A program made the position numbers and the translations under genes. The notes beneath the pieces are model-generated. The model made no database searches, was not told the origin of the DNA, and saw only the letters and a program-made list of their open reading frames with translations. From the NCBI GenBank assembly GCA_045586685.1, contig JAZNAU010000045.1:1-48449 (forward strand): DNA of 48,449 nucleotides, in the 5' to 3' direction. The stretch comes from Clostridia bacterium (GTDB taxonomy: Bacteria; Bacillota; Clostridia; HGM11514). Below, piece after piece: positions 1 to 48,449 of the stretch (position 1 is its first letter; every line of letters starts with the position of its first letter).

Positions 1-182
1 GCTTTAGTAAATGCTACTCTTTCTCCACATATACTCATAATACCATGATTTTCTACATTACATCCCATATAAGCTTTACCACTTTTAGATATAAGTAATG
101 TTCCTACAGTAAAATTTGAATATGGAACATGAGCATTTTCACTAGCTTTTTTAGCCATATTAATTAATTCTATTCTATCCAT
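1..182 (-). CDS. cdd: Cytidine deaminase (5' part; runs off the window edge)
   Basis: Not in the ORF track. Manual translation from ATG at 182 gives MDRIELINMAKKASENAHVPYSNFTVGTLLISKSGKAYMGCNVENHGIMSICGERVAFTK, with the PYS-F-VG, GCNVEN and CxER motifs of homotetrameric cytidine deaminases. AGGA SD upstream. Confidence 0.9.
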   Translation of the reverse strand, partial: MDRIELINMAKKASENAHVPYSNFTVGTLLISKSGKAYMGCNVENHGIMSICGERVAFTK

Positions 183-214
183 ATATTCACATCCTATTAC
201 ACTAAAACTATAGC

Positions 215-261
215 ATAACGGTTTACCCGTACACGCTTGGCGTATACGGGTAAACCGTTAT
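215..261. repeat. 22-bp-arm inverted repeat (one mismatch)
   Basis: ATAACGGTTTACCCGTACACGC-TTG-GCGTATACGGGTAAACCGTTAT. Confidence 0.9.
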
Positions 262-268
262 AAAAATT

Positions 269-294
269 AGGAAGCCTCTATATAGAGGCTTCCT
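269..294 (-). terminator. Perfect 26-bp palindrome, likely terminator of the 302-943 gene
   Basis: AGGAAGCCTCTATATAGAGGCTTCCT just after the stop codon, followed by AATTTTT on the minus strand. Confidence 0.7.
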
Positions 295-301
295 CTTTAT
301 A

Positions 302-943
302 CTACTTCTTCAGGTTTTTTAACAATGTTTCTACTTTTACTCCACTTGAAACTCCACGTGCTACAGAGACTTTTTCTTCATCGAAAGCTGACAGCGCATA
401 TCCTTCTGGGGTTACATAATACATTCCATCTACGATATAATGGTTTCGGCTACTTTTTTTCTTATCCTTTGCTACTGGAACGACAACTCTCATTCCATCA
501 GACAAGGATGGATTATAGTTTATGAAATCCATATTAGCAGTAATTGTTATCAAGTCTCCCTTTCTATACTTTCCTTCGGTGTCTTCAATAACCTCTATTG
601 CATATTCGTAAAATTCAAAAACTTCTTTTATTCCATTTTTATTTCTTTTTTCGCTTAGCATTTCATTTGACAAAGACGTAGTAACATTGTACTTCATCAC
701 TTCCCCAACAACCTCGCCAAAAACAAATGATTCAGCTTTATCCTTAACTTCAATTACATCCATTCTTTTCACTGTAAGTCCTGCTGGAGCATCAATTCCG
801 CATACGGGATATTGATTCCTTAAACTTTCAATCTGTGTCACATCAAGCCTATCTTCTGAAAAAGTCATTGACATTATACAGCATAGGCAACATATAAAAG
901 AAATTCCTGTAACTATAATAATTTTTTTGTTCTTCGTTTTCAT
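302..943 (-). CDS. Hypothetical secreted or membrane-anchored protein
   Basis: 213 aa, Lys-rich N-terminus plus hydrophobic segment, GGAGG SD; 13 bp downstream of the protease gene. Confidence 0.75.
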   Translation of the reverse strand: MKTKNKKIIIVTGISFICCLCCIMSMTFSEDRLDVTQIESLRNQYPVCGIDAPAGLTVKRMDVIEVKDKAESFVFGEVVGEVMKYNVTTSLSNEMLSEKRNKNGIKEVFEFYEYAIEVIEDTEGKYRKGDLITITANMDFINYNPSLSDGMRVVVPVAKDKKKSSRNHYIVDGMYYVTPEGYALSAFDEEKVSVARGVSSGVKVETLLKNLKK

Positions 944-956
944 TTTCCATACCTCC

Positions 957-1622
957 TTAATACTTACTGTTCATATCACTTATATCATGGGCTTGAGGTG
1001 TATAATAGTTGTTAGATTCACCCGTTCTCATAACAGAAGCAGCAGATGTCGGATTATGGTCTGTATTCGGATGCCCTAATCCAAAAGCATGTCCTATTTC
1101 ATGAACCATTGTATAACGAATTTTAGTAGAATTATCATCAAATGCACTTGATGACGGATTAAATAATATTCCTGCATATTTTATAAGCTTAGATGATGCC
1201 AACGCATCTGCCGCAGAATCTATTAAAATTCCGTCAGTTGAAGTTATGTCACACACACCTAGTATATTCCAAGAAGCTAATATGCCCCATCTGTCTTCCC
1301 AATAACTCGAATCTGCTGTAGCTAAATCAATATTTGATTCGGAAAACGAGGAATTTGTTATAGACACATGAGTAGACGCATTCGCTAAAGCATTCGGCCA
1401 TGCATTTCGAGCAACAGAATAATGACTTGTAAACGGAGCATTGAGCAAGTCATCGCTCATTTTCATGTTCACCGTACTCCCGTTGACATAATTCCATTTT
1501 AAAACAATAGGTGTTGAACCATTATAAAAAATCTCATGTGCATAAGCAAAATTCGTACTAAACAAACACGTAACAAGAATTATAAAACATATAAAAACGC
1601 ATAAATCAAACCCTCTACTCAA
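957..1622 (-). CDS. Secreted zinc metalloprotease, metzincin/matrixin (M10-like); start codon uncertain
   Basis: HEIGHAFGLGH (HExxHxxGxxH), SVM Met-turn, signal peptide ending AYA; the TTG start lacks an SD. Confidence 0.85.
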   Translation of the reverse strand: MSRGFDLCVFICFIILVTCLFSTNFAYAHEIFYNGSTPIVLKWNYVNGSTVNMKMSDDLLNAPFTSHYSVARNAWPNALANASTHVSITNSSFSESNIDLATADSSYWEDRWGILASWNILGVCDITSTDGILIDSAADALASSKLIKYAGILFNPSSSAFDDNSTKIRYTMVHEIGHAFGLGHPNTDHNPTSAASVMRTGESNNYYTPQAHDISDMNSKY

Positions 1623-1665
1623 AGAGGTCTGACTTATACGCTACGTTGCAAATTTTCTTTATTTT

Positions 1666-1746
1666 TCACATCTCTATATCATCAGAGGAACACAACCAAA
1701 GCTGCAATATAACCGAGTCAAACCTCTTTGAAAAATTGCTTACCAT
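1666..1746 (-). CDS. Putative 26-aa leader peptide MVSNFSKRFDSVILQLWLCSSDDIEM
   Basis: ATG at 1746 with strong AGGGGGAG SD, directly downstream of a SigA promoter. Confidence 0.4.
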   Translation of the reverse strand: MVSNFSKRFDSVILQLWLCSSDDIEM

Positions 1747-1781
1747 TGGTATCTCCCCCCTTTTCTGTATTTGTTGGCTTT

Positions 1782-1810
1782 ATTATAACACATCTTTTAC
1801 CAAATTGCAA
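1782..1810 (-). promoter_or_regulatory. SigA promoter of the protease operon
   Basis: TTGCAA-17 bp-TATAAT with extended TG. Confidence 0.75.
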
Positions 1811-2126
1811 GTACTTTTAGATATTTTTTCCATTATATAGATGTTTTGAACTTGTTTTATAAAATCATTTGTAATAAAGGTTTTTGTTTTATTTTTGGGT
1901 ATCTTCTTCTGGTGGATATCCCCGAAGAAGGAAAAAACCAACACTTTTATATATTTGCTTATTAATTTTTCTAAAAAACAATGCTTTTTAATGGACAGAA
2001 TCAATAAAAAATTGCGGTCGGAAAAACTTCCGCATTTTTCCGACACTTATAAATGACACCTATATAATAAATGATAAAAATTGCAAAAAGTATTTGTATT
2101 ATTGTCAAATCGACATTTATAACAGT

Positions 2127-2339
2127 TTTTATAAAAGAACGGACATCTTTTATAAAATATTGACAACTATTTATAAAAGGGTAGGACAGAAATTATAAAA
2201 TAATCAAGCAACTTTTATAAAATGTCGGTATTAGTTTTATAAAAGAGTAGGGATTTTTTTAATCGGTTTTATAAAAAAGAAAAGAGATTTTATAAAACTT
2301 TTGACAGATTTTATAAAACCTCTAATACTGTTTATAATG
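2127..2339. repeat. Phased array of ten TTTTATAAAA-type palindromes
   Basis: Central TATA at 2130, 2151, 2172, 2194, 2216, 2238, 2270, 2291, 2312 and 2333 (spacings 21,21,22,22,22,32,21,21,21). Confidence 0.9.
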
Positions 2340-2436
2340 TGCGGAACTTTGCCACACCACCAATTATGCATATAAAAAGACATCTACAATTTAATTTCTC
2401 TGCGAGATTTCAATGAAAAGTCGATTTCACAGAAAG

Positions 2437-3375
2437 TCAAGTTATAGGTAACAATGCACACAAAGATTTTGCAAAAAGCAATGCTCCTTTCTTTGCTTCC
2501 TCCATGGAGTTTCCGCTGGCGGCAACCTCTACAATCAGCATACCCGGTGCCAGATGTTGGTTAAACCTCTCCTTTCTTATATTAAGCGGTCGGGACAAGC
2601 CGGGAGCGTTTGAGTCCATTGCCTGTTGTAATTGTAATGCAAAAGCCAAATTGGTTTTCCAGTCAGGATGATTTAATCCTCCCTCATCGGTTCCTGCAAC
2701 CAGCATAATCTGTCCGGTCTCCGTTCCGTTTATGTCCGCCACAACCTGTAAACTTTGCCCATTCTCCAAGGTTGCCGCATCCCGATGAACATCCAACACA
2801 ATTTGCACAGTGGGATGTTTCTTTAACTGACGTTCTACCGTTTCCAGACAACGGGAATAGGAGCCGTTATAATCCGTATCGTGCACAGTCTTATCATGAA
2901 TGACCTTAATTCCTTGTTTTTCCAGACAGGAAGCGATTATCTCACCGATTGCAGTAACATTTTTTTTCGGGTCTGTGGACCTTTCCTCCGGTGCATAGCC
3001 CTCTGAAGTATGGGTATGTACAATTAAAACCTGAGGAGTTTTTCCTTTTACAGGCAAAAAGGAAAGATTCTGACTAAGCAATGCATCTGTATCAATATCA
3101 AAAGAAGTCTGATTCCGAAGAGCCGGTTTATATGCTTCTGCCGTTGCGGGTACGGTTTCGGGAACTACAGGAGAACTCGGCTTTTTTTGTTCCATAGCAA
3201 AAATGATGTTACTCATTTTCAGTAGATTATCAGACCATTTTGTTTCTTCCTCTGCAAGAAACACACGATTTAATATTTCTTTTGTTTGCTCTGTGGATAA
3301 TTCAAAATCAATTCCTTGAAACATCCATATTATTGTAATTCCTGCTATTAGACAAAAATACGTTATCTTTTTCAT
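2437..3375 (-). CDS. spoIIP: Stage II sporulation protein P (amidase/endopeptidase)
   Basis: VLIVHTHTSEGY, LDVHRDA, RFNQHL and LIVEV motifs; N-terminal TM segment. Confidence 0.93.
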   Translation of the reverse strand: MKKITYFCLIAGITIIWMFQGIDFELSTEQTKEILNRVFLAEEETKWSDNLLKMSNIIFAMEQKKPSSPVVPETVPATAEAYKPALRNQTSFDIDTDALLSQNLSFLPVKGKTPQVLIVHTHTSEGYAPEERSTDPKKNVTAIGEIIASCLEKQGIKVIHDKTVHDTDYNGSYSRCLETVERQLKKHPTVQIVLDVHRDAATLENGQSLQVVADINGTETGQIMLVAGTDEGGLNHPDWKTNLAFALQLQQAMDSNAPGLSRPLNIRKERFNQHLAPGMLIVEVAASGNSMEEAKKGALLFAKSLCALLPIT

Positions 3376-3396
3376 ACTTGTACACCTCTTTCTTCT

Positions 3397-3425
3397 ACTC
3401 TATGCGGACAAATTATTTTTGAGAA
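3397..3425 (-). promoter_or_regulatory. SigE-like sporulation promoter for spoIIP
   Basis: TTCTCAA-14 bp-CATAGAGT resembles the B. subtilis SigE consensus. Confidence 0.45.
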
Positions 3426-3439
3426 TTGTTTTTTTGTTA

Positions 3440-3468
3440 TTTACATTCCCGCAAAAATCAGTTATAAT
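3440..3468 (+). promoter_or_regulatory. SigA promoter
   Basis: TTTACA-17-TATAAT. Confidence 0.7.
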
Positions 3469-3497
3469 AGAAGAAAGAACAACGATGGGAGGTACGG

Positions 3498-4079
3498 ATG
3501 TTGAATAAGATGCAGTACGAAAGAGCTTTTGAGGAAGTAAACAGTCAGTTTGACGGGCAGGGCATTTTGCGCCATGTAAAGCTGAATTTTATTTCTAAAA
3601 AGTTTTTTGAAGACTTCAAATATCTCATTCAATCCGACCGATGGGGGGAAGTTGCTTTTTGTGTGGAAAGAAAGAACGGAAAAAATATTGTCATCCGTTC
3701 TCAAAGCTATCCTAAGGGCGTGTATCGTATTCCAACAGGGGGAATCCGCTACGGAGAAAAGGTTTCCCATGCCTTATATCGGGAAATACAGGAAGAATTG
3801 GGACTGACTGTTGGCTCTCCCCGTTTTCTAGGCGCGGTCTTTTATGAAATTTGTTATCGGGAAGAAAAGCTGGAATTCATTTCTTTTGTATTTCGTTTAA
3901 AGGAAACAGGCGGAACTATTTTAGAAGATGCAACCGAACAAGAAATTCATGAATTTTTGGAAGCAGATAAGAAAACGCTGACCGGAATTTGCCACAATAT
4001 GAAACAGCATCAGGGTTCCTGGCAGGATTGGTGCCAATTCCGGTTACAGACCACATCCTTTTTATTGCCTTATTTATAA
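3498..4079 (+). CDS. NUDIX hydrolase
   Basis: Nudix box GGIRYGEKVSHALYREIQEELGL. Confidence 0.9.
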   Translation: MLNKMQYERAFEEVNSQFDGQGILRHVKLNFISKKFFEDFKYLIQSDRWGEVAFCVERKNGKNIVIRSQSYPKGVYRIPTGGIRYGEKVSHALYREIQEELGLTVGSPRFLGAVFYEICYREEKLEFISFVFRLKETGGTILEDATEQEIHEFLEADKKTLTGICHNMKQHQGSWQDWCQFRLQTTSFLLPYL

Positions 4080-4094
4080 TACAGGAGGAGTCCA

Positions 4095-5636
4095 ATGAAA
4101 AAAATTATTCCCATAATACTTGCGGCAATTCTGGCAGTTGTGTTGGTGGCTTCTGCCTGTGTCCTCTTATTTACTTGTTACATCCAGCAGACCGTTGCCT
4201 ACGGCGTTCATCTTTCTGCTTTGCCGTTGGAAGGAAAAACGCTGGAACGGGCAAAAGAACAAGTCATGATGGCATCCAATAACATTACCGAAAAACCCAT
4301 TACCGTTTCTTATAATAATGTAGAAATTTTCTTTTGTCTGGAAGAAGTAGGAACAAAAATTGACTGGGAAGACGGCGTAAATCAATGTTTTTTATTAGGA
4401 AAAACAGGGAATGTATTTACCCGTGCCAAGGATATTCTCTCAGCACGGCTGGGGGGCACGGTTCTTTATCCCAACATCTCGTATAATGAAAAGGATTTAA
4501 CGGAAAAACTGAAGCCCTTGCAAAAACGAATTAAAACACCGGTAAAAGAAGCGACAATAGAGCTGGCGGGAGATTCTATTGTAATAACCGATGGAGAAAA
4601 AGGTGAGGTATTTCATACAGAAAAATTGATGCAGGATATTTTAGATGCGTTGCTTTCCGGCAGTACAGAGCCTATCCTGCTGACCACAAAAACAAAAAAA
4701 CCTTCCCCTGTTCTGGTGGAAGATTTGGCAAACCGTTATTTTAAGGATCCTGTCAATGCCCGATATATTACTGAAAACGGAGAAATTTCTATTATTCCTG
4801 ACGAAGATGGGATTTCCTTTGATAAGGATATTGCTCAAAAATTATTGGACGAAAACCAAAAAATTTGTGAGATTCCTTTGATTTATACCAAGGCAAGTAT
4901 CACCTATTCCGACCTTGATACCAATATTTTAAAAGACACCATTGCCACCTACTCCACCTCTTACGGTTCCGGTGATGCGGGACGGAATTACAATGTAGAG
5001 CTGGCGGCGGAACGGTTAAACGGAATTATCATAGAATCAGGAGAAACCTTCTCTTTTGTTGAGCAAATCGGTGACGGCTCGGAGGAACGTGGGTTTCGAA
5101 AAGCAAATGTATATTCTCGAGGAGAAATTGTGCAAGAACCAGGGGGCGGACTTTGTCAGGCGGCATCCACTCTTTATTCTGCGGTGCTGTATGCAAATTT
5201 AGAAATTGTCTCCAGAACCGCTCACTCCTTGCCAGTTACCTATATCCCTGCCGGACAGGATGTAACAATTTCTGAGGAGATTGATTTTCAATTTAAAAAC
5301 AATCAGCTGTTTCCTATTCGGATTCTGACAAGTACAAACGGAAGCACTCTAACGATTACCCTCCAGGGTACCATTGCAAATCCGGATCAGACAATCACTA
5401 TCAGCAATAGCATTACCGAAACCATTCCCTATCACAGCAAAACCGTAATGACAGATGAATTGCCGGTAGGCAGGCAAGAAATTATTCAGTACGGAACGGA
5501 CGGAAGCATTGTCACCACCTACCGTATCATTACTCAAAACGGAGAAACGGTACAGAGCAATATTGTTTCCACCAGCCGTTACAATCCTATCCCTAAGGTA
5601 ATCCGCGAGGGTGTGGAAGGAAGCGAAGAACCATAA
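4095..5636 (+). CDS. VanW/YoaR-family cell-wall protein (TM anchor, PG-binding, VanW, G5 domains)
   Basis: RNYNVELAA, GETFSF, GGGLCQAASTLY and RTAHS motifs; C-terminal G5-like segment. Confidence 0.9.
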   Translation: MKKIIPIILAAILAVVLVASACVLLFTCYIQQTVAYGVHLSALPLEGKTLERAKEQVMMASNNITEKPITVSYNNVEIFFCLEEVGTKIDWEDGVNQCFLLGKTGNVFTRAKDILSARLGGTVLYPNISYNEKDLTEKLKPLQKRIKTPVKEATIELAGDSIVITDGEKGEVFHTEKLMQDILDALLSGSTEPILLTTKTKKPSPVLVEDLANRYFKDPVNARYITENGEISIIPDEDGISFDKDIAQKLLDENQKICEIPLIYTKASITYSDLDTNILKDTIATYSTSYGSGDAGRNYNVELAAERLNGIIIESGETFSFVEQIGDGSEERGFRKANVYSRGEIVQEPGGGLCQAASTLYSAVLYANLEIVSRTAHSLPVTYIPAGQDVTISEEIDFQFKNNQLFPIRILTSTNGSTLTITLQGTIANPDQTITISNSITETIPYHSKTVMTDELPVGRQEIIQYGTDGSIVTTYRIITQNGETVQSNIVSTSRYNPIPKVIREGVEGSEEP

Positions 5637-5652
5637 AGCCTATGAAAAACTT

Positions 5653-5692
5653 AGAGGGTGTAGCAAGACGAAAGCTTCTTGCTGCACCCTCT
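5653..5692 (+). terminator. 16-bp hairpin after the VanW gene
   Basis: AGAGGGTGTAGCAAGA...TCTTGCTGCACCCTCT. Confidence 0.7.
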
Positions 5693-5788
5693 TGTATCAA
5701 CAACCATTTGTTTCTCTCCAACATTGGTTCTTGTGTATAGTTGCCTGTTTATCCATTTTTCCTTTTAAAAAATCGTTTGATTTATGAA

Positions 5789-5817
5789 TTGACAAAGACC
5801 GTAAAAAAAGGTAAAAT
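5789..5817 (+). promoter_or_regulatory. SigA promoter
   Basis: TTGACA-17-TAAAAT. Confidence 0.75.
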
Positions 5818-5856
5818 AAAGAGACATGAATAAATTTATGAACAAAGGTGATAAAT

Positions 5857-7227
5857 ATGAACGAACCAAAAGAAAATAAAATGGGTATAATGCCTGTCAA
5901 TAAGCTATTGCTGTCCATGTCCATTCCCATGATGATTTCCATGCTGGTACAAGCATTGTACAACGTGGTGGATTCTATCTTTGTGGCACAGTTAAATGAG
6001 AATGCACTTACCGCTGTTTCCCTTGCGTTCCCCATGCAAAACCTGATGATTTCTCTGGCAGTGGGAATGGGCGTTGGTGTCAATGCCAACCTATCCCGAT
6101 TTCTGGGTCAAAAGGATTTTAAATCCGTAAATAAAACTGCAGGAAACGGACTTTTGGTCAGTTTTGTCAGTTATCTTTTATTTTTGATTCTGGGCTTAAC
6201 GGCAGTAAAACCCTTTTTTACGGCACAGACGGGAGCTGATGAAACCGAAATTATTGAATACGGTGTTTCTTATCTGTCCATTTGCTGTGTTTTGTCCTTT
6301 GGTTGCTTTTTTCAGGTCATGCTGGAACGACTTTTACAATCCACAGGAAAAACTGTTTACACCATGATTGCTCAAGGAACCGGTGCTATTGTCAATATTG
6401 TATTGGATCCCATTTTAATTTTTGGATTGTTCGGGTTTCCCCGTATGGAAATTGCAGGAGCGGCTGTGGCAACCGTTGCAGGACAGATTGCGGGTGCCAT
6501 TTTGGCTCTGATTTTCAATCTTAAATGTAACCGTGAAGTTAAAGTATCGCTCAGTGCCTTTTTCCCTGATAGAAAAATTATAAAGAAAATTTTGTCCGTG
6601 GGAATCCCCTCTACTCTTATGGCAGCTATGGGATCTGTCATGACTTTTTCCATGAATAAAATTTTGGTGGCTTTTTCCACCACGGCAGTGGCGGTGTTTG
6701 GAGTATACTTTAAGCTTCAAAGCTTTATCTTTATGCCTGTATTCGGCTTGAATAATGGCATGGTGCCCATTGTTTCCTATAATTATGGTGCCCAAAAAAA
6801 ATCAAGAATTACAAAAACCATACGTTACAGTATTTTTTATTCAGCAGGCATCATGCTTATGGGACTATTGATATTTCAGATTTTCCCCGAATTTTTACTT
6901 AAATTGTTTGATGCCTCTCCTGCTATGATTGCGATTGGCGTTCCTGCTCTTCGAACCATCAGTCTGTGCTTTGTATTTGCCAGTGTTTGTGTCATTCTGA
7001 TTTCTGTCTTTCAAGCAATGGGAAGCAGTGTATTCAGTATGTTTATCTCCTTTGCAAGACAGTTGATTTTTCTGGTTCCCTGTGCATTTTTCCTGTCAAA
7101 GTTAGGAAATGTAAATTTGGTATGGTTATCATTTCCTATTGCAGAAATTGCAGCTTTCATTATTTGTGCACTTGGATTTCGTTCCTTGTACAATCGAGTA
7201 ATTGCTCCTTTGGGTGACCGTGAATAA
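5857..7227 (+). CDS. MATE family efflux transporter
   Basis: LYNVVDSIFV, NIVLDPILIFG and GAAVATVAGQ motifs; about 12 TM; ATG at 5857 after AAGGTG SD. Confidence 0.95.
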   Translation: MNEPKENKMGIMPVNKLLLSMSIPMMISMLVQALYNVVDSIFVAQLNENALTAVSLAFPMQNLMISLAVGMGVGVNANLSRFLGQKDFKSVNKTAGNGLLVSFVSYLLFLILGLTAVKPFFTAQTGADETEIIEYGVSYLSICCVLSFGCFFQVMLERLLQSTGKTVYTMIAQGTGAIVNIVLDPILIFGLFGFPRMEIAGAAVATVAGQIAGAILALIFNLKCNREVKVSLSAFFPDRKIIKKILSVGIPSTLMAAMGSVMTFSMNKILVAFSTTAVAVFGVYFKLQSFIFMPVFGLNNGMVPIVSYNYGAQKKSRITKTIRYSIFYSAGIMLMGLLIFQIFPEFLLKLFDASPAMIAIGVPALRTISLCFVFASVCVILISVFQAMGSSVFSMFISFARQLIFLVPCAFFLSKLGNVNLVWLSFPIAEIAAFIICALGFRSLYNRVIAPLGDRE

Positions 7228-7251
7228 AATCGAATTGTGTCGGCTATACTA
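7222..7251 (+). promoter_or_regulatory. SigF/SigG-type forespore promoter
   Basis: GAATA-15 bp-GGCTATACTA matches the SigF consensus spacing. Confidence 0.55.
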
Positions 7252-7270
7252 TGTTCCGGGGTGATAAATC

Positions 7271-7420
7271 TTGAAACCGGAAAAAAGGAAAAACGTTCAA
7301 CCCTACGACACCTATGCTCTTTCCGAACCACACAAAAGGGATAAACGAACTAATGTAGCGATCCCCTCTGAGGAAAACGTGGAGGATGCGAAGGAATTTG
7401 TAGATGAAAATAAAAAATAA
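7271..7420 (+). CDS. Small spore protein, DUF3787/CDIF630_02480-like (49 aa)
   Basis: Not in the ORF track. TTG start with GGGGTG SD; MKPEKRKNVQPYDTYALSEPHKRDKRTNVAIPSEENVEDAKEFVDENKK; the C-terminal IPSE..V..AKE.VDEN.K signature is recognised from memory. Confidence 0.75.
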   Translation: MKPEKRKNVQPYDTYALSEPHKRDKRTNVAIPSEENVEDAKEFVDENKK

Positions 7421-7463
7421 CCATTTGCATCCTTCAAACATGAGCAATAAAAAGGGATAAAAG

Positions 7464-7504
7464 AAAGGAAGGAATTTTTGTTTTTGAAAATTCCTTCCTT
7501 TTTA
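7464..7504 (+). terminator. Intrinsic terminator
   Basis: AAAGGAAGGAATTTT...AAAATTCCTTCCTTTTTA. Confidence 0.7.
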
Positions 7505-7573
7505 TTGATTCTAATTGTTTTATCTCTCCCCCAACGCCGTCAATGACATCGATACGAATTTCCTTTTCTGTAT

Positions 7574-7660
7574 AAAAAAATACCGAATCCTTTTAGGATT
7601 CGGCTTTCCAAATATAAAATAAAAAAGGAGGGAAAATGAAAAAACATTTAACAACGTTAC
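7574..7660 (-). ncRNA. Candidate ~87-nt sRNA with anti-SD motif
   Basis: TTGCAA-17-TATAAT promoter (7695-7667); terminator CCGAATCCT/AGGATTCGG plus U7; body contains UUCAUUUUCCCUCCUUUU. Confidence 0.6.
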
Positions 7661-7753
7661 AAGTTAATTATACCACCCTTTTCTTAATTTTGCAATACAT
7701 TTTTTAGACAAATATAATAAAACCGAAGAACGTTTTTTGTTTAATTGTTACAA

Positions 7754-8314
7754 TCAATCCTTCTTTTTAAGAAAAAGCAAGGGAAACAGGGCGCTGCCAA
7801 TATGAAACATATGCCATACGCGAAAGGAAAGCTTCCATTCTGTTTCGATGGTGACACCGGCTTTGTTAAATTCAGGCAGAATCTGAATTTTTGTTTCCTT
7901 CACTCCTATGAAATGCTGAAGTAAGGCGTAAATGTCATACACCATTCCCGAAACAATCCCATACACAAGTGCCGTTTTCGCCGCATCCTCAAAACCGCCA
8001 ACATATAAAAATTCCAGCCGTTCAATATTCAGTTTTTTTGATCCCCGACGCAAGGCCTTTTTCAGATGTTTTTTAGATCTGGTATAAAAGGATTGGAAGC
8101 TTTTTATCTTCTGTAAAAATCCTTTTGACTTTTCCTGCGGTTGAGAGGACTTTTTATTCTTTTTTTCTCTTTGCTTCAACAAAATCCCACCTATCCGAAT
8201 ACGAATATGGGAAGTGTTCTCACGATACTCAAAGGCAACTTCAATTTTTATGAACAAAAAAACCACTAATAACAACAGTAATACAGCAATCAGATATTTT
8301 ACCATCTGTTCCAC
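7754..8314 (-). CDS. DUF2953 (YtfI-like) membrane-anchored protein
   Basis: N-terminal TM, GFEDAAKTALVYG motif, position downstream of scpB; the true start may be ATG 8305. Confidence 0.75.
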   Translation of the reverse strand: MEQMVKYLIAVLLLLLVVFLFIKIEVAFEYRENTSHIRIRIGGILLKQREKKNKKSSQPQEKSKGFLQKIKSFQSFYTRSKKHLKKALRRGSKKLNIERLEFLYVGGFEDAAKTALVYGIVSGMVYDIYALLQHFIGVKETKIQILPEFNKAGVTIETEWKLSFRVWHMFHIGSALFPLLFLKKKD

Positions 8315-8316
8315 TC

Positions 8317-8880
8317 CTATTCCTGTTTCATTTGCTCTATGGTTAGTTGCTCCATTCCCGCCAGCAAATCAATACCGGGAAGCTCCTCCAAAGAGCTTAA
8401 TCCAAAGCAACGCAAAAACTCCTGTGTTGTTCCATACAAAATGGGTTTTCCCGGGGAGGGGTGACGTCCCCTTTCTTCAATCAAGTCACGGGACAAAAGC
8501 TTATTGATGACACCCGAACAATCCACGCCCCTTACTTGCTCAATCACCGATTTGATAACCGGCTGATGGTAAGCAACAATAGACAGCACTTCCAATGCCG
8601 CGCGGGACAAGTCAGGAGATTTGGCAGGGTTTAACAAAAGCTGAATGGATTCAAAATGCTCAGAGCGTGTGCAAATCTGATAGTTGTCTTCCAATTTTAT
8701 AATACGAAGCCCCCCGTGCCGATAATTATACCGACTCATAAAGCCGTCCAACATTTCCTGCATTTTTAAAGGGTCTTCCTCCAAGGCATAAGCAAAGCGC
8801 TGAACGGAAACAGGGGTGCCTGCCGCAAACAGCATGGCCTCCAACATAGAATCATGCTCCTGCTGTGTCATTTGTTCCAT
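8317..8880 (-). CDS. scpB: SMC-Scp complex subunit ScpB
   Basis: LEAMLFAAG, LSRAALEVLSIVAYHQPV, RGVD, PILYGTTQEFL..FGLSSLEELP. Confidence 0.97.
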   Translation of the reverse strand: MEQMTQQEHDSMLEAMLFAAGTPVSVQRFAYALEEDPLKMQEMLDGFMSRYNYRHGGLRIIKLEDNYQICTRSEHFESIQLLLNPAKSPDLSRAALEVLSIVAYHQPVIKSVIEQVRGVDCSGVINKLLSRDLIEERGRHPSPGKPILYGTTQEFLRCFGLSSLEELPGIDLLAGMEQLTIEQMKQE

Positions 8881-9607
8881 TTTTTGCTCCCTCCTTTAAT
8901 CCAATCTGTACCTCACCGTCTGAAAAAACAGTAATCTGCCCGCCTTTTAACATTTCTAATATCCCTAAAAACATGGCAACCACATGTGCCTTTGAGGGCA
9001 GAGAACGAAACAGCCAACGAAAGGGGCATCTCTTTTTTTCCCTTAAAAGTTCTGTAAGCTGAGCAATCTTTGACTGCACAGACACCTTTTCCCTACCCAC
9101 AATTTCTCCAAAAGAACGATGGGGAATCATCTCCTCATCCTTACGGTTTTGCAATAATTCCTGCACGATTTCCAGTAAATCGTACACCGTAACATTATCC
9201 AGATTGTTTTCTATTTTTCCTTGGGGAAGCTTGTCCGGCTCTTTGCAAATCATATATTTGCCGATAGGCTCCCGTTCTTTTAGATAGGCACTTGCAGCTT
9301 TGTATTTTGCATACTCTAATAATTTTTCCACAAGCTCCGTTCTGGGGTCCTCCGCCTCCTCCACCATTGGATTCACCGGCAGAAGCATACGGGATTTGAT
9401 GTACAACAGCTGTGCTGCCATAGCAACAAACTCACTTGTAATCTCAAGATTCAGTTCCTTCATTTTTTCCAGGTAGTCCATGTACTGTTTGGAAATTTCC
9501 GCAATGGGAATGTCATAGATACTGACTTTATTCTGCTGAATCAGATACAACAACAAATCCAGCGGTCCTTCAAACACTTCCAAGCTATAGGATAACGGTT
9601 GGTTCAT
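8852..9607 (-). CDS. scpA: Segregation and condensation protein A (kleisin)
   Basis: FEGPLDLLLYLI, KSRMLLP, EDPR.ELV. Confidence 0.97.
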   Translation of the reverse strand: MNQPLSYSLEVFEGPLDLLLYLIQQNKVSIYDIPIAEISKQYMDYLEKMKELNLEITSEFVAMAAQLLYIKSRMLLPVNPMVEEAEDPRTELVEKLLEYAKYKAASAYLKEREPIGKYMICKEPDKLPQGKIENNLDNVTVYDLLEIVQELLQNRKDEEMIPHRSFGEIVGREKVSVQSKIAQLTELLREKKRCPFRWLFRSLPSKAHVVAMFLGILEMLKGGQITVFSDGEVQIGLKEGAKNGTNDTAGA

Positions 9608-10251
9608 CCTGTAAACCTCACAATCAAAAGAATAATTGAATTTATAATATGTAACAATCCATTTAGTAAATTGTCCACTCCTCGGTTTAACAAGCCGTCA
9701 AACGCATCATTTAAATATATCAATCCCATTAAAAGCAGAAATCCGTACCGTTCATATCGAAGCACCTTACGGTATGCCTTTTCGGGCAGGAGTGCAAACA
9801 CCACCTTAGACCCGTCAAGGGGAGGGATAGGCAGACAGTTAAACACTGCCAACCCTAAGTTCATAAACACCATTGTCCAGATGAAGGTCAATACCAAATC
9901 AGGAATGGATACAAAAATCTGAACAATTCCGTAAATCAGCAAAATCAAAAATGCCAACAGAATATTGGAAATGGGACCCGCAATGCTGACCAGCACCGTT
10001 CCCAACCGAAAATTTTTATAATAATTAGGGTTGATGGGCACAGGCTTTGCCCAGCCGAACCGAAACACCAACATACAAAGGGCACCTACCCAATCCAGAT
10101 GATGAAGGGGGTTTAGACTCAATCTTCCCATGCGCTTTGCAGTAGGGTCACCTAACCAATAGGACACCAGACCATGGCTGCATTCGTGCACCGTCATACA
10201 AACAAACACCGCCACAACTGAAATCAGAAGCTCCCATCCTTTTTCCAGCAT
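9604..10251 (-). CDS. Site-2 protease family (M50) membrane metalloprotease
   Basis: HECSH, GWAKPVP, AGPISN, FNCLPIPPLDG. Confidence 0.95.
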   Translation of the reverse strand: MLEKGWELLISVVAVFVCMTVHECSHGLVSYWLGDPTAKRMGRLSLNPLHHLDWVGALCMLVFRFGWAKPVPINPNYYKNFRLGTVLVSIAGPISNILLAFLILLIYGIVQIFVSIPDLVLTFIWTMVFMNLGLAVFNCLPIPPLDGSKVVFALLPEKAYRKVLRYERYGFLLLMGLIYLNDAFDGLLNRGVDNLLNGLLHIINSIILLIVRFTG

Positions 10252-10265
10252 TTTGTTTCACCTTC

Positions 10266-11564
10266 TTATATGTCATTACGCACCAAATCTTCATAACTTT
10301 CCCGACGGACAATCAAGCGGGAGGTCCCATCCTTCACCATCACAACCGCAGCATTTGGAATACGATTATAATGACTTGCCATGGAATAATTGTAAGCACC
10401 GGTAGAAAGCACTGCCATAACATCGCCTGCCTCCGGCTTTTGAAGCTTTACATTTTCTCCCAGCAAATCTCCTGATTCACAGCATTTCCCCGCTACGGTG
10501 ACGCAAGTATTCTTGTCCTCCGCCGCCTTGTTGGCAAGAAGCATTTCATATTCAGATTGATATAATATATAACGGGGATTGTCACTCATTCCTCCGTCCA
10601 CCGACACATAAGTACGGACATCAGGAATTTCTTTTACAGAACCTACAGTATACAACGTAATTCCCGCTTCGCCCACAATAGAACGTCCCGGTTCCATAAA
10701 AATATTAGGCAGTTCAATCTGTCTTTCTTTTGCAATTTTCTTCATGGATTCTGAGATTTTTTTCATATAGTCACGGTAGGCTATCGGCTTATCGTTTTCT
10801 GTATAACGAATGCCATATCCCCCTCCTAAGTTCAGCACTTTCAAGGTGATTCCCAAAATATCCCGAACCTGTACCACAAAATCCATCATCCGTTCTGCCG
10901 CCAAAAGGAAAGGCTTTTCATCAAAAATCTGGGAACCTATATGACAATGAATTCCTGAAAGCTCTAAATTTTGCTGAGTTACCGCAATTTTAGCAAAATC
11001 CAGGGAATCCCCGTTTTCCAGCACTGTTCCGAATTTACAGTCAATGTGACCGGTCTGAACAAAGCTGTGGGTATGGGCATCAATACCGGGTTTAATGCGG
11101 AACAAAATGGATTGCTTCACACCCAGCTCCCCTGCAATGGCATTTAGCATAGCAAGCTCTTCCCGGCTGTCCACCACAATGTAGCCAACCCCTGCTTTTA
11201 CTGCCATAATCAGCTCCTCTTTTGTTTTATTGTTCCCATGAAAACAGATTTTATCTGCCGGGAAATTCACAGAAAGAGCGGTATATAATTCACCGCCGGA
11301 TACAACGTCAACGCCTAATCCTTCCTGCATTACAATTCGGTACATTTCCTTAGAAGAAAATGCCTTGCTTGCGTATAAAACCAAGCCCCGCCCGCCATAA
11401 AATTCCTCCATGGACTGACGGTACTGCTTGCAGTTATCACGAATCATCTGTTCATCCATTACATAAAGGGGGGTCTGATATTCCTTTGCCAAGGAAACCG
11501 TATCACAACCGCCAATTTCCAGATGTCCCTTTTCATTTATTTTTAATGCCTGGTTTTGGAACAT
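10266..11564 (-). CDS. lysA: Diaminopimelate decarboxylase
   Basis: YASKAF (PLP lysine), HCHIGSQI, EPGRSIV, GKCCESGD, TGAYNYSM. Confidence 0.97.
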   Translation of the reverse strand: MFQNQALKINEKGHLEIGGCDTVSLAKEYQTPLYVMDEQMIRDNCKQYRQSMEEFYGGRGLVLYASKAFSSKEMYRIVMQEGLGVDVVSGGELYTALSVNFPADKICFHGNNKTKEELIMAVKAGVGYIVVDSREELAMLNAIAGELGVKQSILFRIKPGIDAHTHSFVQTGHIDCKFGTVLENGDSLDFAKIAVTQQNLELSGIHCHIGSQIFDEKPFLLAAERMMDFVVQVRDILGITLKVLNLGGGYGIRYTENDKPIAYRDYMKKISESMKKIAKERQIELPNIFMEPGRSIVGEAGITLYTVGSVKEIPDVRTYVSVDGGMSDNPRYILYQSEYEMLLANKAAEDKNTCVTVAGKCCESGDLLGENVKLQKPEAGDVMAVLSTGAYNYSMASHYNRIPNAAVVMVKDGTSRLIVRRESYEDLVRNDI

Positions 11565-11700
11565 TTGTTACTCACCTCTAACTTATTAACCTTCTTTTAA
11601 TCATACCATAAAATTACTCTTTTTGCAAGAGGGATTTTGTCCAACTTATCCCATAGGATACCCCCCTGCCTTATGAATCATGTGCAAACAAAGGAATCTG

Positions 11701-11729
11701 TTCTAAATTCTTGTATTGTGGCATATATT
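11701..11729 (+). promoter_or_regulatory. SigE-like promoter for glgCD
   Basis: TTCTAAA-14 bp-CATATATT. Confidence 0.55.
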
Positions 11730-11766
11730 ATACAGGTTTAAAATAAAAAAGAAAGGCGATACGGAA

Positions 11767-12912
11767 ATGAAAAAAGAACTGGTAGCAATGATTCTTGCGG
11801 GAGGTCAGGGAAGTCGGCTGGGGGCACTGACTGCCCATGTAGCAAAGCCTGCTGTTCCCTTTGGCGGAAAATATAAAATGATTGATTTTGTGTTGAGTAA
11901 TTGTACCAATTCAGGGGTAGACACTGTTGGCGTACTGACCCAATACAAGCCGTTGGATTTAAACGCCCATATTGGAAACGGCGCTCCTTGGGATCTGGAT
12001 GTAAGGCGGGGCGGAATCAGTCTGCTTCCTCCCTACATGAGAAAAACTACCGCAGAATGGTATCGTGGAACTGCCAATGCGGTATATCAAAATTTGGCAT
12101 ATTTGGAGCAATACAATCCGGAATATGTATTGATTTTATCCGGTGATCACATTTATAAAATGGATTACAGCAAGATGCTGAAGCATCACATAAAAAAGAA
12201 AGCCGAAGTCTCCATTGCAGTGATAGATGTTCCTCAAGAAGAAGCAAAACGGTTTGGTATTTTAAATATTAACGGAGACCGAAGAATCCTGGACTTTGAA
12301 GAAAAACCTCGTCATCCCAAAAGCACCCTTGCTTCCATGGGGGTTTATATTTTTAATTATGAGGTATTAAAACAAGCTCTCACGGAGGACAACGAAAAGG
12401 AGCGAAGCGCCCATGATTTTGGAAAAAATATTATTCCTTCCATGCTGGAATCGGGAAAAAAACTTTATGCCTATCCCTTTGCAGGCTATTGGCGGGATAT
12501 CGGAACTGTGACCAGTATCTGGCAAGCAAACTTAGATTTGCTGTCCCATGACAATCCCTTGGATTTATACAACAAGGACTGGCAGATATACACCCGTCCA
12601 AACGACCTGCCTCCTCATTACATCGCCCCCGGTGCCGTAGCGGACACCTCCATGATTTCTCAAGGATGCGCTATTTACGGCACGGTAAGAAGGTGTATTG
12701 TATTCCCCAATGTGACAGTAGAAAAAGATGCGGTGATAGAGGATTCTGTAATTATGTCAGACTGTCGGATTTGTTCAGGTGCTCATATAAAAAAGGCAAT
12801 TATTTGCGAACAGGTCACCATAAGCTCCGATGCCTTCATAGGGAGCAATTCAGAAATTGAAATTATCAGTGCCGAAACTCCCTTTCATCAAGAATCGGTT
12901 GTAGCAGGCTAA
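11767..12912 (+). CDS. glgC: Glucose-1-phosphate adenylyltransferase
   Basis: [11 protein letters not shown]...[33 protein letters not shown]; start moved to ATG 11767 (SD AAAGG). Confidence 0.95.
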
Positions 12913-12923
12913 AGGAGGAAACG

Positions 12924-14051
12924 ATGAAACACAATGTAATGGCAATTCTCAATTTAGAAGAACGGGAACAGGAAATCAGGAGCTTAACCGCTTTTCGTCC
13001 CATTGCCACCGTCCCCATTGCAGGACGGTATCGGGTAATTGATTTTGTGCTTTCTAATATGGTAAATGCCGGAATCCGACAAGTGGGAATTTTTTCAAAA
13101 AAAAGTACCCGTTCCCTTGCGGACCACATTAGCGCAGGAAAGCCATGGGATTTAAATTTGAAGCACAGCGGTCTGTTTTTATTTGACCATACACTTCTCG
13201 GATATCATAATTATGATGCAAAAATTTTTGGAAACAATATGGGTTTTTTAAAAAAAAGCGAGGCGGATTATGTGGTCATTTCCTCCTCGTATATGATTTG
13301 CAACATAGATTTACAAAAAATCGTACACTCCCATTGCTTGTCCCGTAACGAAATTTCTGTTTTGTATCATCCCACCCGTCATGCATATCGGGAATTTCTA
13401 AACTGTGATACCTTGCAGTTGGACGAAAACGGAACACTCATCGGGCACAGCAAAAACATCGGAGCAGACAGCAACGCAAATATCTGCATGGAATTATTTA
13501 TTATGAAAAAGGAAACCTTAATTCAACTGATTTATCAAGCAGTACGAACGGGAGAAACCTGCTCCTTTTGCAAATTTTTGATGAAACATCTGCATCATTT
13601 CAGAACAGGAGGAATTTGTTATAACGGATATGTCTCTTGTATTAACTCCATTTCTTCTTATTACCGAACCAACATGGAGCTGTTAACCCCCCAGGTAAGA
13701 GGGGAGTTATTTCATTCCGCACGTCCTGTGTATACCAAAATCAAGGATGCTCCCCCCACTCTTTATGAAGGAGGAAGCCGAGTCACCGACAGCCTAACCG
13801 CAGACGGTTGTTGCCTTTGCGGAACGGTACATCACAGTATTTTGTCCCGATTTGTTACCGTAGCACCCGACGCCTTGGTTCAAAACAGCATTATTCTTCA
13901 GGGGGCGGTAATTCAAGAAGGAGCAAGATTGAATCATGCCATCATTGAAAAAGGGGCGGTCGTCCACCCCGGCACCGTCATTTGCGGCACTCCCGATTTC
14001 CCTGCAGTTATTGAAAAAAAGCAAGATCCGGCTTTGTATCACGCAATTTAA
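12924..14051 (+). CDS. glgD: ADP-glucose pyrophosphorylase subunit GlgD
   Basis: LT.FRP...PIAGRYRVIDFVLSNMVN, GKPWDL, YTKIKD.PPT; directly follows glgC. Confidence 0.93.
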   Translation: MKHNVMAILNLEEREQEIRSLTAFRPIATVPIAGRYRVIDFVLSNMVNAGIRQVGIFSKKSTRSLADHISAGKPWDLNLKHSGLFLFDHTLLGYHNYDAKIFGNNMGFLKKSEADYVVISSSYMICNIDLQKIVHSHCLSRNEISVLYHPTRHAYREFLNCDTLQLDENGTLIGHSKNIGADSNANICMELFIMKKETLIQLIYQAVRTGETCSFCKFLMKHLHHFRTGGICYNGYVSCINSISSYYRTNMELLTPQVRGELFHSARPVYTKIKDAPPTLYEGGSRVTDSLTADGCCLCGTVHHSILSRFVTVAPDALVQNSIILQGAVIQEGARLNHAIIEKGAVVHPGTVICGTPDFPAVIEKKQDPALYHAI

Positions 14052-14176
14052 ATGGGGAAAACCTGTCAACAAAAATTTTATAAGTAAGAGGATGTAGCGT
14101 TTTGATATAATCAACTTAGAGTAGACACTTGAAACAGCAAAAATAATTTAAGACTATTCTATGCAGCAACCCCTTC

Positions 14177-14683
14177 CTATACTACAATCCAAAATCTCCA
14201 AGGACGTTCTCGGTCCTTTTTGTCTGCATAATCAATTCCAATACGGGGACCTGATTGATAGGAAGGAGTTGCACCGTCGTCCTCCAACCAAAACCGAGGG
14301 GAATTGCATAAATCCTCCCCGTTCCACTCTTTGGTAATGCCCATCGCTTTGGTGGTTCTGCCCGGTCCCGCAAATTGCTCTATCCCCCGAATCAATACAG
14401 CTTGGGGATAGTCTTTTTCCCCTGCAACAATATTCAGTAAATGGTGCATCCCGTAACACAGGTAAATATAGGCATATCCACCCTCTCGGTACATCATTTC
14501 TGTCCGAAGGGTTTTCCCTTTGTGAGCATGACAAGCGGTGTCATCCTCCCCTTGATAACATTCTGTTTCTGTTATTCTGTATCGAAAAACATCCGTCCCC
14601 TTCTGTATGCAAATCAATTTCCCGAGCAAAGCAGGAGCAAGGATTTGGGCCGACTGTAAATAAAATTTCTTTGGTAATCTCAT
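14177..14683 (-). CDS. mpg: 3-methyladenine DNA glycosylase (AAG/MPG family)
   Basis: LLGK, ITETECY, YIYLCYGMHHLLNIV, AVLIRG, GPG, GPRIGI, PWRF. Confidence 0.93.
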   Translation of the reverse strand: MRLPKKFYLQSAQILAPALLGKLICIQKGTDVFRYRITETECYQGEDDTACHAHKGKTLRTEMMYREGGYAYIYLCYGMHHLLNIVAGEKDYPQAVLIRGIEQFAGPGRTTKAMGITKEWNGEDLCNSPRFWLEDDGATPSYQSGPRIGIDYADKKDRERPWRFWIVV

Positions 14684-14693
14684 CTTCTTTTCC

Positions 14694-15887
14694 TCAAGAT
14701 TGAAGTTGGTGATAAAGGTCCGGAAAGGGTTCTAAGCTTCTGGATAAAATCCCTTTCATGTAAGCAATGGCAATTCCGTAGTTGGTAATAGGAATTTGTT
14801 CTTCCTTTGCAGACCTTTGACGGCATTTCATCTCCCTGGGGTTGAGCATACAGCCTCCGCAATGAATAATCATTTTGTAAGGAGATAACTCCTCGGGAAA
14901 TTCTGTTCCCGAGGTAAACACAAATTCTGGTTCCGCTTTTGTGTATTCCCGAATCCACCGAGGCAGCTTAACGGTTCCGATATCTTCGCATTGACGGTGG
15001 TGAGTACAGCCTTCTGCAATCAAAATTTTATCTCCGTCTTTGACAGAATCCAAGGCTTTTACCCCCTGAACCGTAAGTTCTAAATCCCCTTTTTGCCTTG
15101 CCATTAAAATAGAAAATGAGGTTAAGGGTATGTCCCTATTTGTAATTTTTGCGACAACCTCAAACACCTGACTGTCTGTAATCACCATTTTAGGGGGGGT
15201 TTTACATTGAAATAAAATATCTTGTAACATGGTTTCTTTCACCACTAATGCAACAGCATCTGCATCCAGTAAAGCACGGATGGTTTGTTGCTGAGGGAGA
15301 ATCAACCTTCCTTTGGGAGCTGCGGAGTCAATGGGGGTGACTAAAATGACAGTATCTCCGGCATTGACCAAGCCTTGTACGAGAGAGGGAGATTCTACGG
15401 GTTTAGCAAGTTTGGAAATTTCTTCTTTTAATGCGTCAATCCCCTCCCCTGTTACTGCACTGACAGCCAGCTCCCCTTGTGGTGCCTGTGCAAGATCGGT
15501 TTTATTATAGACTGTTAGAAAAGGTACTTGACTTTGGCGAAACCGCTCTATCCAGTCTTTTTCAGCCTCAGAAATACCCTTTGTGGCATCAATCACTAAA
15601 ACGGCAATATCTGTTTTATTCAAAACCTGTTTGGTTTTTTTAACACGAAGTGCCCCCAGCTCACCCTGATTATCATCCATTCCTGCAGTGTCAATCATCA
15701 TTACAGGTCCTAAAGGAAGAAGCTCCATTGCTTTATAAACGGGGTCGGTAGTAGTGCCGCCAACGTCAGAAACCAATGAAATCTGTTGAGAAGTGACTGC
15801 ATTCATGACGCTGGATTTTCCTGCATTTCTTTTACCGAAAAAAGCAATATGCACCCGATTGGCGGATGCGGTATCCTGTAATCCCAT
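14694..15887 (-). CDS. hydF: [FeFe]-hydrogenase maturation GTPase
   Basis: GKRNAGKSS, GTTTDPV, DTAG, NKTD, GRLILPQ, EGCTHH and HCGGCM. Confidence 0.97.
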   Translation of the reverse strand: MGLQDTASANRVHIAFFGKRNAGKSSVMNAVTSQQISLVSDVGGTTTDPVYKAMELLPLGPVMMIDTAGMDDNQGELGALRVKKTKQVLNKTDIAVLVIDATKGISEAEKDWIERFRQSQVPFLTVYNKTDLAQAPQGELAVSAVTGEGIDALKEEISKLAKPVESPSLVQGLVNAGDTVILVTPIDSAAPKGRLILPQQQTIRALLDADAVALVVKETMLQDILFQCKTPPKMVITDSQVFEVVAKITNRDIPLTSFSILMARQKGDLELTVQGVKALDSVKDGDKILIAEGCTHHRQCEDIGTVKLPRWIREYTKAEPEFVFTSGTEFPEELSPYKMIIHCGGCMLNPREMKCRQRSAKEEQIPITNYGIAIAYMKGILSRSLEPFPDLYHQLQS

Positions 15888-15899
15888 AGCAAATCCTCC

Positions 15900-17321
15900 T
15901 TATAAACGAAAATCTCGCTTTCCTTCGTCGATGGCTTTCAATTTTTCTTTTACCAAGTCCTTTACTTTAGGATTGGGAACACGTTGAATTTCTCTGTCAA
16001 TCAATTCATATCCGATTTTTTTAGTAGGCTCGGAGGCGTAATCCTCCAGATATTCTTTTAAGGTCATCAAAGCGTTGGGGTGACAGCAATTTAGAATCTG
16101 ACCATTTTTACAAAGAGTCATAAACCGGTCTCCTGTCCGACCTTCCCGATAGCAAGCGGTACAGAAAGAGGGAATGTCTCCCTGTTCCATCAGCCAACGA
16201 ACGACTTCATCCAAAGTACGATTATCGCTCACATCAAACTGAGCAGAATTTTCTTCTTCCGGCTCTTCTTCAGCATAACCCCCAACACTTGTGCGGGAAG
16301 CACCGCTGATTTGAGAAATTCCCAAATGAAGCACCCGTTCCCGACATTCTTTGGATTCGCGGGTGGAGATAATCATGCCTGTGTAGGGAACTGCTATACG
16401 GATACAAGCAATCAATTTTGCAAAAATATCATCACTGATTCCATTGTCAAAAACATCCGGATCTATATCGTCTGCTCGTTTGATACGGGGAACACTAATT
16501 GTATGGGGACCAACCCCGAATGTGCTTTCCAGATGTTCTGCATGCATTAAAAGTGCGGCAAATTCGTATCGGTAAAGCTCAAGCCCGAACAGTACGCCTA
16601 ATCCCACATCATCAATCCCGCCTTCCATAGCTCGGTCCATAGCCTCGGTATGGTAAGCGTAATTGTGCTTGGGTCCTGTAGGATGAAGCTTTTCGTAGCT
16701 TTCCTTGTGATAGGTTTCCTGAAACAGAATATAAGTGCCTATGCCTGCCTCTTTCAGTTTGCGATAATTTTCTACCGTTGTGGCAGCAATGTTTACGTTT
16801 ACTCTGCGAATGGCACCGTTTTTGTGCTGAATGCTGTAAATGGTTTTAATACTTTCCAAAATATATTCTATGGGGTTATTGACCGGATCCTCTCCCGATT
16901 CAATGGCAAGACGCTTATGTCCCATATCCTGCAGAGCAATGACTTCTTTTTTTATTTCTTCCTGAGTCAGCTTTTTTCTGGCAATATGTTTGTTCTTTGC
17001 ATGATAGGGGCAATAAACACAACCGTTTACACAGTAATTGGACAGATAAAGAGGAGCAAACATGACAATACGGTTGCCGTAAAAGTCCTGTTTAATTTTG
17101 GCAGCCAGTGCTTCAATTTCCTTATTTTTTTCCGGTATATCGCAGTCCAGCAAAACAGCGGCCTCTCTGTGGGAAAGTCCCTTGTATTCCCTTGCTTTGT
17201 TTAAGATTTCATCAATAAGGGCGGCATTATGCTTGTTTTCTTCTGCAAAAGCCAGAGTGTCCAGCACCTCCTGATGGTCTATAAATTCTTCTGCCTTTTT
17301 TGATTTTGGATTATATGCCAT
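15900..17321 (-). CDS. hydG: [FeFe]-hydrogenase maturation radical SAM protein
   Basis: YLSNYCVNGCVYC and C-terminal CX2CX22C (FCTAC...NCC); start moved to ATG 17321 (MAYNPK, SD AAAGGA). Confidence 0.96.
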   Translation of the reverse strand: MAYNPKSKKAEEFIDHQEVLDTLAFAEENKHNAALIDEILNKAREYKGLSHREAAVLLDCDIPEKNKEIEALAAKIKQDFYGNRIVMFAPLYLSNYCVNGCVYCPYHAKNKHIARKKLTQEEIKKEVIALQDMGHKRLAIESGEDPVNNPIEYILESIKTIYSIQHKNGAIRRVNVNIAATTVENYRKLKEAGIGTYILFQETYHKESYEKLHPTGPKHNYAYHTEAMDRAMEGGIDDVGLGVLFGLELYRYEFAALLMHAEHLESTFGVGPHTISVPRIKRADDIDPDVFDNGISDDIFAKLIACIRIAVPYTGMIISTRESKECRERVLHLGISQISGASRTSVGGYAEEEPEEENSAQFDVSDNRTLDEVVRWLMEQGDIPSFCTACYREGRTGDRFMTLCKNGQILNCCHPNALMTLKEYLEDYASEPTKKIGYELIDREIQRVPNPKVKDLVKEKLKAIDEGKRDFRL

Positions 17322-17328
17322 GGTAATT

Positions 17329-17586
17329 TCATCCTTTCTGTAAAGTTTTAGAGTAAGCAGCTTTTGCACTGACTCCCCTTAATTTTCCGATTTTGCCCGA
17401 GAGAGCACTGATTTCTTCCGTTGTGCCGTCAACTGCAATACTGATAATAGAAATTTCTTTTTCCCGATAGGGCAGTCCCATTCGTCCGATAATAATAGAG
17501 CTATATTCATGAAGGATATGATTTAACTGGGTTACAGATTCAGATTCTTCTACAATAATACCGATGATTGCCACACGTTTTTCCAT
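17329..17586 (-). CDS. TM1266-family putative iron-only hydrogenase system regulator (ACT-like)
   Basis: RVAIIGIIVE...LN.ILHEY...IIGRMGLPY...ISALSGKIG.L.GV..K; adjacent to hydG. Confidence 0.9.
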   Translation of the reverse strand: MEKRVAIIGIIVEESESVTQLNHILHEYSSIIIGRMGLPYREKEISIISIAVDGTTEEISALSGKIGKLRGVSAKAAYSKTLQKG

Positions 17587-17601
17587 TTTGGTCTTCCTTT
17601 C

Positions 17602-17631
17602 AAAAAAATATGCACCCTCTCAGAGGGTGCA
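17602..17631 (-). terminator. Intrinsic terminator within the 5' leader (attenuator)
   Basis: TGCACCCTCT-G-AGAGGGTGCA then TATTTTTTT, between the promoter and the first start codon. Confidence 0.75.
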
Positions 17632-17730
17632 AAAAACACAAAAGTTCCTGTTTTCTTTCGCCTCAGAGAAGTCTTTAGCGTCAGTAAAGTTGAATCGTTC
17701 GGCAAGGAAAATCCCGACCGTCAGATCATA
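17632..17730 (-). ncRNA. Candidate cis-regulatory leader RNA of the hydrogenase maturation operon
   Basis: Two tandem CUGA-[C...G stem-loop]-AA modules upstream of the leader terminator. Confidence 0.55.
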
Positions 17731-17735
17731 TTTTT

Positions 17736-17764
17736 ATTATAAATCATTGTAAGTGTTTTGTCAA
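17736..17764 (-). promoter_or_regulatory. Consensus SigA promoter of the hyd operon
   Basis: TTGACA-17-TATAAT. Confidence 0.85.
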
Positions 17765-17801
17765 TTTATTTTTGGTGTTTTTTAAATTATTTTTAAAATA
17801 A

Positions 17802-17831
17802 TTGACAAAACAAAGGGGAATGTGCTATAAT
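17802..17831 (+). promoter_or_regulatory. SigA promoter
   Basis: TTGACA-18-TATAAT with extended TG. Confidence 0.75.
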
Positions 17832-17853
17832 TAGTAAAAATTAGTAACAAGAG

Positions 17854-18336
17854 GTGTTTTTGATGAAACCAAAAAAATTGGTATTGTCTTCTGTATTGAC
17901 TGCTTTGGTATGTGTAGGAACTATGGTGATTAAAATTCCTACAATAAATGGATATATCCATCCCGGGGACGGATTTGTGCTCTTGGCGGGATTTTTATTG
18001 GGACCGTCTTGGGGTGCAGCAGCGGCGGGAATTGGTTCCGCTCTGGCAGATTTGTTTGCCGGATATTCGGTGTATGCTCCGGGAACACTTTTTATAAAAG
18101 GATTGACCGCTCTTGTTTGTGGGTTAATCTATAAAAGAAAACAGACCATATCCTTTGCATTACTGAGTGGTATTGTGGCTGAATTGGTTATGACAGCAGG
18201 CTATTTTCTATATGAAACTCTTGTGTTTGGAGACGGTGCACTGGCGGCGATTCCGGGAAATTTAGTACAAGGCATGGGGGGTGTCGTTATATCGCTATTG
18301 CTGTTGCCATTGCTAAAGCGAGCAATAAAATTCTGA
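17854..18336 (+). CDS. ECF transporter S component
   Basis: GYIHPGDG...G...G...GIGSALADL..GY..YAPGT..IKG motif; hydrophobic; the real start is probably 17860-17863. Confidence 0.9.
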   Translation: MFLMKPKKLVLSSVLTALVCVGTMVIKIPTINGYIHPGDGFVLLAGFLLGPSWGAAAAGIGSALADLFAGYSVYAPGTLFIKGLTALVCGLIYKRKQTISFALLSGIVAELVMTAGYFLYETLVFGDGALAAIPGNLVQGMGGVVISLLLLPLLKRAIKF

Positions 18337-18417
18337 TTTTTTTGAAATTTACAAGTATTTTAAAAAAATTTTTAGATAACTCTTTACAAAAAGAAATTTT
18401 TGTGGTAAAATAATGCT

Positions 18418-18495
18418 ATCCCTTTGCTCGGATTGCGGATGAATCTCCTGAATAGGCGGGGAATACTCCAAGCCGTATTCTGTGCTGTAGGGCAA
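18418..18495 (+). ncRNA. Putative rpsO (S15) autoregulatory leader
   Basis: Structured 5' UTR (GCTCGGATTGCGG pairs with CCGTATTCTGTGC) after a TTTACA-17-TAAAAT promoter; S15 leaders are established in Firmicutes. Confidence 0.5.
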
Positions 18496-18520
18496 AATTT
18501 ATGAATGGAGGAAATGTATC

Positions 18521-18784
18521 ATGATGAAGGATGTAAAGCAAGCAATTATTGATGAGTACAAAACTCATGAAGGAGACACCGGTTCTCCCGAAGTTCAGGT
18601 TGCTCTGCTGACTCAGCGGATTAACCATCTGAACGAACATCTGAAGACTCACAAGAAGGATCATCATTCCAGACGCGGTCTTTTAAAGATGGTTGGACAG
18701 AGACGTGGTCTTCTGGATTATCTGATGAGCAAGGATATTGAAAGATATCGTGCTCTGATAGCCAGATTGAACTTGAGAAAGTAG
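18521..18784 (+). CDS. rpsO: 30S ribosomal protein S15
   Basis: [40 protein letters not shown]. Confidence 0.99.
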
Positions 18785-18792
18785 TCATTGAG

Positions 18793-18838
18793 AAGGCGGT
18801 GCAGAGGGGAAGTGCTTTTCTTCCCCGGCCGCCTTTTT
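18793..18838 (+). terminator. rpsO terminator
   Basis: AAGGCGG...GGGGAAG/CTTCCCC...CCGCCTTTTT. Confidence 0.7.
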
Positions 18839-18875
18839 GTTCTATTTTTTTGAATGCTTTGCTTGTGGAATTTTG

Positions 18876-19106
18876 TTGGACATTTAGCAGTTAGATGACG
18901 GTTTTTATCTTATTTGAAAACCATGTTTTCAAATAGTTTGCAGATTCGTTCACTGGCATCCTGTGCCACACACTTCCGAATCTGTAAGGAATGCTCTTGC
19001 CGGCACATGTCCGTCTTCGGTCATAGATTTTGATTAAGAGAAAGCCCCTTAACAACCCCAAGCAGAATGGTTGGATAAAAATCGCGATCTAAGTGCTAAA
19101 GACCAA
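18876..19106 (+). promoter_or_regulatory. pnp 5' leader with long-range duplex (putative RNase III site)
   Basis: TTGGACATTTAGCAGTTAGATGACGGTTTTTATC pairs with GATAAAAATCGCGATCTAAGTGCTAAAGACCAA. Confidence 0.7.
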
Positions 19107-19148
19107 TAAGGTTCCTGAAAATTTATTTTTAAGGAGGCTATTTTTAGC

Positions 19149-21245
19149 ATGAAACAAACTTTTTCATTTACACTGGCGGGTAGACCCCTGGTGGTAGAAA
19201 CAGGTGAAATGGCACAGCTGGCGAATGGTTCTGCCCTTGTACGGTATGGCGATACAGTTGTATTATCTACAGCTACCGCATCAAAATCCCCCAGAGAAGG
19301 AATTGACTTTTTTCCTTTGAGCGTAGATTACGAAGAAAAGCTGTATGCGGTTGGAAAAATCCCCGGCAGTTTCCAGAAAAGAGAAGGAAAACCTTCCGAA
19401 AAGGCAATTTTGACCTCTCGTGTAATTGACCGTCCCATCCGTCCTCTCTTCCCCAAGGATATGAGAAACGATGTTACGGTAAACTCTTTGGTACTTTCCG
19501 TGGAGCAGGACAACTCTCCCGAAATTACCGCTATGATTGGAACTTCCATTGCAATCTCTATCTCCGACATTCCTTTTGACGGTCCTATCGGTGGTGTGTA
19601 TGTTGGTATGGTAGATGGTGAATTCATCATCAATCCCACCGTTGAACAAAGAGAAAACAGTGTTCTGCAACTGACTGTTGCAGGCACAAAAGACCGTGTG
19701 GTTATGATTGAAGCAGGTGCACAGGAAGTCAGCGAAGAGGATATGTATAATGCAATCCTGTTTGCTCATGAAGAAATTAAAAAGATTTGTGCTTTTATCG
19801 AAACTGTAGTAGAAGCAGTAGGAAAGCCCAAGTTTGAATACGAAGCACAGACTGTGAATGAAGAACTGTATGAAACAGTAAAAGCATTTGCACAGGCAAG
19901 AATTGAAGTTGCTCTGGACACGGATGACAAAACTGTTCGTGACAACGCATTGGCAATCGTTATTGCTGATACCATGGAGCATCTGGCGGACAAGTATCCT
20001 GAGGTGACCGAGGGAGAAGTTCGTGAAATTTTTGAAAAAATTCAGAAGGCCATTGTAAGACGGTGGTTACTAGTTGACCATAAACGTGTAGACGGCCGTA
20101 AGATTGACGAAATCCGTCCCTTAAACGCACAGGTGGATTTAGTTCCCAGAACTCACGGTTCCGGTATGTTTACCAGAGGACAAACTCAGGTTTTGACTTT
20201 GGCAACATTAGGACCTGTTGCGGAGGCTCAGCGTTTGGATGGACTGGATGACGAAGATACCAAGCGGTATATGCACCACTACAATTTCCCCTCCTACTCT
20301 GTTGGAGAAACCAAGCCCTCCAGAGGACCCGGACGGCGTGAAATCGGTCATGGTGCATTGGCTGAACGTGCTCTGGAGCCTGTAATTCCTCCTGTGAGCG
20401 AGTTTCCTTATGCAATTCGTCTGGTATCTGAAGTATTAAGCTCGAACGGTTCCACTTCTCAGGGAAGCGTTTGCGGAAGCACCTTGGCTCTGATGGCAGC
20501 AGGTGTTCCCATTAAAGCTCCTGTGGCAGGAATTTCCGTTGGTCTGGTTACCGATAAAGATGATTATCTGACCATGATCGATATTCAGGGTGTAGAAGAT
20601 TTTTACGGGGATATGGACTTTAAGGTTGCAGGTACCAAAAAGGGTATTACTGCAATTCAAATGGATATTAAAATCCACGGTCTGACCAAAGAAATCATTA
20701 AAGAAGCTTTGGAAAAAACCCGAGATGCAAGATATTATATTTTAGACGAAGTAATGCTTCCTGTGATTGGTGAACCCAGAGAAACACTTTCCCCCTTCGC
20801 TCCTAAGATTACTACTCTTAAGATTGATGTGGATAAAATTCGTGATTTGATTGGCCCCGGCGGAAAGATGATTCAGAAAATTATTGCCGAAACCGGCGCT
20901 ACCATTGATGTTGAAGATGACGGTACCGTATATGTTGCTTCTCCTGATCAGGCATCCGGCGATTTAGCAGTGAAGATGGTGACGGATGTAACCCGCGAAC
21001 CGGAAGTTGGAGATATTTATACCGGTAAAGTAACAAAGCTGATGGCATTTGGATGCTTTGTAGAGTTTCTGCCCGGAAAAGAGGGCTTGGTTCATATTTC
21101 TAAGCTGGATCGGAAACGTGTGGAAAAGGTAGAGGATGTTGTTGCTGAAGGCGACGAAATTGTTGTTAAAGTCATTGAATTTGACAAACAGGGCAGAATT
21201 AACTTGTCCAGAAAAGATGCTCTGCCGGAACAAACTCAAGAATAA
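19149..21245 (+). CDS. pnp: Polyribonucleotide nucleotidyltransferase
   Basis: [35 protein letters not shown]; KH and S1 domains. Confidence 0.99.
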
Positions 21246-21329
21246 AATAACAGAATTGAAACGGGCCGGCCGCGGCAAGGGAATGAAAATTTCTGCCGGT
21301 CGGTCCCTTTGCTTTTTTTGGAGGTAAGA

Positions 21330-22571
21330 ATGGTTCAATTTTATACCTTGTCTAACGGTTTGCGAATAGGCGCAGAAAATATTCCCCATGTAAAGTCTGT
21401 CGCTGCCGGTTTTTTTATCCGTGCGGGCGGAATGACGGAGGAAAGCCGGGAAAACGGAATTTCTCATTTTGTGGAACATATGCTGTTTAAAGGAACAAAA
21501 AAGAGAAATGCCTGTCAGATTGTTCAGGAAATTGACCGGACGGGAGGCGTGCTTAACGCGTTTACTTCGGATGAATATACCTGCTATTATGTAAAAACCT
21601 TGGACAGACAGTTGGAAACTGCCATTGATGTGTTATGTGATATGTTGTTTCAATCCAAGCTTGCTCCTGAGGATATTGAACTGGAAAAGCGGGTGATTGG
21701 AGAGGAAATCAGTCTTTACGAAGATTCTCCTGAAGAATTGGCAGGAGATATTCTTTCCAGACAAAGCTGGGGGGACTGTCCCGCAGGAAGACCTATTTTG
21801 GGCACTGCAGATAGGGTTCGCCTCTATACCCGAGAAGATTTGGTTTCTTATATGGAACGGTTTTATCATCCTGAAAATATGGTATTTTCCATTGCAGGAA
21901 GCTTTGATTTATCCCAAGTAATAGGACTTTTGGAAAAAAGAATGGGTAAGTTTGGCTCATGGACTTCTGATGTTCCTGATTTTCCTCTTACCTTTCATGC
22001 CGGTGCTTCCTATAAAGAAAAGGATGCAGAGCAGACCCAAATCGCTTTGGGGTTTGAAGGAATCTCCAGAAAAGATGAAGATTTATACCCTTTATTGGCG
22101 GTTAATACTCTGTTTGGCGGCGGAATGAGCTCTCGATTATTTCAAAACATAAGAGAGAAACGAGGGTTGGCTTATTCTATAGGGTCGTACCCTCTTTGTT
22201 ATACAAAATCCGGTATGCTTGTGGTCAGTGCAGGAGTTAGTCCTGAAAATGCAGAGGAAACGGTAGCACTACTCTTACAGGAAATGAACCATTTTTGCGA
22301 AAACGGAATTTCCAACGAAGAGCTTTCTGCATGCAAGGACCAACTGGCGGGAGGATACTTGTTAGGCTTGGAATCCACCTCCTCCCGAATGAGTCATTTA
22401 GGAAAAGGGTTATTATTGGAAGGAACGGTCAGAACTCAGGAAGAGGTATTGAGTTTGATTGACCATGTATCGCAAGAGGATACGGCACGGGTGATTGACC
22501 GAGTGTTCACACCTGACCGTTTCAGTCTGGCCGCAGCCGGAGCCATTTCTCAATGGATAAAAAATTTGTAA
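21330..22571 (+). CDS. M16 (pitrilysin-family) zinc peptidase
   Basis: GISHFVEHMLFKGT, NAFTS, SSRLFQ.IREKRGLAYS; ATG 21330 after GGAGG. Confidence 0.95.
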   Translation: MVQFYTLSNGLRIGAENIPHVKSVAAGFFIRAGGMTEESRENGISHFVEHMLFKGTKKRNACQIVQEIDRTGGVLNAFTSDEYTCYYVKTLDRQLETAIDVLCDMLFQSKLAPEDIELEKRVIGEEISLYEDSPEELAGDILSRQSWGDCPAGRPILGTADRVRLYTREDLVSYMERFYHPENMVFSIAGSFDLSQVIGLLEKRMGKFGSWTSDVPDFPLTFHAGASYKEKDAEQTQIALGFEGISRKDEDLYPLLAVNTLFGGGMSSRLFQNIREKRGLAYSIGSYPLCYTKSGMLVVSAGVSPENAEETVALLLQEMNHFCENGISNEELSACKDQLAGGYLLGLESTSSRMSHLGKGLLLEGTVRTQEEVLSLIDHVSQEDTARVIDRVFTPDRFSLAAAGAISQWIKNL

Positions 22572-22582
22572 GGAACAGAAAA

Positions 22583-24919
22583 ATGAAAAAGTACAAGGTG
22601 CATATTTCCATTTATATTGCTTTTTTTGCCGTCTGGGTTTTGATGACTCGGGGGGCTGTTTCTCCTTTGATTTATCCTGATGAGGCGGGATACATTGGCT
22701 GGGCAAGAGAGCTTGCGGGACGTATAAGCGAAACTTGGCGCTATCTGCCAGGCTTTGGCCTTTTGCTTTCCCCCATTTTTTGGTTTACCAATGATGTATT
22801 ACAGGCATATCCTGTAATCATCCTTATCAATTGCCTGATGGGAGCGGCAATTCCTGTGCTCCTTTACAGTAATTCAGGCAATTTTTTGGACGAAAAAAAT
22901 AGATTGCTGGCAATCGTTACAATCGGTTTCTATCCGGCTTGGCTTCTTTATGGTAACCTGGCTTTATCAGAGGTTTTTTTGACATTTTTGTACACGCTTT
23001 TACTGTGGTCGGTTTGTCATTGGGGTAAAAACAAATGGTCTTGGCTCGTATCCTTTCTGTGCTGTATCTGGATGATAGCCAGCCACGGTCGAGGGGGCGC
23101 GGCAATTCTTGGTGTACTAGCGGCATTTGGCAGTTATGCATGGGACAAGCCGTGGCGGAAAAAAGCATTGATTTCCTGTGGCGTTGTGCTGATTTTGGCG
23201 ATTGTTACGGGAATTTTGTACCTGTTTGGGACAGAATCGGTGAATGGTGCTCACCTTCGGGAACAACTTATGGGATTGTTCTCTTTTAATGGCTTATGGA
23301 ACACCTTCTCCACCCTTCTTTCCCAAAGCTATTATCTTATGCTGTCTACCTTTGGGGTAGCGGCATTGGGAATATGGCAGGGAATGACTGTTCTCAAAAA
23401 GAAAAACAGTCCTGTTGTTTGGTTTATATTGATTGCTTTTCTGTTTTCTGCCCTACTTTCTGCGGTGTTCATGAATCATCATGAAAAACCGGACCATATT
23501 CTTTATGGACGGTATAATGAATTTGTATTAGGCGGAATTTTACTGTTGGGTATGACTGAATTTTTAAAGAAACGAAACTACATGTGGGTGCTTGTTCTGT
23601 TTGTCTTATTAGCCACATTTACAGGGCTTCGCTACAGTGAGGATTTGGTTGGAATCGACAGTAATCTGTGCCATACATGGGGTTTGTATTCTTATAAGAT
23701 ATTATTCAGTCGTTTTACCTTCGTTGGTGTGGCGGTTTGGTTTGGATTATGGAGCGGGATAATGTGGTTGATTCGTCGGTATAATCCTCATTCTGCTGCT
23801 TTGTTTTTATGCGGTTTGTTTTTGGTAACGTCTCTTTATACCAAATATGATTATTTTGTGAAGGGAGCATATCCTCGATACCAATCCTCTCAGATTGCAA
23901 ATTTTGTTGAAGATAAAGTTTCTGCTAAATTCTTAGAAGGAGATACAATGGGCTATCCTTGGGGAGTGTATCATCTGCTCACCTTAAAGCCGGAATTACA
24001 GCTTTTGGAGGATGCAAACTTACTGTTAACAACGAAAAAGGAAGGAAACATTCTGGGCAGCGAAACCTATGATACCCTATACCTTTGCCAAAAAGATGGA
24101 GAAAACCAACCTCTTTCCGGAGAAATCTTTGTTACGGGTTGGAACAAAAACAGTCTGACCCTTTCTGTAGTAAATACGGGAGGCCCATGGCTTTGCTATA
24201 ATGGCGCGGAATACTTGGAGGATTGCGTCAGACTGGTGATTTGGGTTTCCTCTGACGGAGCAGAAGAACAGTTTCGCGTAGATTTGCCCCGGAATTTGTA
24301 CCAGGGAGAAACGATGGAAACAGAAATTCCTCTTACATTAAAGGACGGAATATCCCGTGTGCAAATCAGTCCTTGTGTTGATTTGTCCCAAATCATAGCT
24401 TCGGTATGTGTTGAAGTGTCGGTAGAAAAGGGAAACATTGTAACGTGCGAAGCTGCACAACCTGAACAAAAACAATTTACTTTGCTGAACGCGGAAGACT
24501 ATCCCCGTCAAACCGAAGGAATGTTCCGAGGGTACAGTACGGGAGAAACTGTATTTGATCATCTTGGCTGGGACATTTCCGGAGAAAACTTGATTTTGTA
24601 CTCTAAAGGACAGGCAAACAACGTATCTGTATCTGTAAACGGTCAGGTGCTTTCGTTAGAAAAAAGGGGAGGAAACTCCTATTGCTTTTCTCTTAATAGA
24701 ATTACAGAAATTGACCGAATTACCGTAACAAGTGATACAACTGTTCCTGCAAAAATGGCGGGAGTGCCCGGGATTTTTGGATTTTTAAGAGCGGATTCAC
24801 CTTGCAAACCGATTTCTCTGTTTGTACGCGGAATGGATAAATTATTTGGACTCCGTTGGGATTTTTGTTCCTACGGAATTTGGATTGACCGTATTACCAT
24901 TGAGGAGAATCTGCAATAA
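22583..24919 (+). CDS. Polytopic membrane protein, GT-C-like glycosyltransferase with C-terminal external domain (paralog 1)
   Basis: PLIYPDEAGY in the first loop, LSE motif, many TM helices, HILYGRY; probable start ATG 22583. Confidence 0.65.
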   Translation: MKKYKVHISIYIAFFAVWVLMTRGAVSPLIYPDEAGYIGWARELAGRISETWRYLPGFGLLLSPIFWFTNDVLQAYPVIILINCLMGAAIPVLLYSNSGNFLDEKNRLLAIVTIGFYPAWLLYGNLALSEVFLTFLYTLLLWSVCHWGKNKWSWLVSFLCCIWMIASHGRGGAAILGVLAAFGSYAWDKPWRKKALISCGVVLILAIVTGILYLFGTESVNGAHLREQLMGLFSFNGLWNTFSTLLSQSYYLMLSTFGVAALGIWQGMTVLKKKNSPVVWFILIAFLFSALLSAVFMNHHEKPDHILYGRYNEFVLGGILLLGMTEFLKKRNYMWVLVLFVLLATFTGLRYSEDLVGIDSNLCHTWGLYSYKILFSRFTFVGVAVWFGLWSGIMWLIRRYNPHSAALFLCGLFLVTSLYTKYDYFVKGAYPRYQSSQIANFVEDKVSAKFLEGDTMGYPWGVYHLLTLKPELQLLEDANLLLTTKKEGNILGSETYDTLYLCQKDGENQPLSGEIFVTGWNKNSLTLSVVNTGGPWLCYNGAEYLEDCVRLVIWVSSDGAEEQFRVDLPRNLYQGETMETEIPLTLKDGISRVQISPCVDLSQIIASVCVEVSVEKGNIVTCEAAQPEQKQFTLLNAEDYPRQTEGMFRGYSTGETVFDHLGWDISGENLILYSKGQANNVSVSVNGQVLSLEKRGGNSYCFSLNRITEIDRITVTSDTTVPAKMAGVPGIFGFLRADSPCKPISLFVRGMDKLFGLRWDFCSYGIWIDRITIEENLQ

Positions 24920-24934
24920 GGAGGAAAACGAAAA

Positions 24935-27394
24935 ATGGAAAAAGGAATGAAAACGGAACGAAAAGTAAAATGGTTATTATTTTTTTCGTTTTTGTTGTTT
25001 TTGGGATGGTTGAGCAAAGATGCATCTGTACCGCTGATTTATCCTGATGAGGCAGGCTATATTGGTTGGGCAAAAATAATAGCCGGAAAATCCGGCGATC
25101 CCTTACACTATTCTCCGGGTTACAGCTTATTGCTTGCTCCGATTTTTTTGTTTACGGAGGACATTCTGCAAGCATATCCTGTCATTATTAAGATCAACGT
25201 GATGATAGGGGCACTCATTCCTGTTTTGCTGTATCACCTGAGCGGATATTTTTGCAATGAAAAGGATGTATTGAAAAGAGCGGGGATTGCAGTTCTTGCA
25301 TCTCTTTATCCTACTGTCACCTCTTATGTACAACTGGCACTTTCTGAAACCTGGCTTACTGTTTTGTTATTAGGAGTTGCGGTTTGTTTTTGTTCTCTGT
25401 GGGAGAATAGAAATCAGTTAAAAATTTGGGGATTATTACTTGTTTTATGTATTTGGAGCGTTCTCACTCATGCCCGAGGACTGGCCATAGGGATTGGTGC
25501 TCTGCTAACGGCTGTGGTTTTGTTTCGGGACAAAAAGAAGGAACTAATCATAGGCGGTTTGATAGGAATCTTGATGATTGGAGGTACTGCTGCGGTGTTG
25601 CTGTCTGATCAGGACCATATAGGAGCCTGTCACGTCCTCAATCAAATAAAACACTTTTTTTCTATTCAAGGAATCAGCTCGTTTGTGACAACATTGATTT
25701 CTCATTTTTGTTATTTAATTTGGTCGACTTTTGGAATGATTTCCATTGCTATATATCGCGGAGTAACGGCCATTCGCAAACAGGAAAAAGGCTGGGGGCT
25801 TTGGGTTTTTATTCTAAGCAGTTTTTGTTTCATGTGGTGTCTTTCCGCATTTTATATGAGCCATCACGAAAGGGCTGTTCATATTTTATACGGACGCTAT
25901 ATTGATGTAGTGATTCCGCTGATACTGCTGGCTCTGTTTTCCGGTTGGGGAAAGGTTCGGATTCCATGGTGGATATGGATCATTTCTTTGGGATGCGTCA
26001 TTGTTACCGGATTGTTGTACAGCAATGCAACTCTTGGGTTGGATGGCGGAATTATGAATGCGGTTGGGATGTTTTTATACCGAATATGGTTGCATCATTT
26101 TGAGTTTTGGTGGGCAGCAATATTCTTTGCTCTGATGACGGGAATTGTTTTTTTTATAGGATTGCGACATCCCAGTCTGTGCCTTGTTGCACTGGGAACA
26201 CTGTTTCTTTTTCAGGTAGGATATATACAGAACTCTTATTTTGAAAGGGAAGCTTCTGTAAAAAGACAAGTGCCACAAGTGATTGCAAGATTGCCGGAAA
26301 ATGCAGAGGTATATGTATCTGATTTAGAAGGAGTGTTGCAATATACCTGGCAATACTATAACTATCCCTTATATCGTCCTGATTTGAAGTTAAGCACCGA
26401 GGACACCGGTCAGCCTTTTGTACTGAGCCGAACGTTACAAGAGTACGGCACTTTAATCGCGATGGAAAAGGAAAATCCGGTTTATTTGTATCAAAGAGAT
26501 AGTCAGGTACAGGGTTTACAATATCCTGATGAATTAGAGGAATACAATGTTTCTTATTTTTGGAGACAGGTGTCGGACGGCATAGAGGTAACGGTACAAA
26601 ATCATGGCTCGCCCTGGCTGTGCTTCAATGCTGTACGGGATTTAAGGAATACGGTACGGTTAGGCGTACGGTGTTTTGATTACGAACAAAATCTGATATC
26701 TGATCAACGATATGACTTTTTTAATAATTTATACCAAGGAGATCAGGAACAATTTCTTCTTTCTGTTCCTTCCCAGTGCTCATTGTTAGAGATTCAACCG
26801 GTGTTGGAATTTACTGCTTGGTTTTCTGAACGGGGCTGTGAGCCTCTGTGGCTAAGCAGACAAGGAGACGAGTGGAAAATTACGGAAGAACCTAAACCGG
26901 ATTATAATCATGATTTCCGAAAAATAGAATTTTCTCATTTGCGATATGTAGAGGAAATGGAGAATACTACTTATCAAAATACTATCGTAAATTTTTATTC
27001 CAACTATACAAAAGCAGAATCAAAAATTAAAAATATTAGAATGCCGTCAGGGGACTGGTTGATACTGCATACAGGAGAATCGGAACAAAGAGAAGTGAAG
27101 ATATCCGTTAATGACCGTGCTCCTATTCGGCCGGAACGGTATGAGGACGGAGCTTATTATATCCCATTAGAGGATACGACTACAACGATTACTTCCATTG
27201 GAATAAGCTCGGATACGGTAAATCCCTTTGATGAAAGCGGATTGCCCGATAATCTTTCTTTCTTGTCTTTAGACACCAATGTAAAACCCATTCAATTTGC
27301 AGTGCACAGAATGGAGGATATTATGGGCAGAGAAGTGAATAATCATGAATTTGGAATACGAATTGAAAAAATAGAGGTCAGAAGGGAGGAATAA
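24935..27394 (+). CDS. Polytopic membrane protein, GT-C-like glycosyltransferase with C-terminal external domain (paralog 2)
   Basis: Shares PLIYPDEAGYIGWA, LALSE, HxRG, HHE..HILYGRY, PWLC.N and NLYQG with the upstream gene. Confidence 0.65.
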   Translation: MEKGMKTERKVKWLLFFSFLLFLGWLSKDASVPLIYPDEAGYIGWAKIIAGKSGDPLHYSPGYSLLLAPIFLFTEDILQAYPVIIKINVMIGALIPVLLYHLSGYFCNEKDVLKRAGIAVLASLYPTVTSYVQLALSETWLTVLLLGVAVCFCSLWENRNQLKIWGLLLVLCIWSVLTHARGLAIGIGALLTAVVLFRDKKKELIIGGLIGILMIGGTAAVLLSDQDHIGACHVLNQIKHFFSIQGISSFVTTLISHFCYLIWSTFGMISIAIYRGVTAIRKQEKGWGLWVFILSSFCFMWCLSAFYMSHHERAVHILYGRYIDVVIPLILLALFSGWGKVRIPWWIWIISLGCVIVTGLLYSNATLGLDGGIMNAVGMFLYRIWLHHFEFWWAAIFFALMTGIVFFIGLRHPSLCLVALGTLFLFQVGYIQNSYFEREASVKRQVPQVIARLPENAEVYVSDLEGVLQYTWQYYNYPLYRPDLKLSTEDTGQPFVLSRTLQEYGTLIAMEKENPVYLYQRDSQVQGLQYPDELEEYNVSYFWRQVSDGIEVTVQNHGSPWLCFNAVRDLRNTVRLGVRCFDYEQNLISDQRYDFFNNLYQGDQEQFLLSVPSQCSLLEIQPVLEFTAWFSERGCEPLWLSRQGDEWKITEEPKPDYNHDFRKIEFSHLRYVEEMENTTYQNTIVNFYSNYTKAESKIKNIRMPSGDWLILHTGESEQREVKISVNDRAPIRPERYEDGAYYIPLEDTTTTITSIGISSDTVNPFDESGLPDNLSFLSLDTNVKPIQFAVHRMEDIMGREVNNHEFGIRIEKIEVRREE

Positions 27395-27395
27395 G

Positions 27396-28979
27396 ATGCA
27401 TTTTCAGATTCCCAAGCAACAACGGACGAAAATAGAAGAATATTTGCAAAAGTTGCCTCAAGAGGAGACAAAAGGCGTGCAAAAATCCGACTATCTTGAC
27501 TTGGCTGAGCAACTTTTGGAAAAGTATGAAATAACCAAAGCCGTTGACCCCGAAAAGGAATTTCAAGTTTGTTCCCAACTGGTATGGATATGGGCGGTGC
27601 TTCTTTCCAACGGAAGAAAAAAAGAACTTTACACTTCGTTTTGCGAATTGATGACGAAGGTCTGCAAAATAATATCAATGGATAACGGTGCTTCGTTGCC
27701 AAAGTTTTTGGTGGCAAAAGTGCTTCTTGCCCTTTCCTTAATGAAGGAGAATGACACAAATGGGGACTGGTCTGAAATAGCAAGTTCTATAGATCAAACA
27801 GATGCAGAGAATGTGCAGTGTGATGAAAATGGAATGTATGCTTATTGCGGTTCATCCGATTCCTGGTCAGGAACAGAGGATATTACCCTCCGCTTTCGCC
27901 TTCAGCTAATGGAAGCTGCGGGTATTATTTCCGCCGAGGAGGGACTGCGCCGAGGGGGAGTGTGGTCTCTGATGACCCAATCAGCAACCGGCCGTCTGCC
28001 TTACGGAGGGTTAAAAAAACCGTTGCATCACCAAGCCTTGTTGGTATCTGTTTTAGAGTATGAAGCAGGCAAACAGGTGGAGGAAGGAAATTTTGTACTG
28101 GCGGGAAGAATGCGTCGGGGAGCAAGGCTGGCCTTAGAATCCCTCCGTAAGGAAATTACGGATATTACTGGTGGTTATAAAGAAATAGAGAATCAAGGTG
28201 TTCTTATTTCTGCAACAGCATTGTGCGGTGCAGCAATTTTTGCACACGAGGATTTACCCGAGCATCCTGCTCCTTGTGAAAATGGCGGCTATGTACTTTT
28301 TACAACGCCAAAATTTCATCACATTTTTGCCAATGTATGGGGTTACAGCATCCAGATTGATGCGAATGGCGAATCGGATTGGGATACAACAGGATTGGGA
28401 AGAATTCATAAAAAAGGAATTCCTGAAAAACTGGGGCTGTCTGTTCCTTTTTCAGCACACCTTCATGATGCTCTGCCTCAAGGTTTCAAACCCATTTCCG
28501 CTTCTATTGGTATTGGATGGGATGACGGAGAGGGAGGTATTCAATACCTTTCTGATTTAACAGGAATCAAATATGCATTATCCATTGAGGAAGAAAAGAA
28601 GGATAAACTAAAGTTTACAATTACCTATACAGGAAATTGCCTGAAAAATTGCGGTGGTATTATGGAAACCTATTCTCTGGACGAGGGAGGTTTGAGGTAC
28701 AGTGCCAAATTACTGGAATCGGAGTGCAAGGCGGTGTACGCCCGAGTGCCTTTATTTGTAACGGATGGAGAGCGAGAAAGTAACATCAAGCAAAAAGCGG
28801 GACAAACCAATGTGTATTTTGATCAGTTTCGGTGGAAAATCACCACCAATGCCTCTTGGTCGCCTGATGAAACAATGGCAGAAAATCAAAACGGAGTCTA
28901 TAAAATTGTCACATTGGTTCGTCTGGAACCAAAAATCAGATTCAATTTGTCATTATGTCAGGAAAATGAGAGGGAATAA
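27396..28979 (+). CDS. Hypothetical soluble protein (helical N-half, beta-rich C-half)
   Basis: 527-aa ORF coupled to the upstream stop, GGAGG SD; no catalytic motif recognised. Confidence 0.75.
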   Translation: MHFQIPKQQRTKIEEYLQKLPQEETKGVQKSDYLDLAEQLLEKYEITKAVDPEKEFQVCSQLVWIWAVLLSNGRKKELYTSFCELMTKVCKIISMDNGASLPKFLVAKVLLALSLMKENDTNGDWSEIASSIDQTDAENVQCDENGMYAYCGSSDSWSGTEDITLRFRLQLMEAAGIISAEEGLRRGGVWSLMTQSATGRLPYGGLKKPLHHQALLVSVLEYEAGKQVEEGNFVLAGRMRRGARLALESLRKEITDITGGYKEIENQGVLISATALCGAAIFAHEDLPEHPAPCENGGYVLFTTPKFHHIFANVWGYSIQIDANGESDWDTTGLGRIHKKGIPEKLGLSVPFSAHLHDALPQGFKPISASIGIGWDDGEGGIQYLSDLTGIKYALSIEEEKKDKLKFTITYTGNCLKNCGGIMETYSLDEGGLRYSAKLLESECKAVYARVPLFVTDGERESNIKQKAGQTNVYFDQFRWKITTNASWSPDETMAENQNGVYKIVTLVRLEPKIRFNLSLCQENERE

Positions 28980-29077
28980 TTTCAAAATTTTATTATTTTT
29001 AATTGAAAAAAAAGAAAAACTATGTTATAATATGATAGAATAGTGAAAAATCCCAATGAAACTGAGGAAGTGAATGT

Positions 29078-30736
29078 ATGGAAGAAAAAGTAATGCCATC
29101 TAATTTTATTCATAATATGATTGATCAGGATAACGAAAGCGGTTATTACGGAAACCGTGTGCACACTCGTTTTCCGCCGGAGCCTAATGGTTATTTGCAT
29201 ATCGGCCATGCAAAGTCAATCTGCTTAAATTTTGGTACAGCAAAAAAATACGGTGGGAAATGCAATTTGCGTTTTGATGATACCAACCCTGTGAAAGAAG
29301 ACACGGAATATGTAGATTCTATTACCGAGGATGTGGCATGGTTAGGTTTTCAATGGGACGGCGAGGTACTGTTTGCCTCCTCTTATTTTGATACGATGTA
29401 TGACTGTGCGGTAAAACTGATTAAAAAGGGAAAGGCCTATGTGTGTGACCTGTCTGCTGAGGAAACCAGAGCCTATCGGGGCACTCTGACAGAACCGGGT
29501 AAAAAAAGCCCCTATGCCTCCAGAACGGTAGAAGAAAATCTTGACTTATTTGAACGGATGAAGGCAGGAGAATTTGCCGACGGAGAAAAGGTGCTTCGTG
29601 CCAATATTGACATGGCATCTCCCAATATGAATATGCGTGATCCTGTTATTTATCGGATCGCCCATGCCTCTCACCATAAAACAGGCGATGCGTGGTGCAT
29701 TTATCCCATGTATGATTTTGCTCATCCTATTGAAGATGCAGTAGAAGGGATTACTCACTCTATCTGTACTTTGGAATTTGAGGACCACCGCCCCCTTTAT
29801 GATTGGGTGTTGCGGGAGTGTGGATTTGAAAATCCTCCCAAACAGATTGAATTTGCAAGACTGGAACTGACCAACAATGTGATGAGTAAGCGAAAGCTGA
29901 AAATGTTGGTGGATGAAAAGATTGTAGATGGATGGGACGACCCCCGTATGCCTACTGTGTCGGGCCTCAGACGAAGAGGCTATACTCCTGAGGCGGTCAG
30001 AACGTTTTGTGAAACCATAGGGGTTTCCAAAAGTAAGAGCAAAGTGGATTATGCCCTCTTGGAGCATTGCGTCCGGGAAGATTTAAAATTAAAATATCCT
30101 CGTATTATGGCGGTGGAAAAACCCATTAAGCTGATTATTACCAATTACCCTGAAGGTCAGAGTGAAATGGTTTCCATCGAAAACAATCAGGAAAATGAGG
30201 AGCTTGGAATCCGTCAGGTGAAATTTGAGCGGGAGATGTATATTGACAGCAAGGATTTTATGGAGGAACCTCCTAAGAAATATTACCGTCTGTATCCCGG
30301 CAATGATGTCCGTCTGAAAGGTGCTTATGTGATTCATTGTGATGATTATAAGAAAAACGAAAACGGTGAAATTGAAGAAATCTATTGTTCTTATTATCCC
30401 GGTACCCGATCGGGTCAGGAAAATGCAGATATGAAAGTAAAAGGGGTTATTCAATGGGTTCCTGCCTCTGATGCGATAGAAGCGGAATTTCGTTTATATG
30501 ACCATTTATTCTTAGAACCTGAACAGGCAACAGAGGAAAATCTGCTGGAAAAGGACGGCTTGTTGTTAAACCGCTATTCTTTGGAAATCACCAAAGGCTA
30601 TGTGGAAAAATATGCGGTAGAGGGTGAGTTTGACCGATTCCAATTTATTCGTAACGGTTACTTTTTCTTTGACAAAAAGGCAGAGGGTTGCGTGTTTAAC
30701 CGCATTGTTTCCCTGAAGAGTTCCTTTAAGATTTGA
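29078..30736 (+). CDS. glnS: Glutamine-tRNA ligase
   Basis: [33 protein letters not shown]. Confidence 0.97.
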
Positions 30737-30746
30737 GGGCAGACCC

Positions 30747-31379
30747 ATGAGAATGAGAAGAAAGCGTCACCGTGAAGAGCGAATGGAAGCCTGCGGTGCA
30801 TTGATGATTACAGAGCTTCCCCAGGGGGGATGGCGGGAGATTTTCGGAAATGACAATCCCGTGCATATTGAAATCGGATGCGGAAAAGGAAAATTTGTAA
30901 CAGAAATGGCTGAACTTCACCCACAAATCAATTTTATTGCGGTGGAAAAATGTCTGGATGTGCTTGTTCTGGCAATGGAACGAGCAAAAAATACAGAGTT
31001 GACCAATGTACGGTTTGTGGGAGGAGATGTTCTTACATTAGCAGAATGGTTTCCCGAAGGAACAGGAGAACGGATTTATCTGAATTTCAGTGACCCCTGG
31101 CCAAAAAAAGGAACAGCCAAACGACGGCTGACGGCAGAGGGATTTTTGAATCTGTATCGCAAAATCCTGAAACAGTCGGGCGGAATCTGGATGAAGACGG
31201 ACAACCGAAATTTGTTTGAATTTTCTATTACCAGCTTTGAACAAAATGGCTTTTTATTAAAAAATGTATGCTACGACCTGCATAACAGCGATTTTCAAGG
31301 AAATGTAATGACCGAGTATGAAACGCGTTTTGCAGAACAGGGAATGCCGATTCATCGGCTGGAAGCATATATCAAATAA
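30747..31379 (+). CDS. trmB: tRNA (guanine-N7)-methyltransferase
   Basis: [29 protein letters not shown]. Confidence 0.97.
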
Positions 31380-31405
31380 ATGTTACTACAAAGGAGATAA
31401 GAAAT

Positions 31406-32620
31406 ATGTATGAAGCAGTATTAAAATCCGACCCTCAGGTAGCACAAGCTATTCTGGCGGAAGAAAAAAGACAGCACAGTAAAATTGAACTGATTGCATC
31501 AGAAAATTTTGTCAGTGAAGCGGTTATGCAGGCAATGGGTTCTGTATTGACCAATAAGTACGCAGAAGGATATCCGGGCAAGCGGTACTATGGCGGATGC
31601 GAATGTGTTGACGTAGTAGAAGATTTGGCTAGGGACAGAGCAAAGGAACTGTTCGGTGCAGAGCATGCAAATGTACAGCCTCACTCCGGCGCACAAGCTA
31701 ATATGGCAGTATTTTTTGGATTTTTAAAGCCCGGAGATACTGTAATGGGCATGAGCTTGGCACATGGAGGCCACTTAACCCACGGAAGTCCTGTTAATAT
31801 GTCCGGCAATTATTTTAATATTGTTCCCTACGGGGTCAGCGATGACGACCATCGGATTGATTATGATGAAGTAGAACGGATTGCTTTGGAATGTAAGCCG
31901 AAGATGATTGTAGCAGGCGCCAGTGCTTATCCCAGAACGATTGATTTTGAACGGTTCAGTGCCATTGCAAAAAAGGTTGGCGCATATTTAATGGTAGATA
32001 TGGCACATATTGCAGGTCTGGTTGCAACCGGTTTGCATCCATCCCCCGTTCCTTTTGCCGATTTTGTTACCACTACCACTCACAAAACCCTTCGCGGTCC
32101 CAGAGGCGGTATGATCTTGTGTCGTGAAGAATATGCCAAGCAGATTGATAAGGCAATCTTCCCCGGTATTCAAGGGGGACCTCTGATGCATGTTATCGCA
32201 GCAAAAGCGGTGGCTTTAGGTGAAGCGCTTTCCCCCGCCTTTAAGGAATATCAGACTCAGATTTTGAAAAATGCCTCTGTGCTGGCAGAAGAACTTCAAA
32301 AGTACGGCTTTACTCTTGTTTCCGGCGGTACCGATAATCATTTGATGTTGGTAGATGTTAGAAGCAAAAATGTAACCGGTAAGGAAGCAGAGCATATGTT
32401 GGATGAAATTGGAATTACTGCCAATAAAAATACCATTCCAAACGATCCTCAAAGCCCCTTTGTTACCAGCGGATTACGTCTTGGTACTCCAGCTGTTACC
32501 AGCCGTGGTATGAAAGAGGATGATATGAAAGAAATTGCGGCAATTATCAATCTGACCTTGAGCAATTTTGAGCAAAATAAGGAAGAAGCTGCAAGACGTG
32601 TGCAAGCTCTTTGCAGATAA
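31406..32620 (+). CDS. glyA: Serine hydroxymethyltransferase
   Basis: [36 protein letters not shown]. Confidence 0.99.
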
Positions 32621-32707
32621 TCAAGTTGTCTCTTTCAAGCTTTTTTCGTCCACCCTGAAAGGTAAAGGGTGGACGATTGCTTGTATGATGAAAGGAGGGA
32701 TTGTCTC

Positions 32708-33991
32708 ATGTCCATGAGCCAGCCCTTGGCGGATCGAATAAGACCTAAAACTTTGGATGATGTGGTGGGGCAAATTCACCTTTTAGGAGAAGGAAAAATT
32801 TTGCGACGGCTGATGGAGTCGGGTAAAATTCCCAATATGATTTTTTACGGGCCGTCTGGTACAGGAAAAACAACCCTTGCCAACATTATTGCAGGTTTAA
32901 CCAACAAGAAATTTTATCGCTTAAATGCCACCACGGCGTCCGTTTCGGATATTAAAGCGATTGTTTCAGAGTTGGATACCTTTGAAGCAATGAACGGTGT
33001 GCTTTTGTATTTAGACGAAATTCAGAATTTTAATAAAAAGCAACAGCAATCCCTTTTGGAATTTATTGAAAGCGGAAAAATTACGCTTATATCCAGCACC
33101 ACGGAAAATCCTTATTTTTATGTATATAATGCAATTTTAAGCCGTTGCAGTGTGTTTGAATTTCAAATGGTTCCACCTGAGGAAATTGCCCGCGCGGTAA
33201 AACGCGCGGTTTCCTGCTTAGCCGAGGAATTTCCTGAAAAAGAGGTACTGTTTTCTTCTGAAGCTGTGGAACATATTGCCCACAGTGCAGGCGGAGATGT
33301 GAGAAAGGCGTTAAATGCAGCTGAAATGAGTCTGCTTTCCGTTCTGGGGGCAGAGAAAAAGTGCGAGGTAACCTTAGAGGTTGCAGTAGAAGCCACTCAG
33401 AAAAAAGCCATGCGGTACGACCGTGACGGAGACAGCCATTATGATATTTTAAGTGCATTTCAAAAATCCTTACGGGGAAGCGATCCGGATGCGGCGATTC
33501 ATTATATGTCCAGACTGTTGGAGGCAGGAGATATGGCTTCTGTATGCCGTCGGATGCTGGTGACAGCAAGCGAGGATATCGGCCTTGCCTATCCCAACGC
33601 CATTGTGATTGTGAAATCCTGTGTGGATGCAGCGTTGATGTTAGGACTGCCAGAAGCACGGATTCCCCTTGCACAAGCGGTTATTTTGCTTGCAACGGCA
33701 CCAAAATCCAATTCTGCTGTCTGTGCGGTAGATGATGCCATGAATGATTTGAAAAACCGGGATACAGGAGAGATTCCCTCTCACTTAAGAGATGCTCATT
33801 ACAGTGGTTCGGAAAAACTGGGGCACGGAAAAGGGTACGTCTATCCTCATAACTACCCCAACCACTATTATCCTCAGCAATATTTACCCGATGCGATTAA
33901 AAATCGGGTATACTACCGACCCGGGCAAAATAAGTTTGAGGACGGATTGGTTAACTATTGGGAACAAATTAAACAAAGCAAAGAAAAATAA
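32708..33991 (+). CDS. rarA: Replication-associated recombination protein A (MgsA/RarA AAA+ ATPase)
   Basis: PLADRIRP, GPSGTGKTT, LDEI, KSLRGSDPDAA, ASEDIGLA; start moved to ATG 32708 (SD AGGAGG). Confidence 0.96.
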   Translation: MSMSQPLADRIRPKTLDDVVGQIHLLGEGKILRRLMESGKIPNMIFYGPSGTGKTTLANIIAGLTNKKFYRLNATTASVSDIKAIVSELDTFEAMNGVLLYLDEIQNFNKKQQQSLLEFIESGKITLISSTTENPYFYVYNAILSRCSVFEFQMVPPEEIARAVKRAVSCLAEEFPEKEVLFSSEAVEHIAHSAGGDVRKALNAAEMSLLSVLGAEKKCEVTLEVAVEATQKKAMRYDRDGDSHYDILSAFQKSLRGSDPDAAIHYMSRLLEAGDMASVCRRMLVTASEDIGLAYPNAIVIVKSCVDAALMLGLPEARIPLAQAVILLATAPKSNSAVCAVDDAMNDLKNRDTGEIPSHLRDAHYSGSEKLGHGKGYVYPHNYPNHYYPQQYLPDAIKNRVYYRPGQNKFEDGLVNYWEQIKQSKEK

Positions 33992-34094
33992 GAAGAAAAA
34001 AAATTGAAAATTAGAAGATTTTGTATTGACAATTAGAAAAAAAAGAGATATAATAGAAGAGACGTTAAAATACATTTAGAGAGGTGTAAGGAAA

Positions 34095-34697
34095 ATGAAA
34101 AATAGTAAATCGTGGAGTGCTGTTACGGTCATTATGGGAATTATAATGATTCTTTACATAGCAACTCTATTTTTGCCTCACATGGAGTACAGTGCGGCTG
34201 TCCGTGTCCCCACCGGTGTGGGTGATGAAATGGAATTAGTAATGCAAGAAAAGAGTATGAGTGTTCTGTCCTTTTTGGCATTCCCTGATTCCAGCAAAGC
34301 GTCTGCAATTAAAAACGGTATGCGGGAAGAATTTGGTGACACTGATTATACCATTAACGGTGCAACAACCGGTCCTGTTCTGTTATTGGTAATTGCGGTA
34401 TTAGGTGCAGTATGTGCATTTATAAAGAGTGATAAATTTATTGCATCTTTATTACCTATTGCTTGGTGTATTTACGGTCTGGTTGTATACTTTACAAACA
34501 CCTATATTAAATTAGGGGGTTTAGATTATATTATCCAGCTGAGTATTTTGATCGTTGTGGGTATCTTGGCATTGGTACTTGGTATTGTCCGTTTGCCCGC
34601 TGTTATTGCTGAACGGAAGAGAATCAGAATGGAAATCAGAATTACCAAGGAACGGGAAAGAGGCATGCAGGCCGCAAGAGAAGCTGCAGGAAAATAA
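34095..34697 (+). CDS. Hypothetical membrane protein (4 TM, basic C-terminal tail)
   Basis: Own TTGACA-17-TATAAT promoter (34026-34054) and terminator (about 34709-34740). Confidence 0.8.
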   Translation: MKNSKSWSAVTVIMGIIMILYIATLFLPHMEYSAAVRVPTGVGDEMELVMQEKSMSVLSFLAFPDSSKASAIKNGMREEFGDTDYTINGATTGPVLLLVIAVLGAVCAFIKSDKFIASLLPIAWCIYGLVVYFTNTYIKLGGLDYIIQLSILIVVGILALVLGIVRLPAVIAERKRIRMEIRITKERERGMQAAREAAGK

Positions 34698-34824
34698 GAA
34701 TAAAACAGAAAGCTGTACCGTTTATCGGTGCAGCTTTTTTGTTGCCCATATATTTCCGCTTGACGGGGAGGGGTCAATCCAGTATAATAATGAGAGGTCA
34801 GATTTTCAGCGAAAGGAGACAACG

Positions 34825-35991
34825 ATGAAAAAGGGCATCTCAATATGTTTACTATTTGCATTGTTATGTATGAGGTTTATCAGTGTACAAGCACAAGAAA
34901 GCTGGCTTTGGCCAACAGGAAAGGCTTACGGATACAGTTGTATTACGTCATCCTATGGGTATCGAACCTACAACAACAAAAATCACAACGGCATTGATTG
35001 TGCAGTTCCTCAAGGGACACAGGTTTTGGCAAGCAGAAGTGGAAGAGTTTTGGAATCTGCATCTGACGCCAGCCGTGGAAATTACATTGTCATTGACCAC
35101 GGTGACGGATACCAAACAGTTTATATGCATTTGTCCCAACGAAATATTTCCTCAGGGAGTCAGGTGTACAGAGGACAGGTGATAGGTCTTGCGGGAAAGA
35201 CGGGCTCTGCAAGCGGGGTTCATTTGCATTTTGAAATTAAGTACAACGGAAGTTATTACAATCCCAATCCCGCTGATTATCCCATTCAAGGTTCTGTTGT
35301 AAATGGAAAGAGAGGCACCATTTCCTATGCGTTTGACGTACAAGGAGGAATGGGTACAGTGGAATTTTCTAAAAACGGAATTACCAATCCCAATCAGATT
35401 CTCCAAAAGGGAAGCACAGGGGCAAGTGTAATGGAATTACAATACAGCTTAAATCTATTGATGGGAACGGATTTGAAGGTTGATGGAATTTACGGAACAG
35501 AAACAGTAAATGCGGTAAAACAATTCCAGTCTTATTACGGGCTGTCGGCAGACGGAATAGCCGGAGGAAATACAAACAATAAAATCAATGCATTACTAAG
35601 GGAAACCAAAAAAACCATAACATTACAGATTGGTGTTCCTGTTATGTGGGTAGATGGTGTGAGTCAGGAAATAGAAGCTGTGCCAATGAAGAAAAACGGC
35701 AGAACACTGCTTCCTATTCGTTCCGCGATGGAGGCATTTGGCGCCTCCGTTACTTGGAACGGAGCAGAAGAATCGGTTTCTATTTCCCTAAACGGAAACG
35801 AAGTCAAATTTTGGATAGGCAGTACTACCGCATACCGAAATGGTGAAAGACATCTTTTGGATGCGACTCCCGTCATTATCAATGGGCGAAGCTATCTTCC
35901 CGTCCGTTTTGTTGCGGAAAACGTAGGACTTACTGTAGATTGGAATGAAACGAATCAAACCGTTATCATTCAAGGAAATAGAGTTAAATAA
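34825..35991 (+). CDS. Secreted M23 peptidase with PG-binding and copper-amine-oxidase-N (stalk) domains
   Basis: HNGID, YMHLS, HLHFEI; DGIYG.ET..AVK.FQ...GL.ADGIAG; GRTLLPIR/GRSYLPVRFVAE; start ATG 34825 after AAGGAG. Confidence 0.92.
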   Translation: MKKGISICLLFALLCMRFISVQAQESWLWPTGKAYGYSCITSSYGYRTYNNKNHNGIDCAVPQGTQVLASRSGRVLESASDASRGNYIVIDHGDGYQTVYMHLSQRNISSGSQVYRGQVIGLAGKTGSASGVHLHFEIKYNGSYYNPNPADYPIQGSVVNGKRGTISYAFDVQGGMGTVEFSKNGITNPNQILQKGSTGASVMELQYSLNLLMGTDLKVDGIYGTETVNAVKQFQSYYGLSADGIAGGNTNNKINALLRETKKTITLQIGVPVMWVDGVSQEIEAVPMKKNGRTLLPIRSAMEAFGASVTWNGAEESVSISLNGNEVKFWIGSTTAYRNGERHLLDATPVIINGRSYLPVRFVAENVGLTVDWNETNQTVIIQGNRVK

Positions 35992-35995
35992 TAAA

Positions 35996-36039
35996 AAATG
36001 AACTCCTCTTTGTCAAACAGACAGGACGGGGTTCATTTT
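35996..36039. terminator. Bidirectional terminator between convergent genes
   Basis: AAAATGAACTCC...GGGGTTCATTTT. Confidence 0.65.
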
Positions 36040-36063
36040 GCTACAAATCTCTTTTTTCAACAC

Positions 36064-36834
36064 TTAACGTACTATTCTCTCCACTGACGTTGTTTTTCCT
36101 GTAGCAGGGTCAACAGTAAAGAGGGCACCTCTCAGCTCTGTTTCTCCTTCTGCTTCCACATAACGGTGATGTACCCGATTGACAAACCGTTCTACTGCAA
36201 CAGACACGTCCATACCCAGCACAGAATGAACCACTCCTGTCATGCCAATGTCTGTTATATACCCTGTTCCTTTGGGCAAAATCCGTTCATCTGCCGTTTG
36301 AATATGAGTGTGAGTTCCAAACACCGCGCTCACAGACCCATCCAAATAATTTGCCAATGCGAGCTTTTCGCTGGTTGCCTCTGCATGAAAATCCACCACA
36401 ATAACGTTACATTCCTTCTTTAATTCTTTTACAAGCTGTTCTCCAACACGGAAGGGACAATCAAGAGGCTCCATGCCGACCCGACCCATCAGATTGATCA
36501 CACCGACTCGGTACCGCCCTAAATCTACCACAATCGCACCTTTTCCGTACACAGAGGGAGGGTAATTGGCAGGTCGGATGATGGATAAATTATCATCAAA
36601 CATACCCACAATTTCCCGATTTCCCCATACATGATTACCGGTGGTAATTACATCTGCTCCGTTTTCTATTAGTAAATCGTAATCTGATCTTCGAATTCCG
36701 TTTCCTCCTGCCGTATTTTCACCATTTACAATACAAAGGTCTGCTTCTGTTTCCCGTTTTAGCTTTCTCAGATGCCGTTCTATGCACTCTCTTCCCGGTT
36801 TGGCTACCACATCTCCAATTACAAGAATTTTCAC
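36064..36834 (-). CDS. ymdB: YmdB-like metallophosphoesterase (TIGR00282)
   Basis: GDVV, VNGEN, TTGNH, DFHAEATSEK, GTHTH, YITDIGMTG; follows rny. Confidence 0.95.
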   Translation of the reverse strand: MKILVIGDVVAKPGRECIERHLRKLKRETEADLCIVNGENTAGGNGIRRSDYDLLIENGADVITTGNHVWGNREIVGMFDDNLSIIRPANYPPSVYGKGAIVVDLGRYRVGVINLMGRVGMEPLDCPFRVGEQLVKELKKECNVIVVDFHAEATSEKLALANYLDGSVSAVFGTHTHIQTADERILPKGTGYITDIGMTGVVHSVLGMDVSVAVERFVNRVHHRYVEAEGETELRGALFTVDPATGKTTSVERIVR

Positions 36835-36910
36835 GTTAAGCCCCTTTCTAAGCCTTATGAAACATCACGGGCGGCATTACTGCCGCCCGGTCACATTCTT
36901 ATCTGCTCTA

Positions 36911-38467
36911 TTATTTTGCATAATCAATCGCTCTGGTTTCGCGAATCACGTTTACCTTAATCTGTCCCGGATATTCCATTGACCGTTCAATTTCCTTTAC
37001 AATGTCACGAGCAATCACAATCATATTTTCATCATTTACATCGTCAGGTTTCACCATGATTCTGATTTCACGTCCTGCCTGAATCGCAAAAGAACGTTCT
37101 ACTCCGTTGAAAGAGTTAGCGATTTCCTCTAACTGTTCTAACCGTTTGATATAGGTTTCCAGATTTTCACGCCGTGCACCAGGTCTTGCCGCCGAAATAG
37201 CATCCGCTGCCTGAACGAGGCAAGCGACTAATGTGGTTGCTTCGACATCACCATGATGCGCCATAATAGCATGAATAATTTCCTTGCTTTCGCCATATTT
37301 CTTTGCCAGATCTGCACCGATTGTAACGTGAGACCCTTCAATTTCATGGTCAACAGATTTTCCAATATCATGGAGCAAACCTGCACGTTTTGCCTGAGCT
37401 ACATCCGCGCCCAACTCTCCTGCCATAATAGCAGCCAGATGGGCAACTTCAATAGAGTGCTTTAATACATTCTGACCATAGCTGGTTCTAAAGCACATTT
37501 TACCAAGCAATCTGACCAATTCAGGATGAAGACCATGCACCCCTGTTTCAAAGGTTGCCTGCTCACCCTCGTTTTTAATTTTTGTTTCTACTTCTTTCTT
37601 TGCCCGCTCTACAGACTCTTCAATTCTAGCGGGATGGATTCTACCGTCAGAAATCAGTTTTTCAAGGGCAATTCGGGCAACTTCCCTGCGAACCGGATCA
37701 AAGCCGGACAGAATAACCGCCTCTGGAGTATCGTCAATAATCAAATCAACACCAGTCAAAGTTTCCAAGGAACGGATGTTTCTTCCCTCACGACCGATAA
37801 TTCTGCCCTTCATTTCATCATTAGGCAAAGGAACTACCGATACGGTGGTTTCGGTTACATGATCTGCAGCACATTTCTGAATGGCCATACCAATAATATT
37901 TTTGGCATTTTTTTCAGCCTCATCCTTGGCACGCATTTCCACGTCTTTAATCATAATTGCCATTTCATGCTTTACTTCATTTTCTGCATTCTTTAACAGC
38001 AATTCTTTTGCTTCCTGAACAGACATTCCTGCAACCTTTTCCAATTCGACTAACTCTTTTTCATAAAGTTCCTGAGTCTTGACTTTTAACTGTTCAATTT
38101 CTTTTTCCTTCTGAGCTATGGCAGTTTCTTTTTTCTCCATTGTCTCAGATTTTTTATCCAACTGCTCTTCTTTTTGTTGAATTCGTCTTTCCTGGCGGGT
38201 TATCTCATTCCGCCGTTCTTTTATTTCCTTATCACATTCGCTGCGCAGTCTGTGGCTTTCTTCTTTTGCCTCCAACAATACTTCGCGTTTTTTGCTTTCA
38301 GCAGATTTATAAGCATCATTCAAAACAGCTTTTGCTTGCTCTTCCGCACTACCTAACTCTGCCTCGGCAACTTTTTTACGATATGTAATTCCCAGACAAA
38401 AACCAATAACAAACAACACTACCGCAGCTACAACTGCACCAATAAGGATACCTATTTGACTCATCAA
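36911..38467 (-). CDS. rny: Ribonuclease Y
   Basis: N-terminal TM, coiled coil, KH ([13 protein letters not shown]), HD domain (GLLHDIGK). Confidence 0.98.
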
Positions 38468-38469
38468 CC

Positions 38470-38776
38470 AAACACCTCCTTACGTTTTGTTTTGGGTTGC
38501 CGTAAGCATCAAAAAAAACGCTCCGGAAACCGCTGTTTATACCGTTATACATTGTTAGTATCCCGAGACCGGTACACATACCGGTTTCAATGGCGGTTAA
38601 CATCCGAAAGCGCTTATACTATTTTTCACTTGTCCCATAAACAAATGATCATTGTATTTTCAATAAATATCACTCAAACGGAAAACTTCCGTATAGATTC
38701 TTTTACCGAAAGCAAAGGCTTTCTTCTATCACATCGCTCCCAACCACAAGAGCTTCGCCATAATAAACAAGAATAC
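38470..38776 (-). ncRNA. Long structured 5' leader of rny
   Basis: About 310 nt between a TTGACA-17-TACAAT promoter (38811-38783) and the start; several hairpins and a U8 tract. Confidence 0.5.
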
Positions 38777-38866
38777 AATATAATTGTAATACAAAAATGA
38801 CTATCTGTCAAGAGGTTTTGATGATGTAATCTATTTTTAACATAAGCTTTTCGTTTCGTTGATCGA

Positions 38867-39022
38867 GGCATAGGCTTTTCTTTGTCCAGCCTCCAGCCCC
38901 TCTCGACCACTCACTTAAGCAGCTCCGTTAAGCACAAAACAGAAAACACAAAAACCGTGTTTTCTTGGTTTCGCGCTTGTACTTACGGCTTAAGCTTCAT
39001 TGTTCAGGGCATAGGCTTTTCT
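38867..39022. repeat. Small structured element bounded by 15-bp direct repeats
   Basis: GGCATAGGCTTTTCT at 38867-38881 and 39008-39022; internal AGAAAACAC/GTGTTTTCT hairpin. Confidence 0.7.
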
Positions 39023-39026
39023 GTAT

Positions 39027-39060
39027 AAAAAAGAACCGACGCTAATGCGCCGGTTCTTTT
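39027..39060 (-). terminator. S-layer gene terminator
   Basis: AAAAGAACCG...CGGTTCTTTT with U-tract on the minus strand. Confidence 0.75.
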
Positions 39061-39080
39061 ATTTAACTGTGATTCAGTTA

Positions 39081-41840
39081 TTATTCAAAGAATGCAGGAG
39101 CTGCTACGAAGTTCTTGTATACAACGATATCTCTTACAGTACCTTTGTACTTACGAACTACTACGTAGTCACCAACTTTGATATCAGAGGTAGAACCAAC
39201 TTTAACAGCGGATTCTTCTGTGGTCATGTTGGTATCAACAACAACTACACGAGCTGCACCATAGCTTGCTACGAAGGAAGCATCTTCTTCTTCAATAGCA
39301 GAATCTACAGTAATTACGTTTGTCTTGTTGTTCTTATCAGCTACAAAACCAGCACCCAAGAACAGATATGCATCTTCATTTCTATTGAAGGTGTTATTCC
39401 ATGTCTGGAATTCATCTACCAGATAGTAACCATCTACATAGTCTGCAGCCAGGCAAGGTCTGGGATATACTCTGTCAACGTTAGCGATTGCACCAGCGGA
39501 TTCAGAGTACATGATGATCTGTCCAGGATATGCGCCATAAGCGATTTCTGCAGAAGCACCATACATTTCTCTGAATGCATCACTGATAAAGAAGATGTCA
39601 TCAGAATTGGTGTTCTTAGTAACAACTTTACCTTCCTGAATCATGGTCAGGCTCAGAACAACTTCGTCGTCAACCTTAGTGGTAGAAACACTCTGGATAA
39701 CAGCGATGTTGCTTGCAACATCAACTTTACCGGTTGTGGTGTAAACGATCATACAAGTAACAACATTGTTCTTGTCTAAATCACAAACCTTGAAATTATA
39801 GTTTTGATTGTTCTTCAGGTTGTTATACTTAACAGCCTTCAGATCATCTTCGTCAAAGTCAGCACCCTGAGGCAGAGTGAAGATAACAGTATCACTGTTT
39901 ACAGTGTAGTTACCGATCAGCTTATCAGCATGAGTCAGGTATCCATCGTCCGGTTCGCCATCCAAAATGGTGATTCTGGTGATCTTATTGTTATCGTTTG
40001 TCTTCAGAGCAACGATATATTCATCGGTCAAACCGTTAGCACCATCAATGTTCAGAGCTGCTGCCAAAGCATTTCTTCTGTCAGCAACACCCATGTTGAA
40101 GGATTCACCGTTAACTCTTACAGTTGTAGCCATATCATATTCAGATTTTACTCCATTTGCATCCATGGTGTACAGAGTGATGTCTCTGCCATCTTGGATA
40201 CCGTCATATACGAACTGGAAGTTATCCAGAACTGCAGCGGTGTCAGCAAATGCAATGTCACCATTGAAGTCCATGAAGAATACGCCTTCGTCATCCAGAT
40301 CAAAATCGCTCATAGCCAATACACCGTCGGTTTCATAAGCTACGCCATCGATGTAGATCTTTCTAGCACTCTTCTGAGTTACTGCACCTTCGATAGTTTC
40401 GTTGCAAACAACGATCTTCAAGGAGTCAGCATCAGCTACATAATCATCTCCGCTATCATATACATCAGAGTAGATGGACAGAACGTCGTCTTCAGCCAGA
40501 TCAGCCAGAGCCAGTTCAGTTCCTTCAGCGTTTACGATAGAGAACTTAGGTCTGTTGGTTTCTCTGCTGTTGTCCAGTTCAACTTCTGTTGTATCAACAG
40601 CATCTTCCAGATACAGTTTGTTTTCTTCTGCATCTACTTCAACTACCTGGTAGTTTTTGTAAGTTTCAACAATAACTCTTTCATATACACCGTCTTTAGC
40701 GGAGTCAATCAGAGTGATGGTACCATTGGTAGCATCAGTAATAATATCATAATCCTGATCTTCAGGAGCAACAGACTTGTTGTTGTAAACGATTTCCAGA
40801 TTACCTTCGTCCATCTGCAGAGCAGCTAACTGATAATCGGAAGTTTTGCTGGAGGTTTCTTTATCAAGATAGTATTCCAGCTTGGTTCCATCCATACCAT
40901 AAATGTCAGCAGCATCCAGAGTTACAACGTCGCTCTTAACGCTGGTTCCAACTACAGATACGATGGTATATTCGTCTAACTTCTTGTTGTAGGAAGCATA
41001 CAGAGTAACCTTCTGTCCCAGATACTGATCCAAATTGTTACCGTTAGCAACCATTTCATAAGTATAACCATTGTACTGGATTGCAGCATAACCGTTATCC
41101 TGCAACTTACCAGAAACTACTGCTTTATCAGTAGCATTTACGATAGCTTCAGGGAACTTGTAGTAACCCATTTCAGAAGCCATGGTGCTGTTTGTCAGAG
41201 TCTTAGACAGAACTTCACCATTGTAGTAAGTAACTTCCTGAATGTTGGTATCCAGAGCATTGTACAGCAACAGAGCTACAGTTCCTCTGTCACAACCAAC
41301 AGTAGTGTCAAGCATTTTTTCTTCCAAACCGTCCAGAATGTTCAGTTTGTCTGCGATGGTGATATAGCCTGCAGGCCATCCGCTGTTTTCTTTAGCGTCT
41401 TCTTCATAACCTAAAGCACAAACAATCATCTTTACAGCAGCTTCAAAGCTTACCTGATCGTCGGGACCGAAAGTACCGTCGCCGTAACCAACAACAATCT
41501 TTTTGCTGTTAGCAATTTTGATTGCTCCGGAACCCCAGAAATCTTTGGGAACGTCGGTGAAATCAGTGTCAGCTTTTGTTGTAGCAGCTAAACCTAACTC
41601 TCTGATAATAAATGCAGCCATTTCTGCTCTGGTTACAATCTGTTCAGGCTTGAATACAACAGAGTCGCCTTCTTCATAACCAGCAATAACTCCCATAGGA
41701 GCCAGGGTCATAACAGCTTCCTCATAAACAGTTCCGATAACATCTTCGAAATTTGCTGCGGAAGCGGTCATTACGGTAAACATGCTAACTACCATAGACA
41801 GCACGATTACCAATGCCATTACTTTTTTGAGATTTTTCAT
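39081..41840 (-). CDS. SLH-domain protein, probable major S-layer protein
   Basis: Signal peptide MKNLKKVMALV; SLH motifs (FKPEQIVTRAEMA, FTDV...W, GYGDGTFGPD); acidic beta-rich body; strong AAC/TAC/ATC codon bias. Confidence 0.9.
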   Translation of the reverse strand: MKNLKKVMALVIVLSMVVSMFTVMTASAANFEDVIGTVYEEAVMTLAPMGVIAGYEEGDSVVFKPEQIVTRAEMAAFIIRELGLAATTKADTDFTDVPKDFWGSGAIKIANSKKIVVGYGDGTFGPDDQVSFEAAVKMIVCALGYEEDAKENSGWPAGYITIADKLNILDGLEEKMLDTTVGCDRGTVALLLYNALDTNIQEVTYYNGEVLSKTLTNSTMASEMGYYKFPEAIVNATDKAVVSGKLQDNGYAAIQYNGYTYEMVANGNNLDQYLGQKVTLYASYNKKLDEYTIVSVVGTSVKSDVVTLDAADIYGMDGTKLEYYLDKETSSKTSDYQLAALQMDEGNLEIVYNNKSVAPEDQDYDIITDATNGTITLIDSAKDGVYERVIVETYKNYQVVEVDAEENKLYLEDAVDTTEVELDNSRETNRPKFSIVNAEGTELALADLAEDDVLSIYSDVYDSGDDYVADADSLKIVVCNETIEGAVTQKSARKIYIDGVAYETDGVLAMSDFDLDDEGVFFMDFNGDIAFADTAAVLDNFQFVYDGIQDGRDITLYTMDANGVKSEYDMATTVRVNGESFNMGVADRRNALAAALNIDGANGLTDEYIVALKTNDNNKITRITILDGEPDDGYLTHADKLIGNYTVNSDTVIFTLPQGADFDEDDLKAVKYNNLKNNQNYNFKVCDLDKNNVVTCMIVYTTTGKVDVASNIAVIQSVSTTKVDDEVVLSLTMIQEGKVVTKNTNSDDIFFISDAFREMYGASAEIAYGAYPGQIIMYSESAGAIANVDRVYPRPCLAADYVDGYYLVDEFQTWNNTFNRNEDAYLFLGAGFVADKNNKTNVITVDSAIEEEDASFVASYGAARVVVVDTNMTTEESAVKVGSTSDIKVGDYVVVRKYKGTVRDIVVYKNFVAAPAFFE

Positions 41841-42006
41841 ACCTCAAATCCTCCCTTGTTCTTAAATTGGTTTTTGGAAGAGTTTCTGTTTGCCAAAGCC
41901 GAAAGACAGCTCTTCCTCTCTCCGCCTTCCGACTGCCTTTTTGCAACAATATGTACGCCAATACAGGTTGTTGCAGATCTTGCCTCTTACACCATCGTCT
42001 GAAACG

Positions 42007-42035
42007 ATTATACCATTGCTTTTGGTCAAAGTCAA
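42007..42035 (-). promoter_or_regulatory. S-layer promoter P1
   Basis: TTGACT-17-TATAAT with extended TG. Confidence 0.75.
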
Positions 42036-42049
42036 TGGTATTTTTCACT

Positions 42050-42066
42050 TGTAACAAAACTGTAAA
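42050..42066 (+). promoter_or_regulatory. WalR/OmpR-type direct repeat box
   Basis: TGTAAC-AAAAC-TGTAAA matches TGTWAH-N5-TGTWAH. Confidence 0.55.
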
Positions 42067-42158
42067 CAAATAGCGCTACAGCTGTCACAAACGAAAAACC
42101 GCTGTAAAATAGCATTTTGTCAAAGAAAAAATACACTTTTCCACTTTGACATACTCTC

Positions 42159-42187
42159 ATTATAACACTAATTTTTTAATCTTGCAA
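42159..42187 (-). promoter_or_regulatory. S-layer promoter P2
   Basis: TTGCAA-17-TATAAT with extended TG. Confidence 0.7.
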
Positions 42188-42301
42188 GCTTTTTTTAAAA
42201 ATTTTTCTCAAATTTTTCAAAAAATCGAAAAATTTCTTTACCTTTTTCCTATCTTATGGTATAATAGGAGTAACGTGTGATATTTTAAGGAGGTTTTTGA
42301 T

Positions 42302-42601
42302 TTGGCTGAAAAGAAAAAGAAGCAGGAATTTCTGTTGTATCACGGAAAACCCCTGATCAGAAACGGAAAAATTTTATATTACGGAAATCCGGAGGATAAA
42401 TACATCATTATGATGACGGTGAATCGGACAGAGGATATGAACGATTTACAGGTAGCAACAGATGTTACCGTCTCCCTTCAGACAAATTTCGGCAATGGCA
42501 AGGAAAAGGTTTTGAAAAAAGTGGACCGTGAAGGCTTGTACCGAGCACTGGATTTGGCTGAGGTATGGCTGGAAAACGCTTTAGAGGATGACCCGTCGTA
42601 A
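42302..42601 (+). CDS. Hypothetical protein
   Basis: TTG start with AAGGAGG SD and TTTACC-17-TATAAT promoter; stop overlaps the comEC start. Confidence 0.8.
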   Translation: MAEKKKKQEFLLYHGKPLIRNGKILYYGNPEDKYIIMMTVNRTEDMNDLQVATDVTVSLQTNFGNGKEKVLKKVDREGLYRALDLAEVWLENALEDDPS

Positions 42602-44703
42602 TGAAACGGCCAATCATCTGGTTCTGCCTGTCCTTTATGGCAGGAATTTATTGTTATGCCCACGCCGCAAAGCAAATGATGTTTTGCGGCGTTTTATTTT
42701 TTCTTCTTTGCTTGGGATTATCCTTTTGGAAAAAGTCTTTTGCATATCTGGCAATGATTCTCTTTTTTGGATTGGGAGCAACTGGTCTTTATGCACAGCA
42801 GGCAATGACCCTTGACCGCCCTACAAGACTGCATCAAACCGTAGGTTCTTTTGAAGGGGTTATCAGCGATGTTCCAGACGAAGGCAGTAACGGACTGTAT
42901 TCTTATCAGATTTCACTTACCTCATTAAACGGCGAAAAGAGCTTTTTAAAGCTATGGCTGACCACCAAAGAACAATTTTCTGCAGGAACGGTACTATCTG
43001 CCACAGGAACCTTGTCTTCTTCAAAAATGATGAAACAGGAAAAGAACGGATTCGGAGCATATTTGGTCAATCAGGGCTATTCTCTTTACTGTGCTGATCC
43101 AAAACTATCAACACTGCCCCTTTCCCCATGGAACAAACTCCGCTATGCGCCTCTTCGTCTGCGGGAACATATGATTGCTTTACTAAACCAACACCTTCAT
43201 TCTTCTTGGAAGGGTGTTCTGATTGCCATTGCCACGGGAGATCGTGCCAGTCTGACCTCGGTTCATCAATCCATGTTTCGCAAAACCGGCACTTCTCATA
43301 TTCTTTCGGTATCAGGCCTTCATGTATCTATTTTATTGCTTTTCTTTTTAACCTTACTGAAGCTTTTTCGAGTGCCTTATCCTTTCAATCGCTGGCTTTG
43401 CTTACCGTTGCCCCTCTTTCTGGCTCTCTTTATGGGCGGTCAGGCACCGGTCCTTCGGGCATGTATTATGGGGTTTTTATTTTTACTTGCCGATTGCTTG
43501 TGGACGGAATCAGATTCAGTAAATTCCTTATTTATTGCGGCTTTTGTTATTTTGTTCTTTCGACCCGATCAGCTGTTTGGTGCAAGCTTTTTACTTTCCT
43601 TTTCCTCAACCTTGGGAATTGTAACATTTCTTCCCATAATCCAAAGAATAACCGTGAAGTTTTTCCCTCGATCAGAATTTATCGATCTAATATGTGTATC
43701 AGTTTCTTCCTATTTAACATCCTTGATGGTATTGCTCTATTTTTACCATCAGTTACCCACTGTGGCTCTTCTGGCAAATATCGTTGTGATTCCATTGTTT
43801 CCGATTTTACTTGCAAGTGTATTTGTGTTTGCGGGGGTCGCTGTTTTGTTTCCATCCTTGGCACATTTGGAATCAACTTTATTGGAGGGAATGACAGAGC
43901 TTTTGTTTGGTCCGTTGGAGTTGCTGGCAAAAATTCCTTCTTTTGAGCTTGCGGTTCCGAACAGATTTTTCATTGCTGCCTATTGCTTTTTGCTTGTGTT
44001 TTGTTATTTTCTGACCTTGAGAAGGAAAAATTTTCTTTTGTTATTTTGTCTGGTCTTTTGTCTGACAGCAGGAAGCATTCAGCAATACCGATTTTCCAAG
44101 TACGATTCCCTGACGGTTATCAGTGCAGGGTGCATCCGTAATATACTGATTAAAACAGAGGAAGGAAACACCTTGCTCCTTGCCGGCGTTTCTGACAACA
44201 ATACCTCATATTTTTACGATTATCAGGATTTTTTAAATTATTTTAAGAAAAATAACATCAGAACTATTGATGTTTTTTACTTTTTAAATTATAATAAGAA
44301 TACAGTGGCATTGTTCCGTGATTTGGGAACTGACCGGACTATTAAGCAATATCTGTTAAAACCGGATCAGAATTTATCCTCGTATATCCAAAAAATTGCG
44401 GACAAAAACAAAGTGAAAATGACCAATTTTACTCAACCCTTTGTTCTTTCTTTAGGGACAGACAATCACTGTGAGCTTTATCCGGACGGAACCGTGCGCT
44501 GGTATCACAACAAAAACTTTACTGCAGAAATCAGTAAAACCTCAGGCAGTTCGGCACAGATTTACGGTCGACCGGAAACAGGAAAGCTTACTGTTTTCGG
44601 AAAAACATATTCCGAACAAGAACAAGGTACCTTTTCTTTCCTTATTAAAGAAGGGAAAGTCAGATTATTGCTTGAATCCACATTCGAAAAGGGGGAATTA
44701 TAA
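42601..44703 (+). CDS. comEC: ComEC/Rec2 competence protein
   Basis: GDR, TGTSHILSVSGLHV, PVLRACIM, SFLLSF; directly upstream of holA. Confidence 0.9.
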   Translation: MKRPIIWFCLSFMAGIYCYAHAAKQMMFCGVLFFLLCLGLSFWKKSFAYLAMILFFGLGATGLYAQQAMTLDRPTRLHQTVGSFEGVISDVPDEGSNGLYSYQISLTSLNGEKSFLKLWLTTKEQFSAGTVLSATGTLSSSKMMKQEKNGFGAYLVNQGYSLYCADPKLSTLPLSPWNKLRYAPLRLREHMIALLNQHLHSSWKGVLIAIATGDRASLTSVHQSMFRKTGTSHILSVSGLHVSILLLFFLTLLKLFRVPYPFNRWLCLPLPLFLALFMGGQAPVLRACIMGFLFLLADCLWTESDSVNSLFIAAFVILFFRPDQLFGASFLLSFSSTLGIVTFLPIIQRITVKFFPRSEFIDLICVSVSSYLTSLMVLLYFYHQLPTVALLANIVVIPLFPILLASVFVFAGVAVLFPSLAHLESTLLEGMTELLFGPLELLAKIPSFELAVPNRFFIAAYCFLLVFCYFLTLRRKNFLLLFCLVFCLTAGSIQQYRFSKYDSLTVISAGCIRNILIKTEEGNTLLLAGVSDNNTSYFYDYQDFLNYFKKNNIRTIDVFYFLNYNKNTVALFRDLGTDRTIKQYLLKPDQNLSSYIQKIADKNKVKMTNFTQPFVLSLGTDNHCELYPDGTVRWYHNKNFTAEISKTSGSSAQIYGRPETGKLTVFGKTYSEQEQGTFSFLIKEGKVRLLLESTFEKGEL

Positions 44704-45692
44704 TGAAACCGGAAGAATTAAAACGGGAACTGAGCCAAGGCTTGAGCCATCAGGTTTATTTACTGTACGGAGATGAGCCATATCTGATACAACAATACTG
44801 CAAACAGTTCCTCAAGCTAATCGTTCCGGACGAATCCTTTAGGGATTTTAATTTATACCGCGCTGATAAAATTGATGCGGAACGAATTGAACAATTCTTA
44901 CAAACACCCCCCGTTTTTTCGGAAAAGAAACTATTACTATTAAAAGATACAGAGGTATTTAAAAAACCAAAGGTCTCTGATAAGGACTTTCTGTTAAAGA
45001 TTCTGCAGGATGTGCCGGACTATTCTTACATTGTATTTGCAGAACAAAGTGTGGACAAAAAACAAAAAAAATTACTGGAGCTGACAGAAGAGGTAGAATG
45101 TAATCAAATGACGGAAGATCAGCTGAAAGCATGGATTACTCTTTTGGTACAACGGCAAAAAAAGAAAATCACGGTGAAAACCATAGAATACCTCATGTCC
45201 CGTTGCGGAACCGGTATGTTTTATCTGGAACAGGAAATCAACAAGCTATGCAGTTGTGCAAATGAAGATGTGATTACAACCGAGGAAATTGATCAGCTCA
45301 CAACTCGATCGGCAGAAAACCGAATTTATAGTCTGAGCAATGCCATATTGGAAAAACAAAATAAGGTTGCGTTTTCCATTCTCGCAGACTTAAAGGTTGT
45401 TTTGGACGAAAACACCGGTAAGCCTTTGGAAATCAGGCGTATTATTAACACCATTTCCCAGAACTTCTGCCTCCTTTACAAGATAAAAAAATGCCCAAAT
45501 CCTACGGCAACGGCACTGGGGCTTTCTCCATACAGATTAAAAACCAACATTGCCATTGCAAGAAAAATTTCAGAGGAACGGCTCTCGACCTTGATTTCTT
45601 TGGTATCTGATTGCGATTATTCATTAAAATCTTCTACCATAAAGGAATGGACATTATTAGAGGTGTGCATTGCCGCCTGTCTGGAAGCATAA
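44703..45692 (+). CDS. holA: DNA polymerase III subunit delta
   Basis: VYLLYGDEPYLI, PPVFSEKKL, EINKL, D..LKS; comEC-holA synteny. Confidence 0.92.
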   Translation: MKPEELKRELSQGLSHQVYLLYGDEPYLIQQYCKQFLKLIVPDESFRDFNLYRADKIDAERIEQFLQTPPVFSEKKLLLLKDTEVFKKPKVSDKDFLLKILQDVPDYSYIVFAEQSVDKKQKKLLELTEEVECNQMTEDQLKAWITLLVQRQKKKITVKTIEYLMSRCGTGMFYLEQEINKLCSCANEDVITTEEIDQLTTRSAENRIYSLSNAILEKQNKVAFSILADLKVVLDENTGKPLEIRRIINTISQNFCLLYKIKKCPNPTATALGLSPYRLKTNIAIARKISEERLSTLISLVSDCDYSLKSSTIKEWTLLEVCIAACLEA

Positions 45693-45726
45693 TTCTGAAT
45701 ATTGTAAAAAAAGCCGATTTGCTTAT

Positions 45727-45983
45727 GGTTCGACTCCGTTTTATTGAAAAAGGAACTCTCAAAAGAGAGTTCCTTTTTGGTGCCGCTGGCCGGAACAGCC
45801 GCTTCGCGTCTTGCCTGCTTGACGACCGTTCCGCTCCGCTCACGGTGCCCGTCTACGCACCTTGTTCACTAAAAACGATTTTTAATCGTTTTCTTTACGC
45901 TCCAAGCCGTCTCACGGTTCGACTCCGTTTTATTAAAAAAGGAACTCTCAAAAGAGAGTTCCTTTTTGGTGCCGCTGGCCGGA
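45727..45983. repeat. 68-bp direct repeat (tRNA 3' end + terminator + inverted T-arm) with 189-bp period
   Basis: 45727-45794 and 45916-45983 differ at one base. Confidence 0.9.
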
Positions 45984-46053
45984 GTCGAACCGGCACGGTA
46001 TCGCTACCGGCGGATTTTGAGTCCGCTACGTCTGCCAATTCCATCACAGCGGC
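45967..46053 (-). tRNA. tRNA-Leu(CAA), 87 nt
   Basis: GCCGCTG acceptor, D-loop TGGCAGAC, anticodon arm GCGGA-CTCAAAA-TCCGC, long variable arm, GGTTCGACTCC, encoded CCA; TTGACA-17-TATAAT promoter at 46101-46073. Confidence 0.97.
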
Positions 46054-46153
46054 ATATTTATGTTACTAGGCTATTATAATACAAATTTGTTAAAATGTCA
46101 AGTGCTTTTTTTAATTTTTGTAATTTTCTGTTTTTTTATGAACGAAGTGAAAA

Positions 46154-46184
46154 GGGGTTGTAGCAAAAATTTTGCTACAACCCC
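46154..46184 (-). terminator. Hairpin downstream of the 446-aa gene
   Basis: GGGGTTGTAGCAAAA-A-TTTTGCTACAACCCC. Confidence 0.7.
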
Positions 46185-46232
46185 ACATTACCGCACTGCC
46201 GATTGCCATAATGTCATGTTTCAGTGACTTTA

Positions 46233-47573
46233 TTATTCTACTTCAACCTTTTCCACAGTTCCATATCCGTTCCCGCCAAGTCTGGGATTATCGGGATTGG
46301 GTTTCTGGCGAGTTTCTTTTACCAGTTTTTTGGGATCCGTTTCTTTTTGTCCTTGGAATGTAATGTTTTTCAAATGAATATCTTTGACGGTACAAACCGC
46401 ATTTGCATCAAACAAATCACCCCAATCCTTGGGATCTTCAGTAATTTTATAGGGAGCAGAAATGGGGCCTACGTTAACCAGGCTAATATTTTTAGATGCC
46501 AAGTCCTCACAGCTCTGGCTTACGGAAATATCTTCAAAATGAATGTTTTCACAATCTGCCAGAATATCAAACAAGCCATACACAGGAATGTCGTTAAATC
46601 CGCTTTCACGTAAGCAAGGGAAGGAAATATTCTTAAAATAAATATTACTCATTTCTCCTACGTTTAAGGCAGAATCAAAGTCATTGCCACGTCTTACATT
46701 GGCACAGTTGGGCTGATAATACATTTTGTGGGTATAAATTCCGCTGACATTTTCAATAACGCAATCACGAACGGCACAATCATGGGTGGTCTTGTTAGGA
46801 TATTCCTTTCTGCCGGTGAGAAGGCGAAGCTCGTTGTTGTCCCCTTCTACATTTTCCACCAAAATTCGTTCTATATCTCCATGAGTCACACCGGATCTGT
46901 ACCAATCCCATGCAAGAATAGCAACCATGTCATCGCCTAAATTTTTTCCTTTCAGGTTACTGATGATTCCATATTTGGAAGGACCGTTAATATGTACCCC
47001 GTCTTTTTTATGATTGTAAAATTCAATATGATTTACATAAAAATCATAAGCATTGGTTATTTGTATTGCATAAGAAACACAACCGCCGGCGAAGGTAACG
47101 TCTGTAATATTCAGATGCTTTACGTTAGAAAACATAAAATGAGCAAACCCGCCAATACTGCTTTTGAATTTATCAACACACAGCAGACTGTTTTGTTCAG
47201 AAGACCAGATGCCTCCCTGTACAGTAATATACTCGTCCGGATTGTGTTGCTCCACATAACCAAAATTTCCGGGAATAATATGACGGTTTCTTATCATGCA
47301 GACATTGACACTGGGGCAAAGCTTCATTTCCTGATTTTCAGCAATTTTCAGATTGCAACCGCTATCCATAAAAATAGAATCATTTAAGAAAATAGGTTCT
47401 CCCATATAAGGAATAGACACGTTTTTCTTTTCATCCAAAGCAGCCTGAATGGCTTTGGTCCACACATTTCCTTCTGCCAGATGCTTGTATTCCGTTACAT
47501 CTGTATATACCAAGGATGAGGTGTCAATGATTGTAACGGTGTTTCTGATGTCTTGCTTGATTTGTTCTCTCAT
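46233..47573 (-). CDS. Hypothetical right-handed beta-helix protein (pectin-lyase-like, possible glycan-acting enzyme)
   Basis: TKAIQAALD start motif; DGVHINGP and GDDMVAIL resemble GH28-like NxD/DD motifs; repeated ENV/KNI/EDI coils; no signal peptide. Confidence 0.6.
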   Translation of the reverse strand: MREQIKQDIRNTVTIIDTSSLVYTDVTEYKHLAEGNVWTKAIQAALDEKKNVSIPYMGEPIFLNDSIFMDSGCNLKIAENQEMKLCPSVNVCMIRNRHIIPGNFGYVEQHNPDEYITVQGGIWSSEQNSLLCVDKFKSSIGGFAHFMFSNVKHLNITDVTFAGGCVSYAIQITNAYDFYVNHIEFYNHKKDGVHINGPSKYGIISNLKGKNLGDDMVAILAWDWYRSGVTHGDIERILVENVEGDNNELRLLTGRKEYPNKTTHDCAVRDCVIENVSGIYTHKMYYQPNCANVRRGNDFDSALNVGEMSNIYFKNISFPCLRESGFNDIPVYGLFDILADCENIHFEDISVSQSCEDLASKNISLVNVGPISAPYKITEDPKDWGDLFDANAVCTVKDIHLKNITFQGQKETDPKKLVKETRQKPNPDNPRLGGNGYGTVEKVEVE

Positions 47574-47701
47574 TGTTGTACTTCCTTTCTATTAGTAAAG
47601 ATTCTATTTAAATTTTCCCCAAGGAAAATATAAACCGTTATCAATTCTTCTTTTGCCCATAGATTGCTTGTTTTTTGTTCTGTGGGTTAAATATTATTTC
47701 A

Positions 47702-47715
47702 CTTGTCGGGACAAG
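47702..47715. promoter_or_regulatory. GntR/AraR-type operator palindrome
   Basis: CTTGTC-GG-GACAAG over the predicted start site of a minus-strand TTGACA-17-TATAAT promoter (47748-47720). Confidence 0.6.
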
Positions 47716-47801
47716 GTAAATTATATCAAAAGAACAGCATGTTGTCAATCTTTTCTTGCTTTTTTAATGAAAATAAAGTATAATAACAGTAGGTGATAAA
47801 A

Positions 47802-48144
47802 ATGATAGACAGAAGCAATTCCCGCTCTCTGTATCTGCAATTAGCTGATTTTTTAAGAAAACAGATACAATCCGGACAAATCAAGCCCGGCGACAAGCTG
47901 GACAGCGAACCGGAAATGGTGAAAAAATACGGCGTTGCAAGACATTTCGGTCATCATCGTGGATAATACCATGATTTCCACCTTCTTTTATCACCTGACC
48001 TCCGTAGCACATCCGAAGGAAATGATTAGAGAATTTGCCGCAAAAGCCTTAATGGAAGAACTATTGCCGGTAAAAAAAGTGTTTATACCAATTTTAAAAG
48101 AGCGAGGCTCTGTAAAAAATAAAAGAAAGGAAGAGGAAAGATGA
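47802..48144 (+). pseudogene. AraR-like regulator (GntR HTH + LacI-type sensor) with large internal deletion
   Basis: 47802-47966 encodes MIDRSNSRSLYLQLADFLRKQIQSGQIKPGDKLDSEPEMVKKYGVAR then goes out of frame; another frame continues QDISVIIVDN...LTSVAHPKE...KERGSV (LacI C-terminus). Confidence 0.8.
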
Positions 48145-48407
48145 TACGTCATGTTATTATGTGGAAACTAAAAGAAGGAACAGATGCGGAAGTTATAAAA
48201 AAAGAGCTGGAAGGGTTAAACGGACAAATCCCTGGGTTGCTGTCTTTGGAAGTGGGGATTGAGGAAGATGATGCAGTTTTGATTTCTGACCATGAATCTT
48301 GGGAAGCGCTGGAAACTTACGCAAAGCACCCCCTTCATGTAGCAGCGGCGAATACGTTTGTTCGACCCTATATTGTATCCCGGCAAGCAGTGAATTACAA
48401 ACGGTAA
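48141..48407 (+). CDS. Dabb family (stress-responsive A/B barrel) protein
   Basis: MIRHVIMWKLK, IPGL, Y..HP.H. Confidence 0.9.
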   Translation: MIRHVIMWKLKEGTDAEVIKKELEGLNGQIPGLLSLEVGIEEDDAVLISDHESWEALETYAKHPLHVAAANTFVRPYIVSRQAVNYKR

Positions 48408-48408
48408 A

Positions 48409-48449
48409 AAATGAGGCAGTAGCAAAACCATTTTGCTGCTACCTCATTT
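48409..48449 (+). terminator. Hairpin after the Dabb gene
   Basis: AAATGAGGCAGTAGCAAAA-CCA-TTTTGCTGCTACCTCATTT. Confidence 0.65.

Follow-up and report, generated by a model that had tools for sequence, protein, structure and literature searches.

The minus strand of the window (the whole 48,449-nt stretch of Clostridia DNA analyzed here) carries, in order, a promoter, an RNA leader, an intrinsic terminator, a TM1266-family gene, hydG and hydF (Table 1). A sequence-only reading of this DNA had described a consensus SigA promoter followed by a leader of ~140 nt that ends in a strong terminator just before a Shine-Dalgarno (SD) sequence, and both parts of that description hold. To judge from the promoter spacing, transcription would start near position 17729; with this start, the leader measures ~143 nt. 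The 9-bp terminator stem includes six G-C pairs and is followed by a T run, and the hairpin has a folding energy of ~−15 kcal/mol. The first gene of the operon belongs to the TM1266 family: its product scores above the curated cutoff for TIGR03959, hydG and hydF lie downstream, and the 85-aa ORF also matches PF21699 (114 bits). The TIGR03955 profile begins at residue 19 of the hydG ORF, and the true hydG start is likely the ATG at 17321, 7 nt past the TM1266 stop codon. No hydE and no hydrogenase genes were found within the window.

The leader contains two hairpin modules and a third hairpin, H3. Module 2 is a canonical copy of the motif described below, and module 1 is an upstream copy of it. 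The base of H3 takes the last two bases of the motif’s AAAG, and H3 abuts the terminator. H3 is seen in MFE folds, and both of its arms are conserved in two related loci, L001 and L002. In a three-leader alignment of these loci with the window, the SD and ATG of the TM1266-family gene are invariant. The fold of the window leader beats 199 of 200 shuffles (z = −2.93), and its full-length MFE structure has module 2 and the terminator both formed.

Table 1. Positions of the leader elements and genes of the TM1266–hydG–hydF locus in the window.
Feature	Positions	Strand	Details
Sigma-70-type promoter, TTGACA-17-TATAAT	17736..17764	-	12/12 consensus matches; −35 at 17764-17759; −10 at 17741-17736; spacer 17 nt
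Module 1, degenerate upstream copy of the motif	17693..17727 (core 17724-17696)	-	CUGA 17724-17721; 4-bp helix 17720-17717/17703-17700; inner 3-bp helix 17714-17712/17708-17706; outer helix 17727-17724 with 17696-17693
Module 2, canonical motif	17651..17687 (core 17684-17655)	-	CUGA 17684-17681; P1 17680-17677/17662-17659; internal loop AA (17676-75) facing GA (17664-63); P2 17674-17672/17667-17665; P2 loop 17671-17668; AAAG 17658-17655
Candidate antiterminator helix	17620..17667	-	17667-17661 with 17626-17620, enclosing H3
Hairpin H3	17631..17656	-	A-rich 5′ arm 17656-17649; U-rich 3′ arm 17638-17631
Intrinsic terminator	17601..17631	-	Stem 17631-17623/17619-17611; loop 17622-17620; U run 17610-17601
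RBS and ATG of the TM1266-family gene	17584..17600	-	SD 17600-17593; ATG 17586-17584
TM1266-family gene, candidate effector	17329..17586	-	85 aa; TIGR03959, 117.6 bits (cutoff 60.8)
hydG, radical-SAM H-cluster maturase	15900..17369	-	TIGR03955, 945 bits
hydF, H-cluster maturation GTPase	14694..15887	-	TIGR03918, 552 bits

The window protein was aligned with 35 homologues, and the alignment was used to fetch loci from contigs representing one genome per species. There were 600 pattern matches, 593 of them encoding relatives; the comparative set consists of the best 80 of at least 593 loci, with 2.5-kb flanks. Because every locus was fetched through TM1266, the sampling itself favors finding motif and protein together. 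Model searches covered the window and the 80 loci, i.e., 422,739 nt on both strands. Read by eye, module 2 recurs widely in the upstream regions of the related loci. A first covariance model, R1, was seeded with a MAFFT alignment of 31 motif instances and a consensus structure written by hand; it gave 63 matches at E ≤ 10, with 62 on the TM1266 strand. The refined model, R3, gave 60 matches at E ≤ 0.055, and all 60 are intergenic and on the TM1266 strand. Module 2 of the window, which is among the R1 seeds, scores 42.9 bits with R1 and 42.5 bits with R3.

Read 5′ to 3′, the motif comprises CUGA, a helix P1 of 3–4 bp, a loop of two purines, a helix P2 of 3 bp, a loop that varies between 2 and 13 nt, GA, the P1 return strand and (G/A)AAG. 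Among the 60 R3 matches, conservation is as follows: CUGA is present as C in 60/60, U in 60/60, G in 57/60 and A in 59/60, and is followed by C in 56/60; the 5′ side of the internal loop is a purine and then A (A in 59/60); the 3′ side is G (49/60) and then A (54/60); and the 3′ flank is a purine and then AAG (60/60). The terminal loop has no conserved positions among these matches. P1 shortens to ~2 bp in one Acutalibacteraceae-type lineage, and its return strand covaries with it.

The helices are well supported by covariation. In the seed alignment of 31 instances, 91.3% of cells are paired, compared with at most 52% when the partners are slid; six of the nine pairs change on both sides, and the score was reached by none of 500 shuffles. 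RNAalifold, run unaided, gives the same helices. When 65 matches (E ≤ 1) are aligned to the model, 93.0% of cells are paired (at most 46.6% with slid partners), with 115 double-change cells, an alignment that is biased to pairing since it was fitted to the model; the unfitted seed alignment agrees with it. One P1 pair among the 65 is CG in 25, GC in 12 and UA in 9. The CUGA...AA hairpin of the sequence-only reading, in its module 2 form, is conserved in related leaders (47/80 loci), with covariation.

The CU of CUGA is able to pair with the AG of AAAG, so that the hairpin would contain two symmetric purine-purine internal loops (of the tandem G.A type), ~4 bp apart. Two known kinds of RNA element were considered and rejected. 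A K-turn is defined by a 3-nt bulge followed by tandem G.A pairs; the motif is not a K-turn, since it has symmetric 2×2 purine loops and no 3-nt bulge. An ANTAR target consists of two hairpins with hexaloops that have conserved A1 and G4; the motif does not qualify, since its loops vary between 2 and 13 nt and lack conserved positions.

By R3, copies of the motif lie in the TM1266 leaders of 47/80 loci and of the window, and seven further loci have a divergent leader form by eye. The motif is present in at least 54/80 related species-level genomes. At 55–313 nt from the start codon, the leader copies are too distant to work as SDs. A different position is found directly before hydG, where R3 detects 11 copies. 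A sequence profile made from those 11 was applied to the 50 loci in which the fetched stretch includes the start of hydG; it finds copies in 22 of them, ending 0–18 nt before the hydG start codon. Here, the hairpin runs into an extended SD, and in the 22 loci the 3′ flank is itself the start of the hydG SD. A third arrangement occurs at L037, with the motif 3′ of the TM1266 gene, followed by a terminator and then a FecCD-type permease gene.

The presence of the motif varies with the gene that follows TM1266. This gene is hydE in 42/80 loci (R3 match in 34/42), hydG in 12/80 loci and the window, part of a set of FecCD-type ABC transporter genes in 10/80 loci (R3 match in 10/10), and hydF, once behind a short ORF, in 6/80 loci (R3 match in 0/6). 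No R3 match was obtained at E ≤ 0.06 for 26/80 loci. Ten of these show divergent copies by eye; for the other 16, including all six hydF-next loci, nothing was found by eye within 2.5 kb.

The sequence-only reading had described two similar CUGA...AA modules in the leader. Both are present, and module 2 is canonical and widespread; module 1 is degenerate, with a 3′ flank of AACG, not AAAG, and with inner loops that are not purine loops. Many lineages have a single copy of the motif, with tandem copies in a subset. Using a strict pattern (flanks, 4-bp P1 and 3-bp P2), a second upstream copy was detected in 13/50 leaders, 12–60 nt (mostly 16–20 nt) before the main copy, with 0.01 expected from shuffles and one in 572 coding-region windows. 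A further model, R2, was built from the upstream copies of 14 other loci (alignment A5), with no main copies and no window-clade rows; the window clade was out of register in the MAFFT alignment A4, and was therefore left out of A5 and placed by the model. The A5 rows were picked by a pairing-demanding pattern or as near-matches to it, so the 98.4% of paired cells in A5 is a biased figure and not structural evidence. R2 recovers module 2 of the window at 27.0 bits (E = 0.0013 over both strands of 423 kb), along with several hydG-proximal copies and two upstream copies, that of L019 at 21.7 bits and that of L002 at 21.3 bits. Because one model finds all of them, the upstream copies, the main leader copies and the hydG-proximal copies share one motif. 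Variants among the upstream copies have C-G or U-G in place of the U-A pair between CUGA and AAAG (pair 5-33). R2 places module 1 of the window in register at 9.1 bits (E = 0.031 over 221 nt searched), and R1 gives it 1.5 bits. This module shares synteny with the L002 copy and is almost the same in sequence; its status as a copy of the motif rests on this synteny and on the recurrence of tandem copies in other lineages.

The hairpin matches no Rfam family. In Rfam 15, searched at the gathering score, the window gives only a tRNA, and 20 related loci give only an unrelated T-box (L012), in line with the earlier statement that the leader does not fit the TPP, SAM-I, FMN, lysine, glycine, ZTP, c-di-GMP or T-box consensus. 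At E ≤ 10, the leaders of the window, L054 and L018 return noise; the best score, 22 bits, falls far below the gathering score of 80. The Rfam PyrR family has no match in the window. Full-text literature searches, covering main texts, found no paper on an RNA element for TM1266 or the hyd maturation genes, and no report of a target or mechanism for TM1266 was found in the literature searches. The main texts of large motif-discovery papers contain zero occurrences of “hydrogenase”. Passages of two other articles, PMC3543383 and PMC9481103, have no bearing on the RNA element. The suggestion of a possibly undescribed system has thus held up against Rfam 15 and these searches, and the evidence supports the view that the leader hairpin is a previously undescribed class of cis-regulatory RNA that uses a known kind of mechanism.

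That mechanism would be attenuation. An automated, uncurated scan found a hairpin and T run after the motif in 50/50 leader matches, a few of them weak. The window has the full layout of a terminator/antiterminator attenuator, i.e., promoter, leader, G+C-rich hairpin with U run, and gene. The comparative data add antiterminator complementarity to this layout, in agreement with the attenuator architecture proposed from sequence alone. Between the 3′ flank of the motif and the 5′ arm of its own terminator, the mean duplex energy is −9.8 kcal/mol, compared with −7.8 kcal/mol for cross-locus combinations, a value that 0/2000 permutations reach. In transcripts truncated before the terminator 3′ arm, the motif region takes up at least five arm bases in 42/50 leaders; the mean number of paired arm bases is 7.3, compared with 4.6 for shuffled sequences (Wilcoxon p = 1e-7). 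Alternative pairing is therefore a property of the family, and it is weak in the window, with a 6-bp helix that takes up 5/9 arm bases.

The window clade appears to use a variant of this pairing. A direct flank-to-arm antiterminator was considered for the window, L001 and L002 and dropped, the pairing energies being −4.6, −3.5 and −3.1 kcal/mol, respectively. In the window, the candidate antiterminator instead joins the 3′ half of module 2 to the end of the terminator 5′ arm and its loop. This 6-bp helix belongs to the MFE structure (−24.7 kcal/mol) of the transcript truncated before the terminator 3′ arm. The equivalent helix has 10 bp in L002, where it is present even in the full-leader MFE structure, and is absent from the MFE structure of L001. 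Leader-peptide attenuation was also considered and dropped; short ORFs after the motif, compared by eye between the window and L001, are not conserved. Three features of the window itself count against an attenuator there: the antiterminator is weak, module 2 and the terminator occur together in the MFE structure, and module 1 is barely recognized by the models.

From sequence and predicted structure, the leader is best explained as a transcription attenuator built on an undescribed conserved hairpin. The 3′ side of the motif is complementary to the terminator 5′ arm, which argues for an anti-antiterminator design in which effector binding leads to termination; expression would thus probably be off when an effector holds the hairpin. 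Without the effector, the 3′ side of the motif would pair with the terminator 5′ arm, allowing read-through into TM1266-hydG-hydF. The pairing partner would be the GAAAG flank and ~10 further nucleotides in most lineages, and the 3′ half of module 2 in the window clade. With the effector holding the hairpin and its flanks, the terminator would form and transcription would stop. At hydG, where the proximal hairpin abuts the SD, binding would block translation.

The operon begins with the gene for the candidate effector. In its AlphaFold model (pLDDT 93.6), this 85-aa protein has an ACT/NikR-C-like fold and no DNA-binding domain, which confirms the earlier description of a small, ACT-like protein. 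The best Foldseek matches are 2NZC and NikR C-terminal domains, with IlvN and a RelA-type ACT domain also found; query-normalized TM-scores are 0.73–0.85 for NikR entries and 0.77–0.85 for isolated C-terminal-domain chains. The Pfam NikR_C family matches with E = 3e-5. The invariant TM1266 residues seen do not include the His/Cys nickel ligands of NikR. TM1266 has been labelled a “putative regulator” since its structure of 2006; the sole solved structure in the family, 2NZC, contains no RNA, and no RNA-bound relative has been solved.

Relatives of the protein point to ligand sensing. In the ABC-type loci, 5/5 ABC ATPases scanned have a C-terminal TM1266-like domain. The 18 longer homologues include eight ABC ATPases with a TM1266-like domain and one NifH-type protein, and no known nucleic-acid-binding domain was found in any of the 18. 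Since the domain is fused to ATPases and never to a nucleic-acid-binding domain, and since its structural neighbors are metal- or amino-acid-binding domains, ligand sensing is the documented role of the TM1266 fold. As an RNA binder, the protein has some unpromising features: it is not notably basic, its fold is that of a ligand sensor, and 16 TM1266 loci have no motif nearby.

The stand-alone proteins are distinguished from the fused domains by a set of conserved residues. R4, E13, G64 and G67 each have a frequency of 1.00 among the stand-alone proteins (n = 80), and K65 has a frequency of 0.99 (n = 80); the corresponding counts among fused domains are 3/9, 0/9, 0/9 and 1/9, and 4/9 for K65. 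G64, K65 and G67 belong to an SGKIGK-type loop. A core of N22, L25, H26, G34–G37, P39, Y40 and K75 is common to both forms, and the fused domains also keep D53 (8/9) and Y28 (6/9). Invariant residues specific to the stand-alone form suggest that this form has an extra function; as a partner in it, the conserved RNA beside the gene is the natural candidate.

Our tentative choice of effector, held with a little less than even confidence and from sequence comparison, is the TM1266-family protein acting as a PyrR/HutP-like RNA-binding autoregulator. The gene context is that of protein-mediated attenuation, with a regulator gene, lacking a DNA-binding domain, in or next to the operon. The protein is favored because the motif accompanies all ten ABC-type loci, because there are several sites per operon, because L037 has a hutP-like arrangement, and because of the residues specific to the stand-alone form. 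The product of the first gene would then be a ligand-sensing, oligomeric RNA-binding autoregulator, and the two modules of the window might engage two sites of one TM1266 oligomer. The main rival is a riboswitch, with the hairpin, single or tandem, as an aptamer for a small molecule or metal (Fe(II), cysteine, tyrosine or an H-cluster precursor), and with TM1266 as merely a co-regulated ligand-binding or chaperone protein. We consider this unlikely, though a serious contender. The hairpin has what a riboswitch needs, namely a conserved, covarying, aptamer-like core with invariant unpaired purines upstream of a classic terminator/antiterminator platform. Tandem riboswitches are known, matching the tandem arrangement in a subset of leaders, and tandem G.A loops can bind divalent metals; the regulated operons encode iron-demanding maturases or FecCD-type importers. 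Moreover, TM1266-like domains act as ligand sensors fused to ATPases, so one ligand could be sensed by the RNA and by the protein, each on its own. However, a hairpin of ~30 nt with a free-form loop, few conserved positions and, in one lineage, a P1 of ~2 bp would be a very small aptamer, and there is no Rfam riboswitch match. The motif also recurs inside operons at the hydG RBS, a placement that protein regulons typically show and riboswitches seldom do. In addition, importer operons and iron-consuming maturase operons share one polarity of the platform, which would be awkward for a simple iron sensor.

It is rather improbable that some other trans-acting factor reads the hairpin (another RNA-binding protein, an RNase such as RNase Y, or a ribosome at the SD-like GAAAGG), or that there is no effector and the hairpin is a processing or stability element or a constitutive partial terminator. 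Such explanations would account for the SD-like 3′ flank and its use as the start of the hydG SD, for the TM1266 loci that lack the motif, and for the joint formation of hairpin and terminator in the full-length MFE structure of the window. They fit poorly with the strict linkage of the motif to two kinds of TM1266 operon, and the locus-specific complementarity of the motif to each terminator arm argues for a switch rather than a static element. That the likeness of the two modules is mere chance, in a leader with no regulatory role beyond its terminator, is scarcely credible. The poor scores of module 1 with R1 and R2 are what chance would give, but the exclusive occurrence of R3 matches on the gene strand, the strong covariation, the recovery of module 2 by the independent R2, and the excess of strict upstream copies in leaders over shuffled and coding sequence are not.

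If the TM1266 protein is the effector, a broader claim follows, which we advance with more hesitation. The TM1266 family may be a new class of ligand-sensing RNA-binding attenuation proteins, with an ACT/NikR-C fold and an SGKIGK-type loop, that recognize a two-purine-loop hairpin bounded by CUGA and GAAAG. Acting through leader terminators and the hydG RBS, these proteins would couple the H-cluster maturases and a FecCD-type importer, whose ATPase has the same sensor domain, to one metabolite or metal.

To our knowledge, next to nothing has been reported on the regulation of bacterial [FeFe]-hydrogenase maturation. The conserved, covarying hairpin is a concrete RNA target that we propose for TM1266, with a predicted on/off logic, and the fusion of the same domain to an ABC ATPase points to a shared ligand. 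If correct, these proposals would add a new fold to those of RNA-binding proteins or, failing that, a riboswitch class, and would show where biological hydrogen production can be controlled in gut and fermentative Clostridia.

Several known systems resemble parts of this arrangement. At K-turn/L7Ae sites, the conserved recognition feature is a tandem of sheared G.A-type purine pairs adjoining C-G pairs; the TM1266-leader hairpin shares this feature and differs in its two symmetric 2×2 loops and the lack of a 3-nt bulge. NikR has a C-terminal nickel-binding domain with the TM1266 fold; the 85-aa TM1266 protein lacks the N-terminal ribbon-helix-helix domain and is not a member of the NikR family. 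The glycine, guanidine-II (mini-ykkC) and NAD+-I riboswitches have two small modules per leader followed by a terminator platform, and conserved unpaired purines within covarying stems. Unlike these riboswitches, the TM1266-leader motif has no Rfam match, is mostly single, and also occurs at internal RBSs.

The closest parallels are RNA-binding attenuation proteins, i.e., PyrR, which controls the Bacillus pyr operon by attenuation, HutP and TRAP. As in the pyr operon, the first gene encodes a small regulator without a DNA-binding domain, and a conserved hairpin is placed as an anti-antiterminator before an intrinsic terminator, with several sites per operon. Binding of PyrR turns expression off, with a small-molecule co-effector, as predicted for the TM1266 leader. 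The two differ in fold (PRTase for PyrR, ACT/NikR-C-like for TM1266) and in site consensus, and the binding of RNA by TM1266 is putative. HutP and TRAP are oligomeric, ligand-activated and directed to repeated short RNA elements, as proposed for TM1266. However, they read single-stranded triplet repeats, whereas the TM1266 leader presents a hairpin that covaries and has purine loops, and HutP binding causes antitermination, whereas the TM1266-leader platform predicts termination. The hutP gene precedes its regulated terminator, as TM1266 does in L037; indeed, both hutP-hutH and pyrR-pyrP have an attenuator after the regulator gene. Similarly, the action of TRAP at a leader terminator and at RBSs parallels the combination of leader and hydG-RBS copies, and the PyrR and TRAP regulons also have several sites per operon.

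Among the related TM1266 loci (L handles; the best 80 of at least 593 genome-contig matches, with 2.5-kb flanks), those listed in the table carry a copy of the conserved hairpin that adjoins the hydG Shine-Dalgarno sequence, 0–18 nt before hydG, either within the operon or at its head. The position of this copy, abutting the Shine-Dalgarno sequence, implies that hydG in particular is controlled at translation. A hydG-proximal copy is missing from the window, because the hydG start codon lies 7 nt past the TM1266 stop codon. For L040 (~1890–1957), the presence of a copy cannot be judged, since the hydE-hydG spacer holds runs of N. L012 also has a T-box leader (94.7 bits; 1936–2190, minus strand) upstream of the TM1266 locus, on the opposite strand; it is unrelated to the hairpin motif.

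In the window (17593–17626, minus strand), the terminator loop includes CUGA and the Shine-Dalgarno region opens with AAAGG, such that the two bracket the 3′ arm of the terminator and mimic both flanks of the motif. This stretch scores only 3.6 bits with R1, the covariance model of the motif (E = 0.5 in a 221-nt search). The arrangement may be due to chance, or may represent a weak third site covering the Shine-Dalgarno sequence. In leaders of the lineage with a shortened P1, the complement of the motif's CUGAC is present in the terminator loop and 3′ arm; in L003, a CCGAC variant is paired with the corresponding change. Judged from sequence, this complementarity points tentatively to an additional pairing that competes with the first, or to a pseudoknot.

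Elsewhere in the window, an ECF-transporter S-component gene (PF07155, TIGR04002-like) is transcribed from a perfect promoter with a TG extension, divergent from the TM1266 operon; the short 5′ UTR of this gene has no match in Rfam. At E ≤ 1e-12, Pfam gave no match to any of three consecutive large ORFs. The 3-methyladenine DNA glycosylase ORF may be shortened; two separate stretches of it match profiles of 181–192 positions.

Features of the window and of related loci
Feature	Locus	Position	Strand
Divergent promoter, TTGACA-18-TATAAT	window	17802-17831	+
ECF-transporter S-component gene	window	17854-18336	+
Large ORFs (788, 819 and 527 aa)	window	22553-28976	+
3-methyladenine DNA glycosylase ORF (168 aa)	window	14177-14683	-
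hydG-proximal hairpin copy	L009, L012, L015, L017, L021, L023, L029, L033, L038, L045, L046, L051, L054, L055, L058, L060, L063, L068, L072, L076, L077, L078		
CUGAC complement in terminator (CCGAC variant in L003)	L018, L035, L050, L052, L061, L066, L074, L003		
ABC ATPase with C-terminal TM1266-like domain	L047	3786-4871	
same	L062	3788-4861	
same	L071	1693-3069	
same	L073	3761-4891	
same	L075	3462-4913	
TM1266-like domain on ATPases, further entries	P0125-P0136		
NifH/CfbC-like gene	L005	4846-5250	
same	L032	4845-5255	
same	L062	4845-5252	
hydE	L041	3009-3374	

In three loci, NifH/CfbC-like genes lie downstream of the TM1266-ABC transporter genes, suggesting that a nitrogenase-like metallocluster system is under the same leader motif. 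In L041, the gene that follows the transporter genes is hydE, so the ABC-type operons are not wholly apart from hydrogenase maturation. A TM1266-like domain (PF21699) sits at the C-terminus of ABC-transporter ATPases encoded in FecCD-type operons, and one NifH-type ATPase has it as well. This domain looks like a substrate-sensing regulatory domain, and its presence on the transporter ATPases suggests a ligand that the transporter and stand-alone TM1266 both sense.
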